DNA from: Octopus vulgaris
Taxonomy: Eukaryota
Assembly (NCBI GenBank): GCA_951406725.2
Contig: OX597819.1
Span: 126,542,001-126,606,000, forward strand
Direction: 5' to 3'
Length of the DNA stretch: 64,000 nucleotides
Shown in pieces: positions 1 through 64,000 of this stretch (positions within the stretch are counted from its first letter, which is position 1; every line of letters starts with the position of its first letter). The notes under the pieces were generated by a model. That model did not search any database. It saw only the letters and a program-made list of their open reading frames with translations, and had not been told where the DNA came from. Made by a program: the position numbers and the translations under genes.

Positions 1-328
1 TAACTTTAGATAGCGCGTCACTTTAATACCGGGTGTTATCTGGTGCTCGTTCTATTGTTCCCCGCACTGAAGTAGCCATATTGTGTATTTATAAACCTAC
101 ACAAAACAGATCACACGTACATTACGCAGTGACTCGCTGTGCCAAAAGAGAAGAAATCAAAGGAACTGAAAAATATCCAAAGACACACTCTGTAAGAAAA
201 CTATTGCTAACACAACATATTGTAGTGAGCCAAGGAATTTAGCAATTAATATTACACTCATGGTGAGGATAAATAATCATCTACTTAACAATTCATACAT
301 TCATACATGTATGCATATATATATCATT

Positions 329-385
<57 letters not shown>

Positions 386-416
386 GTATATATATATATG
401 TTTGTATATATGTATG

Positions 417-453
<37 letters not shown>

Positions 454-623
454 GATATATATATGCATACATATATGCATACATACATATATACATACAT
501 ATATATATATATGTATATATATAAGCATATTAATACATATACATACACGCATGGATACACTCAGACATACCATATATACATATATGTGGTGTGTGTGTGT
601 GTGAGTGTGTATGTGTGTGTGTG

Positions 624-665
<42 letters not shown>

Positions 666-1139
666 CGTGATCAGTGTGTGCAAAAGAGAGCTCAGTATTA
701 GATGGCAGAGTGCATTATATATTCATTTATGAGCTAGAATATTCTTTCAATACGTGTTGATTTCAATACGAGTTTCGCCATAACGTGGTTCTTCGTTTAA
801 TGTTTATTAAATCTACATTTTTATTTTGAGATGCAATACGTATAAACGCACATGTGTATACAGTTCGTTCTAATGTGTTTTGCACATACAAATTAATAAT
901 ACTCAATAATAAAGCTCAACACTTAAACATGCACACACATACATACCCATACATACACATTCATACATACACCAACGCAGGTATACACACATTCATCCAT
1001 AGATTCATACTTTTATCTGCAATGTGTATGTTGTCTCTCTCTATATATGTTTGCAATCTGCACCACATACACACTCATGCATATAATAAACTTACCAATA
1101 AACTCTCAAGTACACACACACACATATACACACACATAC

Positions 1140-1600
1140 AGACACACAGCATACACACACACTACACACAGATACATAGACACATAGAGATACATAGACA
1201 CATAGAGATACATAGACACATAGAGATACACACACACACACGGCATACACACGACACACACATACACACTACACACACAGATACATGGACATTCAGTGAT
1301 TCATTCCCCACACACACATACACACACACAGTATACACACACACTACACACACACACACACAAATACATAGACACATAGAGATACACACACACACTCACA
1401 CACGGTACACGCATACACACTACACACACAGATACATGGACATACAGTGATTCACTCCCCATACACACACACACACACAGATACATAGACACATAGAGAT
1501 ACACACACACCCACACACGGCATACACACGGCACACACATACACACTACACACACACAGATACATGGACATACAGTGATTCACTCCTCACACACACATAC
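1140..1600. repeat. Compound CA-rich tandem repeat with higher-order units
   Basis: CACACTACACACACAGATACATGGACAT(T/A)CAGTGATTCA recurs three times (~1265, ~1415, ~1545); 18-bp AGATACATAGACACATAG is tandemly repeated at ~1170-1225. Confidence 0.85.
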
Positions 1601-1926
1601 TCACACACACTCCAGCAGAAAACCATTTCACCATCCTGCTGGAAACAGGAACCAAGTTTCACCTTGGAGCCATTAGATAGGGTAATCACAGATAACCTTA
1701 CAAAGACATGGTGGTCATGATTGGAATGCTTTTAGACCCTAGATCTGCTTCGTCACAGTTTGCCCGGGTCCGAACAACGACATAATATATAAACCCAGAC
1801 AATATGTATACATATATATATACATATGTTTATATATATAAAGCCAATCTTACATAAAGGAAACAAACAAGCTCACGTACATAAACAATCGCACATATAC
1901 ACATGCACACACACACACATACACAC

Positions 1927-1974
<48 letters not shown>

Positions 1975-2099
1975 ATACATATATTGGCACAATTACCACA
2001 CCTACCACACCTACATGCACATACAATAGTGGAAAAAATAGGAAAACATTCCATGGCATATATTTACGTATGTAAAATAATTCAAATGCTCACACACAT

Positions 2100-2153
<54 letters not shown>

Positions 2154-2327
2154 AATCACACACACACACACACACTCACATATCTACATAAAAGAAGTCA
2201 TACTAAATGGAAAACGTGCCCGTCATACACACAGGAACACGCACACACACATACACCCCCACATGGTAGCAGAGACACATATGCACGCGAACATATTTGA
2301 TACACACACACACACGCACACACACGC

Positions 2328-2390
<63 letters not shown>

Positions 2391-3299
2391 GAAGCACAAC
2401 CACAAAAATAAACGCGCGGACACACACATATACTCTTTCACGGGCAAACAAACACGCAGCTGTAAAACACAACTTTGTAACAATCCATACATATATATAA
2501 CGCCATTAAGTATTTCAATAAACACTTCATAATCCCTTTTAAATCTTCATTAAGTTATCGCTACTGACAGTGGCCGCCATGTTGTATTATATTTTATACA
2601 ATATTATTTACGTAACTTAGCCGAACGAAAACCAGCGACCTTTGTGGTGAGAATAAACACGAGAACGTTATGCCGGTCAAGTAGTTGGTTTGTTATCTGT
2701 TTACTTTCTTCGCTTGTTAAGATTTTAGAGTAAATAGTATGTTGAACAAAAGCTCTTGCCCACTTTGTGAAGTGTAGACTTAGGTTTCTTTGATTGTTTG
2801 CTTTGCGATTGGTTGCCTGTGTAAACATGTAAATCTTTTTATTATTCACAATTGTCATTCTGCTTCTTTTTCTTTTACTTTTTCTAATGCTTTATATTCT
2901 TTTCTATCTTATTAATATCAGTGTGTTTCTATTTACGTATCTACGTCTTTATCCTCGTATATCTCTCTGTCCCCCTCTCTATACACGAATGTTTCTTTAG
3001 GTTTTATTTTAAAGTTTTTTCCTTTTGCAGTATTCAAGCCGGTTTCTAACAAAGGAGAAAGGCTCTTTTCTTTAAGCCAAGAGAGTTCTTGGGTTTGTGG
3101 CTACCTAAATAGGAAGATGTATGCATTTATGTGTGCATGTTTGCGCTGGTGAGTGCATGTGGTTTGTTTGCTCTCGAGAGTGTGCATGTGGCAATAGAAT
3201 ACCAGCGTGTATGTTTTATTACTGTATATGTGTATGCGTGAATAGGTATTCCATACGTATATGTGGGTGTGTGCATATGTTACTCAAGAACGTCAAATG

Positions 3300-3660
3300 G
3301 AAAATCCCTGAAATGTTTTATGAATTTTTACTGTTCCTCTGAACAATTGTGTTTGACGAATTCGGATGACTCTGATCTGTTCTTTTTTGGAGAACCCAAG
3401 GATTTTTAGGTTTTCGTGCACATCTATTATCACAAAGTTCGGTGCACATAGGATAAAGGGAACAAACGGAAATCTGTAACCTGAATATTAGAATTGTAAA
3501 TTTCTCATTTGATGTGCTCCTATTCGTCAATTTTTGAAGAGACATTCACATCCACAGGGCGACTATTTTCTGCATCTGTGCACAGCATTTGCTGCCTGTC
3601 CTATACAGCTATACCTGAACTGCTGTTTATACAGGGTTAACTGTTTCCCCCTGCTTACAT
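3300..3660 (-). pseudogene. R4/Dong-clade non-LTR retrotransposon relic (REL endonuclease, C-terminus)
   Basis: Manual minus-strand translation through stops and a frameshift: GIAV*DRQQMLCTDAENSRPVDVNVSSKIDE*EHI / MRNLQF*YSGYRFPFVPFILCAP / ENLKILGFSKKEQIRVIRIRQTQLFRGTVKIHKTFQGF. It aligns with the C-terminus of the element at 45.9-46.25 kb (KNLGVLNFSREEQKKLMPILEIQTISDKVEICNTFQGF). Confidence 0.75.
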
Positions 3661-3925
3661 ACATTTGCACGTGCACGCACATACATATCACCTGCTATAA
3701 AAAAAAACGATTGAAACAAGGGCAGCCGTAAAAGTAGCAGCAACAGCAGCAATAATATTACCAGCATCATTGTTGGTCTCTGTCACTGGAAAAGGAAACC
3801 AAGAACGATGCTTTTACACGGTCGGTTGACCCCCTCGAAACAGCAGTCATATCTCCCTCAAATAACTCCCGGCCCCACACACCGTCTTAAAACTATTGCA
3901 AAGTACACAGAATAACTGAAACTCT

Positions 3926-4135
3926 CGCAGAAACGTTAGCACGCCGGGCGAAATGCGTAGCCGTATTTCGTCTGCCGTTACGTTCTGAGTTCGAATTCCT
4001 CCGATGTCGACTTGGCCTTTCATCCTTAAATAAGTACCAGTTACGCATTGGGGGCGATACAATCAGCTTAATCCGTTTGTCTGTCCTTGTTTGTCCTCTC
4101 TGTGTTTAGCCCCTCGTGGGTAGTAAAGAAATAGA
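3926..4135 (+). mobile_element. SINE family B copy (tRNA-like head, GCCTTTCATCCTTTCGGGGTCGAT-type core)
   Basis: Matches the full copies at 14307, 21713 and 36233; has an internal deletion in the core. Confidence 0.85.
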
Positions 4136-5164
4136 TATATATATTCAAATAACAGGCGGTCATACTTACCTTGGACTAAGCAACTACAAAGTATAGTAGG
4201 GAGATTCTCACGTGATGTACGAGACATTCACAGACACAAATTATGAAATATCTGAGCTGTAAATCTTGAACATTTACAAGAATTGTATTGATTCATTTTT
4301 CACAGAGTTTGACTACCCAGGCAAGTAATAAGCAAAAGATTTCTATCTGGAATGTATGATGAATTTTTTGAAGAAGATCCAAAAGGTGTGACGTATGTAA
4401 TATTGCACAAAATAGACTCTTTCACCCGAAAATATTAGCTGCTAATTTCTGTGCTAATTTTTCCAGAGTGTCATTAAAAGAATCATAGTGTTCATTGATA
4501 TTGACCTTGAAATTTAAAAAAAGTGTTAATGTGTTTGATCATAATTCTGTGGTCAGAATGTGGTCACAATGTCTGTAATCACAATTCTCATTAAATGGTG
4601 CGATGTGCGTGGCAAAAATGGATGTAATGTAAAATTCATATTAAAGACAACATCGTATAGATCGAGAAGAAATTGTTCTAATATCGATATCTGGTCGAAA
4701 AAGAACCGGTTCAACACACACTTACAGGTATGTAGGGGTTCTTCTGGGTATTATAAGTATTTTTGTAATGCTGTTTAAGTTTAACTTCCTAGAGGATGGC
4801 CCAAGTTCTTGGTTTTTATAAATTATCTTTACAACTACCACGATTTATTGCAACCAGTAGAGCCCGTGTGGAAGTGTTCTGATGTTTTTTAATAAACTTT
4901 TATTTGCCCCAAAAACACGGCCGAGTTATCCTTATTTTTCAGTTTTTTTTTTTTCTGAAGATTTAAAATTGTAAATAATTTTTACAATGTATAGATAGGG
5001 GTTTCTAAACACACACCAGATATACAGTTTCTCTGAAGAGACTAAGAAATATGCAGTGTTCCAAGTATTAGACGTAACTGTACGTGGTAAAACGTTAATA
5101 TTGAATCGGACAGAGTTGCTGGAAGTATATTTGCATTGGCTAAATCACTATTGCTGCTGTTGCT

Positions 5165-5350
5165 GCTGAGCGAACGGTCTTCGTCCCAGAGTTCGCAAGA
5201 TGGGAGAAGTACGAATCGTGGTCGCATTGACGAATGGATGAATGCGCATCCAGGCTCAGCGGTTGCGTAGGAAGTCGGGGACAAGAAACAGGAAGAAAGA
5301 GTGAGAGAAAGTTGGAGCGAAAGAGTACAATAGGGGTCGCCCCCCCCCCC
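5165..5350 (-). mobile_element. 5'-truncated copy of SINE family C
   Basis: GGATGAATGCGCATCC...GTAGGAAGTCGGGGACAAGAAACAGGAAGAAAGAGTGAGAGAAAGTTGGAGCGAAAGAGTACAA is near-identical to 39875-39970. Confidence 0.85.
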
Positions 5351-6399
5351 TGATATGTTAAGATCATTACAAGAAATATATAAAGAAATGGAAAGAGAAC
5401 GAGGGATAGCAATATAAAAAAAACGATAGGTATATCAGAAGATTACACAGCTGAATGGACAGATAAAGGGTGGCGGTGAAAGAGAGACATGGATGGGAAG
5501 ACTGTGAAATAGGGATAAAGTGATGAAAATAATTATGCATAGATACATAGGTACACACATGAAAAGGTGTGCAGACATATTTATAGATTTGTTAGACATA
5601 CCGTTGTGTGTGTGTAACCTTCATATATCTAAGGTATCTTCGACCTGATAAGTAGCTTGTGGAGTACTCCTCATTGAGTAATTATTACTTCCGAGGTTCT
5701 GCTACATATAAAATGGATATGTGTGTGTGTACAGTACAAAATTTTATGTGTCTTTCTTGTATGTAACTGATTTTGTCATTGCACAACAGCAGGATATAAT
5801 GGACATCATCTATAGCACTAGAGTTGCACGTGATGCAGACTATTGAACGATTGGTGCTAAATGTGTCTCCATCTCGCGTTCGATTTTTTTTTTGCTTGAT
5901 CATTGTATTTGCATTACTTGTTTGAATTCCCCACAACGAACCAGTAAAATCTCCTTGTTTGAGTTACAGCCATAAACACCATGCTTGTACCTAACCACCT
6001 GCCAAATTCTGTCGTCTTTCCCTACCATGGCAATATCGTTATTTTTTAATAGTAATTTGTCAATGCGGAAGATGACACGCGTGTGCTAGCTTGTTATATA
6101 AGACATCTGCGCATAGTACGGTTCTATAGAAAAGAGCATCCGCAGTTAAGATAGCTTTTATTGTTTGCCAAAACCACAACAAACAAAACTTATTAAACCT
6201 ACGAATATTGGTGCAGGAAAAGGTTTTCTACCACCAGTCACGAGATAAAATTATAGTAAAATATAAACGCGACACTTTTAATGGACAGAGTGGAAGGTCC
6301 ATTCAAAGAATTTCGAAGGAACCGAAACAGGTGGAAATCTGAAGGCGCAAGGTTGGGTTCATACGAAGGGTGCTGTAAAACTTGCTAAACAAGCCTCAT

Positions 6400-7339
6400 T
6401 AACTGCTGCGTCGGCACAGAAGTGTACAGTCTGGCACTGTCGTGATGAAAAACAATGCCCTTACAATTGGAAAGCTGGTGAGTTGCCTACGTTTAATTTG
6501 TCCAGTTAGCCATAGCACAAATCTGCATTGATAGTCCTGACCGTGGGAAAATGCTCGTAAAAGATAACATTCTTTCACTTCCACCAAAATGAAACCATAA
6601 CCTTATTTGAGTGAAGTCCTGCTTTGGAGCTTGTTTATAGTAGCTAGTCGCACTTCTCCGAGTTTATTATTACATTGTTAGGACTTACATTTTTAGTACT
6701 TGCATTGTTAGTACTTACATTGTTATAGACGATTCATTCTTATCAATAAAGAATCGTTTTTCTTCACGATTCTGCAAAAAATTGTAGAAGGAAATTCGTT
6801 GGGTGACATTAACCTCATTCAGTTGATGTGGGAGCCAAACATCGAAAATGCTGACGTAACGAAGTCGATGCAGATGGCTTTTAGCACACAATTTGAATAT
6901 GTGGAATACATGCAGTCATCCTGGTCATGTAACAAGGAATGGTGTCGCTGTTAAGCTCAGTTGGCCAACCAAAGTGTAGTGCATCTTGAACCCAAAATTT
7001 CCTGATTGGATCTTGAAAACCCCTTCTAATAAACACATTCTGGAATAGCACTCTCTCCGTACACATCACATAACCTTCGGAAGGTTACCACCGCCATTTT
7101 GCTATTTTTAAGATGAAAAAACATGAGATGTCGATAATGTTCGTTCTGGTTCTCCATTTTCAGAATGTTCCCAAATACACAAAATACAACCTGACTAGTC
7201 GCAAGTTCGCGTCAAATTGCGCTGATGTGTCGAGTATCTAACGAGTGTTAATTGCACAAAGATCAGAAGGAAGTTAGCTAATTAGAGGGCTTGAAATTTA
7301 GTGCCAGCGGAAACCGAACGGACATTTTGGGGCAATCCA

Positions 7340-7342
<3 letters not shown>
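6400..7342 (-). mobile_element. Decayed mariner DNA transposon (transposase pseudogene plus one TIR)
   Basis: Minus strand from ATG at 7157: MENQNEHYRHLMFFHLKNSK...LCDVYGESAI; HLHRLRYVSIFDVWLPHQL (WVPHEL motif); KAGLHSNKVMVSFWW; GIVFHHDSARLYTS (HHDNARPH motif). Contains stops and frameshifts. TIR-like end ...GGGGCAATCCAA-TA at 7340. Confidence 0.9.
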
Positions 7343-7396
<54 letters not shown>

Positions 7397-7399
7397 TTT

Positions 7400-7612
7400 T
7401 TATCTTTTATTTGTTTCAGTCATTATTGACTGCGGCAATGCTGGGGCACTTCCTTGAAGGGTTTCAGTTGAACGAATCGACCCCAAGACATATTTTTTAA
7501 AAGCGTGGTATTTATTCTATCGGTTTGTTTTCCTTAGTTACGGGTACATAAACACTGCAACGCCGGTTGTCAGGCAGTGGAGGGGAACAAACATAGACAC
7601 AAAGACTTGGAT

Positions 7613-7680
<68 letters not shown>

Positions 7681-7830
7681 GACGAGCGTATTTCAGTTTC
7701 CGTCTACCAAATCCACTCACAAGGCTTTGGTCAGCCCGAGGTTAGAAGACACTTGCCCAAGCTGCCACGCAGTGGGACTGAACCCAGGACCATATGGTTG
7801 AGAAGCAAGCTTTTTAACACAAAACTACGC
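7400..7830 (-). mobile_element. SINE family A copy (tRNA-like head, CCTTGGGCAAGT core, internal CA/TA microsatellite)
   Basis: Homologous to copies at 9035, 13098, 23410, 32003 and 47715. Confidence 0.85.
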
Positions 7831-7924
7831 CTACGTCTACGCACACACAAAAACATTGGTAGAAATGCGTGCAAACATCTCTCTGTCGATCTCTCCCTCC
7901 CATTTTCTTTCCCTATATAAATGC

Positions 7925-8025
<101 letters not shown>

Positions 8026-8577
8026 TGAGAGAAATACACACTCGGGGGGAAAAAGAGAGAGAAGGAGTGGTTGAGAGAGAGAGCTGATGACGACCACCAC
8101 GACTACGATGACTGCCGTGACAGCCACGACGGCAGAATGCAAGCAAGGAAAGCCAGCCAACTCGTTAACTTCTGTAGATTGGCTGTAGATTGACGTCTCT
8201 ATACGTTCGGCATTCGTAAAAAATACCATTCATTTTAGGGTTCCGATGTAAGCAAAGGTCGCAATGCTTCAGTGACCAGTCGAAGGAAATGACTCCAGTA
8301 CGGAGGTTTGGGAGGCCACACTTCCTTTCGTGACCCTTTGTCCATCGTCACACATCTTAAATAACGCCCCCTCATGTCCGATTTCCTTAAGAGCCACACA
8401 ATGTAAAAGATAAAAAAGATACTCTCTGTATGCGTGAATGTGCATGTGTGAATGAATGCGTGTTCTTGTGTGAATGTATGTGTGTGTGTATATATGTTTA
8501 CATACATATATATATATTTATACATACATATATATATAAACATATAAACATATATTTATATATATAAACATATAAAC

Positions 8578-8632
<55 letters not shown>

Positions 8633-8844
8633 AATTAAGGACTGAACACGAAAAGTGGACAGTCAACATGCTAGATATAGACGTCAAATCGCCATTCACC
8701 ACAAAAGATTATGTTCTCCACAAAAACCATAGTCAAGTATATACGTTCTCAATTAGTTTCAGCTGTTACTTTCCGCAAGGAAAACTGCAGCCAATCAGCA
8801 TGGTCCGTTATAAATGCAATTTGCTGGACTAGATGCAAGTACCG

Positions 8845-8894
<50 letters not shown>

Positions 8895-9034
8895 TATATA
8901 ATGCTCTCTCTATCTATCTAGCTATCCATCCATCTATTTGTAAAGAAAGATAAATCAACTCACTATTACTATTGGTGTTTCTATACACTTGCATATATTG
9001 TTGCTATCGTTACAATTATTCTTTCTTTTTCTTT

Positions 9035-9433
9035 TTTCTTTTACTTGTTTCATTCATTTGAGTGCGGCCATGTTGGAGCACCGCCTTTAATCGAGCATCT
9101 CGACCCCGGGACTTATTCTTTAGTAAGCCCAGTACTTATTCTATCGGTCTGTTTTGCCGAACCGCTAGGTTACGGGGACATAAACACACCAGCATCGGTT
9201 GTCAAGCAATGCTAGTAGGACAAACACAGACACAATCACACACACGCATATATATATATATACATATATACGACGGGCTTCTTTCAGTTTCCGTCTATCA
9301 AATCCACTCACAAGGCTTTGGTCGGCCCGAGGCTATAGTAGAAGACACTTGCCCAAGGTGCCACGCAGTGGGACTGAACCCGGAAACATGTGGTTGGTAA
9401 ACAAGCTACCTACCACACAGTCACTCCTGCGCC
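9035..9433 (-). mobile_element. SINE family A, full length
   Basis: Reverse complement reads GGAGTGACTGTGTGGTAG (box A-like) ... GGGTTCAGTCCC (box B-like) ... GGCACCTTGGGCAAGTGTC ... TGAAACAAGTAAAAG tail. Confidence 0.9.
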
Positions 9434-9469
9434 TATGTTATCTTTTTTTATCAAACTTTCTTCTTCTTA

Positions 9470-9690
9470 TTATTATATAGTAGTTTTAGTTTTATTTATT
9501 TCGTGTTTTCATTGCACTACCGAGAGCAGCTCTGTGTGCGCTGGATATTTGTTGTGGTTTGTTTTGGTGTTGTTAATTTTTACTGCATCAAAAGTGCTCT
9601 ATATAAGATATGTGCAATGTTTAGCAGTGCTATTTTCTGTATGTTATATATTCGTAAGTCCTGGTGTTTCGGTTATGTCTGGAAGTGAAG
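9470..9690 (-). mobile_element. 3' end of an R4/Dong-like LINE
   Basis: Minus strand encodes ...IQKIALLNIAHILYRALLMQ* (recalled R4/Dong C-terminal IQKxALLGTAHILR-type motif), then a short 3' UTR ending near TAATAATAA. Confidence 0.65.
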
Positions 9691-9752
9691 AAAGATTTGG
9701 TCAAAGCATTAGCAACTTCCTGTCTGTCCAAGGACAAACAGATATACATACA

Positions 9753-9941
9753 TAGGGAGAGTTTACGAAAAACAAAACAAAAGACGAACACAGGTGGTGT
9801 ACAAAACAAACAGATGTATTAGTATTACGCTCAGGAATAGAAAAAGTCTTTTACGTTTCGAGCCTACGCTCTTCTACAGAAAGGGACACAGAAAAGCAAG
9901 GAGAGAAACAAGGAGAGAAAAAATGTGTGTAGTGGCTAACG
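9753..9941 (-). mobile_element. ~190-bp hammerhead-like repeat (family H), copy 1
   Basis: Reverse complement of 48535-48720 and 52571-52762; carries CTTT-CTGTAGA-A-GAGC-GTAG-GCTC-GAAA-CG-TA-AAAG at 9846-9887 on the minus strand. Confidence 0.85.
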
Positions 9942-10419
9942 CTCCTCGAATAAGGTTGTCTATTCATCTGCACATGTTTGTACAGGTTTTACCAAGTTTA
10001 TATCGAGGAAGGCTAGCTGTTGCTCCTCGACACGATGCTTATCCTTGGGAAAAATCACAAATTTGGGCCGATACAATCTGACACCAGTGTCATTGCAGGC
10101 GTTGCTACCAGAACACAAAGAGTGAGGAACATATATCGCGAGACATTTTCCTGTTACGCTAAAAGTTCCGCCCATCCAACATCCTGAATTTGTTGATATC
10201 TTTCCCCCGAAAAGGTTCAAGTGTAAATTTGTCTTCGGTGGAATTTGAACTCAAAGAGCAGAGAGTCAAACTAAATACAGTGTGGTTTTCTATCCAACGC
10301 TCTAACGACTCAGCCAGTTCACCTTCTTCTGGAACAGACGTAAAGAATAAATTACCTTGGTTAGCTACGTCGTTGGTTATTCACAATTTATCGTATTTAG
10401 TAGAGTGAGTTACTATTTA

Positions 10420-11290
10420 ATTCAAGGTCAGTCATGATCGACCGAATCTATGGTCAAGTGCGTTCTAATTGTAATCATCTCTTCTTTTTATGCGTGTCTA
10501 AGTTTACGTTGTCTAATTTGCACTTTCTTTTCTTTATTTAGACAATAGGCTATAATTCGAGTAAGTTTTGGCTACTATTTCTTACAGAACTTTTAACCAT
10601 GGAAAGGTTCTCTGTTAATTTGTCAAATGGATGTGTTATGTTGTTAGCTGTTACTGTTGCCACTGTTTAAGCTTAGATCAGCCCTGTTCGAAGCAACATA
10701 CAATAAAAAGCCTTCCAGCCAGGACCATCCAATTGTTTTCCTAAGTGCAAATATATATATATATATATATATATGTATATCACAAGCTCATATTCAAAAT
10801 GTCCGTTTCTGTGATGATTAAGGTATGATTAGAGGATATTTGGTTGTCATTTCTAGCAATTCAAGCGACCACATCGAAACACTCACATTGGCACGTTTTA
10901 TAGCTAGATGATCAAATAGGTGTGTCTCACTGTCGCTTGGTCATATAATAAATCATATAGTTAGTCATATCGTTAGCTAGTCATTTCGTTAGTCATATAT
11001 TTTGGCTATATTGTTTAATATACTTTTTAATTAGTCGCATAATGTTGGCATCGTTCTTAAAACGTTGCTACTGCTGTGGTTGTTGTTGTTTTGCTCAAGT
11101 CGGCCATGAAAGAACCAAACTATGATCAAAGCTGGGGCCCAGTCAGCCAGCCATGACCATCTTGTCTGTTAGTCAGTACTTCTCTTAACTATCTTTTTTT
11201 CGTTATCCTTCCTGTTTTGAAACAATAGGATGTGATTTCAAGAAGATTTGGCAGCTTTTTTGTAGTAAATCATACGACCATATAGATCAA
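10420..11290. mobile_element. Three adjacent decayed copies of an old dispersed repeat (probable ancient SINE)
   Basis: Recurring TATGATCAAAG...CCAGCCATGACCATC...TGTGATTT...GATTTGGCTGCTATTTCTAGCA-like blocks; related fragments near 31.1, 36.5, 40.5, 40.9, 60.5 and 62.9 kb. Confidence 0.55.
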
Positions 11291-11339
11291 GGCTACTACT
11301 ACTACTACTACCACAACCACAATTACGTTGCAACGTTAC

Positions 11340-11382
11340 CGTAGTAGTAGCAGCGGCAGCAGTAACAACAGCAGCAGCAATG

Positions 11383-11431
<49 letters not shown>

Positions 11432-11481
11432 AAGTATTAGTAGTAGTAGCAGCGGCAGCAGTAACAACAGCAGCAGCAATG

Positions 11482-11515
<34 letters not shown>

Positions 11516-11565
11516 AAGTATTAGTAGTAGTAGCAGCGGCAGCAGTAACAACAGCAGCAGCAATG

Positions 11566-11617
<52 letters not shown>

Positions 11618-11670
11618 AAGTATTAGTAGTAGTAGCAGCAGCAGCAGTTGTTGTAGTAGTAGTAATAATT

Positions 11671-11703
<33 letters not shown>

Positions 11704-11838
11704 ATAGTTGTAGTAGTAGTAGTAGTTGTTGTAGTAGTAGTAGTACTAGTTCTAGTAGTAGTAGTAGTAGTTGTAGTTGTAGTAGTTGTAGTAGTAGTTG
11801 TAGTAGTTGTACTAGTAGTAGTTGTAGTAGTACTTATT

Positions 11839-11885
<47 letters not shown>

Positions 11886-11890
11886 TATTA
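11340..11890. repeat. (GTA)n microsatellite with a triplicated higher-order unit
   Basis: AGCAGCGGCAGCAGTAACAACAGCAGCAGCAATGGTAGT...AGAAGTATT occurs three times between 11348 and 11625. Confidence 0.95.
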
Positions 11891-12066
11891 TTTATACTTT
11901 TACTGTTGTTGATACTCTCACATTTTGCTCAAACCACATCCACTGCAACCATTGCTGTTGTTCCTACTGTTTCTCCACTGCCTGCCATTAACTACAAATA
12001 AGACATCATCAACTGCTACCGTTGTTGCTTCTGCTGCTTCCCTACTGCCATTGCTAATAGTCGCTA

Positions 12067-12100
<34 letters not shown>

Positions 12101-12754
12101 GCTACAACAATCTACTGCTTGCTTTCCTCCAACAACACTTAATTCAAGGAGATTGTTATTACTTGAAAAGTTGTTTCCGTGAAGGTGTATTGACGGGCGA
12201 AACTTGACATCTCCTATTGTACGGCCCCTCATTCACATCTTCTATTTCTCGCCTTTACATTTTATATCTGGACCCTCCTACCCGCATGTCCCTTTGTCCT
12301 GTTTCTTTTTATTTTTTGTCTATTTATTTCATTATATTTTTTTTGTTATTATTGTTATTGCTCCTATTTATTTATTTCTCTTCGTTTTGTCATCGAAGTT
12401 AAAGACATCCTGTTTTAGAAAATTACCCATACATACGCTAAATAACTACTATTCACAGCATTTGCTGCTCTTCTCTCTAATTCTTCGCATTCAGAAGTGC
12501 ATTTCCTCAATCCTACTCGTTCTCTTGTTTTGCTGTGTCGAAATGTATTTATTGTTCATGCTTCCATGATTATTAAACATGTGTTTTCAACAAGGTTTGT
12601 GTTTATCTGAGTGTAGAAAATCACTTCTGGATAATTATATATATTCACCCTTTACATATACGATTGTCAAACGTGTGAATAGAAAATATGGACAGATTGA
12701 AAGATACAAAGAGATAGGGTGAGTGAGAAATAGTTAGATAGACTATATAGGTGA

Positions 12755-12862
<108 letters not shown>

Positions 12863-13097
12863 CATCGTCCGTTTTCCTGTCCTTGTTTCGTATACGTTCG
12901 ATCCTTTTTCAAAGAAATCTAATGCTCGTAGCTTAGTTTTTCCTTGGGGCTGGCCAGATCGGAGCAATCTCAAGATTAATCAGCCGAAATTGCGAGGATG
13001 ATCCGGTTCTTGACTGAAGATTAGAGGCTTCGAATGACCCATCCGTGTTTTTTGTATCGTCTCTTTGAATGTTTTGCGTTTTTGTCCCATTTTGTCA

Positions 13098-13472
13098 GGA
13101 GTGGCTGTGTGGTAAGTAGCTTGTTTACCAAGCACATGTGGCACCTTGGGCAAGTGTCTCCTACTATAGCCTCGGGCCGAATAAAGCCTTGTGACTGGAT
13201 TTGGTAGATGGAAACTGAAAGAAGCCCGTCGTATATATGTATATATATATATATATGTGTGTATGTATGTTTGTGTTTGTACCCCTAGCATTGCTTGACA
13301 ACCGATGCTGGTGTGTTTATGTCCCCGTCACTTAGCGGTTCGGCAAAACAGACCGATAGAATAAGTACTGGGCTTACAATAAATAAGTTCCGGGGTTGAG
13401 TTGCTAAAGGCGGTGCTCCAGCATGGCCGCAGTCAAATGACTGAAACAAGTAAAAGAGTAAAGAGTAAAGAG
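13098..13472 (+). mobile_element. SINE family A copy with a deletion in the head
   Basis: AGGAGTGGCTGTGTGGTAAG...GGCACCTTGGGCAAGTG...CAAGTAAAAGAGTAAAGAGTAAAGAG tail. Confidence 0.9.
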
Positions 13473-14306
13473 TATATATGTGTATGCATACATACATACA
13501 TACATACATACATACATACATACATACATACATACATACACACACCTAGATATACGTATGGAGAGAGAGGGGGAATGGGGAGAGAGGGGGGAAAAGGGGA
13601 GAGAGGGGGAAAAGGGGAGATAGAGGGAGAAAGAGGGTGCCTAGAAACACAGTGTATATAGGTGTGTGTGTGTGTATAGGTCGATAGGGAATGAGATTGA
13701 CAGAATCGTAAAATATGTTAATTAAATTGATAGGTATTGAGGTCGGTAGATATATTGAAAAACGAAGCACAATTATAAATTAAATTACATTGAATAAAAT
13801 TGAATAACATTAATTATCAACTATCTGTGGTCTTCCAAACTTCTTCCTCGAAATCATATCTCACGCCAATGCCTCCTTGCGTGTTCATGAATATACTTAA
13901 ACGTAATATGGACGAGCTGTTGAGCTGTTCGCTTTGCAATTACTTTGACTCTACAGCCAGCATCGTAGACACGTGTCACTGGTAAATCAGATCTAAACCT
14001 GATGAGCGAAATTTAGTAAACGAAAACTTTACGGAAGCCCATTGGATGGATTGTACTTGTTATTTAAATGTCCAGTCTTTGTTACACAGTCTGCCACACC
14101 GATTTCCCATGAGGATTACGCTAAGGAAAATATGTGTCTATGGAACAATAAGCCACTTTAGCGTTAATTCAAAGAGAAGGTAGTTCACTTGTTTTAACAA
14201 CACATTTTTTGATCGTCGAAACCGACGGAAATCCATATGCTTACTTTATGTGTATGTTTAATTCGTTGGCGAGTTGGCCCATGAGTACATTCCGCAGAAT
14301 CAACTA

Positions 14307-14535
14307 GGCGGCGAGCTGTCAAAAACGTTAGCGCGATGGGCGAAAAGCGTAGCCGTATTTCGTCTGTCGTTACGTTCTGAGTTCAAATTCCGCCGAGGTC
14401 GACTTTGCCTTTCATCCTTTCGGGGTCGATAAATTAAGTACCAGTTTCGCACTGGGGTCGATGTAATCAACTTAATCCCTTTGTCTGTCCTTGTTTGTTC
14501 CCTCTATGTCTAGCCCCTTGTGGGCAGTAAAGCAA
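14307..14535 (+). mobile_element. SINE family B, full length
   Basis: GGCGGCGAGCTG...GAGTTCAAATTCC (box B-like)...GCCTTTCATCCTTTCGGGGTCGAT...GTGGGCAGTAAAG. Confidence 0.9.
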
Positions 14536-14838
14536 TATATATTGCAAGTCATTTGGAATAGGGCTTCGTCTCACAGGCGTAAAGAAAAAAAAGAGCAGCT
14601 GTGTGCAGCGCTGTTGTTTCCCCCTCCCTTGTTTTTCCCTAAAATTACATCATTACAAACAAAAAATACTGCCCTGAATATGACAGTGCTCATTGAATTG
14701 GCAGAACCATTAAAACATCGGCCTGTGCTTTGCACTACTTGCTCCGGTTACGTTCAGATGGCGATGAAATGAAATACCACTCAAGCACAGGAAATCGATA
14801 TCGTTTAATCCTACTCCAAATTATCAGGCATTGTGTCT

Positions 14839-15060
14839 GAGCTGGCAGAAACGTTTGCACGCCGGGCGAAATGCTTAGCGGTATTTCGTCTGCCGTTACG
14901 TTCTGAGTTCAAATTCCGCCGAGGTCGACTTTGCTTTTCATCCTTTCGGGGTCGATAAATTAAGTACCAGTTATGCACTGGGGTCAATGTAATCGACTTA
15001 ATCCGTTTGTCTGTCCTTGTTTGACCCCTCTATGTTTAGTCCCTTGTGGGCAATAAAAAT
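14839..15060 (+). mobile_element. SINE family B copy
   Basis: Near-identical to 14307-14535. Confidence 0.9.
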
Positions 15061-15387
15061 AAATTAATTCAAACATTTTAATCCAATTCATGACACACAC
15101 ACACACACACACACACATATTTTATGAATAAATATATGAACCTCGTCTTTAAAGGGTTTATGTAATTTTTCTTGGCAAAAATTAACTTACACAAACTAAG
15201 TCTAATCTAAAAATAAACATATTCCAGATTTTTTCCCGTTATCAGTTTCAAGTTTGAAACCAGATAACTTAATCGTTCTTTCTCTCCGCTCTCTCTCCAT
15301 CTCTTTCTCTCTCATTCCCTTTCTTTTATTCTCTTCCTTCTCCTCTCTTTCTCGCTCTGTTTATGCAAGCATATATATGTATATACA

Positions 15388-15463
<76 letters not shown>

Positions 15464-15744
15464 TGAATTTTATAGCATTCGTTATTCTTGCACAGTATGT
15501 AGAGCGCTTGTGGTGGCGCAGAAGGATAAGAACAAATTAAGAAATGACAGTCCTATACTCGATCAATGTTAATGAGTTAATTAATGAATTAATTGTTACT
15601 GCACTGCACACCGGTTTTCGAGTAATTTGACATGTAAAGTATAATGCGTTAATAAACACGTGGTTTGACCTTGTCAGAAGTAAACAAAATGGTTATATCA
15701 TAGTCATTCCGTAGGTATAAAATGCTTTTCTGGATATTTCGAAT

Positions 15745-17437
15745 GTATGCATGCATGTATGTATGTATGTATGTATGTATGTATGTATGTATGTATGTAT
15801 GTATGTATGTATGTATGTATGTATGTATGTATGTATGTATGTATGTATGTGTGTGTGTATGTATGTATGTATGTATGTATGTATGTATGTGTGTGTATGT
15901 ATGTATGTATGTATGTATGTATGTATGTATGTATGTGTGTATGTATGTATGTATGTATGTATGTATGTATGTATGTATGTATGTATGTGTGTATGTATGT
16001 ATGTATGTATGTATGTATGTATGTATGTATGTATGTATGTATGTATGTATGTATGTATGTGTGTATGTATGTATGTATGTATGTATGTATGTATGTATGT
16101 ATGTATGTATGTATGTATGTATGTGTGTGTGTATGTATGTATGTATGTATGTATGTATGTATGTATGTATGTATGTATATATGTATGTATGTATGTATGT
16201 GTGTATGTATGTGTGTATGTATGTATGTATGTATGTATGTATGTATGTATGTATGTATGTATGTATGTATGTATGTATGTATGTATGTATGTATGTATGT
16301 ATGTGTGTGTGTATGTATGTATGTATGTATGTATGTATGTATGTATGTATGTATGTATGTATGTATGTATGTGTGTGTGTGTATGTATGTATGTATGTAT
16401 GTATGTATGTATGTATGTATGTATGTATGTATGTATGTATGTATGTATGTATGTATGTATGTATGTATGTATGTATGTATGTGTGTGTGTGTGTATGCAT
16501 GCATGTATGTATGTATGTATGTATGTGTGTATGTATGTATGTATGTATGTATGTGTGTATGTATGTGTGTATGTGTGTATGTATGTATGTATGTATGTAT
16601 GTATGTATGTATGTATGTATGTATGTATGTATGTGTGTGTGTATGTATGTATGTATGTATGTATGTATGTATGTATGTATGTATGTATGTATGTATGTGT
16701 GTGTGTATGTATGTATGTATGTATGTATGTATGTATGTATGTATGTATGTATGTATATATGTATGTATGTATGTATGTGTGTATGTATGTGTGTATGTAT
16801 GTATGTATGTATGTATGTATGTATGTATGTATGTATGTATGTATGTATGTATTATGTATGTATGTATGTATGTATGTATGTATGTGTGTGTGTATGTATG
16901 TATGTATGTATGTATGTATGTATGTATGTATGTATGTATGTATGTGTGTGTGTGTATGTATGCATGTATGTATGTATGTATGTATGTATGTATGTATGTA
17001 TGTATGTATGTATGTATGTATGTATGTATGTATGTGTGTGTGTGTATGTATGTATGTATGTATGTATGTATGTGTGTATGTATGTATGTATGTATGTATG
17101 TATGTATGTATGTGTGTATGTGTGTATGTATGTATGTATGTATGTATGTATGTATGTATGTATGTATGTATGTATGTATGTGTGTGTATGTATGTATGTA
17201 TGTATGTATGTATGTATGTATGTATGTATGTATGTATGTGTGTGTGTATGTATGTATGTATGTATGTATGTATGTATGTATGTATGTATGAATCTATGTA
17301 TATATGTATGTATGTATGTATGTGTGTATGTATGTGTGTATGTATGTATGTATGTATGTATGTATGTATGTATGAATGTATGTATTATGTATGTATGTAT
17401 GTATGTATGTATGTATGTATGTATGTATGTATCTATG

Positions 17438-17471
<34 letters not shown>

Positions 17472-17905
17472 TGTATGTATGTATGTATGTATGTATGTAT
17501 GTATGTATGTATGTATGTATGTATGTATGTGTGTATGTATGTATGTGTGTGTATGTATGTATGTATGTATGTATGAATGAATGTATGTATGTATGTATGT
17601 ATGTATGTGTGTATGTATGAATGAATGTATGTATGTATGTATGTGTGTGTATGTATGTATGTATGTATGTGTGTATGTATGTGTGTATGTATGTATGTAT
17701 GTATGTGTGTGTGTATGTATGTATGTATGTATGTGTGTATGTATGAATGAATGTATGTATGTATGTATGTATGTATGTGTGTGTGTGTATGTATGTATGT
17801 ATGTATGTATGTATGTATGTGTGTATGTATGAATGAATGTATGTATGTATGTATGTATGTATGTATGTGTGTATGTATGTGTGTATGTATGAATGAATGT
17901 ATGTA
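15745..17905. repeat. ~2.1-kb (TATG)n microsatellite with TG/GAAT interruptions, followed by (TCTA)n
   Basis: Directly visible; it explains the 500-600 aa MYVC ORFs. Confidence 0.98.
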
Positions 17906-17932
17906 TCTGTTTGCCTGTCTCTCTATCTATCA

Positions 17933-18010
<78 letters not shown>

Positions 18011-18084
18011 GTGCATGTGCGTGTATATATGCATGTGAATTAATAGATGCGTTTTTGTATATATACATATATATATTATATATA

Positions 18085-18580
18085 TCGGCACAGGCGTGGC
18101 TGTATGGTAAAAAGTTTGCTGCCGACATGGTTCCCAGTTCAGTCCCACAGCGAGGTAACTTGGGCAAATTTGTTTTACTATAGCTTCGGGCCGAAAAAAA
18201 CCGAGTGAATGGATTTGGAAGACGGAATCTCAAAGAAACTTGCTCTGTGAGTGTGCATGTGTGTTTGAGTGTGCATGTGTGTTTGAGTGTGCATGTGTGT
18301 TTGAGTGTGCATGTGTGTTTGAGTGTGCATGTGTGTTTGAGTGTGCGTGTGTGTTTGAGTGTGCGTGTGTGTCTTTGAGTCTGTGGTTGTCCCACAACCA
18401 CTTGAGAACCCAGTTTTGATGTATTTAAGTCCCCTTAACTTAGCGGTTCGACCAAAGCACCCAATAAAATAAGTACCAGGTTTAAAAAAATAAGTGCTGG
18501 GACCAATTCTTTCGACTAAAATTCTTCAAGGCTGTGTCTAATCATTTATGTAGACTAATGACTGAAACAAACGAAATATA
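18085..18580 (+). mobile_element. Older SINE family A copy with an internal 18-bp minisatellite
   Basis: Family A head and tail; GAGTGTGC(A/G)TGTGTGTTT x7 at ~18249-18375. Confidence 0.8.
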
Positions 18581-18618
18581 AAAGTTATATATACATATAT
18601 GTGTTTGCTTGTGTGTGC

Positions 18619-18664
<46 letters not shown>

Positions 18665-18817
18665 GCGTGTGTGTTCTTTTATACGTTTCAGCCCTAAGTG
18701 TGTGGTCATGCTGGAACAACATAAACACATATATGGATATATATACATATATATATAACTGCAAACACAACACACACATATATATACATACACATACATA
18801 CATATACACATAATGCC

Positions 18818-19215
18818 TTATATATATAATACTGAGAATGTATGTCTGTATGCGTGTCTGTGTGTCTGTCTGTCTTTGCATCACTAAAACTCGAGAACTA
18901 CCCAACTGATTTCCCTCAAATTTTACACGTGCCTTACTTAGGGTCCATGCAGGGTCATGGACCAAAAGAATTTTCAGCTTCATACCTAATGTGACAAGCG
19001 ATGTTGCTGTGTTTGCATTCCAACAACTTAGCGGTTCGTCAAAAGACACTGATAGAATAAGTACTAGGCTTACAATGAATAAATCCTGTGGTCGATTTGT
19101 TCGACCAACGGCGGTGCTCCAGCATGGCGGCAGTTTGCATGACTGAAACAAGTAAACCAATAAAAAAAAAAACTATGCCATTTTAATCCCGAGCAAGGCC
19201 GAGTATATCTGCTGG
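18818..19215 (+). mobile_element. Non-autonomous Helitron-like element interrupted by a SINE A 3' fragment (~18993-19165)
   Basis: 5' TATATATAATACTGAGAATG, then GTCT-type repeats and GAGAACTACCCAACTGATTTCCCTCAAATTTT. The 3' end has a degenerate GC hairpin CCCGAGCAAGGCCGAG, then a CTGG|T terminus (CTRR rule). Confidence 0.6.
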
Positions 19216-19235
19216 TATATATATAAATCTCTGTA

Positions 19236-19304
<69 letters not shown>

Positions 19305-20429
19305 GTCTGTCTGTCTCTCTATTTGCCTGTCTATCTGATAACGGGCCTCGTGAATGTGGGCTTGACAAAAGTACAATGGTATATCCTTGACAGCCCGAGT
19401 GACTGGGGAGAGATGCGGGCTCGTGATCGATTACAAATTTGTCTAACACTTTATAAATTTATCAAATGAGCCTTAAACGTAAATTTATATGAGAGAGTAG
19501 AGCCGTTAAACAGATGGCAATCTCCTCAACAACTGAATATGTGATCCGTACTTGGCTTGTTCTCTCTACCCTTCAACCCTCTCTCTCACACTCTTTCTCG
19601 TGCTTGTGTGTGTGTGCCCGCTCGAGTAACACCCACACCATTCATACACACACACACACATTTGAATAAAAGCGATCCATAAAGGATGGAGGCATATCAA
19701 AGGGAAGCATGCCACAATTGTTGACGTGACAGATTGAAGTAAATCAGACAATTAAGTAATCTTTTATCATAGCACTGAATACATCGATAAAAGAAAGCTC
19801 ATCGTTGTTTAGTAATCCGCATCTCGAGTAGTCACCAAAAGTATCCAAAGATGAGTGGAGACTTAAGCGTGGCGTGAAAATATTACGAAAACAAACGAAT
19901 GGGTTGCCAGGTACTGCTACAGTTGTTACGTTAAGAGTTTTTATTGAGATGTAAATATGGCACAGTCTGGTACGCGCTATACACCACCTTACTACTATTG
20001 TGTAATACGTTACGCAACTCAACTCATACAAGGGAGTAGTGACACGTTGATTAATCGGCAGATCATCAAAAAATGAAATTTCTAATCAGAATTACCAATA
20101 TTCAAAAATATAAAGCGGGTGTAGAACATTTGCTGTAGGAGGAATTACAACCGTTTTTCGTGGTCTGCTACCACAACAGCTCCTTTATAGGATCCAGTTA
20201 GCTCATGACATCATCAAGAGGAACCACGTCCAGTTTCAGCCCCTACTCCTCTACCGTTTTGATGTGCCCCACCCTTTCGGAGGTGTCTTCAGCTCTGGGG
20301 TTGGGTGCATGTCTTCTTTCTTCTTTCTTCTGTTCCCTGGCCTCTTCGATGTAGCGTCAGCGAGTGTCAGCCGGTGACTGACTGACTTGTCAATTTTTTC
20401 CCTTTAAATACCTGTTATTTCGTGTATCT

Positions 20430-20690
20430 ATACGCATCCATATAGAAAATGAGAGAAATTCAGTAAAATACATTCTAGTCCCAATTCATCTGGAAGTTCA
20501 GGGACTATGAATCAAAACCTAATCCAGTAGTATGGAACATTTTAAAAAGCCGCGCCATACTACACTCAATACCAGTTTTTCAGGCTGTGCTTAACAGAAA
20601 AGTTACAGTTGTTAAAACAGCCAGCGATATCAACTGAGCGGAGAATTGAACTACTATTACTGTTATGACGACAGTTCCTATTGATCAGCT
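20430..20690 (+). pseudogene. Penelope-like element GIY-YIG endonuclease C-terminal relic
   Basis: Translation with a frameshift: SQFIWKFRDYESKPNPVVWNILK / AAPYYTQYQFFRLCLTEKLQLLK, resembling the recalled PLE motif SKHIWxLK...WxILxxAxPY...CxLCLxEKLxIL. Confidence 0.6.
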
Positions 20691-21050
20691 CTATATGCAT
20701 GATAATCCACCGATTAAAACCCATGCCCAGCAGATGCAATAAGCATGGCGAAGTAATTAGCCCTTGGTGATGACCAAACGTTTGCACTGACAAGCAACAC
20801 CACATATTCGATCACGTGATTCGCTTCAATCAATGATATTCATCGTAGCCAGTTCGTTGTGGGCATAAAACTTCGGTCATTGACCAAATTCTAACCGATC
20901 GATCTTACGTGTATTACGTTTGTGATAATTCAAATATCAATGCAGGGAATTATCAAGTTAATTCTTCTAAACTCTGCAATTGTGCCTTAAGTGCATTTTT
21001 CTTCTGTTTGAAAGCCGAAACGTATGTGAGTGTGTGTACATGTGGGTGTT

Positions 21051-21092
<42 letters not shown>

Positions 21093-21149
21093 TATGTGTG
21101 TGTGTGTATGCGTGTGTATTTTTTTCTTTTTACTTTAATTAATATATAT

Positions 21150-21376
21150 TTCTTTACTACCCACGAGGGGCTAAACACAGAGAGGACAAACAAGGACAGA
21201 CAAACGGATTAAGTCGATTACAATGACCCCAGTGCGTAACTGGTACTTAATTTATCGACCCCGAAAGGATGAAAGGCAAAGTCGACCTCGGCGGAATTTC
21301 AGCCCAGAACGTAACGGCAGACGAAATACTGCTGAGCATTTCGCCCGGCGCGCTAACAATTCTGCCAGCTCGCCGC
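21150..21376 (-). mobile_element. SINE family B with TSD
   Basis: Flanked by TTTTACTTTAAT(T/C)AATATA on both sides. Confidence 0.92.
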
Positions 21377-21586
21377 TTTTTACTTTAATCAATATAAGAT
21401 ACCAAGTGACCCAAGCAGCGAGATTGTGTGCATGGCACTAAATAAGTGTCAAGCACGAAGTTCTCGGCCTTTGGTGCTTTGTAACATTTGCCGTTTTAAT
21501 TTGAAACCATATGTATTCATGTTTTGAGTTACATTATTCCCGTCTTCATTGTCAAACCTCTCTCTCTATATTCCTACCCCCTCTCC

Positions 21587-21638
<52 letters not shown>

Positions 21639-21712
21639 GTTAGACAGCGAACTTATGAACTCACTGATAGGGTCAATCCTATTACGGTCACAATATACTT
21701 AAAGGGAATGAA

Positions 21713-21944
21713 GGCGGCGAGCTGGCAGAAACGTTAGCACGCCAGGCGAAATGCTTAGCAGTAATTCGTCTGCCGTTACGTTCTGAGTTCAAACTCCGCC
21801 GAGGTCGACCTTGCCTTTTATCCTTTCGGGGTCGATTAAATAAGTACCAGTTACGCACCGGGGTCAATGCAATCGACTTAATCCCTTTGTCTGTCCTTGT
21901 TTGTCCCCTCTATGTTTAGCCCCCTGTGGGCAATAAAGAAATAA
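21713..21944 (+). mobile_element. SINE family B with TSD
   Basis: Flanked by AATATACTTAAAGGG at ~21692 and ~21945. Confidence 0.92.
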
Positions 21945-22489
21945 ATATACTTAAAGGGTATGTATTAGGTTGTATTAGGGTCTCGAAGTAATAAGCAAAA
22001 TTTATGAAGTCTCTTAGCTAGTTTTTCTCTTTATTTATAATTTTTAAAAAATATCGACTTAGAGTTGGAAATTCGAACAATAATTATTATTAGTGTACTG
22101 AGGTGTAAGAGGGGATAATAATACTTTTTGAATTCTTTGTCTCCAGTATTGCAATATCTTGTTTTAATATATATAACTTTTATATTTTGCGGGTAGACTT
22201 TTCTTATTGCGGATTTGAGCGATGTCCAAAATTCACTTGGGTCCTTGTACGGCGATAGATGTTCTATACAACTGGACACTTGACTTGAATACATTATATT
22301 CATTTTTTTAAAACTTTCGCTTCTGAGTTCAAATATCACTGGAACCGATTTTTTATTTTTATTCCTATATATTCCCCCTTCCAGGTCCAGCCATATTTCA
22401 AATTTAGAAAAGAAAAGACTGTGAGAAACGGAGATATTAATCAAATTTATTTGTAGGAAGGACTCTGATGGAATCAGTGTTCTGATAAT

Positions 22490-22700
22490 ATCAATTTCAA
22501 ATTTTGGCCAGCAATTTCACATGAGCGGCTAAGTCAACTTAATCAACACCCGAATGCTCAACTGGTACCTATTTTATCAACTCCGAAAAGATGAAAGGCA
22601 AAGTCGACACCGGTAGCATTTGAACCCGGAGCATAAAGACGGACGAAATGCCGCTAAGCACTTTGCCCGGCGTGCTAACGATTCTGCCAGCTCGATGCCT
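22490..22700 (-). mobile_element. SINE family B older variant with TSD
   Basis: Core homology; TSD TCAGTGTTCTGATAAT on both sides. Confidence 0.8.
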
Positions 22701-23101
22701 TCAGTGTTCTGATAATGTTGATAATTTCTTTTATTTTTCTTTTAATCCGATCAGTATTCACAGGTTAGGAGTATAATAAATTTTTGAACCCAAAACCACT
22801 TAGGGTAATTGTTTATGCCATCAACCTTAAAGCAGTCAACGTTAGTAGACTATTCCCGCTTATTTTCCTGCCTTGCTTCGGTCGAACTAGTTATTAAGAT
22901 AATGACTTTTTTTCATTATTATGGATGTAGTTTAATTATTTAAAATCTCTTGTTTCACTATATCAAGTATGTTTAACTCACCCCACCCCCATTCCGTCCA
23001 TTTTACTATTGAGTGGGTATTTTCCTCGATTAAACTCTTTTTCATTTCCACTAATCCACCGGTAGTGCTAATAATTCCTTCTAAGTTAGGTACAGGATAA
23101 C

Positions 23102-23300
23102 GCGGCGACCTCGCAGAATCGTTAGCACGCCGGCCAAAATAGTAGTTTTTCGTCCGTCTTTACGTTCTGAGTTCAAATTGCCTAGGTTGACTTGCCATTC
23201 ATCCTTTCGAGGTCAATAAAATAAGTAACAGCTGGACACTGAGTTGATTTAATTGTCTTAGCCACCCCCTGAAATTGCTGGCCCTGTGTTGAAATTTGGA
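23102..23300 (+). mobile_element. SINE family B older variant
   Basis: GCGGCGACCTCGCAGAATCGTTAGCACGCC...GAGTTCAAAT...CATTCATCCTTTCGAGGTC. Confidence 0.75.
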
Positions 23301-23409
23301 CTCAATTTAGCTTAAAACCTTTCGAATATGCTGTTACTATTTTTCAAAACGATAAGAATCGACAAAGCGTCGGGAGAAAAATGTTTTGTAAGCCGGATTT
23401 GATCCAACT

Positions 23410-23593
23410 CTCTTTTACTCTTTTACTTGTTTCAGCACCGCCTTTAGTCGAGCAAATCGACCCCGGGACTTATTCTTTGTAAGCCCAGTACTTATTCCAT
23501 CGGTCTCTTTTGCCGAACCGCTAAGTGACGGGGACGTAAACACACCAGCATCGGTTGTCAAGCAATGCTAGGGGGACAAGCATAGACACACAA

Positions 23594-23688
<95 letters not shown>

Positions 23689-23852
23689 TAAGACAGGCTT
23701 CTTTCAGTTTCCGTCTACCAAACCACTCACAAGGCATTGGTCGGCCCGGGGCTATAGCAGAAGACACTTGCCCAAGATGCCACGCAGTGGGATTGAACCC
23801 GAAACCATGTGGTTGGTTTGCAAGCTAATTACCACACAGCCACTCCTACGCC
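23410..23852 (-). mobile_element. SINE family A copy
   Basis: Homologous to 9035-9433; expanded internal (TA)n. Confidence 0.9.
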
Positions 23853-24507
23853 TATTAACATTCCCAATTGAAATCCAGTCGAGGTCAACTTTGCCTCGAC
23901 TCGGGGTCGATAAGATAAAGCACCTATCCAGTATTAGGCAAGTGGTATCGACTAGATCCTTCCATAAATTGCAAACGTGTATTCATAACGTAAATTTGTC
24001 ATTCGTCTTTTAACGGTTTTAACCAAAATGAAAGCAAGAAACATCTTTCAATGTCTACGTTTATGGATTTGTATTGGAAGATTGCTGATGTAGAATCGTG
24101 TGTTGAGACAGAGATTGTTATATTTGGGGATGGTCTTTTTTTGCCATCTAACCACATGCATTATATTCTTGGTCTTCACCAGCGAATGTGACCTCTTCAT
24201 CGACTCTCCATCTTACGTGTCTCCTGCTCTGTTTAGTCAATTTAACCCAGAAAAAGTTAATTTTTATTGATCAAATTATTCTTCCCTTTGTAATTTTATG
24301 GGTTTTGATACTCTCCGGCAGAATAAATCCAGGAAGTTTTATCGAAAAATTAATTTTATAAACAAACTTCATGCATGAACGAAAAACGCTACATACAGTA
24401 CACTTAGGCGTACACCAGATTCAGTTTTGATACCGAGGAATAGTCTACTTCATGTTGATAAAATTACTAGATTACCTTATTAGGAAGTATCTATACTCAT
24501 GAAATGT

Positions 24508-24765
24508 GGAGGCGCGTGGCTTAGTGGTTAGGGTGTCAGCATCATGATCGTAAGATTGTGGTTTCGATTCCTTGACCGGGCGACGCGTCGTGTTCTTGAG
24601 CAAAACACTTCATTTCACGTTGCTTCAGTCCACTCAGCTGGCAGAAATGAGTAACGCTGCGATGGATTAGCGTCCCATCCAACTGCGCAACACATACGCC
24701 ATTGAAACCGGGAAACCGGGTCCATGAGCCTGGCTAGGCTTTATAAGGGCGCATTTATTTATTTT
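24508..24765 (+). mobile_element. tRNA-headed SINE (family D) with a short TSD
   Basis: GGAGGCGCGTGGCTTAGTGGTTAGGG (box A) ... GGTTTCGATTCC (box B), CTTGAGCAAAACACTT core, (TTTA)n tail; CTCATGAAA flanks both ends. Confidence 0.85.
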
Positions 24766-25104
24766 TATCTTGCTCATGAAAGGCTTATATCAACATGGAA
24801 AATGTGAAAATTGATTTCATCAAGAATCATTTCATTTCGTGGGCGATATCCTGTGTTTTGCCGCGCGCTGTTATATTGTTGCCGCGTTGTGTTTAGAAAA
24901 TCTGCCTCGCTCTCCAACGACTTCTTTTCTCATAAACTTATGCCAAATGTCCCCAAGTTACTTAGTAATGCTTTATTTTCAAAGACTCCAGGACGATTGG
25001 TTATAGGTTGGACGGTATACATAAAGACATTTCTTTGAAGTAATTAGTAGCGTTTACTCTTGGAGCGAATCGCCAACATATATATGCATACAGATGCATA
25101 TATA

Positions 25105-25166
<62 letters not shown>

Positions 25167-25187
25167 TAAATATGTACATACACACAC

Positions 25188-25221
<34 letters not shown>

Positions 25222-25224
25222 ATG

Positions 25225-25256
<32 letters not shown>

Positions 25257-26301
25257 TATATGCATATGTATATGAGTGTGAATGTGTGTATATGTACTTG
25301 CGTGCCTGGCTGTATAAGAGTGTGAGTGAGTGTGCGTGTGTGTACGTGCATGTGTATACGGGTGCGTGTGTGTGCGCGCGCGTGCAGTGGTTCAATACAG
25401 CAATTGATGTGTCCTGTATTGATTTTCTTATTTAAGATACAAAGCCTCAATAATGTTGGAATGTACTTTTGCCGTTGAGAATAATATCAGTTAATGTTAC
25501 GTAGACGGAATAATAATTATTTTATTTTATTTAGATGTCATAATGCTGATACAAACTAATATAATGAATACTTTTTAAAATAGAAATATTTCTTAAAATA
25601 TAATTATTTAATAATATTTAAATAAAACAAATTTCTCTTTTCATATTCCAATAAATATATGTTATCAATAAGAATAATATAGTTTAACTATTAGTAACTT
25701 ATTCGATATTATTAACAATAGCAAAGCATATTCCCATTTCACTGCATAAAGAACGGCATTAACTGTGTAACATAGGTAATGCTTACATTATCAGACCTGC
25801 TTATGATTCAAAATTTAATTTTGTTTTACTTGTGCAGCGCTTTTGCATGTCAGCGGACAAATTTCGACATTATTAACATATATAAATCAGACCGGCGATT
25901 CCAGTTCGTTTCCAAGTGACTTGGATATATGATGCCGATGAATTGAAATAAAAGCGGAATATCGGTTTCCATTGTTCTCGTTCACCTACGGGACTGGTTT
26001 GAGGAATTCAGGGTTTTTAACACTTTGCGTCTTAAAGGGACTTTCATCCTGACGTCGTCCCGCAGTTAATAAGTGCATAAACAAAAATCATATATTAAGT
26101 ATGTGATATCAGTAATATATACAAACATACATATATCATATTGTCATGCATAATACATACATGCATGTATGCATGCATACATACATACATACATACATAC
26201 ATACATACATACATACATACATACATACATACATACATACATACATACATACATACATACATACATACATACATACATACATACATACATACATACATAC
26301 A

Positions 26302-26332
<31 letters not shown>

Positions 26333-26334
<2 letters not shown>

Positions 26335-26680
26335 GGTGGCTGCCCCCTCGTTATCGAGTATGGCCATTGCACGAAGCTTAATCAATGTTGTTATCGTGCA
26401 ATGCCTGTGCAAGAAGATTTTTTTTTAAGTGAGGAAAGGCTGTGCACTGAGTCAATCCCACTCACTAAGCAACAGCAGCCATAATCCGAAAAGAAGAACT
26501 AGTCAACATCATCGATAACCACTGAGCCGCAGGTTTTATGTCGGAGTTATCCCAGTTACCTGAGTTACCTTCTCCGAGAAGGATGCCCAAACAAAGGCTA
26601 GGAGTCCTTGAGGAACTCTTGAGAGTCAACGGCCTTCCAATAAATGCCTTAAGGCTGTATCATGCGCGTGGACATAGAAC
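26333..26680 (-). mobile_element. Retroposon fragment (RTE-type 3' tail suspected) embedded in (CATA)n
   Basis: Non-repetitive ~345-bp block flanked on both sides by (CATA)n; the minus strand runs ...GTGCACAGCCTTTCCTCACTTAAAAAAAATCTTC...GCAGCCACC into (TATG)n. Confidence 0.45.
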
Positions 26681-27221
26681 ATACATACATACTTACATAC
26701 CTGCATGCATACATACATACATACATACATACATACATACATACATACATACATACATAATACTCCACTCAAGTAGGAGTTATTTGCCGCGATGTATCAG
26801 GAAGTCGGTGGTTTATCTGGGTGGAACTTGTCCAAATACGTTTTGAATGTTTTGAGATATTTTTTATTCTTTGATTTCTTTTAAATAATGTTGAAGGAGG
26901 ACCGGTTGGGGCAAAATAGAAAAAATGTATCGTTATGTTGGTATGTGATCCAAATAATTATCAAATAAAAACCTCATCTGAAGTTATGAAAACCTAGTGG
27001 TTGTTTTTTCATTCTGTTTTGCCATCTAATCTCATGGGTAATCTCAGTTGATCAAAGATTTTCAACTCATTGTATTGCACTGTTAATCCCTACCATATTT
27101 GTATTTTTGGATGTAGAAGGCTCATTTTGAGACATTACTTTCAGCTGTCTTGTTGACATCCACTAAAGTCACACAAGATCAGGTGTTGATGTCGAACCAG
27201 ACAACGGATTGTGTCTACCAC

Positions 27222-27563
27222 AAATTCCGCCGAGGTCGACTTTGCCTTTCATCCTTCCGGGATGGTCGATTAAATAAGTACCAGTTACGCACTGGGGTCG
27301 ATATAAGCGACTTAATCCGTTTGTCTGTTCTTGTTTGTCCTCTCTGTGTTTGGCCCCTTGTGGGTAGTAAAGAAACAGGTATTTCGTCTGTCTTTATGTT
27401 CTGAGTTCAAATTCCGCTGAGGTCGACTTTGCCTTTCATCCTTTCGGGGTCGATTAAATAAGTACCATTTACGCACTGGGATCGATATAATCGACTTAAT
27501 CCGTTTGTCTGTTCATGTCTGTCCTCTCTGTGTTTGGCCCCTTGTGGGTAGCAAAGAAATAGG
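27222..27563 (+). mobile_element. Head-to-tail dimer of truncated SINE B units
   Basis: Junction AAAGAAACAGG|TATTTCGTCTG at ~27379. Confidence 0.9.
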
Positions 27564-28247
27564 TATGTGTCTACGACATTATAATGTGTACACTTCTTCT
27601 AACAGGCTTCCTTACAGCTTTCAAGTCAATTCAGTAAGAAGACTAAAGTCGATCCGAAGTACCATGCAGCGGAATCGAAACTGCTTAACCAATCTGCTGT
27701 CTCCACCAGTAGACCGTATTATAATACACGAACAGACCGAGTGACATTGCTGTGGGATAATAATTGCTTATTATTGTTTCTGATTATGGTTTTCCAATTA
27801 AGCAGCAACTGGAAAGACTTGCTAAGTCCATATCTGCGTGCATTTGCATGTTTCTGTATATAAATACACAAACGTATCTATAGTTATATACGTGTTTATG
27901 CGTGTGTCGGTATAAGCATTTCCTTGAGTAAGTATATGACAAAAAGAGAGAGGTCAAATGGTGACCGGAATTTACCTTGAGTTCAGTGATGCGTGACACA
28001 TAAAGACCCCAACAAACTCTTAACTTGCGTTCAACTTCCTACATTGAAAAGGTTAAACACATACGGTCCGCCACGCCCCCATCCCACCTTCATCGTCCAA
28101 ACACACACTGAAATACCTCGAATAGAACAATTATTTATATAGATACATATACATGTATGTACATATTCTGTTAGGGGCGTGTTTGCATGTATCTGTGTGT
28201 GCATACATACATACTTGCTCACACACACTCAAACACACACATACATG

Positions 28248-28294
<47 letters not shown>

Positions 28295-28386
28295 CACATA
28301 TATATATTCATACATTATATACATATATACATCTATATATATATATATATCTATATATATATAGATGTATATATGTATATAATGTA

Positions 28387-28451
<65 letters not shown>

Positions 28452-28584
28452 GTGCACATATATATTCATATATATATATATATGCATTTGAGTGTATATG
28501 TATATATATGTATGTACGTATGTTTGTATGTATGTATGTATATCTATATGTAGGCATGCATGTATATTTACTGGGGCGCATGTG

Positions 28585-28678
28585 ATATGACTTGCTGTGT
28601 GGTAAGTACCTTGCTTACCAACCACATGGTTCCGAGTTCAGTCCCACTGCGTGGCACCTTGGGCAAGTGTCTTCTACT
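28585..28678 (+). mobile_element. SINE family A 5' fragment
   Basis: GCTGTGTGGTAAGTACC...GAGTTCAGTCCCACTGCGTGGCACCTTGGGCAAGTGTCTTCTAC. Confidence 0.85.
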
Positions 28679-29322
28679 CCCCATCATTATGTTTTTTTAG
28701 TGGTTTTGTAGTGCCAGTCTAAGATGTGTCAGAGGCTATTTCTAGCCAAGGAAATCTTTGCCTCTTTCCCATTGTCAATCTGTGGTGGGATACGTACCCT
28801 TTTGTTGAAGGGTAAGTCTGCGGGATAGATCCTCGTCCTACCATACGATTTGTTGTTGGGGTTATAGAAGGCAAAGTGTAGGGTACTACTGGTGTCACTA
28901 TCGTCGTGGTTGTTGTTGTTATAGTTACTGGCATTATTATTGCTAGTGTTGTCATTGTTGTGGGTGGTGTTGATTTGGTAATGGTGTGTGAATGATGTGG
29001 TCGGTATTCTTGTCTGTGTGTGTGTGTGTGGGGGGGGAGTTATTGTTGTTATTGTTGCTGTTGTTATTATTGTTTGAGTAAGAAATGTTGTGGCTATCGT
29101 TGTTGTTATTGTTATTGTCCATATATAGTTGTTGTTATTGTTATTGTCCATATATATGTATACACACGCACACACACATATGCATATCTACATGTGTATG
29201 TGCGTATGTAAGCATGTATGTATGTATGTATGTATATACAGATAGACAATGGCGCTAAGATACACTAATCTAGAAAATTATCTACATATTCTGTACAACC
29301 ACCCACATTACATGTATATAAT

Positions 29323-29373
<51 letters not shown>

Positions 29374-29451
29374 TTATGCACTTACACGTATTAGTCTTTT
29401 CTGGTATTTGTCCTTTGTACGTTTCTCGGTGTTTATACATACGTACATGCA

Positions 29452-29522
<71 letters not shown>

Positions 29523-29652
29523 GTATGTATGTATATATATTTTTCCGAATACATATAACGTGGGTGGCAGTGCAAAATGTATATTACCACTCACCAACAA
29601 GTAGATGAGTGTATATTTGTGCCTGGCGCTATGTATATATATACATACATGC

Positions 29653-29701
<49 letters not shown>

Positions 29702-29814
29702 TAAGTGTACATACATGGACATTCATATACGCATACTTCTATATACCGCTGTCTGCATGTAAATCTTTGTTCATGGTGTGTATGTGAAAAAATTGTTTTG
29801 ATCAGCATCAGACA

Positions 29815-30001
29815 AGCCAGCAGTTAAAAGGCGGGGTTGCCGCCATGTTTTCGTTCGATAACAGCTCCCTCTTTTGGCCTGGCGTGATACTATTCACACT
29901 TGTTACTAAACAAAAGATCTGCTAGTGCGGGGCGCCAGTAATTTCTCACAAGTCAATTCATCGATATAGCCAATCAGTCACCGATCGACTGAAACATGGC
30001 G
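29815..30001. promoter_or_regulatory. Candidate promoter/enhancer motif cluster
   Basis: CpG-rich block with a GC box (GGCGGG 29830), two oppositely oriented YY1-like motifs (GCCGCCATGTTT 29839; AAACATGGCG 29992), DRE-like CATCGATA (29959) and a CCAAT box (AGCCAATCAG 29968). Confidence 0.3.
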
Positions 30002-30007
30002 ATATAC

Positions 30008-30038
<31 letters not shown>

Positions 30039-30068
30039 CATACATACATACATACATACATACATACA

Positions 30069-30158
<90 letters not shown>

Positions 30159-30225
30159 TATATAAGCATGTATGTATGTGTGTATATATATATCTATATT
30201 GGCATATACATGTGCATGCATACAC

Positions 30226-30259
<34 letters not shown>

Positions 30260-31837
30260 ATGCACATATACTTCAGTCAATGTATATGTGTATGTATGTG
30301 AGATGTTATGTATGTATGTGGGGTGTGTTCAGGCATGGGTTTGCGTGTGGTAGTTGGGTGGTAGTTGATGGTAGGAAGTATGCCCATTTGGAACGAATCA
30401 CTGATTCGTTATCGATTTTGCTATGGATTTTCTACACGTTCTTTTGTAACGATCTTCTGGGTATGGACCCAGGCGTTAATCTATTGCTACGAAGATAGCT
30501 TTGCAACCGGAAGGATCCGAGTTCAGTCCCACTGCATGTCACCTTCCGCTAGAGTTGCCTATTATATCGTCGAGTTTAACAGTACTTTGTAAATGCAATT
30601 TGATTGAATGTCTGCCACGCTCATAGCATGTCTGTGCGTGTGTTTGTGATTGTTTGTGTGCTTTTGTGTCAGTGTTCGTGCCACCCGTGCCGCTTGATAG
30701 CCTTCGTGTATGTCTCCAGAACTAGGTGGTTCGGGAAAATAGGCCGACAAAGTAAGTACCAGACTTAAAAAAAGTACTTTTGTCTGTTCGACTAAAATCC
30801 TTCAACACGCTACCCCAGCGTGGCTGCAGTCCAATGATTGAACAAGAAGCAAAAGATAAAGATAAGAAATATGCATGCATGCACGTTGGTTGGTGTATAT
30901 CTTTCTTCAAGAACCTGTTGGAAATCTATAACCAACGACTGTGTCATAAATAAGTACAAATATATGAAGAGTGCTTTATACGACCCTTCAATTTGAAATA
31001 ACTGATTGTGTTCTTTCTCTCTTATTTTCTGCCCTTCTAATCTTTTTCTCCCTCCTCTTTGTCGTCATTGTTGTCAAACCACGGATCAGGCCTAATCAAA
31101 GAGACCCATGTTCAATGACCATTATGTCTTTTACATCTCCAAGATAGAGCACATCTATGATGAAGTATTTCTTTAAGCGTTTTCATATATTTTAAGATGA
31201 TAAAAGGGCATTTGGTTGCTATTTCTAGAAGGTTGTTGGTGTTGTTTAGAGTTATTTATTCTGTCTCTGTAGTTTGGCTAATGCCTTGAGTCTGGTAACA
31301 AAGAACTGTAAGATAGGCATACGGCCACAAATTGAGCTTTAAATCTCAATTGTTTAAATTAAGCCAGTACATTTCATCTGGAGGGCGGAAAAGCAAAGAC
31401 GATGACCTCGCCTAGGTTTGAACTCCAATTGGAAAGAGATGTCAATGAATAATGCGAGGTGTTTCTTCACTCTTCTATTAATTTTATAAATTCTCTGTCC
31501 CTACTCTGCGTAAAGGTAATCCAGTTATAAGCTCTTTCATTCGCAGAACCATCTTTGAGAGGGCGATTTCTCTATTTTTCTTACTTGTTGAGCCTGGAGG
31601 AAGGGCAGTGCCCATTATCTTTGCAGACCTGTAAGCCTGGGGTTGTTAATGTTCCGTTTATTCTGTCACAAGTCAACACTTACAGGAAGGACAAGCGCAA
31701 TGAAAGGGCCAGTATTTTGGAAAAGAAGAACTGAGGATAGTGGGGAGAAGATTTAAGGGTGACAAGAGGTAAGACGAGTGGTGGAAATAGAAAGCCAACT
31801 ATCTTCGATGATCGAAGATCATTATGGTAGCGGTAGA

Positions 31838-31896
<59 letters not shown>

Positions 31897-32002
31897 AGCA
31901 CACCTGAGCGTCAGTGATCGAATGCCAATCAATCGAGTAATCCTTCTTTGGATGCAACCTAGGATATTTATTGAACCATTTTCCCCCAAACGAAAACATG
32001 TG

Positions 32003-32353
32003 CAGGAGTGGCTGTGTGGTAAGTAGCTTGCTAACCAACCTCATGGTTCCCGGTTCAGTCCCACTGCGTGGCATCTTGGGCAAGAGTCTTCTACTAAGAA
32101 GCCCGTCGTATATATGTATATATATATATGTGTGTGTGTGTTTGTGCGTCTGTGTTTGTCCCCCTAGCATTGCTTGACAACCGATGCTGGTGTGCTTACG
32201 TCCCCGTCACTTAGCGGTTCGGCAAAAAGAGACCGATAAAATAAGTACTGGGCTTACAAAGAATAAGTCCCGGGGTCGAGTTGCTCGACTAAAAGGCGGT
32301 GCTCCAGCATGGCCGCAGTCAGCTGACTGAAACAAGTAAAAAGAGTAAAAGAG
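32003..32353 (+). mobile_element. SINE family A copy with an internal deletion
   Basis: Head and tail match other family A copies. Confidence 0.9.
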
Positions 32354-32601
32354 TATGTATATAAATTCAGACGCACAGAGTCGAACGTTCGATCTCAAGC
32401 GACGTTGTCAGTCGGCTTCAACCAGCGAAGCAATGGACGGAAGCGCAATAATAAAAATGTATTAATTCAGACAATTCTCTACACACAAATAACGAATACA
32501 GTTCCTGCATAAAAACAATAATTGCATTTGCATATAAAACTATGACACAATTTGAGAAATTGCTAGAATGAAAGTAATAACCGGCTACCTAAACAGACGG
32601 C

Positions 32602-32673
<72 letters not shown>

Positions 32674-33347
32674 GAGAGAAGGAGATGGGTAGGGAGAGGT
32701 AATGGGGAAGGTGAGTGAAAAACCTTTCAGGGTTTGATATCAATGAGTGTCAGGTGCGTGCTGTTTAGTTTTAGGAATACTAAACTATCATCAGCTAAAG
32801 TGTCCTGTTATGGTCTAAGTCATCGGAAAGTACGTTTTGCAAAACTTGATGGTAATGGATCGAAAAGTGGAGAAACTATAGCAAAACAAGAGGGAGAGAG
32901 AGAGAGAGGGGGGAGCAAGGAGGGACAGAGGGGCAGATAGAGAGAGAGAGAGAGAGAGAAGTAACACAATCAAAACAAAGCTAAGCTATAAATAAAAAAG
33001 GAAAGGAGTAAGGAGGAAACGAGAACGAGGAGTAAGAATTGGACGTGTATGGAAAAATGAGTTTGCGGTTTGGTAGTGAAAAGGTTTTGAAGAATCTCTT
33101 GCATTCCTTTTACTAAACAAACGAATGAGCGAAAGGACGAGAGCGCGAACGGACGAAAGTCTCGGTCCAATACCAGAAAGGTTTCATAATTACCAGTCGG
33201 CTAACCGGATATATAAAGTCAGTATTGTTTTAGTGCTTGTGATGTAGAAAGAGGCGGCGGCGGTGGTGGTGGTGGTGATGGTGGTGGTGGTAGGGGGCGT
33301 ATTAAGGAGGTGTAGGCGGAGAAAGAGGCAAGCAAATATAATCGACT

Positions 33348-33378
<31 letters not shown>

Positions 33379-34348
33379 TTGCTACCATCAACACCACTAA
33401 CGCCACTAGCATCACTAACACCACCATCACCGGCTGCACCAACACCATCTCTACTAGCGCTACCACCACCACCACCACCACCACCATTACTATCATTACC
33501 CATTCCGATGACATTCCACAGCCAATGGTCATGCTTACTGTCCCGCATTAGAGAGTCGGTCGTGCATGAATGACCAAATGGCTATCGGCTCTTGCTTTCT
33601 TCCATTATTTGTCTTTCTTCTTCTTCTTCTTCTTCTTCTTCTTCTTCTTCTTCTTCTTCTTCTTCTTCTTCTTCTTCTTCGTTTTCCATTTCCTTTTTAT
33701 TTCCATCATCTCCCACCACTTCCTGTGGTTTCTTCTGTTTCATAATAATTTTCTGTCTTCTCTCATTGTTTACCATTTCTCAATTGCTCTCTCTCTCACT
33801 TTCTCTCTCTCATTCTCTTTCTCATTCTCTCTCTCTTTCTCTCTCTCCTTGCCTCTCCATGTCTACCTATCTATCATTATTCCTCCTTCCTTTCTCTCTC
33901 CTCCCACCACCTCTCCCGTTATCTTTTCTCTGACCAACAAGACACAACACTTCATTCACATCATAATAGGATCTTCATTAATGGTGGCCAGTTAGCGGGT
34001 GATAAAAGCTCACGCTGTTGCCAACGGTGCAGAACGGCATGGCACTTGGCTCAAACGTGGCTCGCTCGTGCTTCTCCTAAGCCACCTAGATGTGTGAACT
34101 GAATTCCAAAGCGCCAAGATCTGAGAAACCTTCTAGAAACCCTCTTCCTCACCCCCCCCACCTCTTTAAATTTCTTACTCTCCCATTGTTTTTGCTCTCC
34201 TTCAGTCTATCTCCTTCTCTCTCTCTCTCCTTCAATCTCCTTACGCCATTTATACTCTCCTCTTCTGTCATTTATTTTACTTTTCTGTCGATTTCTACAT
34301 CAACTATTATTAATACTGCAATATATCCCCTTTGAATTTTCTTTCTTC

Positions 34349-34397
<49 letters not shown>

Positions 34398-34410
34398 TTC
34401 CTTTCTTTCT

Positions 34411-34442
<32 letters not shown>

Positions 34443-34922
34443 TCTCAGTCTCTATCTCTTCCTTCCTTGTTAGCCTCTCTCTCTCTCTTCCTCAAACATG
34501 GAATTCTGTTGCTCTCTCTCTCTCTCTTCGCACTCTCTTTCTTTCGCTGTAATTTATTCTCAGTAAAATCTTTCCTCCATCATCATTGTTTTACTCTCTC
34601 TCTTCCTTTTCTCTCTTTAATCATTCTTTCTCACCGAATTCCCACATTATTCATCTCTACCGTCCTATCTCTCTCTCTCTCTCTCTCTCCCGCTCATATT
34701 CATTTGCCTATCGTAACAGAGGCGACGAGTTCTTTAAATGGACGAATGACTGACTACAACGAGAGAGAAAGAAAAGAAGACTGAGTGAAAGAAAGAGAGA
34801 CACAGATAGAGAGAGAGAGTGAGAGAGTGAGAGAGAAAGAAGCTAGTCAGTCTTAATGCATGGCACCAAAAACAGAAAAGTTGCTTGCATTAATAATATA
34901 ATCATTCTCTTCTTATATATGC

Positions 34923-34982
<60 letters not shown>

Positions 34983-35037
34983 ATGTGTGTATATGTGTAT
35001 ACATATGTATGCATGTGTATATATGTGTGTGTGAATG

Positions 35038-35204
<167 letters not shown>

Positions 35205-36232
35205 AACAACTGTTGTAGTCAAACGTAAAGACTTTCTGACCAAGTCGTATACGTGACCCTAAGACAAAAATCACAAAGAGCCTGCACATTTAGATTGCTT
35301 TTATAAAACTGACCTTTGCAACCTACGCATTTAGCAAGAGACAAACAAAAACAAAAACAAAAATAAGAGAGAGAGAAAGAGATAAAGAAAAAGAAACGAT
35401 TAGTTTTATAAGGATTCCATAAAAGAAATTGGAAGTCATAAATACTAATGGAATATAACTGTATTTTACAAACAAGTTATAGCAATATATTTCTGATGGC
35501 TCTGATGTTCCGATTTTACCATAATCATATTATACCATTTCACATCCTGTGGTATTCTTTTCCTTTGCCTTCTTTTTGTTTCTTGTTGTTGCGGCTTTGT
35601 TTCATTTATTTATTATCTCTTATTTATTTATTTATTATTTTTTTTTTTGTTTAAATCATGGGTAGGTCTTTTAGTTAGTATTGGTTCATAAGTCAGAGAA
35701 CTCAAGGTTCATAAAAATGGAAAGAGGTAGGAAAGCATCGTAGTGATTTCTCTCACGTTTCTTCTTTCTAAGAGATGCTGATGGCATCTTCGGTTGTTTC
35801 TGCTATGATGATTTCATCGGATATAGAAATATTCAGAACAATATAAGATTAATATCGATTTCCTTCGTCTTCTTATTCATTTGACGAGCCTCAAAGGCGC
35901 TATGTTTTTAGGAGAAAAGATTATTAACCTTTACTAAGAGTTATTTAGTGGGGGCAAGTAAAGTGAAACGGGATCGAAACCACGTCACGTTCTCAGCTTG
36001 ACGGCAGCTGATGGAACCATGACACTTATCGGTGATGATGTTGGTTTCTTTCTGTGAAATATATAGCGAATGTCCAGTTGTTGATTGGATCGAGACCCGT
36101 ATATGACTCATAATAATTTTATCGTCTCAGTAAGGAAGGACTGAAAGTTTTAAAAGTTAGCCATTCCGAAATTTTAACTTTGAACGGATATAGAAAAATA
36201 ATATTTTTAAAATGCTGTAAGGTATTTAGACT

Positions 36233-36463
36233 GGCGGCGAGCTGGCAGAAACGTTAGCACGTCGGGCGAAATGCGTAGCCGTATTTCGTCTGCCGTTACG
36301 TTCTGAGTTCAAATTCCGCCAAGGTCGACTTTGCCTTTCATCCTTTCGGGGTCGATAAATTAAGTACCAGTTACGTACTGGGGTCGATGTGATCAACTTA
36401 ATACCTATGCTTGTCCTTGTTTGTTCCCTCTATGTTTAACCCCTTGTGGGTAATAAAGAAATT
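36233..36463 (+). mobile_element. SINE family B with a 14-bp TSD
   Basis: GGTATTTAGACTGG at 36221-36234 and 36464-36477. Confidence 0.92.
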
Positions 36464-36650
36464 GGTATTTAGACTGGTGCTTTACCATTTCTGTTTCTTC
36501 ATCGCCATCCCCATTCCATTTCTGCAACGAGCAAACGAAGTAGCCTCTACGTGTTCGACTTGACATAATGTTGTAACCTCCCTCATATCACGCCCTACCG
36601 TCTCAGAAAGGCTCAAGTTAAAGTTTGATCTGATTCCACTTGCCCGTTAG

Positions 36651-36797
36651 GCCGGTACTTATTCAGGTTACAGCGGCTTTTAAACAAAAATGACAAAGAG
36701 ATCCAGTTTTTGCAAAGTAAACATATCTCTGAAATGCAGCAACTTGCTGAAAGACACTGCACTGCCCGGCCCGTGAACTCAAAACCCCAACCTCTAG
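36651..36797 (+). CDS. Candidate internal coding exon (147 bp, phase 1-1) of an unidentified gene
   Basis: ccacttgcccgttAG|...|GTAATT; open frame xRYLFRLQRLLNKNDKEIQFLQSKHISEMQQLAERHCTARPVNSKPQPL, non-repetitive with coiled-coil-like composition. Confidence 0.4.
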
Positions 36798-37759
36798 GTA
36801 ATTCAATGTTGTGAAGCACGTAGCCTTATTATTAGAAAAAAAAAGGTTTGGTTGAATAATGTGGTACTAGGTTTCTTGCACATAAGACAGAATGGGATGG
36901 TCATGGATGGAATACGTTTGATTAATGGTTTGCTCGATCAGAGCTCCCTTAATTTTAGTAACAACAACGAATAATTTCTTCGTACAGCTTTCACTATACA
37001 AATCTATCAAATTTGAACTCAGAACGCAAAGGAACATGACTAAATAGCGTACATTCATGAGTTTGTGTATGTATGGATGTCCTGGAGTAATAGGAATCTG
37101 TGATTTCCAATTGTTGTCTCTGTGACAAAGGGTAAGTCGTCAGATCGTCAGTACCCTCTTTGCCCTACGGTATACCAACTTACATCAACTCATAGCTGTC
37201 CTTACATTCGTATGTCTTTGTTAAGACTCGATTGTTTTAGATGTTAAATACTGCAACACATTTTTACTAAAACTCCTACAACTGCTCTGAGCCATAAGAA
37301 AATCTTTGCAGCCGGAGATATTTTAGTGGCCATGCATATTCTGTACACTACTTAAATTACCGCAAAACTTCATGAATAATAAGCATTTTTATGCCAAAAT
37401 CAAGATTAAAATTAGGAGTGTCTATATGTATGTATATACGCGATGTTAAGCTGGAAAGTTTTCCCTCACCCATTTTTTATTAAAAAACAAATAATTTAAT
37501 AAACTTTACTTATTTTTTAGATTTTTCCTAAAAATCATGTATCAATAGAATTCATATAAAATGAAATATTAAAAACTAATGTATTAGAGAATAGTAGATA
37601 ATCTACACAGGCAGCAGTTATGCAACACTGAATGTTAAATAAAATCTTTGAAGGTTTTAAGACAATTAGATCCCAAAATTGTCTTTAAAACCATCAATGC
37701 AGCATATAACACGGTGTTGCCTAATCTGCTATATTTTGACACAAAGTCAGTAATTTCAG

Positions 37760-37921
37760 CAAAGTGGGTAAGTCGGCCCCCGTGTTCATGTGGTACTTAT
37801 TTCATCGACCCCGAAAGGATGAAAGGCAAAGTCGACCTCGGCGGAATTTGAACTCAGAACATAAAAACAGAGAAAATGCTTCTGAGCATATGGCTCGGCG
37901 TGCCAACGATTCTGTCAGCTC

Positions 37922-37961
<40 letters not shown>

Positions 37962-38640
37962 TTTTCTACTCTAGGTACAAGGCCCGAAATTTTGGGGGAA
38001 GGGACCAGTCATTTAGAGGGTCCCCAGTACACAACTGGTACTTAATTTATTGACCCCGAAAGGATGAAAAGCAAAGTCGACCTCGGCGGAATTTGAGCTT
38101 AGAACATAAAGACAAACAAAATGCCGCTAAGCATTTTGCTCGGCGTGCTCCCGATTCTGCCAGCTTAATAATGACAATGATAATGATGATGATGATAATA
38201 ATAATAATAACAATAATAATTGTTTCTAATTTTGGCACAAAGCCAGCATTCTTAGAAGTAGGCGTTTAGTCGATTACATCGACCCCAGTTCTGAGGCTGA
38301 TACTTAATTCTATCGAACTAGAAAGAATAAAAAGTAGAGTTGCCTTCAATGGGATTTGAAATGAAAACATAAAATGTAGTTAAGCATTTTGTCCGACGCG
38401 CTAACGATTCCACCAGCTCACCAACTTAATAATCTTTTCTACTACAGGCACAAGGCTTGAAATTTTGGGGAAAGTGACTAAGTCGATTAGATTGACCCCC
38501 CCCCCCACTAATTAGTACTTATTTTATCGACCCTAAAAGGATGACAAGCAAAGTTTGATCTCGGCGGAATTTCAAAGACTCGAAAGAAATGCCGGTAAGA
38601 ATTTTGTCCGACGCGCTAACGATTCTGCGAGCTCGTCGCC
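37760..38640 (-). mobile_element. Array of four same-orientation SINE B variant copies separated by (AAT)n-type spacers
   Basis: GACCCCGAAAGGATGAAAGGCAAAGTCGACCTCGGCGGAATTTG-type cores at ~37805, ~38050, ~38315 (degenerate) and ~38530. Confidence 0.85.
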
Positions 38641-38832
38641 TTAATAATGATGTCATTGATGATGGTGATGGTGATGCTGGTGATGATGATGATGATGATG
38701 ATGATGATGCTGATGATGATGATGATGATGATGCTGATGCTGCTGATGCTGATGATGATGATGATAACGATGACGATGAGAATGATATATACTTCCTGTA
38801 TTTCATAGAATGAGCTTTGCTTTAGCCTATTG

Positions 38833-38901
<69 letters not shown>

Positions 38902-38965
38902 TATCGTTATTATTATTTTTATTATTATTATCAACAACAACAACAATAATAATATTATTATCATA

Positions 38966-39029
<64 letters not shown>

Positions 39030-39759
39030 TCTCATCCTCCAGTACAATATTATTTCTCGTATTGTATGTACGAGTATATGACATTTGGTATCAATACATC
39101 ATGATATATGTAATATTAGTGTAATATCTCACGATGATATCTAATAAACCACGCAAGATGTCTTTCAAGAAAGCTTAATAACGAAGACTTTAATTTTCTC
39201 TTTCACAACCATAATTCATAAGCGGAAACTAGTTGGAGGAACTTTCTAGATTCCCATTAATATTGATGCAAGAGATTCTAGAAAAAAAAAAAAAAAAAAA
39301 GTGCGACATATCCAGATATCAGACAGTTGTACAGGTTATAGTGGTGGTCATGGTTGCGGAAGGGTTTTAAGGACAAAAAATAGAACGGGGGGAAAAAAAT
39401 CAACGTGAATATAAGAAAAACACGGAACCACATCTGCATGTCTATATTTCAGTTACAAGTCTAATCTTTGCCACAAACTCTAGAGATGAGTTGGTCATGC
39501 GATCTAGTTTCGATTCTGAATTATCTCATTTCGCTTGAATATCATTAGAACTGTATCTTGTTAATGTAAGAAACCAATGGTTTCTTCTTTTTATGTAAGA
39601 AGTATAATCGGCTGCAGCGATTCTTAAAATATGATTGTTACATATTTCATCGTCGTTCAGAAAGATGTAAGTCAAATTTTATCTTAGCAGGAAAAGTTTA
39701 TATTCTACAGTATATATATTTCTTGAGTGTCTTGTTGTTGATGTTGTTCGTTTATTTGT

Positions 39760-40118
39760 TGGTTTGTTGATCGAAGCGGTCTTCGTGGGAGAAGTCCGAA
39801 ACGTGGTCCTTTGCTATTCGTAAGACCCGCAGAAGAGAAAGCAGGTCAACCTCGACACCGAGAGCATCGATGGATGGATGAATGCGCATCCATGCTCAGC
39901 GGTCGCGTAGGAAGTCGGGGACAAGAAACAGGAAGAAAGAGTGAGAGAAAGTTGGAGCGAAAGAGTACAACAGGAGTCACCCCCCCTCCCTGCCGGAGCC
40001 TCGTAGAGCTGTAGGTGTTTTCGCTCAATAAACACACACAACGGCCGGTCTGGGAATCGAAACCGCGACCCTCCGACCGCGAGTCCGCTGCCCTAACCAT
40101 TGGACCATTGCGCCTCCA
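39760..40118 (-). mobile_element. tRNA-headed SINE family C, full length
   Basis: Minus strand GGAGGCGCAATGGTCCAATGGTTAGGGCAGCGGACTCGCGGTCGGAGGGTCGCGGTTTCGATTCC (boxes A and B), a body shared with 5165-5350, and a CAA-rich tail. Confidence 0.88.
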
Positions 40119-41997
40119 CTGTTGTTGTTGCTCATGGTTATATTGCGATTCGTTAATGTATTGTAAGCCTACTTGATGCAAAAGCATTGTCATTCTACAG
40201 GAAAGAATGGTTGTAGTTTGACCTAAAAAATATGTTTTGTGACGCTTACATCATTCGTTCGAACATTAAATGTTATATATTGAATTGAACATTGGGAGAA
40301 GACTTTGGTATTTGTGGTTACCGTAATGAATAGTCGTGGCCGTCATGGCATACATTGAGGCAGCAGAGCGTATCCCTGTAAGTATTATTGTTTAGTTTCC
40401 AAACAGCACTGATAGAGAAGACACATAGACATGATAAAACGCATCTCTGTCAATGCTGTTTTTAATCAGAAATAGTCTACTCCATATGATATTATTCTGT
40501 GTATAATTTTCAGTGACTGTGGTGTGTCATTTGATAGAGATTTAGCTGGTATTTCTCGCTGGTTGCATAACCACGTAGAAATTCCTTCACTGGCTGACGT
40601 TCTCCTTGCTGTTATTTAGTAATTTTAGTAATTCAGCTAATAAAGATTGCAATATAGTTACTGGCTTTGATGGTGGTGCTGGTGGTGTGGTGGCGTTAGT
40701 GCTTATTGTGTGCGTGGTGACGTAACGATAGGTGACATAATGACATTAATATGGTGGGTCATAGCCTTGTGTGAGTTAGCCTCGAGGAAGATTTAATAGT
40801 GCAAAGCTATGAACAAACATGGCATCCTCATTCTCAGCCGCAACATCCTCATCATTTTTCCTACGCACAGAGAACCCTAGACCACATTGGCCGATATGTC
40901 CCTTTTTGTAAGCTTGAAAAGGTGTGATTTGAGTGACATTTTAACTGCTACATCTAGCAGACCGGGTGACAACGTAGATATTCTATCGTTGGCTCAGCGA
41001 ATACGTACACTCGCACACATGCATGCACACATACACACATTCCCGCACATACATACACACGCGCGCATTCATGCACACACACACGGTAATAAGAATAGAG
41101 GACATCTAGTACAGCTGACTAGTGGCAAACGTATTGAAGATACAGCGTCGTAGAATGGTTGTTAAAGGTGGTTGATGTGATGATAACTTTGTTTCTTATA
41201 TATGATAGTAATGATAGTGTTAGTAGTAACTGTGGTCATGGTGGTGGTGGTTGCTGCGGTGCTGGTGGTGGTTGTGGTGGTGGACTGGGATATGAACCAG
41301 AGGGAGTGCTAGCAGTAATGGTAGTTTTCTAATTGTGTGATATTGATTTAAGCCAATTTTGAAGCCAGTGAAATTTAAACAACCACGCCGTGTGGACGTT
41401 GCGTTAGCATCGACAGTAAGTGCAATGGTGTTGGTGTTGGTATTGGTGGTGGTGTTGGTGGTGGTGGTGGTGGTAGTGGTGGTGGTGGTGGTAGTGGAGA
41501 TCGTGGTATCGGTGGCTGTAACGCTGGCGGTGGCGGAATTGAGATGTTGGAATATTGGAAAAGCTTCTTCGTTGCTGATTCCGAATTTCCTACGACCCAT
41601 CACTACGATGATGACAATGACGACGACGACGACAACGAGCATTACCATCAACCATCATTACCACCATCATCACTGCTTCCGTCTACATCTACCCGCCATA
41701 ACCATCGACCCCCCACCCCAGGCCACCGCTGACCACTCACCACCATCTCCACCTTCAAAACCGTCGCTATCACTACCATCATCACTTCCAGCAACATTAC
41801 CTCACCATCTCAGAGCATTCGTTCCTTCTTACCCGCCCCCCACAACCATTTCAAGCACAACTACAGCTACGACCACTTCAACAACAACTATCAGCGCCAT
41901 TTTCACAGTCATCAACATCATCACCACCATCTTCGAAACCCTGCACCGACTCCATCGCCACCAGCACCACCATCACCATCATTTCCGTCCATCCAAT

Positions 41998-42228
41998 ACC
42001 TATTTCTTTACTACCCACAAGGGGCCAAACACAGAGGAGACAAACAAGGACAGACAAACGGATTTAGTCGATTACATCGACCCCAGTGCGTAACTGGTAC
42101 TTGATTTATTGACCCCGAAAGGATGAAAGGTAAAGTCGACCTTGGCGAAGTTTGAACTCAGAACGTAACGGCAGACGAAATACGGCTACGCATTTCGCCC
42201 GGTGTGCTAACGTTTCTGCCAGCTCGCC
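41998..42228 (-). mobile_element. SINE family B copy
   Basis: Full-length homology; imperfect TSD TCCG(T/CC)C(-/T)ATCC(A/G)ATAC. Confidence 0.9.
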
Positions 42229-43002
42229 ACCTCCGCCCTATCCGATACAATCTACCAACATCCCCACCATCACAAACAACAAGCATAACCTCTCAACCCC
42301 CACCCCACCCAGCAAAACCACCAATTCAGTCCCAACGACTACAAAATCCAACACCACCCAGAACAACCCACCCACGATGTAAAATAGAAAAAAAACACCA
42401 CCAGCACCACCACCACCATCACCACTACCACCACCACCACCACCACCACCACCACCACCACCACTACCACCACCACCACCACTCCCCATTAATACCTCCG
42501 ACCACTTCCCTCAGACCATGCCGGTCCATCCCCGCCACCTCTGAAGACACCATTGTCTTTCTTGGAGATATATTGGTTATGTTGTATGCAAATATGAAAG
42601 GTTCACTTGATGAATTGGCAATAGAGTAACTCTTAATAAATGATGTCTTGATTATGTGGTTTGAATTTGTCGTTCTTTATTATCATAACTTCTCTTTTCA
42701 TTCTTTCATTCTTTTATTCTTTTAGTCCTTTATTCATTCGTTCATTCATTCGTTCATTCAGTCATTCAGTCATTCAAGAAATGATTAATTTGTTTAAGGA
42801 CAAAAGTTGATATTAAATGAAAAAGTACAGAATGAATGAATGAATGAATAGAAGGAAGGAAGAAATTTAAAGAAAGGCATGAAGGATATACACTAGAATT
42901 AGATAGATGGAGAGTTAGATTGACAGACAGACAGATAGATAGAGAGATGAATGAATGGATAAATAGAGAGGGAGGGAGAAAGAGAGAGAGAGAGGAACAG
43001 AC

Positions 43003-43036
<34 letters not shown>

Positions 43037-43058
43037 ATACATAGAGACAGAAACAGAT

Positions 43059-43136
<78 letters not shown>

Positions 43137-43145
43137 GTATATATG

Positions 43146-43282
<137 letters not shown>

Positions 43283-43779
43283 ATATATAGAGAGAGAGAG
43301 ACAGAGAGACAGAGAGACAGAGAGAGACAGAGACAGAGGGGGAGAGAAAATGTGAGAGAGAGGGAGAGAGGGGTGGACAGGGGGACGTAATATAAAATGC
43401 GTGGTAGGAGGAACACTGTGCATCTTTCGATTTAGTCTAGTTAATTTGACTTTAAGCATTATGTGTATGTGTAGGGGTGTTGTGAGTGAGAGTATGAGTG
43501 TATATGCACGTGCGTAGTATGAGTGTTGATGAAGCGTTAACGATTGATTGATTATTATAAAGAGTTCGATAAGTGAAAGGAGAGATATCATGTTGCAGTT
43601 GGCGACTAAATATGCATGTCTATGTGTGTGTGTATGTGTGTGTATGTGTGTGTGTGTGCGTGCGCATATGTGTGTGATGATTTATTTTTAGTGTTTAGTC
43701 AAGGAAGAGAAGGGTACTACCCATGGACCCTTATTCAATTAGTATCTCCAGAACTGCTGGACGAAGGGAGGAAGTTATC

Positions 43780-44912
43780 TTAAGGTTGTGGACTTGGTTG
43801 GAATTCCTACAGCAAAGTCGACTCTCATAAAGGCAGCCAAGGCCCAGGGGCTGCTGTTAAATCTGGTGACGAATTATGTAGACTATTGGCGAAGAATACA
43901 CGGCGCAGATAGTTTGAGCAGATGCTGCAGCAACGCATCCATCGATGTCATAAGGGAATTGAGGATTTGTTGGTCGTAAATTTTCGACGAGTGCTTCAAA
44001 ATGAAGTATTCATAACGAAGTATGACATCTAAGGTACTACGACATGTAACATGTGCACTGCTGAGCGATAAAAAGAGGCCTTGCTCTTGTACTCATTCTC
44101 AATTGTGCAATAACAAAAATCCTCTCCAGTCAAATAGATCTGGGGACCAATTATCGGACCAATTCGCAAACAAGTTACTATAAGCCGGTAATGGAGAACT
44201 GTTCAACCATATTTACGGGACAGCATGGACATGGGAACAGTCAGTGTAACAGTATCATCTTCTTACTGAAGGACTGAAAGAAGTTGTCTTTCAAAAATAT
44301 TTGTGAAAACTACCAAAATCACAGGTGATCGTGTAAAGAGAAATATTAACCACAAAGAACAATACTGTCAATGTAAGCAACCAAGTAATAGTTACACTTC
44401 TCCTGATCCAATTCAAGCGGTTATTAATAACACTTATAACCCCTAGGAAAGGAGAACATATATTTATCGTAAGAATACATTCTTACTGATTAGGCTGTTC
44501 AAGAGGCTCCAAATTTCCACAGGCTTAAGCTTCGCACTGGCCATCAATACTCCGAAAGATTAGACGTCGAAGATGATTGAACCGCAGTTGTAAACAACCT
44601 CGTTTCTTTCATGGAAAACTCAAACCTGCTGCAAACCATAACAATCTTTATGTCAATATTCAAAGAGGGTGAATTAAGAACGTAGTTTTTTTATGAAAAT
44701 CTTTATTGAAAATTGTTTATATTTTGCCAGGGGTAATTTTTCGAATCGTGTATTTGTTTTACACGGAAAATATGCTTTGTGTTTCAAATAATACATTTAT
44801 GCCCAATTATCACGATTCCTTTTCAAAAAATTCGCTACATGAATCACCTATTACTCGGGGGATACCAAGTGTCCTACTAATACATACATACATACATACA
44901 TACATACATACA

Positions 44913-44943
<31 letters not shown>

Positions 44944-45071
44944 GTATATGCATACATACATAAATACATGCATACATACATACATACATACATACATACA
45001 TGCATGCATACATACATACATACATGCATACATACATGCATGCATACATACATACATAATACATACATACA

Positions 45072-45102
<31 letters not shown>

Positions 45103-46270
45103 TGTCAACAAGACAGAGATATGTATTTCGGAATCGATGAGAATGTTGCATAAATTGGTGCTGTGACTAAACTCAGAATAACAGTAGATGCCGGAAAAAA
45201 AATGGAATTCAGAGCTATCTGCATTTAACAATAGTTTTGTAGTGCAAGTGCAGGTACCAAAATTTGAGATATTGGACTGGACGCTTGTCGAGATCCGTAG
45301 CCTGAGCTTCAAAGCTAGAAAGGCACTGACCCCCACTGGCACCTTTCACATTAACAGCGACACTGATAGTATTTATGTGAGACGAACTGATGGCAGTTGA
45401 GGCGTAAGGTCAGTGCAAGCAACTTTTGAATGTCGTATTGTATCACTCTGACAAAACATACTGAAAAGTAAATAAAGAAATTAGTACTTTACATGAGAGC
45501 CACATCTTCAGCATTGCAGAAGTACTACTAAGCAGGTACTCTATTTTGATATCCAGAAACAGGAGATAGCAACTAAATACCTGATGAACAAGAGAGACAA
45601 AGGTACCATCAAACCTCCACATAGTGATAGAACATGTCGGCTCTATTATACCAGTGTGGAAAATATCACTCACATCACTAATAGTTGACCTAAAATGCCT
45701 ACTAGATTCCACCTGCCTCTACGGCATGATATAATTGCAAAGATTTTTTACAATGCTATCCGAAGGAAGGATTGTCCAGGTGTATACATCAAAGGCATGT
45801 CTGAACCAGCTTGAATTAACACCTTTAAAAGTAAGGATTACTAGTAGAACTCTCCAATAAAAACAGCAATTGGGTGCAAACCTAAGAGACCTGATATTGT
45901 TCTGTGGTACAGGGAACAATAATTGTGCATTGTTGTAGAGATCAGCCCCATCTCCACTGCAGATGTGAATGTACAATATACAATTCAGGAAAAAGAGAAC
46001 ATTTATGGTGAATAAATACGGAACTTACAGCTCTTGCACACCGACTACAAATTCTCATTGTACCTATTATCATAAGAGCATTAAGTTACGCACCTATGCA
46101 TAACTTAATGGAACAACAAATTTCCACAAAAATCTAGGGGTATTAAATTTTTCGAGGGAAGAGCAAAAGAAACTGATGCCCATTCTCGAAATCCAAACTA
46201 TTAGTGACAAAGTGGAGATTTGTAACACATTCCAAGGATTCCCCATCTCAGATTCTTTCGATAAATAGGT
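43780..46270 (+). pseudogene. Decayed R4/Dong-clade non-LTR retrotransposon (RT remnants, zinc knuckle, REL endonuclease)
   Basis: Fragments: PITRGI (~44850); QDRDMYFGID (~45108); QEIATKYL (~45560); TCRLYYTSVENITHITNS*PKM...RHDIIAK (CCHC-like knuckle plus RHD, ~45632); KRPDIVLWYREQ*LCIVVEIS / ADVNV / IQEKENIYGE*IRNLQLLH (PD-(D/E)xK REL). Many stops and frameshifts; the 5' boundary is approximate. Confidence 0.8.
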
Positions 46271-47018
46271 GCACACACTTAGGTGAGCTTAACCAACACA
46301 CCGACTCAACCACACATAGACAAACACCTGGAACTCTCTTAACTGGAAAAGTCATGCCGCTTTGTTAGCCACCGGCTTGAACTCCCTTAGAACTTACATA
46401 TAACTCAAAGAAAAATACATACACACAAACATGTATGTATGTGTGTATGTATGTATGTATGTATGTATGTGTGTATGTATGTATGTATGTATGTATGTAT
46501 GTATGTATGTATGTATGTATGTATGTATGTATGTGTGTATGTATGTATGTATGTATGTATGTATGTATGTATGTATGTATGTGTGTAATGTATGTATGTA
46601 TGTATGTATGTATGTATGTATGTATGTATTCATGTATGCATGAAGGTATGTACTTACGTATGTGTGTGTAAGTAAGCGTATAATTATCTATATATAATAT
46701 ATAGCTATATATATATACACGTGTGTTTGTGTGTGCGTGTGAGTTTGTTTGTGTGTGTGTGTGTGTGTATGTGTGTTTGTGCACGTATGTATGTATTGTG
46801 TATATGTATGTATGTATATATATGTATATATGCATGTATGTATATATGTATGTATGTATGTATGTGTACATGTATGTATGTGTGCATGTATGTATGTATA
46901 TATGTATTTATGTATGCATATATGTATCTATGTATATATGTATGTATGTATTTATGTATGTATATATGTATGTATGTATGCATGCATGTATGTATGTGTA
47001 CATGTATGTATGTATATG

Positions 47019-47051
<33 letters not shown>

Positions 47052-47064
47052 ATATGTATATATA

Positions 47065-47098
<34 letters not shown>

Positions 47099-47295
47099 CA
47101 CTTATGTTTATCTCTTAGTTCCTACTGGTATCACACCTATTACATAAAGTCTCTATTCATAATGGCATCACTTCTGTTATGATGTTACTAAACATGATAA
47201 TGTTGATGATGTCGAAAACTGATTGCAGATTTTGATAAGTCATTGCTCCTAATATTTCTAAAGCATCTCTATATTAACACAAATGCCATTAACAG

Positions 47296-47444
47296 AGGCC
47301 AGCAAATCCCTGTTGACAATATATCAATCTAGCCGGGATTTTACTATGACGACTATCATCCCATGCATCACGGCAATTGATAATAGTTGTGTGATACCAC
47401 CAAACACTCCGACAAATACAGAAACGATTAAGCGATTCCAAGAT
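47296..47444 (+). CDS. Weak candidate exon (phase 1-0)
   Basis: ttaacAG|...|GTAATA; frame EASKSLLTIYQSSRDFTMTTIIPCITAIDNSCVIPPNTPTNTETIKRFQD; phase-compatible with 36651-36797. Confidence 0.25.
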
Positions 47445-47538
47445 GTAATATATTCACATTTCGATATATCTACTCATCTCAACACACGCGCCCACACAAT
47501 ACCCACGCATCCACACATAAGAGAGAGAGAGTGTGTGT

Positions 47539-47581
<43 letters not shown>

Positions 47582-47714
47582 AATATATATATATACCCTG
47601 CGACAATATACATACGTATTGCAAAAATATACAAATTAGAAATGAAATTATGTTTCATTCTACATTCAGTCCGATAATCTCCGTCATATATAATATTTAT
47701 TAAATTTATTGCAC

Positions 47715-48112
47715 TCTTTACTCTTTACTCTTTTACCTGTTTCAGTCATTTGACTGCGGCCATGCTGGAGCACCGCCTTTAGTCGAGGAAATCGACCCCC
47801 AGAACTTATTCTTTGTAAGCCCAGTACTTATTCTATCGGTCTCTTTTTTGCCGAGCCGCTACGTTACGGAGACGTAAACACACCAGCATCAGTTGTCAAG
47901 CGATGTTGGTGGGGACAAACACAGACACACAAACACACACATATATATATACATATATACGACGGGCTTCTTTCAGTTTCCGTCTACCAAATCCACTCAC
48001 AAGGCTTTGGTCAGTCCGAGGCTATAGTAGAAGACACTTGCCCAAAGTGCCACGCAGTGGGACTGAACCCGGAACCATGTGGTTGGTAAGCAAGCTACTT
48101 ACTACACAGCCA
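47715..48112 (-). mobile_element. SINE family A copy
   Basis: Near-identical to 9035-9433. Confidence 0.9.
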
Positions 48113-48534
48113 TTTACTATCTTATTTACGGCAAAATTGCATATAAAATTGTATATATGTGTGTATATGTATGTTTGTGTGTGTATATGCGTGAGTGTGT
48201 GTATGTGTGTAGGTGTTTGTGTCTGTATGTGTGTGTGCTTATGCTTCTGTGTCTGTAGGTGTATTAGCTCGAAACTAATGATTGATTCATTCCATCGTAA
48301 ATCGGTTTCATTCTCACAATAATCCTGCAGGCTTCAAAAAATATTTAGGTCACAGCCCGATGAATCTTTCGTGACGGTAAGCTCTGAGCAACGAAGGAGT
48401 TTGTATCGATAAATATATATTTATGAATTCGTATATTTGGATGTATTTTTATGAACGCATGTATTTACATGAAAGATCAGTTTTAAACGGGTATGTCCTC
48501 AAGTTCCTTACACATCCTGTATATATATGTATAC

Positions 48535-48720
48535 CAGTCGCCATGATAGATCGTTAGCCACTACACATTTTTTTCTCTCCTTGTTTTTTCTGTGTCCCTT
48601 TCTATAGAAGAGCGTAGGCTCGAAACGTAAAAGACTTTTTCTATTCCTGAGCGTTATACTAATACATCTGTTTGATTTGTACACCAACTGTTTTCGCCTT
48701 TTGGTTTTTTCGTAACCCCC
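48535..48720 (+). mobile_element. Hammerhead-like repeat family H, copy 2
   Basis: CTTT-CTATAGA-A-GAGC-GTAG-GCTC-GAAA-CG-TA-AAAG at 48598-48633; TA-rich flanks. Confidence 0.85.
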
Positions 48721-48729
48721 CCCCCCCCA

Positions 48730-48764
<35 letters not shown>

Positions 48765-48927
48765 AAGACACAAAGAATTTTAACAAGACAGAGTGTTCTA
48801 TGGTGAATATTGATTTTATATTTATTGAAATATTGAAGCAGAAAATGTCACTTGACCGTTACCCGAACTTCATGCTTTCAAAATGTTGTCAGTGTACGTA
48901 TATACATACACGCACACATACACACAT

Positions 48928-48975
<48 letters not shown>

Positions 48976-48988
48976 ATACATACATACA

Positions 48989-49022
<34 letters not shown>

Positions 49023-49027
49023 CATAC

Positions 49028-49069
<42 letters not shown>

Positions 49070-49071
<2 letters not shown>

Positions 49072-49262
49072 ATAATAACAAAGGGTAAAATTAACTAATT
49101 AAGAAGTAATCAATAATTTCACCAAGTAGAATTCGGTATGAAAAAGGACCATTTCACGGTAAACTTAAGTAATACTTAATAAAAAGGGTTCAGCAAAAAT
49201 TTGCTTTACCACATACCGAAGTTTAGAAATAATAGCCAAAAATCTTAGCTATTTCTTCAACT
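49070..49262 (+). mobile_element. TA-embedded dispersed element (family F), copy 1
   Basis: Diverged reverse complement of 55083-55277; (TA)n on both sides. Confidence 0.85.
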
Positions 49263-49655
49263 ATATATATATGTATATATGTATATATTGATTTATGTAT
49301 ATGTATATGTACTTACATACATATACATATACATACATATGTGTGTGTGTATGTGTGTGTGTGTATGTGTGTGTGTGCATGTGTGTGTGTCAGGACGCAT
49401 GGCCTAGTTGTTAGGGTGCGGCACGAACCTTTGATCACAATAAACAAAGCATTTGAGTCGGTCGTTCGGCAGAGGCCGAATGCTCAAAAGTCGTCTTCGA
49501 CTGGAGAGTCCGTCGTAGTTGATAGACAGCCGACATCTGATGAAGCGAGAGAGAGGGGGAGGAGGAGAGAGAGGGAGAGAGAGAGAGAGAGAGAGCTTAA
49601 TGAGTTGTTGACATTTTGGCGAAAAATACTAAATATACTAAATACTATGAGAAAG

Positions 49656-49774
49656 AATATCAGCAACAACTGGAATGACAACAATAATGAAACCTCAACT
49701 CCAGCAAGGAAGGAACATATCTATCAACTCGTTAGACAAACAACTCTGCTGAACTTAGAACTTCTCAATAGAAT
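49656..49774 (+). CDS. Weak candidate exon (phase 0-2)
   Basis: AG|NISNNWNDNNNETSTPARKEHIYQLVRQTTLLNLELLNR|GTATGT; the acceptor lacks a pyrimidine tract. Confidence 0.2.
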
Positions 49775-50189
49775 GTATGTAACGCTAGCTCTATTTAAGC
49801 TCTCAGCTAACACTGCTGTTCGGCTTATTAATCACTTAATTTTCCCACTATTACAGGCGCAACGCCATTTAGTTTAACACCATATTCAACCTTCGTATTT
49901 GTTAATTACAGTGTATAGCTGACCTGGCGGTTAACCATAAAGTCGGATTCTTTATTGCTTCAACACTTAAGTGAAGGATGGGTTTTGGCTTTTAAAACCC
50001 GTATTCACTTGAGTTCTGCTTTAAACTGTTACATTACAACTAACTACACCTTGAAGCGATGTCTCTGTCGTAACATGTACGGCCCGAAACGTCGGAACTT
50101 TGACAAGAGATCATTTAGAAGACCTCATCAACAATAACAGTCACATCAGCAACAACAACATCAACGCTCATCATTATTGTTTTATCGTT

Positions 50190-50421
50190 TATATTTTACT
50201 TGTTTCGGTCATTTTTGATTGCTGCCATTGCTGGGACGCCGCCTTGAAAGGTTTTAGTCGAAGAAATAAACCCCAGGACTTATCTTTTGAAGCCTCGTGG
50301 TTTCTATCGGTATCTCTTACAGAACCGCTAAGTTATGAAGACGTAAACATGCTAACACCGGTTGTCGAGCGGTGGTGGTGGACAAACACAGACACGAGCA
50401 CACGAACATACAGATATATAC

Positions 50422-50501
<80 letters not shown>

Positions 50502-50730
50502 AGATTGCTCGACATTTTAAAACTGATGTAATACTTACATTGTTTAATAAAATGAAGTAGCATGAAACAATTGTACTACTCTACCTTGGATATCCTTGTT
50601 GCTTATTTTGATTATAATCACCCCATTTGATTTATATTGATAATACCATACGAAATCCTAGTGCATTTAACTTAAGTACCATATTCATCTGAATCTAAAT
50701 TTTGCTGTACACACACACACACACACACAC

Positions 50731-50772
<42 letters not shown>

Positions 50773-50880
50773 GAAAAGATTATAGGTTATAGTAGAAAAC
50801 ATTTGCCAAGGTGCCATGCAGTGGGTTGAAACCAGGACCACGAGCCTGAGAAGCAAGCTTCTTAGCATATAACCACGCCG
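50190..50880 (-). mobile_element. Two decayed SINE A fragments (3' half ~50190-50410; 5' head ~50780-50880)
   Basis: Homology to the family A tail and head, respectively. Confidence 0.7.
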
Positions 50881-51738
50881 AATAAACAATATTCCTTCCC
50901 TTTTTTCAGTTTTTTTTTAAGGGTACTGAATTTTAAGGAAATTTACTGGTATGGCTGTCTACGCTCAGGGATATCTCACGAAAGCAACGTGGTTTTGTGT
51001 TCGGTCACACTGTGTGGCACACTGGCCCAAATGTCTTAACTATAGTCCAATGTCTTCTGAGGGAATTTTACTGCCTGGAAGCCTTCCATATGCTTACACA
51101 AATAAATAAATACATGCATGCATACATACATACATACATACATACATACATACATACATACATACAAACATGCATACATACATACATACATACATACATA
51201 CATACATACATACATACATACATACATACATGCATACATACATACATACATACATACATACATGCATACATACATACATACATACATACATACATACATA
51301 CATACATACATACATACATGCATACATACATACATACATACATACATACATACATACATACGTACATGCATACATACATGCATACATACATACATACAAT
51401 TCAGTTTCCATTGCTTTAAGAAGTAAAATATTTCGTTGCCGTCTTCTCTGGAATTTATTAAGCTTTGATTAAATGTTTCAGGAAGATTTTAGTAATTAAG
51501 GGGTCATCAGTTGGCATTATTTATCCATGAAATACTTGAATGTAATCCTAATCGATTCACTTTTCAAGTTTATTCATGCAAGCATTCGCTATAAAAAGAA
51601 AAAGTATAATTTTTGTTAGATTTGTAGAAAATCAACAACAATAAGTCAACATTAACGAAAATATGGAGAAGGAAAATATGAATCAGTACGAAATTTTAAT
51701 TCCTCGAGTGGATAGTATATATATAAGTGTGTGTGTGT

Positions 51739-51779
<41 letters not shown>

Positions 51780-52570
51780 CGAGTACAGTTTTTTAAAATT
51801 TTGTCCCAAACTTTTAAAAACCCTTAAATACTAGAGTCAGCGTGACAGACGGAAACCTTCAAGGTCATGCACCAACATGGCTGCCATCCACTGACTGAAT
51901 CAAATGAAAGAATAGAATATAGCTGACATTTTGAAGTGAAATCGTTTGCGGTATTTCATCTGGCTGAGTTCTGAGTTCAAATCCCGCCGAGGACACCTTT
52001 ACGTTTCATCCTTTCAAGTCAATAAAATAAAGTCCCATTCTGCAGTAGAATCGACTTATTTCATTCACTCAATCTTGCTGCTCTTGTGGCTAAATCAGAA
52101 GCTCTTATTTCTTTCTTTATTTTTTTCCTTGTCAATTCGGCCAAAATAAGCCATCACTTTGCAATATTTCCTCATAATTTCACCACAGGACCAAGAATTT
52201 TATGCTCCTGAGCACAAATCCTGCAGAGGTTAAATCTGACTTCTGTTTTTCGATCATTGACGTGACTTATAATGTATTTCATTTCCGCAGCCCTCACTCT
52301 GCGACTGGTTTTGGTGAATGAGGGAATTGGATGTCATTGCATTCATTTCTGTTTCTTACCATGGGATAAGTTCATCTGAGATCGCAAATAAAAATTTGTG
52401 CATTTTTTATATAAATCAACATCAATAATTTACAGACCACTAAATTTGCAGTTATTGAAAGTATCAGTGCCTACTCTGAATGGAGAGAGTAGGGCATTTG
52501 GTACAAGCCAATGGGATCCAGTTCGAGGGTTGTTACAGCTTTTATTCCCAAAGTTCGGCATTAGATCTAT

Positions 52571-52759
52571 CAGTCGCCATGATAGATCGTTAGCCACTAC
52601 ACTAATTTTTTTCTCTCCTTGATTTTTTCTGTGTCCCTTTCTGTAGAAGAGCGTAGGCTCGAAACGTAAAATACTTTTTCTATTCCTGAGCATTATACTA
52701 ATACATCTGTTTGTTTTGCACACCATATGTCTTCGTCTTCTGTTTTTATCGTAAACTCT

Positions 52760-52762
<3 letters not shown>
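52571..52762 (+). mobile_element. Hammerhead-like repeat family H, copy 3
   Basis: CTTT-CTGTAGA-A-GAGC-GTAG-GCTC-GAAA-CG-TA-AAA at 52637-52671; ends ...GTAAACTCTCCC directly into (TA)n. Confidence 0.85.
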
Positions 52763-52833
<71 letters not shown>

Positions 52834-52886
52834 ATGAATGTATGTATGCATTTATGCAGGTATGTATGTATATATATATATATTGT

Positions 52887-53130
52887 GAAGGTGCATGGCT
52901 TAGTGGTTAAGGTGTTGCATTCACCATTGCGAGATAGTGGGTTCGATTCCCAGACTGGGTGTTGTGTTGTGTACTTGAGCAAAGCACTTCATTTCGACAT
53001 GTAACATGTGGCACTCTTTGCACCTATACAACTAATATCGATGTGATGGAAGGAGTGAGCTCATATCTACACAAACATTTGGTCACTATAAATAAATCAT
53101 CTGTGTGTGTGGTTGTCCGGTAAGAAACTG
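52887..53130 (+). mobile_element. tRNA-headed SINE (related internally deleted copy at ~49392-49520)
   Basis: GCATGGCTTAGTGGTTAAGG...GGGTTCGATTCC boxes, CTTGAGCAAAGCACTTCATTT core. Confidence 0.75.
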
Positions 53131-53185
53131 TCGTAAATTTGGAAAATATCACATTCACATTTAGACGAATGGAATGCAGTTTCAG

Positions 53186-53900
53186 TTACCAGTCACAATT
53201 CTGTAGTAATTGCGTGAGGCAGCTCCTACCCGGACGGAAGCCGTGCTGCATGTTAGTCATTTTTGCTGGGAACGTTATCAGTTTACCATTGACAACAGAT
53301 ACCGCGACTTTGTTGATGTGTAAAGCCAGAGAGATAGGCCTGTAAATTTTAGCATCTGCTCTGCTTCGGCTTTTATGGGTGGGGCATAATATATTTTCTT
53401 TAAACTTTTTGGGAAATTTTTTCTCATGCAATGACGCTCTGGAAAATATTTGCAGTGGTTTTCAGAGAGTTTTCTTGCGTCTCTTTGAAAAAATCCTCGT
53501 AAAATCAGTAGAACCTGTTACTAGCAACAGGCTCATTTCATCCAATAACTGATGTCACATCCTCTTTTTTATCAATGGTTTTTGCATCCGTGTGTAGAGC
53601 AATGGTGTTGATGGACTCAACCGGCTTATTCATTTGAGTATCGCCCTGCGAAGTGAAATACTGGAATTGTTTCAGTATTTATCCTTCAGAAACCCCAAGG
53701 CGGATTGCTTTGCAAGTTTGTAGACGGCGTTTCTATATCTTTCATCTCTTTTTCATGGAAGAGTTTGTTTTCGATCGCTGAAAGTGGGTTTATTAAATGG
53801 AAATCAGCGTTGTCTTTAAGTTCTCTATTTAAGTGATTTGAGATCTCAATACTTAATTTATATGAACTTACGAGTCACCATAATGAGGTCACCATAAAGC
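53186..53900 (-). pseudogene. CR1/Jockey-group LINE reverse transcriptase fragment
   Basis: ORF 53186-53431 contains CPTHKSRSRADAKIYRPISL and QHGFRPGRSCLTQLL (RT domains 1-2); upstream KPLQIF-type remnants are disrupted. The right boundary is approximate. Confidence 0.85.
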
Positions 53901-54240
53901 GACATCTGTACGTCGTTAGATTATAGTGATAAATGCTTGAACAACCTAAGCACCACACTTGAGTCTCCGTGGTTAGTACCCAGTGACAGACCGAAGTGAG
54001 ATGATCAGTGGTCAGTCAGGTGATGCTGCAGGTTTTACATCGTTATCATTTTCCTAGAAGGGTGCTGTGAAAAAGGCTAGGGGTCCCTCACTCAGAGTGG
54101 TTCTACTACGTGCCTTGACATCGATCAAGGGTATTTATGCATACCCGCACTCAGATGGAATGTCATCACATATGGCAGTTAACCCATAGCTAGAAACCCG
54201 ACATCTGCTTCTACATAGACACACAGACAGATACAGACAG

Positions 54241-54271
<31 letters not shown>

Positions 54272-54597
54272 TACACATAAACACACCAATTTTAAAATTG
54301 AAATACTGACTTACATCATGTAATTTTTGCTTATTGACTCTTACATAGACTTTATACTATTTATATCTGCTTACACAGAAAATAAAACCGCTCTGCTAAA
54401 AAAACCAACAAACGAAAAAAAACCAACTTAATACACACTTACACGGATATGGAGCATGCACACACTGTTTAAGATGTGAAAAACTGCAACAAGAAAAAGG
54501 ACATATTTAATGCCTAAATTCCTCTGATGAAACCTTATATATGTATATTAGAAATCTAATCCTTCTATATTGAAAAGATTATCATTATTATTATTAC

Positions 54598-54664
<67 letters not shown>

Positions 54665-54926
54665 GTTGTTGTTGTTGTTGTTATTAATGTTATTGTTGTT
54701 GTTGTTTTGCAATAAGAAGCGAAGAGAAATGTACGAAGGACTATAGGAAATATGCGTAAAACTATAAATATAAGTCTTAGATGTAATATAGCCAAACCCA
54801 AAACTGATGCATATTGAACTATTAAAGATAATTGAAATCACAGCTGAAATGAAATGCTGCCCAGTTTTGCTGAGAAGCTGTAAGTCAAATAGACCATATG
54901 TATGCGTGTCAGACACGGCACAGTTA

Positions 54927-54957
<31 letters not shown>

Positions 54958-54964
<7 letters not shown>

Positions 54965-55277
54965 TAGGCTTCAGCAAAGATTTGCTTTGCCACATACCGA
55001 AGTTACTTTAAGAAGAGACACCCGGACAAAAGCAAAATCAAAAACAAAAGCTTTGTTTTTGTCCGGGAGTCTCTTCTTAAAGTAGAAGAAATAGCTAAGG
55101 TTCTGTGGCTGCTATTTCTAAACTTCGGTATGTGGTAAAGCAAATCTTTGCTGAACCCTAATTATAAAATATTACTTAAGTTTACCGCGAGAAATGGTTC
55201 TTTTTTAATGCCGAATTCTACTTGGTGAAATTATTGATTACTAGTTGATTAATTAATTTTACCCTTTGTTATTATTG
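54958..55277 (-). mobile_element. Family F copy 2 with a long foldback
   Basis: Inverted arms 54958-55004/55121-55167 and 55005-55036/55052-55083; (TA)n on both sides. Confidence 0.85.
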
Positions 55278-55278
55278 T

Positions 55279-55416
<138 letters not shown>

Positions 55417-55589
55417 CGTTTTTTCTCTTTAACTGATGAACAAGGTTAGACAAGCGGTTGGGATTGTAGATGTTTATATGAACTCTCGACTCGTAGGAGG
55501 AGAGAAATTACTGGTCTTGATAGGCAGTGACCCCGAGGCCTAACCCCTCTTCCCTCTTTGAATAAATAAGTGCGGAAATGTATGAGATT

Positions 55590-56346
55590 CATACATACAC
55601 ACACACACACACATACATACATACATACATACTTACATACATACATATATACATACATACATACATACATACATACATACATACATACATGCATACATAC
55701 ATACATACATTCATACATACATACATATATACATTCATACATACATACATACATACATACATACATACATACATACATACATACATACATACATACATAC
55801 ATACATACATACATACATACATACATACATACATACATACATACATACATACATACATACATACATACATACATACATACATACATACATACATACATAC
55901 ATACATACATACATACATACATACATACATACATACATTCATACATACATACATACATACATGCATACATACATACATACATACATACATACATACATAC
56001 ATACATACATACATACATACATACATACATACATACATACATACATACATACATACATACATACATACATGCATACATACATACATACATACATACATAC
56101 ATACATACATACATACATACACATACATACATACATACATACATACATACATACATACACACATACATACATACATACATACATACATACATACATACAT
56201 ACATACATACATACATACATACATACATACATACATACATACATACATACATACATACATACATACATACATACATACATACATACATACATACATACAT
56301 ACACACATACATACATACATACATACATACATACATACATACATAC

Positions 56347-56377
<31 letters not shown>

Positions 56378-56487
56378 CATACATACATACATACATACAT
56401 ACATACATACATACATACATACATACATACATACATACATACACACATACATACATACATACATACACACATACATACATACATACA

Positions 56488-56521
<34 letters not shown>

Positions 56522-56554
56522 CATACATACATACATACATACATACATACATAC

Positions 56555-56585
<31 letters not shown>

Positions 56586-56758
56586 CATTCATACATACAT
56601 ACATACACACATGCATACATACATACATACATACATACATACATACATACATACATACATACATACATACATACATTCATACATACATACATACATTCAT
56701 ACATACATACATTCATACATACATTCATACATACATACATACATACATACATACATAC

Positions 56759-56789
<31 letters not shown>

Positions 56790-56867
56790 CATACATACAT
56801 ACATACATACATACATACATACATACATACATACATACATACATACATACATACATACATTCATACA

Positions 56868-56901
<34 letters not shown>

Positions 56902-57030
56902 CATTCATACATACATACATACATACATACATACATTCATACATACATACATACATTCATACATACATACATTCATACATACATACATACATACATACAT
57001 ACATACATACATACATACATACATACATAC
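55590..57030. repeat. ~1.4-kb (CATA)n microsatellite
   Basis: Directly visible. Confidence 0.98.
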
Positions 57031-57240
57031 GTACGTACGTACGTATGTATGTATGTGTATGAGAGGAGAGAGCGCGAGCGAGAGAAAGAAAGAGAGAGAG
57101 GGAGAGGGAGAGAGAAAGATGGAGAGGGAGAGAGAGACGAAGGTGTGCTTACATATGAATATGTACATACAGTTATTAGGTGCAGAAATAGAAATAATCT
57201 TTTCTACTCTAGGCACAAGGCCCGAAACTTTTTGGGTGAA

Positions 57241-57590
57241 CCCTGCTGTACTCTTTCAGCACAACTTTCTCTCACTCTTTCTTCCTGTTTCTGTTGTACC
57301 CGTATTTCAAAGGGCCAGCCTTGTCACACTCTGTGTCGCTCTGAGTTAAGGGTACTCGTGTCTGTGGAATGCTCAGCCACTTGCATATTAATAAATGAGC
57401 TGCGACGTCAATTGTGCCAAGCTGTATCGGCCCCTTTGCTTTTCCCTTGGATAACATCGGCGGCGTGGAGAGGGGAGGCTGGTATGCATGGGCGACTGCT
57501 GGTCTTCCATAAACAACCTTGCCCAGACTTGTGCCTCGGAGGGTAACTTTCTAGGTGCAATCCCATCGTCATTCATGACCGAAATGGATC
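57241..57590 (+). mobile_element. SINE fragment sharing the family C central module but with a different 3' part
   Basis: GTACTCTTTCAGCACAACTTTCTCTCACTCTTTCTTCCTGTTTCT is shared with the 5.3 and 39.9 kb copies, then unrelated sequence follows. Confidence 0.7.
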
Positions 57591-57885
57591 ACAACATAAC
57601 TCTTCTTTCTAATCCTGCTAGGAACTGTTTGACATTTTTCAAGTCCTGCAGCGAGAGTAACTGATTCTAGTACTGGAAACACATTGGCATAACCGATACC
57701 ACTTCATTTTCTGGGCATGGTGCTAGTGTCATTAATAGTACTGATGCTAATATAGGTGACTGCAACCAGTTCCTCAGAATTCTGGCCAGTTTAAGAGTGA
57801 AGAACAAATAGTTTCTAGAATACACTTTTAAAATACAGAAAAAAACAAACAAAACTTACGAGTAACATAAAAGTTTCCTGCCGAC

Positions 57886-58535
<650 letters not shown>

Positions 58536-59852
58536 CTATGATCGTTATCCTAAATTGACAAAAATTATATTTATAGAAATTTCTGCCAACATCATATATA
58601 ACAAAAATTCATCTTGTTACAATTATGTGTGTGTGTATGTGAGAGTGTGTGTGTTTGTGTGTATGTGTGTGTGTGTGTGGGTGTGTGTAAGGTAATGATC
58701 TCTCTATTTTTCATTCCTCTCTCTCTCTCTCTCTCGCTTCTGTCTCACTGTCACCCTCTTCTTACACCCTGTAAATTTGTAAGTCCGTCCCTCTTTGTCT
58801 CTGCCACTCTGTCTGTCGGCCTGTCTGTCACACACACACACACACACACACAGACACACACACACACACACACACACTCAGTCACTCACACACACACACA
58901 CACACACACATATATAGGTATGATCAACAGAAATTGTTTTCTTCCGGTGAACTTTTCGTCTGATTGTTTTTCTAATCGTTAAATGGAGGAGGAAACAGGT
59001 TTCATGTCTTCGTGCTTATACTTCTCTCTCCCTCTCTTCCACCCCTCTCTCCCTCTCTTCCACCTCTCTCTCCCTCTCTTCCACCCCTCTCCTCCACCTC
59101 TCTCTGTTTTATTTTGGTGTGCGCCGGTATTATTTTTATATAAGTTTGGTTATCTCGTTTCTGTTGTCTTCTGTCATGTCAGAGAAGAATTGGGATGGCA
59201 ATGAAAGAAAGAAAAATTGTGTGATGGTGAAACAAACAGAGAGAGAGGGGGGAAAGAGAGGGTGGGGGTGGGAAGAGTGTGTAGGAAAAAAGAAAACTTA
59301 GACAAGAAGTGTAGGGACCGTTTTGACATGAGTAATATTTACATGAACAATACAAAATAATTATAGAGCATGGACCCAATGTAGTACTAAAATAGAGCTG
59401 TTTGATGACGATAGGGCACAATGGGTTAACTCGATGTTTAAGCCCCTCACTCTCTCTCTCTCTCTCTCTTTATTTCTCTCACACACAGACACACGCACAT
59501 ACACTCACACACATACATACATACTCGTAAGTATATAAATCTTTGACCCTTTATATGGTGGGTGTTACTCTTTCTGAAGTACCGGTGACCAATGGAGTGG
59601 AAGGAAATATGGCACGTTAGAATATATTTGAATATTCTTTAGCCATTCATTAGGTACTCCCTCACACACGTGTGTGTGTGTATGTATGTATGTATGTATG
59701 TATGTATGTATGTATGTATGTATGTATGTATGTATGTATGCATGTATGTATGTGTGCGCCCTTTAAAAACTTCCTCCTTGAGACGCACACCCACGCACTA
59801 GATCTGTGTATGTGTGCTTAAAGGGAGAAGTGTTTAACGAGTGCAAATATAA

Positions 59853-60250
59853 ATTTCTTTACTGCCCACAAGGGGCTAAACATAGAGGGGACACACAAGG
59901 ACAGACAAAGAGGTTAAGTCGATTACATCTGGTACTTAATTTATCGAGCCCGAAAGGATGAAAGGCAAAGTCGACCTCGGCGGAATTTGAACTCAGAACG
60001 TAACGATAGACGAAATACCTATTTCTTTACTACCCACAAGAGGCTAAACACAAAGGGGACAAACAAGGTCAGACAAACGGATTAAGTCGATTACATCGAC
60101 CCCAGTGCGAAACTGGTACATAATTTATCGACCTCGAAAGGATGAAAGGCAAAGTCGACCTCGGCGGAATTTGATCTCAGAACGTAACGGCAGATGAAAT
60201 ACGGCTGCGCTTTTTGCCCGGCGTGCTAACGATTCTGCCAGCTCGCCGCC
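59853..60250 (-). mobile_element. SINE B dimer inside a single 19-bp TSD
   Basis: TTTAACGA(G/A)TGCAAATATA at 59833-59851 and 60252-60270; internal junction ~60018. Confidence 0.92.
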
Positions 60251-60783
60251 ATTTAACGAATGCAAATATAGCCAAATGATTAAATTCATGTGATTATCAT
60301 AGTTTTCCGGGTTCGATCTCATCTCATATCTATCATCGTTGAATGTCTTGTACATTATTTTAGTCAGGTTGATCGAAGACTTCCAAACTTCATACCATTG
60401 CAATATTTTACTCGATACAATAGGAAAGCACCATACATTTTTGCCTTATTTCTCACAAACGATCAGAGCGAACAACTTTCACTTTAACCTTATGGAACCA
60501 ACGACAGAGCCTCTACATGCTCGCTCAAACTGCTAGAAATAGTATCTAGATTCTTTCTCGAGTCGCTCCTTACTTTCTTAAAAACAAAATGGCTTCTTTA
60601 CTTTATGTATGTGCCTATATACTCCTGCGTGTGCATGTGATTAGGCATACGCGGCTATGAGCATAAGGTCATAATTTCAATTCTTGATCGTGGTGGTAGA
60701 TTGTATCGTTCATTGCCCTAACTTACTCAGCTGCAATGAGCACCGGCGTTAGAACCTGTGCAAGGGCAATAATAATAATAATA

Positions 60784-60858
<75 letters not shown>

Positions 60859-60905
60859 TCGAAAAATACCTGAGGAGTGAGAACCCAAGGTCGAAATTTC
60901 CTCAA

Positions 60906-60950
60906 GACACCTGATGAAGGCTGGAAGGCATATCAGCCGAAACGTGTGTT
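60906..60950 (+). ncRNA. Minimal type I hammerhead ribozyme motif (PLE-type) within a ~165-bp element (60858-61022) next to (AAT)n
   Basis: GACAC-CTGATGA-A-GGCTG-(10 nt)-CAGCC-GAAA-CG-T-GTGTT: intact core and 5-bp stem II, stem I GACAC/GTGTT; the cleavage-site nucleotide H17 appears to be missing. Confidence 0.7.
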
Positions 60951-61664
60951 AACAAACAAGATGACAAATATCTGTCAAATGTAAATAATGTACATAATTC
61001 CTCATCTCTTAAATATAGAACTCCATTCTTTCTGCCTGGATTGTGCTTTTAATTGAAAGAGCTTCTACTTAGTTACTTTGTGTGTCGCTGATTGTGTCAC
61101 TTTGCGTCACGCTGTGATTTGTGTCACTTTGCGTCACGCTGATTCAACCTCAGATTGATGTTAAGTGTTGGTGCCCGTGTATGTGTGAAAATCTCAACTT
61201 CTATGACGATGGATAAGGATGAAAGGGGTTTGTATACAAGAACTCTAATTTGATCTTAACTACTCAACCATACGTGCTCCCTTTAAACACAGACATACAC
61301 ACAAACGTACACACACACACACACGCACGTACATACACACGTACATGTGTGACTGTGAGCGTGTGAATGAGCGACTACATGAAAGTATTTAAGGCAGAGG
61401 GGCTTGAAAAGGTGGAATGGAGTAATTACTATGATGAATAAAATTAAGACGTTTTGAATTTGTCTAAAATACGACGAAAAAAAGAAGAGGGTAGAAACTA
61501 TTTTGTTATTTCATCAACAAATAGAGCAGAAGCAAAAATTTCTCTAATAATTATTTTTCGAGGGCGTTATTGTGCCTTAAACCATGACTCGTTAACATTG
61601 GTTTAAATCATATTTCTGATCCAATATAGTAAGCTTCATTAGTCAATTACTTAATTGAGGACTA

Positions 61665-62010
61665 AAGTATGAGGTTGTCAAATAAATTCCTTGGCTTTTG
61701 TATTTTTCGATAACAACTTTATTAGTCAATGATATATTCCTCATTGTTCATGATTTCTTGCCAATGTTCCAGTGGCTTATCAATACATTGATAGTAGAAA
61801 TCACTAGCTCTTCATTCGAAGAGTTCAACTAGCTGCATTTTCGGCCCCACGTCGTTGTGGGACGAAGTACAGACAATTGGAGAGCGAGAGATAATAATCT
61901 GAAGGCGTTATACCAAGAGGATATGGTAAGTACCTTAGAACCTCCCGATCGAGCTCATGAATAACAATTCTGGTCAAATTAGTGTCTTGGAGATGAGCGT
62001 TGCGGCGTTG
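61665..62010 (-). mobile_element. Mariner transposase C-terminal relic
   Basis: Minus strand: RRNAHLQDTNLTRIVIHELDREVLRYLPYPLGITPSDYYL (YSPDLAPSDY motif) ... ASDFYYQCIDKPLEHWQEIMNNEEYIID* (stop at 61722-61724). Confidence 0.85.
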
Positions 62011-62198
62011 AAAAAGTTGTATTCAGTTGTCATGTCTGAAAGTGGTAAACTTTATTGGAATTTCATAATCGATAAGCAGAAGTTATAAAAGAAGAATACA
62101 GCTACAAATAACTACGAAGCACTACGATAAAAATATTTTGTGCTAATTGAAATTACACTAGAAGGAAATGAATAAATTTATCTGACTGGTCAATAATA

Positions 62199-62650
62199 AA
62201 TATTTCTTTACTGCCCACAAGGAGCTAAACACAGAGAGGACAAACAAGGACAGGCAAACGGATTAAGTCGATTACTTTGACCCCAGTGCGTAACTGGTAC
62301 TTAATTTATTGACCCCGAAAGGATGAAAGGCAAAGTCGACCTCGGCGGAATTTGAGCCCAGAACGTAACGACAGATGAAATACGGCTACGCATTTCGCCC
62401 GGCGTGCTAACGTTTCTTATTTCTTTATTGCCCACAAGGGGCTGAACATAGAGGGGACAAACAAGGACAGACAAACGGATTAAGTCGATTACATCGACCC
62501 CAGTGCGTAACTGGTACTTAATTTATCGACCCCGAAAGGATGAAAGGCAAAGTCGACCTCGGCGAAATTTGAACCCAGAACGTAACGGCAGACGAAATGC
62601 GGCTACGCATTTCGCCCGGCGTGCTAACGTTTCTGCCAGCTCGCTACCTT
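62199..62650 (-). mobile_element. SINE B dimer inside a single 18-bp TSD
   Basis: TCTGACTG(G/C)TCAATAATA at 62181-62198 and 62651-62668; junction ~62417. Confidence 0.92.
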
Positions 62651-62960
62651 TCTGACTGCTCAATAATATAACTAACCAGGAAAATTTTAATTATTCAGTT
62701 GTGACAAGAATCAATCAATATCTAAATAGTAACTATACACTGGTTAACGAGCAGACAACCCAGCTGATTTCACATTAAACTTCATCATATAACTCAGAAA
62801 ATCGCTTGCACTAGAGGTCAGTGACTAAATGCAATTTGCTAGACTATTCAGCACATCAATAACAGATGAACCTCTACATAGACATTCAATTCGCAAGAAA
62901 TAGCCAAATCTCCCTCAAATTTTATTCTGTTGTCTTAACAAAAGGAAGGAAATAGGACGT

Positions 62961-63150
62961 AGGCGCGATCGATGCCCGCCTTCGCCCGCCTTTTGAAGCT
63001 CGCCTTCGCCCGCCTCTGGACGTCCGCCTCTTCACGCCCGCCTTTTGAAGCTCAACTTCGTCCGCCTTCGCCCGCAGCTCCGCCGCGTTACCGTGCCCGA
63101 TCTAGTGAGGCTGAAGCAAACCTCGCGGTATCGCCCAGTGATGTACACTG
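62961..63150. other. GC/CpG-rich island of (C/T)CGCC repeats ending in the palindrome CAGTGATGTACACTG
   Basis: About nine CCCGCC/TCCGCC-type units and a duplicated CGCCCGCCTTTTGAAGCTC in an AT-rich background. Confidence 0.6.
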
Positions 63151-63524
63151 CTTGGAAAAAAGTAAAAAGAAAAACTGATGAGATTTAGAATGGGATACCA
63201 TTCATCATACTCTTTGTTAGAGCTAAATAACTACAACAATGTCAATTATCCCTTACATTTTCTTTCCTCGGACAACCAAAATAACGACAAGTTAGTCAGA
63301 TGAGCCTTTATTTCTGTCTACACAAAATATTGAACTTACATTTCAAAAATACCATCCAAGAGACAATAAGTTAGAAGTTCATGTTGGTGTTATGCTTAGG
63401 GTACCATATATTTGGTTTTGTTCATAGTGTTGTTCTAGAGAATGTTTAAGAAACCATAAGAAAATTATGTTTGTTTTAAAATTTAAGATTATATAGATAG
63501 TAAAAATACTGTAGGATGTGGGTA

Positions 63525-63597
<73 letters not shown>

Positions 63598-63699
63598 TCA
63601 TTGGTTCAGGCTGTTCCTCTCTGAAAATTGCTTTAAAGGTGCGTGTTTGCGTGTGTGTGTGTTTGTGTGTACACACACGCGCGCATATATATCTATATC

Positions 63700-63747
<48 letters not shown>

Positions 63748-64000
63748 TGTATGTATGTATGTATGTACGTATGTATATATATGTATATATATATATGCAC
63801 GCGCACACACAAGTACATACTTGCATTAACACCTGATCTATGTACGCATGTATGTATGTATGTATGTATGTATTCATGTATGTATGTGTGTATGTATGTG
63901 TGTATGTATGTATGTATGCATGTATGTATGTATGTGTGTATGTATGTATGTGTGTATGTATGTATTTATGTATGTGTGTATGTGTATGAGCATGTATGTT

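What the first reader, a model, noticed from the sequence alone, without database searches (positions are those of the whole stretch)
52571..52762. Small TA-associated repeat family carrying a hammerhead ribozyme fold with a non-canonical core (CUGUAGA-A)
Seen: three copies (9753-9941 minus, 48535-48720, 52571-52762) share stem I (CUUU/AAA[G]), core CUGUAGA, an extra A, stem II GAGC-GUAG-GCUC, GAAA, a palindromic ACGU stem III and the UA cleavage site. The 48.6-kb copy has CUAUAGA. Established: minimal hammerheads with palindromic stem III occur in Penelope-like retroelements and retrozymes and cleave as dimers; the canonical core is CUGANGA. Inference: this is a non-coding, non-autonomous ribozyme retroelement that amplified with U at the normally invariant A6. 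It is therefore either an active variant ribozyme or a dead ribozyme retained as a mobilisation signal. Standard CUGANGA motif searches would miss it.
Basis: partly seen in the sequence, partly recalled or inferred. Interest (0 to 1): 0.75.

Follow-up and report, generated by a model that had tools for sequence, protein, structure and literature searches.

The report
Penelope retrotransposon tail, altered hammerhead core
These short repeats are cut-off tail ends of a protein-coding jumping gene that has many near-identical intact copies; its small hammerhead RNA motif has U in place of a normally fixed A in every subfamily sampled while the rest of the motif stayed unchanged, which likely means a slowed but still-used self-cutter and would give a natural test of what this RNA does for such elements.

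Summary
The three copies and the hammerhead-like motif are real. They are not a non-autonomous retrozyme. They are 5'-truncated 3' ends (pseudo-LTRs) of an autonomous, Neptune-like Penelope element (4.5-kb unit, one RT + GIY-YIG frame) inserted in (TA)n. U6 is the genome consensus: 9,590 exact matches with U6, 115 with A6, 276 with C/G6. The youngest intact elements (99% identical proteins) also carry it, in both pseudo-LTRs where two are present. Across six subfamilies whose flanks differ by 8-29%, only N7 and N17, the two positions a hammerhead leaves free, changed. A canonical A6 sister family shows one compensatory stem I pair. The fold is therefore under selection. Known A6 changes lower activity, and copies show no pile-up at the cut site, so a slow, protein-assisted ribozyme is likeliest; a dead but bound fold is the main rival. 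Cleavage is untested. I found no natural A6U in print, but three relevant papers were unavailable. This scan noted A6U Penelope hammerheads before in other genomes (unreviewed notes). Verdict: new variant of a known kind.

The parts
52571..52762 (+). 5'-truncated 3' end (pseudo-LTR stub) of a Neptune-like Penelope element, window-type subfamily (core CUGUAGA, A17)
   Evidence: longer relatives join it to an RT + GIY-YIG frame
52637..52672 (+). minimal type I hammerhead motif; stem I CUUU (52637-52640) with AAAU (52669-52672; family AAAG)
   Evidence: sequence; alignment with 12 other copies
52641..52648 (+). 5' core C3 U4 G5 U6 A7 G8 A9 plus inserted A; the non-canonical U6 is at 52644, the free N7 at 52645
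   Evidence: genome counts; N7 varies
52649..52660 (+). stem-loop II GAGC-GUAG-GCUC
   Evidence: unchanged in six subfamily majorities
52661..52668 (+). G12 A13 A14 A15.1, palindromic ACGU (52664-52667; stem III predicted only as a dimer), A17; predicted cut between 52668 and 52669
   Evidence: matches the min-HHR consensus of PMC4209133 Fig. S3
52673..52762 (+). about 90-nt tail 3' of the hammerhead; its end is the inferred start of reverse transcription
   Evidence: shared 3' end; in intact elements the upstream copy continues into the 5' UTR and the downstream copy into (TA)n
52763..52833 (.). (TA)n/(TG)n microsatellite at the insertion site
48535..48723 (+). second stub; hammerhead 48598-48633 with a G5-to-A change (CUAUAGA), read as a post-insertion mutation
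   Evidence: 1 of the 30 best genomic matches has the same change
9755..9944 (-). third stub, more 5'-truncated; hammerhead 9883-9848 with the family sequence

Best explanation
The repeat is the 5'-truncated 3' end of an autonomous Penelope-like retrotransposon whose hammerhead motif has U6 in all six subfamilies sampled, and that motif likely works as a slowed, protein-assisted self-cleaver rather than a fast or a dead one. Shown: the parent is a 4.5-kb unit with one RT + GIY-YIG frame, often in partial tandem with the U6 motif on both sides; new copies end about 90-100 nt 3' of the motif in (TA)n; most are short stubs like the three here; along the lineage only N7 and N17 changed. Inferred: the endonuclease nicks (TA)n, reverse transcription starts inside the RNA at the tail end (probably helped by a UAUAUAU stretch matching the target), runs back through the hammerhead and usually stops early. 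The template must be continuous across the predicted cut site, either uncut or cut and re-joined into a circle, so a slow or protein-gated ribozyme would be tolerated or favoured. A6U would lower the intrinsic rate, and binding of the element's protein or pairing of two ACGU palindromes would supply what activity is needed.
For: Parent: 24 of 30 loci picked by the ORF end carry the motif downstream, 17 with the window's CUGUAGA core; L043 has a 765-aa frame with RT (Pfam RVT_1 E 5.9e-6). From the 150 RT matches listed I took 20 loci with open frames over 1,000 aa: 20 of 20 have a U6 motif downstream, 15 of 20 a second one 4.47-4.57 kb upstream. All 20 hold DKG, YIDD, CX2-5CxxC, YIG and CCHH motifs by my own patterns; the 13 with the start Met in frame are 97.8-99.9% identical. 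U6 fixed: 9,590 U, 115 A, 276 C/G in one 33-nt context. In loci picked without looking at the motif: 29 U, 3 C of 32; 25 U, 1 C of 26; 61 U of 61. Selection: 2 of 36 motif columns vary among six subfamily majorities against 71 of 125 flank columns; substitutions-only pairwise tests give p 1e-4 to 4e-3 for the 10 most diverged of 15 pairs and 0.013-0.21 for the other 5. The two free columns are N7 (A, C, G, U) and N17 (A, U). Of the first 100 of 4,724 non-A17 matches, 96 are U, 4 G, 0 C. Four public runs under four organism labels show the same pattern; position 6 is not among the rows listed at 3% or more, 15 rows hidden. Low activity expected: A6C in a phage hammerhead gives kobs under 0.1 per min (PMC3088659 section 8); single and double changes in the CUGA turn gave low activity in a mutational scan (PMC9901934 passage). 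In the anole Penelope the hammerhead cleaves only with the protein, and uncut RNA is the main insertion template (PMC11167929). Both pseudo-LTRs of one insertion share variants (95 columns in both; own 3' copy nearest or tied in 15 of 19; only 1 one-sided variant recurs between insertions), as expected if one template is read more than once round.
Against: No cleavage was measured. Copies do not pile up at the predicted cut site. Of 89 matches, at most 29 look like junctions at -1 to +1. Of the 30 inspected, 8 were at 0/-1 (ambiguous through TA microhomology), 3 at -2, 4 at -3 and 15 intact, against about 3,400 youngest-type copies that span the site (72% of 4,724). Only 2 of 119 tail-selected copies start there. 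PMC11167929 found hammerhead mutants fully active for insertion in vitro, so catalysis may be dispensable. Loop II and the inserted A are also invariant, which fits protein binding as well as catalysis. No stem pair covaries inside the U6 lineage; the one compensatory pair is against the A6 sister family, and 25 of 500 shuffles reach the score. The monomer fold is weak (stem I probability 0-0.42 in the U6 copies folded). Constancy of U6 itself is not significant, since about four in ten flank columns also stayed constant. Subfamilies were defined by my own tail words, one has only 3 copies, and columns are not independent. Shared pseudo-LTR variants also fit re-priming on the same RNA or gene conversion.
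Confidence: 0.52

Rival explanations
1. The motif no longer cleaves. Its three-way fold or its DNA sequence is kept as a binding site for the element's protein, or as part of the pseudo-LTR promoter, and the element spreads from uncut RNA.
For: A6 is a conserved core base, and CUGA-turn changes gave low activity. No excess of 5' ends at the cut site. Anole Penelope hammerhead mutants still insert in vitro. Naiad elements spread without canonical hammerheads (PMC8557442 passages). Loop II is invariant.
Against: All unpaired core bases other than position 6 stayed fixed while N7 took all four bases and N17 moved only between A and U. That is the pattern catalysis predicts and a simple hairpin-binding site does not need. 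A natural C6 variant retains low activity.
Confidence: 0.3
2. U6 is compensated by the rest of this motif (inserted A, GUAG loop, dimer, or a metal preference) and the ribozyme is as active as the A6 sister families.
For: U6 persisted through six subfamilies and into the youngest intact elements. A6C shifts metal preference to Mn2+ rather than killing cleavage (PMC7151607).
Against: No compensating change is visible: the A6 sister families share the inserted A, stem II and ACGU and differ only in loop II, the outer stem I pair and N7/N17. The mutational scan found no rescue in this region except the C3-G8 swap (a type III ribozyme).
Confidence: 0.11
3. The motif is a neutral relic that hitchhikes in the pseudo-LTR, and its conservation is an effect of how I sampled copies.
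For: Many loci were fetched by the motif itself, and required at most 5 substitutions in it.
Against: Copies picked by the old 3' tail alone keep the motif in 28 of 30 loci; 112 of 119 tail-selected hits have it upstream; groups picked by ORF end or RT give the same core.
Confidence: 0.05
4. One reading: a non-autonomous, non-coding retrozyme about 190 nt long that is mobilised in trans.
For: Most copies are short: 1 of 63 exact-motif copies has a same-strand ORF remnant within 3.7 kb. One of the first 30 loci (L008) is a four-copy head-to-tail array.
Against: 5' ends are ragged and grade into the UTR and ORF of a coding element; intact parents with the same motif exist.
Confidence: 0.02

Closest known systems
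Minimal hammerheads (min-HHR) in pseudo-LTRs of animal Penelope-like elements (Cervera and De la Pena 2014, PMC4209133; main text parts 1-2 of 4 and supplementary file 2 part 2 of 3 read; file 1 not searchable)
   Same: Type I layout, short helix I, extra base between 9 and 10.1, G10.1-C11.1, GAAA, palindromic CG at 15.2/16.2, UH site, U-rich 5' and AU-rich 3' flank; mostly single truncated copies, a few in full elements.
   Different: Their consensus is CUGANGAH, and every row of the Fig. S3 alignment that I saw has A6; the core variant they describe is U3-A8. Here U6 is fixed in the whole lineage, intact elements included.
Neptune-type EN+ Penelope-like elements (as described in Craig et al. 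2021, PMC8557442; passages read)
   Same: Single frame with RT and C-terminal GIY-YIG, CCHH and CX2-5CxxC motifs, partial tandems forming pseudo-LTRs, heavy 5' truncation, microsatellite targets.
   Different: Non-canonical hammerhead core. Clade placement rests on motifs only; no tree with named Neptune or Nematis elements was built.
Anole Poseidon element PAc (Frangieh et al. 2024, PMC11167929; parts 1-3 of 4 read)
   Same: Internal start of reverse transcription 3' of the hammerhead, AT-rich targets, copies that span the cut site.
   Different: PAc has a canonical core overlapping its start codon. Here the motif lies about 720 nt 5' of the start codon (L342), and the insertion end shares TTATATAT with the target, whereas PAc starts without homology.
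Natural A6C hammerhead of phage Bcep176 (Perreault et al. 2011, PMC3088659 section 8; Naghdi et al. 2020, PMC7151607 part 1 of 4)
   Same: Natural change at core position 6 with the rest of the core kept.
   Different: One phage locus with C6 and measured low, Mn2+-favoured activity; here U6 in tens of thousands of copies, activity unmeasured.
Animal non-LTR retrozymes (bioRxiv 10.64898/2026.07.22.740005, part 1 of 5 read; PMC7229834, search listing only)
   Same: Type I hammerhead, Penelope connection, high copy number.
   Different: Retrozymes are non-coding tandem units; this unit is the truncated end of a coding element.

Membership tests
EN+ Penelope-like element (Neptune type) | single ORF with RT and C-terminal GIY-YIG endonuclease | tested here: met
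   L342 and L329: RVT_1 E 2.3e-7 and 1.4e-7 (above cut-off); GIY-YIG E about 0.007 (below cut-off) near the C-terminus; YIDD and YIG in 20 of 20
EN+ Penelope-like element (Neptune type) | CCHH motif in the endonuclease | tested here: met
   own pattern, 20 of 20 long frames; feature from PMC8557442
EN+ Penelope-like element (Neptune type) | CX2-5CxxC linker between RT and EN (Neptune, Nematis) | tested here: met
   C-x4-C-x2-C in L342; 20 of 20
EN+ Penelope-like element (Neptune type) | partial tandem forming pseudo-LTRs; 5' truncation; microsatellite target | tested here: met
   15 of 20 long loci have two motifs about 4.5 kb apart; ragged 5' ends; 18 of 19 two-motif units end in TA repeats, 1 runs into a further unit
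EN+ Penelope-like element (Neptune type) | RT groups with named Neptune elements in a tree | not tested
   homologue search gave 849 hits, mostly unnamed; the named ones among the 120 listed are animal proteins without clade labels
Minimal type I hammerhead of Penelope elements | C3 U4 G5, G8 A9, G12 A13 A14, A15.1-U16.1, C3-G8 pair | tested here: met
   invariant in 13 of 13 aligned copies and in six subfamily majorities
Minimal type I hammerhead of Penelope elements | A at core position 6 | tested here: not met
   U in 9,590 of 9,981 matches
Minimal type I hammerhead of Penelope elements | extra base after A9, G10.1-C11.1, palindromic 15.2-16.2, H17 | tested here: met
   against the consensus; N17 is A or U
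Minimal type I hammerhead of Penelope elements | helices I and II supported by covariation | tested here: inconclusive
   one compensatory pair (C-G against G-C) between U6 and A6 families, 25 of 500 shuffles as high; 9 of 10 pairs never vary
Minimal type I hammerhead of Penelope elements | self-cleavage (as dimer or with protein) | not testable with these tools
   only contigs were available; genomic 5' ends show no clear excess at the site
Rfam hammerhead families | covariance-model match | tested here: not met
   no hammerhead family at E<=10 on window 52560-52760
Non-LTR retrozyme | non-coding unit with no coding parent | tested here: not met
Non-LTR retrozyme | tandem units each with a hammerhead | tested here: not met
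   1 of 30 best-match loci is an array; the three window copies are single
Non-LTR retrozyme | abundant small circular RNA | not testable with these tools
   no run on record as RNA and no raw reads listed

The most novel reading that the evidence does not exclude
A6U is a tuned, functional hammerhead core. Penelope lineages, perhaps repeatedly (unreviewed notes of this scan report it in other genomes), selected a slow, protein-gated ribozyme that cuts and re-joins the 4.5-kb RNA into the circle from which partial tandems are copied. That would widen the hammerhead consensus to CUG(A/U)NGA and explain why these elements keep the motif.
Probability: 0.25. Interest if true: 0.72.

Novelty: new variant of a known kind. 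Interest (0 to 1): 0.46.

Why it matters
Why Penelope elements keep a hammerhead is open: it is widely conserved, yet dispensable for insertion in the one in vitro system (PMC11167929). This genome holds a natural comparison: a very recently amplified lineage with U6 and an A6 sister family with the same stem II. The U6 lineage kept every other catalytic base through at least six subfamilies. One cleavage assay on the pair would show whether the hammerhead core tolerates U6 or whether the fold is kept for a non-catalytic job. Either way, CUGANGA-based surveys miss over 14,000 exact copies in this genome alone.

Tried and rejected
Rfam scans: no hammerhead hit; microsatellites swamp the window scan. 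Alternative register with U as an insertion: rejected, it would put A at position 8, and the A6 sister families and the free N7 fix the register. A6 or C6 subfamilies inside the lineage: rejected; the 60 copies inspected fall across subfamilies with the N7 of each (output partly cut), which fits scattered later mutations; one (L075) is a chimera. An unrelated U6 family with another stem II: none apparent in the first 100 of 639 matches, nearly all single changes of this family. A distal stem between CG(C/T)T upstream and AGCG downstream: probability 0.05 or less where it could be scored; dropped. A pseudoknot between loop II and upstream CUAC: present only in some subfamilies by eye; dropped. 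Expression and RNA ends: no RNA holder listed; contigs cannot show ends, and the loose-end tables gave no usable count at the cut site. Cut-site test in the A6 sister family: 0 of 22 tail-selected copies start there, too few to compare; the genome-wide version was not run. No Penelope ORF remnant in the window (tblastn), no tRNA, and long frames are almost all microsatellite artefacts. Literature searches for natural A6U: 3 papers, the 2 listed have other subjects by title and abstract start; not opened; 0; 0; no title on it; two searches returned only PMC8557442. Lunse et al. 2017, Arkhipova et al. 2017 and Nelson and Uhlenbeck 2008 were not held, so a printed A6U Penelope hammerhead is not excluded. 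The supplements of PMC9901934 were listed but not read, so I have no A6U-specific rate.

Full report
Observation. In the focal copy the motif spans 52637-52672, U6 is at 52644 and the predicted cut lies between 52668 and 52669. Its stem I has a private C-U mismatch. The 48.6-kb copy has G5 changed to A. Rfam does not recognise the motif.

Genome context. The window lies in a 2.8-Gb genome of 227 contigs. From its size and microsatellite load I guess a cephalopod; this is recall, not tested. The 30 best matches to the unit all have U6: 29 CUGUAGA and 1 CUAUAGA at the matched site. Most end at the same 3' point, followed by TA repeats, and have ragged 5' ends.

The parent element. Two of those 30 (L002, L005) share about 800 nt further 5', ending in sequence that codes for an endonuclease C-terminus. 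A search with that piece gave 30 loci, of which 24 have the motif 557-1,313 nt downstream, 17 with the window's core. L043 holds a 765-aa frame with RT. A protein search listed 150 matches, many with identical scores. I fetched 20 with open frames over 1,000 aa and 20 others. All 20 long ones have a U6 motif downstream, and 15 have a second one 4.47-4.57 kb upstream; of the other 20, 18 have a motif downstream and 2 none. Nineteen two-motif units differ by 0.1-0.6% in the ORF windows and up to 2.3% in low-complexity UTR. The frames carry RT, the CX2-5CxxC linker, GIY-YIG and CCHH, the set that PMC8557442 gives for Neptune and Nematis (passages). The 13 of 20 frames with the start Met in frame are 97.8-99.9% identical. 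The unit is therefore the truncated end of an autonomous, very recently amplified Penelope-like element. Stubs dominate: 1 of 63 exact-motif copies from contig C1 has a same-strand ORF remnant within 3.7 kb.

How copies form (inferred). In 19 of 19 two-motif units the upstream pseudo-LTR continues after TTATATAT into the 5' UTR, and in 18 of 19 the downstream one continues into TA repeats. Reverse transcription thus starts inside the RNA about 90-100 nt 3' of the motif, as shown in vitro for the anole element (PMC11167929). Here 8 nt match the target. Upstream pseudo-LTRs extend up to 1.45 kb 5' of the first motif. The two pseudo-LTRs of one insertion share variants: 95 columns in both, 55 in the 5' only, 35 in the 3' only, many of the one-sided ones in low-complexity or edge columns. 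The own 3' copy is nearest or tied in 15 of 19, and only one one-sided variant recurs between insertions. This fits one template read more than once round, either a circle as proposed in PMC4209133 or re-priming; gene conversion is not excluded. So copies that span the cut site do not prove that the RNA is never cut.

U6 is the lineage state. In one 33-nt context there are 9,590 matches with U6, 115 with A6 and 276 with C or G. Freeing stem II gives 15,411, about 3.9% decay per site, from which I estimate roughly 34,000 A17 copies; 4,724 further exact matches have a non-A17 base. The A6 and C6 copies inspected are spread over the subfamilies, as later mutations would be. Loci chosen by the old tail, by the ORF end or by RT, without regard to the motif, give U6 in 29 of 32, 25 of 26 and 61 of 61 copies, and A6 in none (anchor allowed 5 substitutions with positions 6, 7 and 17 free; loci picked for deviant cores were dropped from the subfamily majorities). 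Canonical A6 sister families exist: 5,633 matches to a looser pattern. They have the same stem II, other loops and mostly G-C in place of C-G at the outer stem I pair. Four public runs under four organism labels hold the element; N7 and N17 vary in all four, and position 6 is not among the differences listed (15 rows hidden).

Selection on the fold. Six subfamilies, defined by tail words (59, 17, 32, 3, 29 and 20 copies; tail divergence from their majorities 2-11%), differ in 8-29% of flank positions but only at N7 and N17 within the 36-nt motif: 2 of 36 against 71 of 125 variable columns (flank count includes indels and columns are not independent). N7 took all four bases; N17 is A or U, with G in 4 of the first 100 non-A matches. 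These are the positions the min-HHR consensus leaves free. There is no covariation within the lineage; across families one pair is compensated (25 of 500 shuffles). The monomer fold is weak, as expected for motifs that need a dimer or protein.

Does it cut? Not shown. A natural A6C cleaves slowly (PMC3088659) and prefers Mn2+ (PMC7151607). A mutational scan found low activity for changes in the CUGA turn (PMC9901934; no A6U figure seen). In the anole element the canonical motif cleaves only with protein and is dispensable for insertion in vitro. Genomic 5' ends show no spike at the site: at most 29 of 89 matches; 8 at 0/-1 against 3 at -2 and 4 at -3 among 30 inspected; 2 of 119 tail-selected copies. 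I judge a slowed, protein-assisted ribozyme somewhat more likely (0.52) than a dead but bound fold (0.30), because all other catalytic bases were kept and only the catalytically free positions moved.

Novelty. Truncated Penelope ends with minimal hammerheads are known and common (PMC4209133). A lineage-wide A6U in intact, recently active elements was not found in my searches, but three relevant papers were not held. This scan's unreviewed notes report A6U Penelope hammerheads in other genomes; they are leads only, and none matched this sequence. Verdict: new variant of a known kind, worth one bench test.

Noticed in passing
window 52564-52588: A 9-nt inverted repeat at the 5' junction of the focal copy (52564-52572 pairs with 52580-52588); possibly a fold-back made when reverse transcription stopped.
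   Followed up: no
L008:1100-2000 (G000:C28): Four stubs head to tail with a period of about 216-236 nt, separated by short TA runs: a retrozyme-like array made from the pseudo-LTR stub; the copies carry different point changes.
   Followed up: no
L075 (G000:C2): Chimera: 5' flank and stem I strand of the canonical A6 sister family joined, within the core, to stem II and tail of the U6 lineage.
   Followed up: no
L047, L156: A U6-lineage copy directly followed by a stub of the canonical A6 family on the same strand, suggesting insertion of one family at the end of the other.
   Followed up: no
L383, L385, L391: Youngest-type stubs truncated at or near the predicted cut site that carry a short extra piece of the tail just 5' of the junction; L391 repeats the first 11 nt after the site. 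May record run-off at an RNA 5' end and re-priming.
   Followed up: partly
L309-L328: 5' truncation hot spot 57-83 nt upstream of the motif (6 of 15 CUGUUGA/U17 copies), 3 of them at the same AT microhomology.
   Followed up: partly
L342:6225-6566 and the other long loci: The ORF has no stop right after the endonuclease end; it runs 100-126 codons into a variable pyrimidine-rich repeat in 20 of 20 long frames.
   Followed up: no
L349-L360: A group of young copies shares an in-frame TAA just 5' of the RT core yet has intact U6 ends, possibly a defective sub-lineage copied in trans.
   Followed up: no
window 15700-17900, 55600-57050, 57830-58560, 11270-11900: Very long simple repeats (TATG/CATA, AAT, GTA types) that give extreme skews and spurious long frames.
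   Followed up: no
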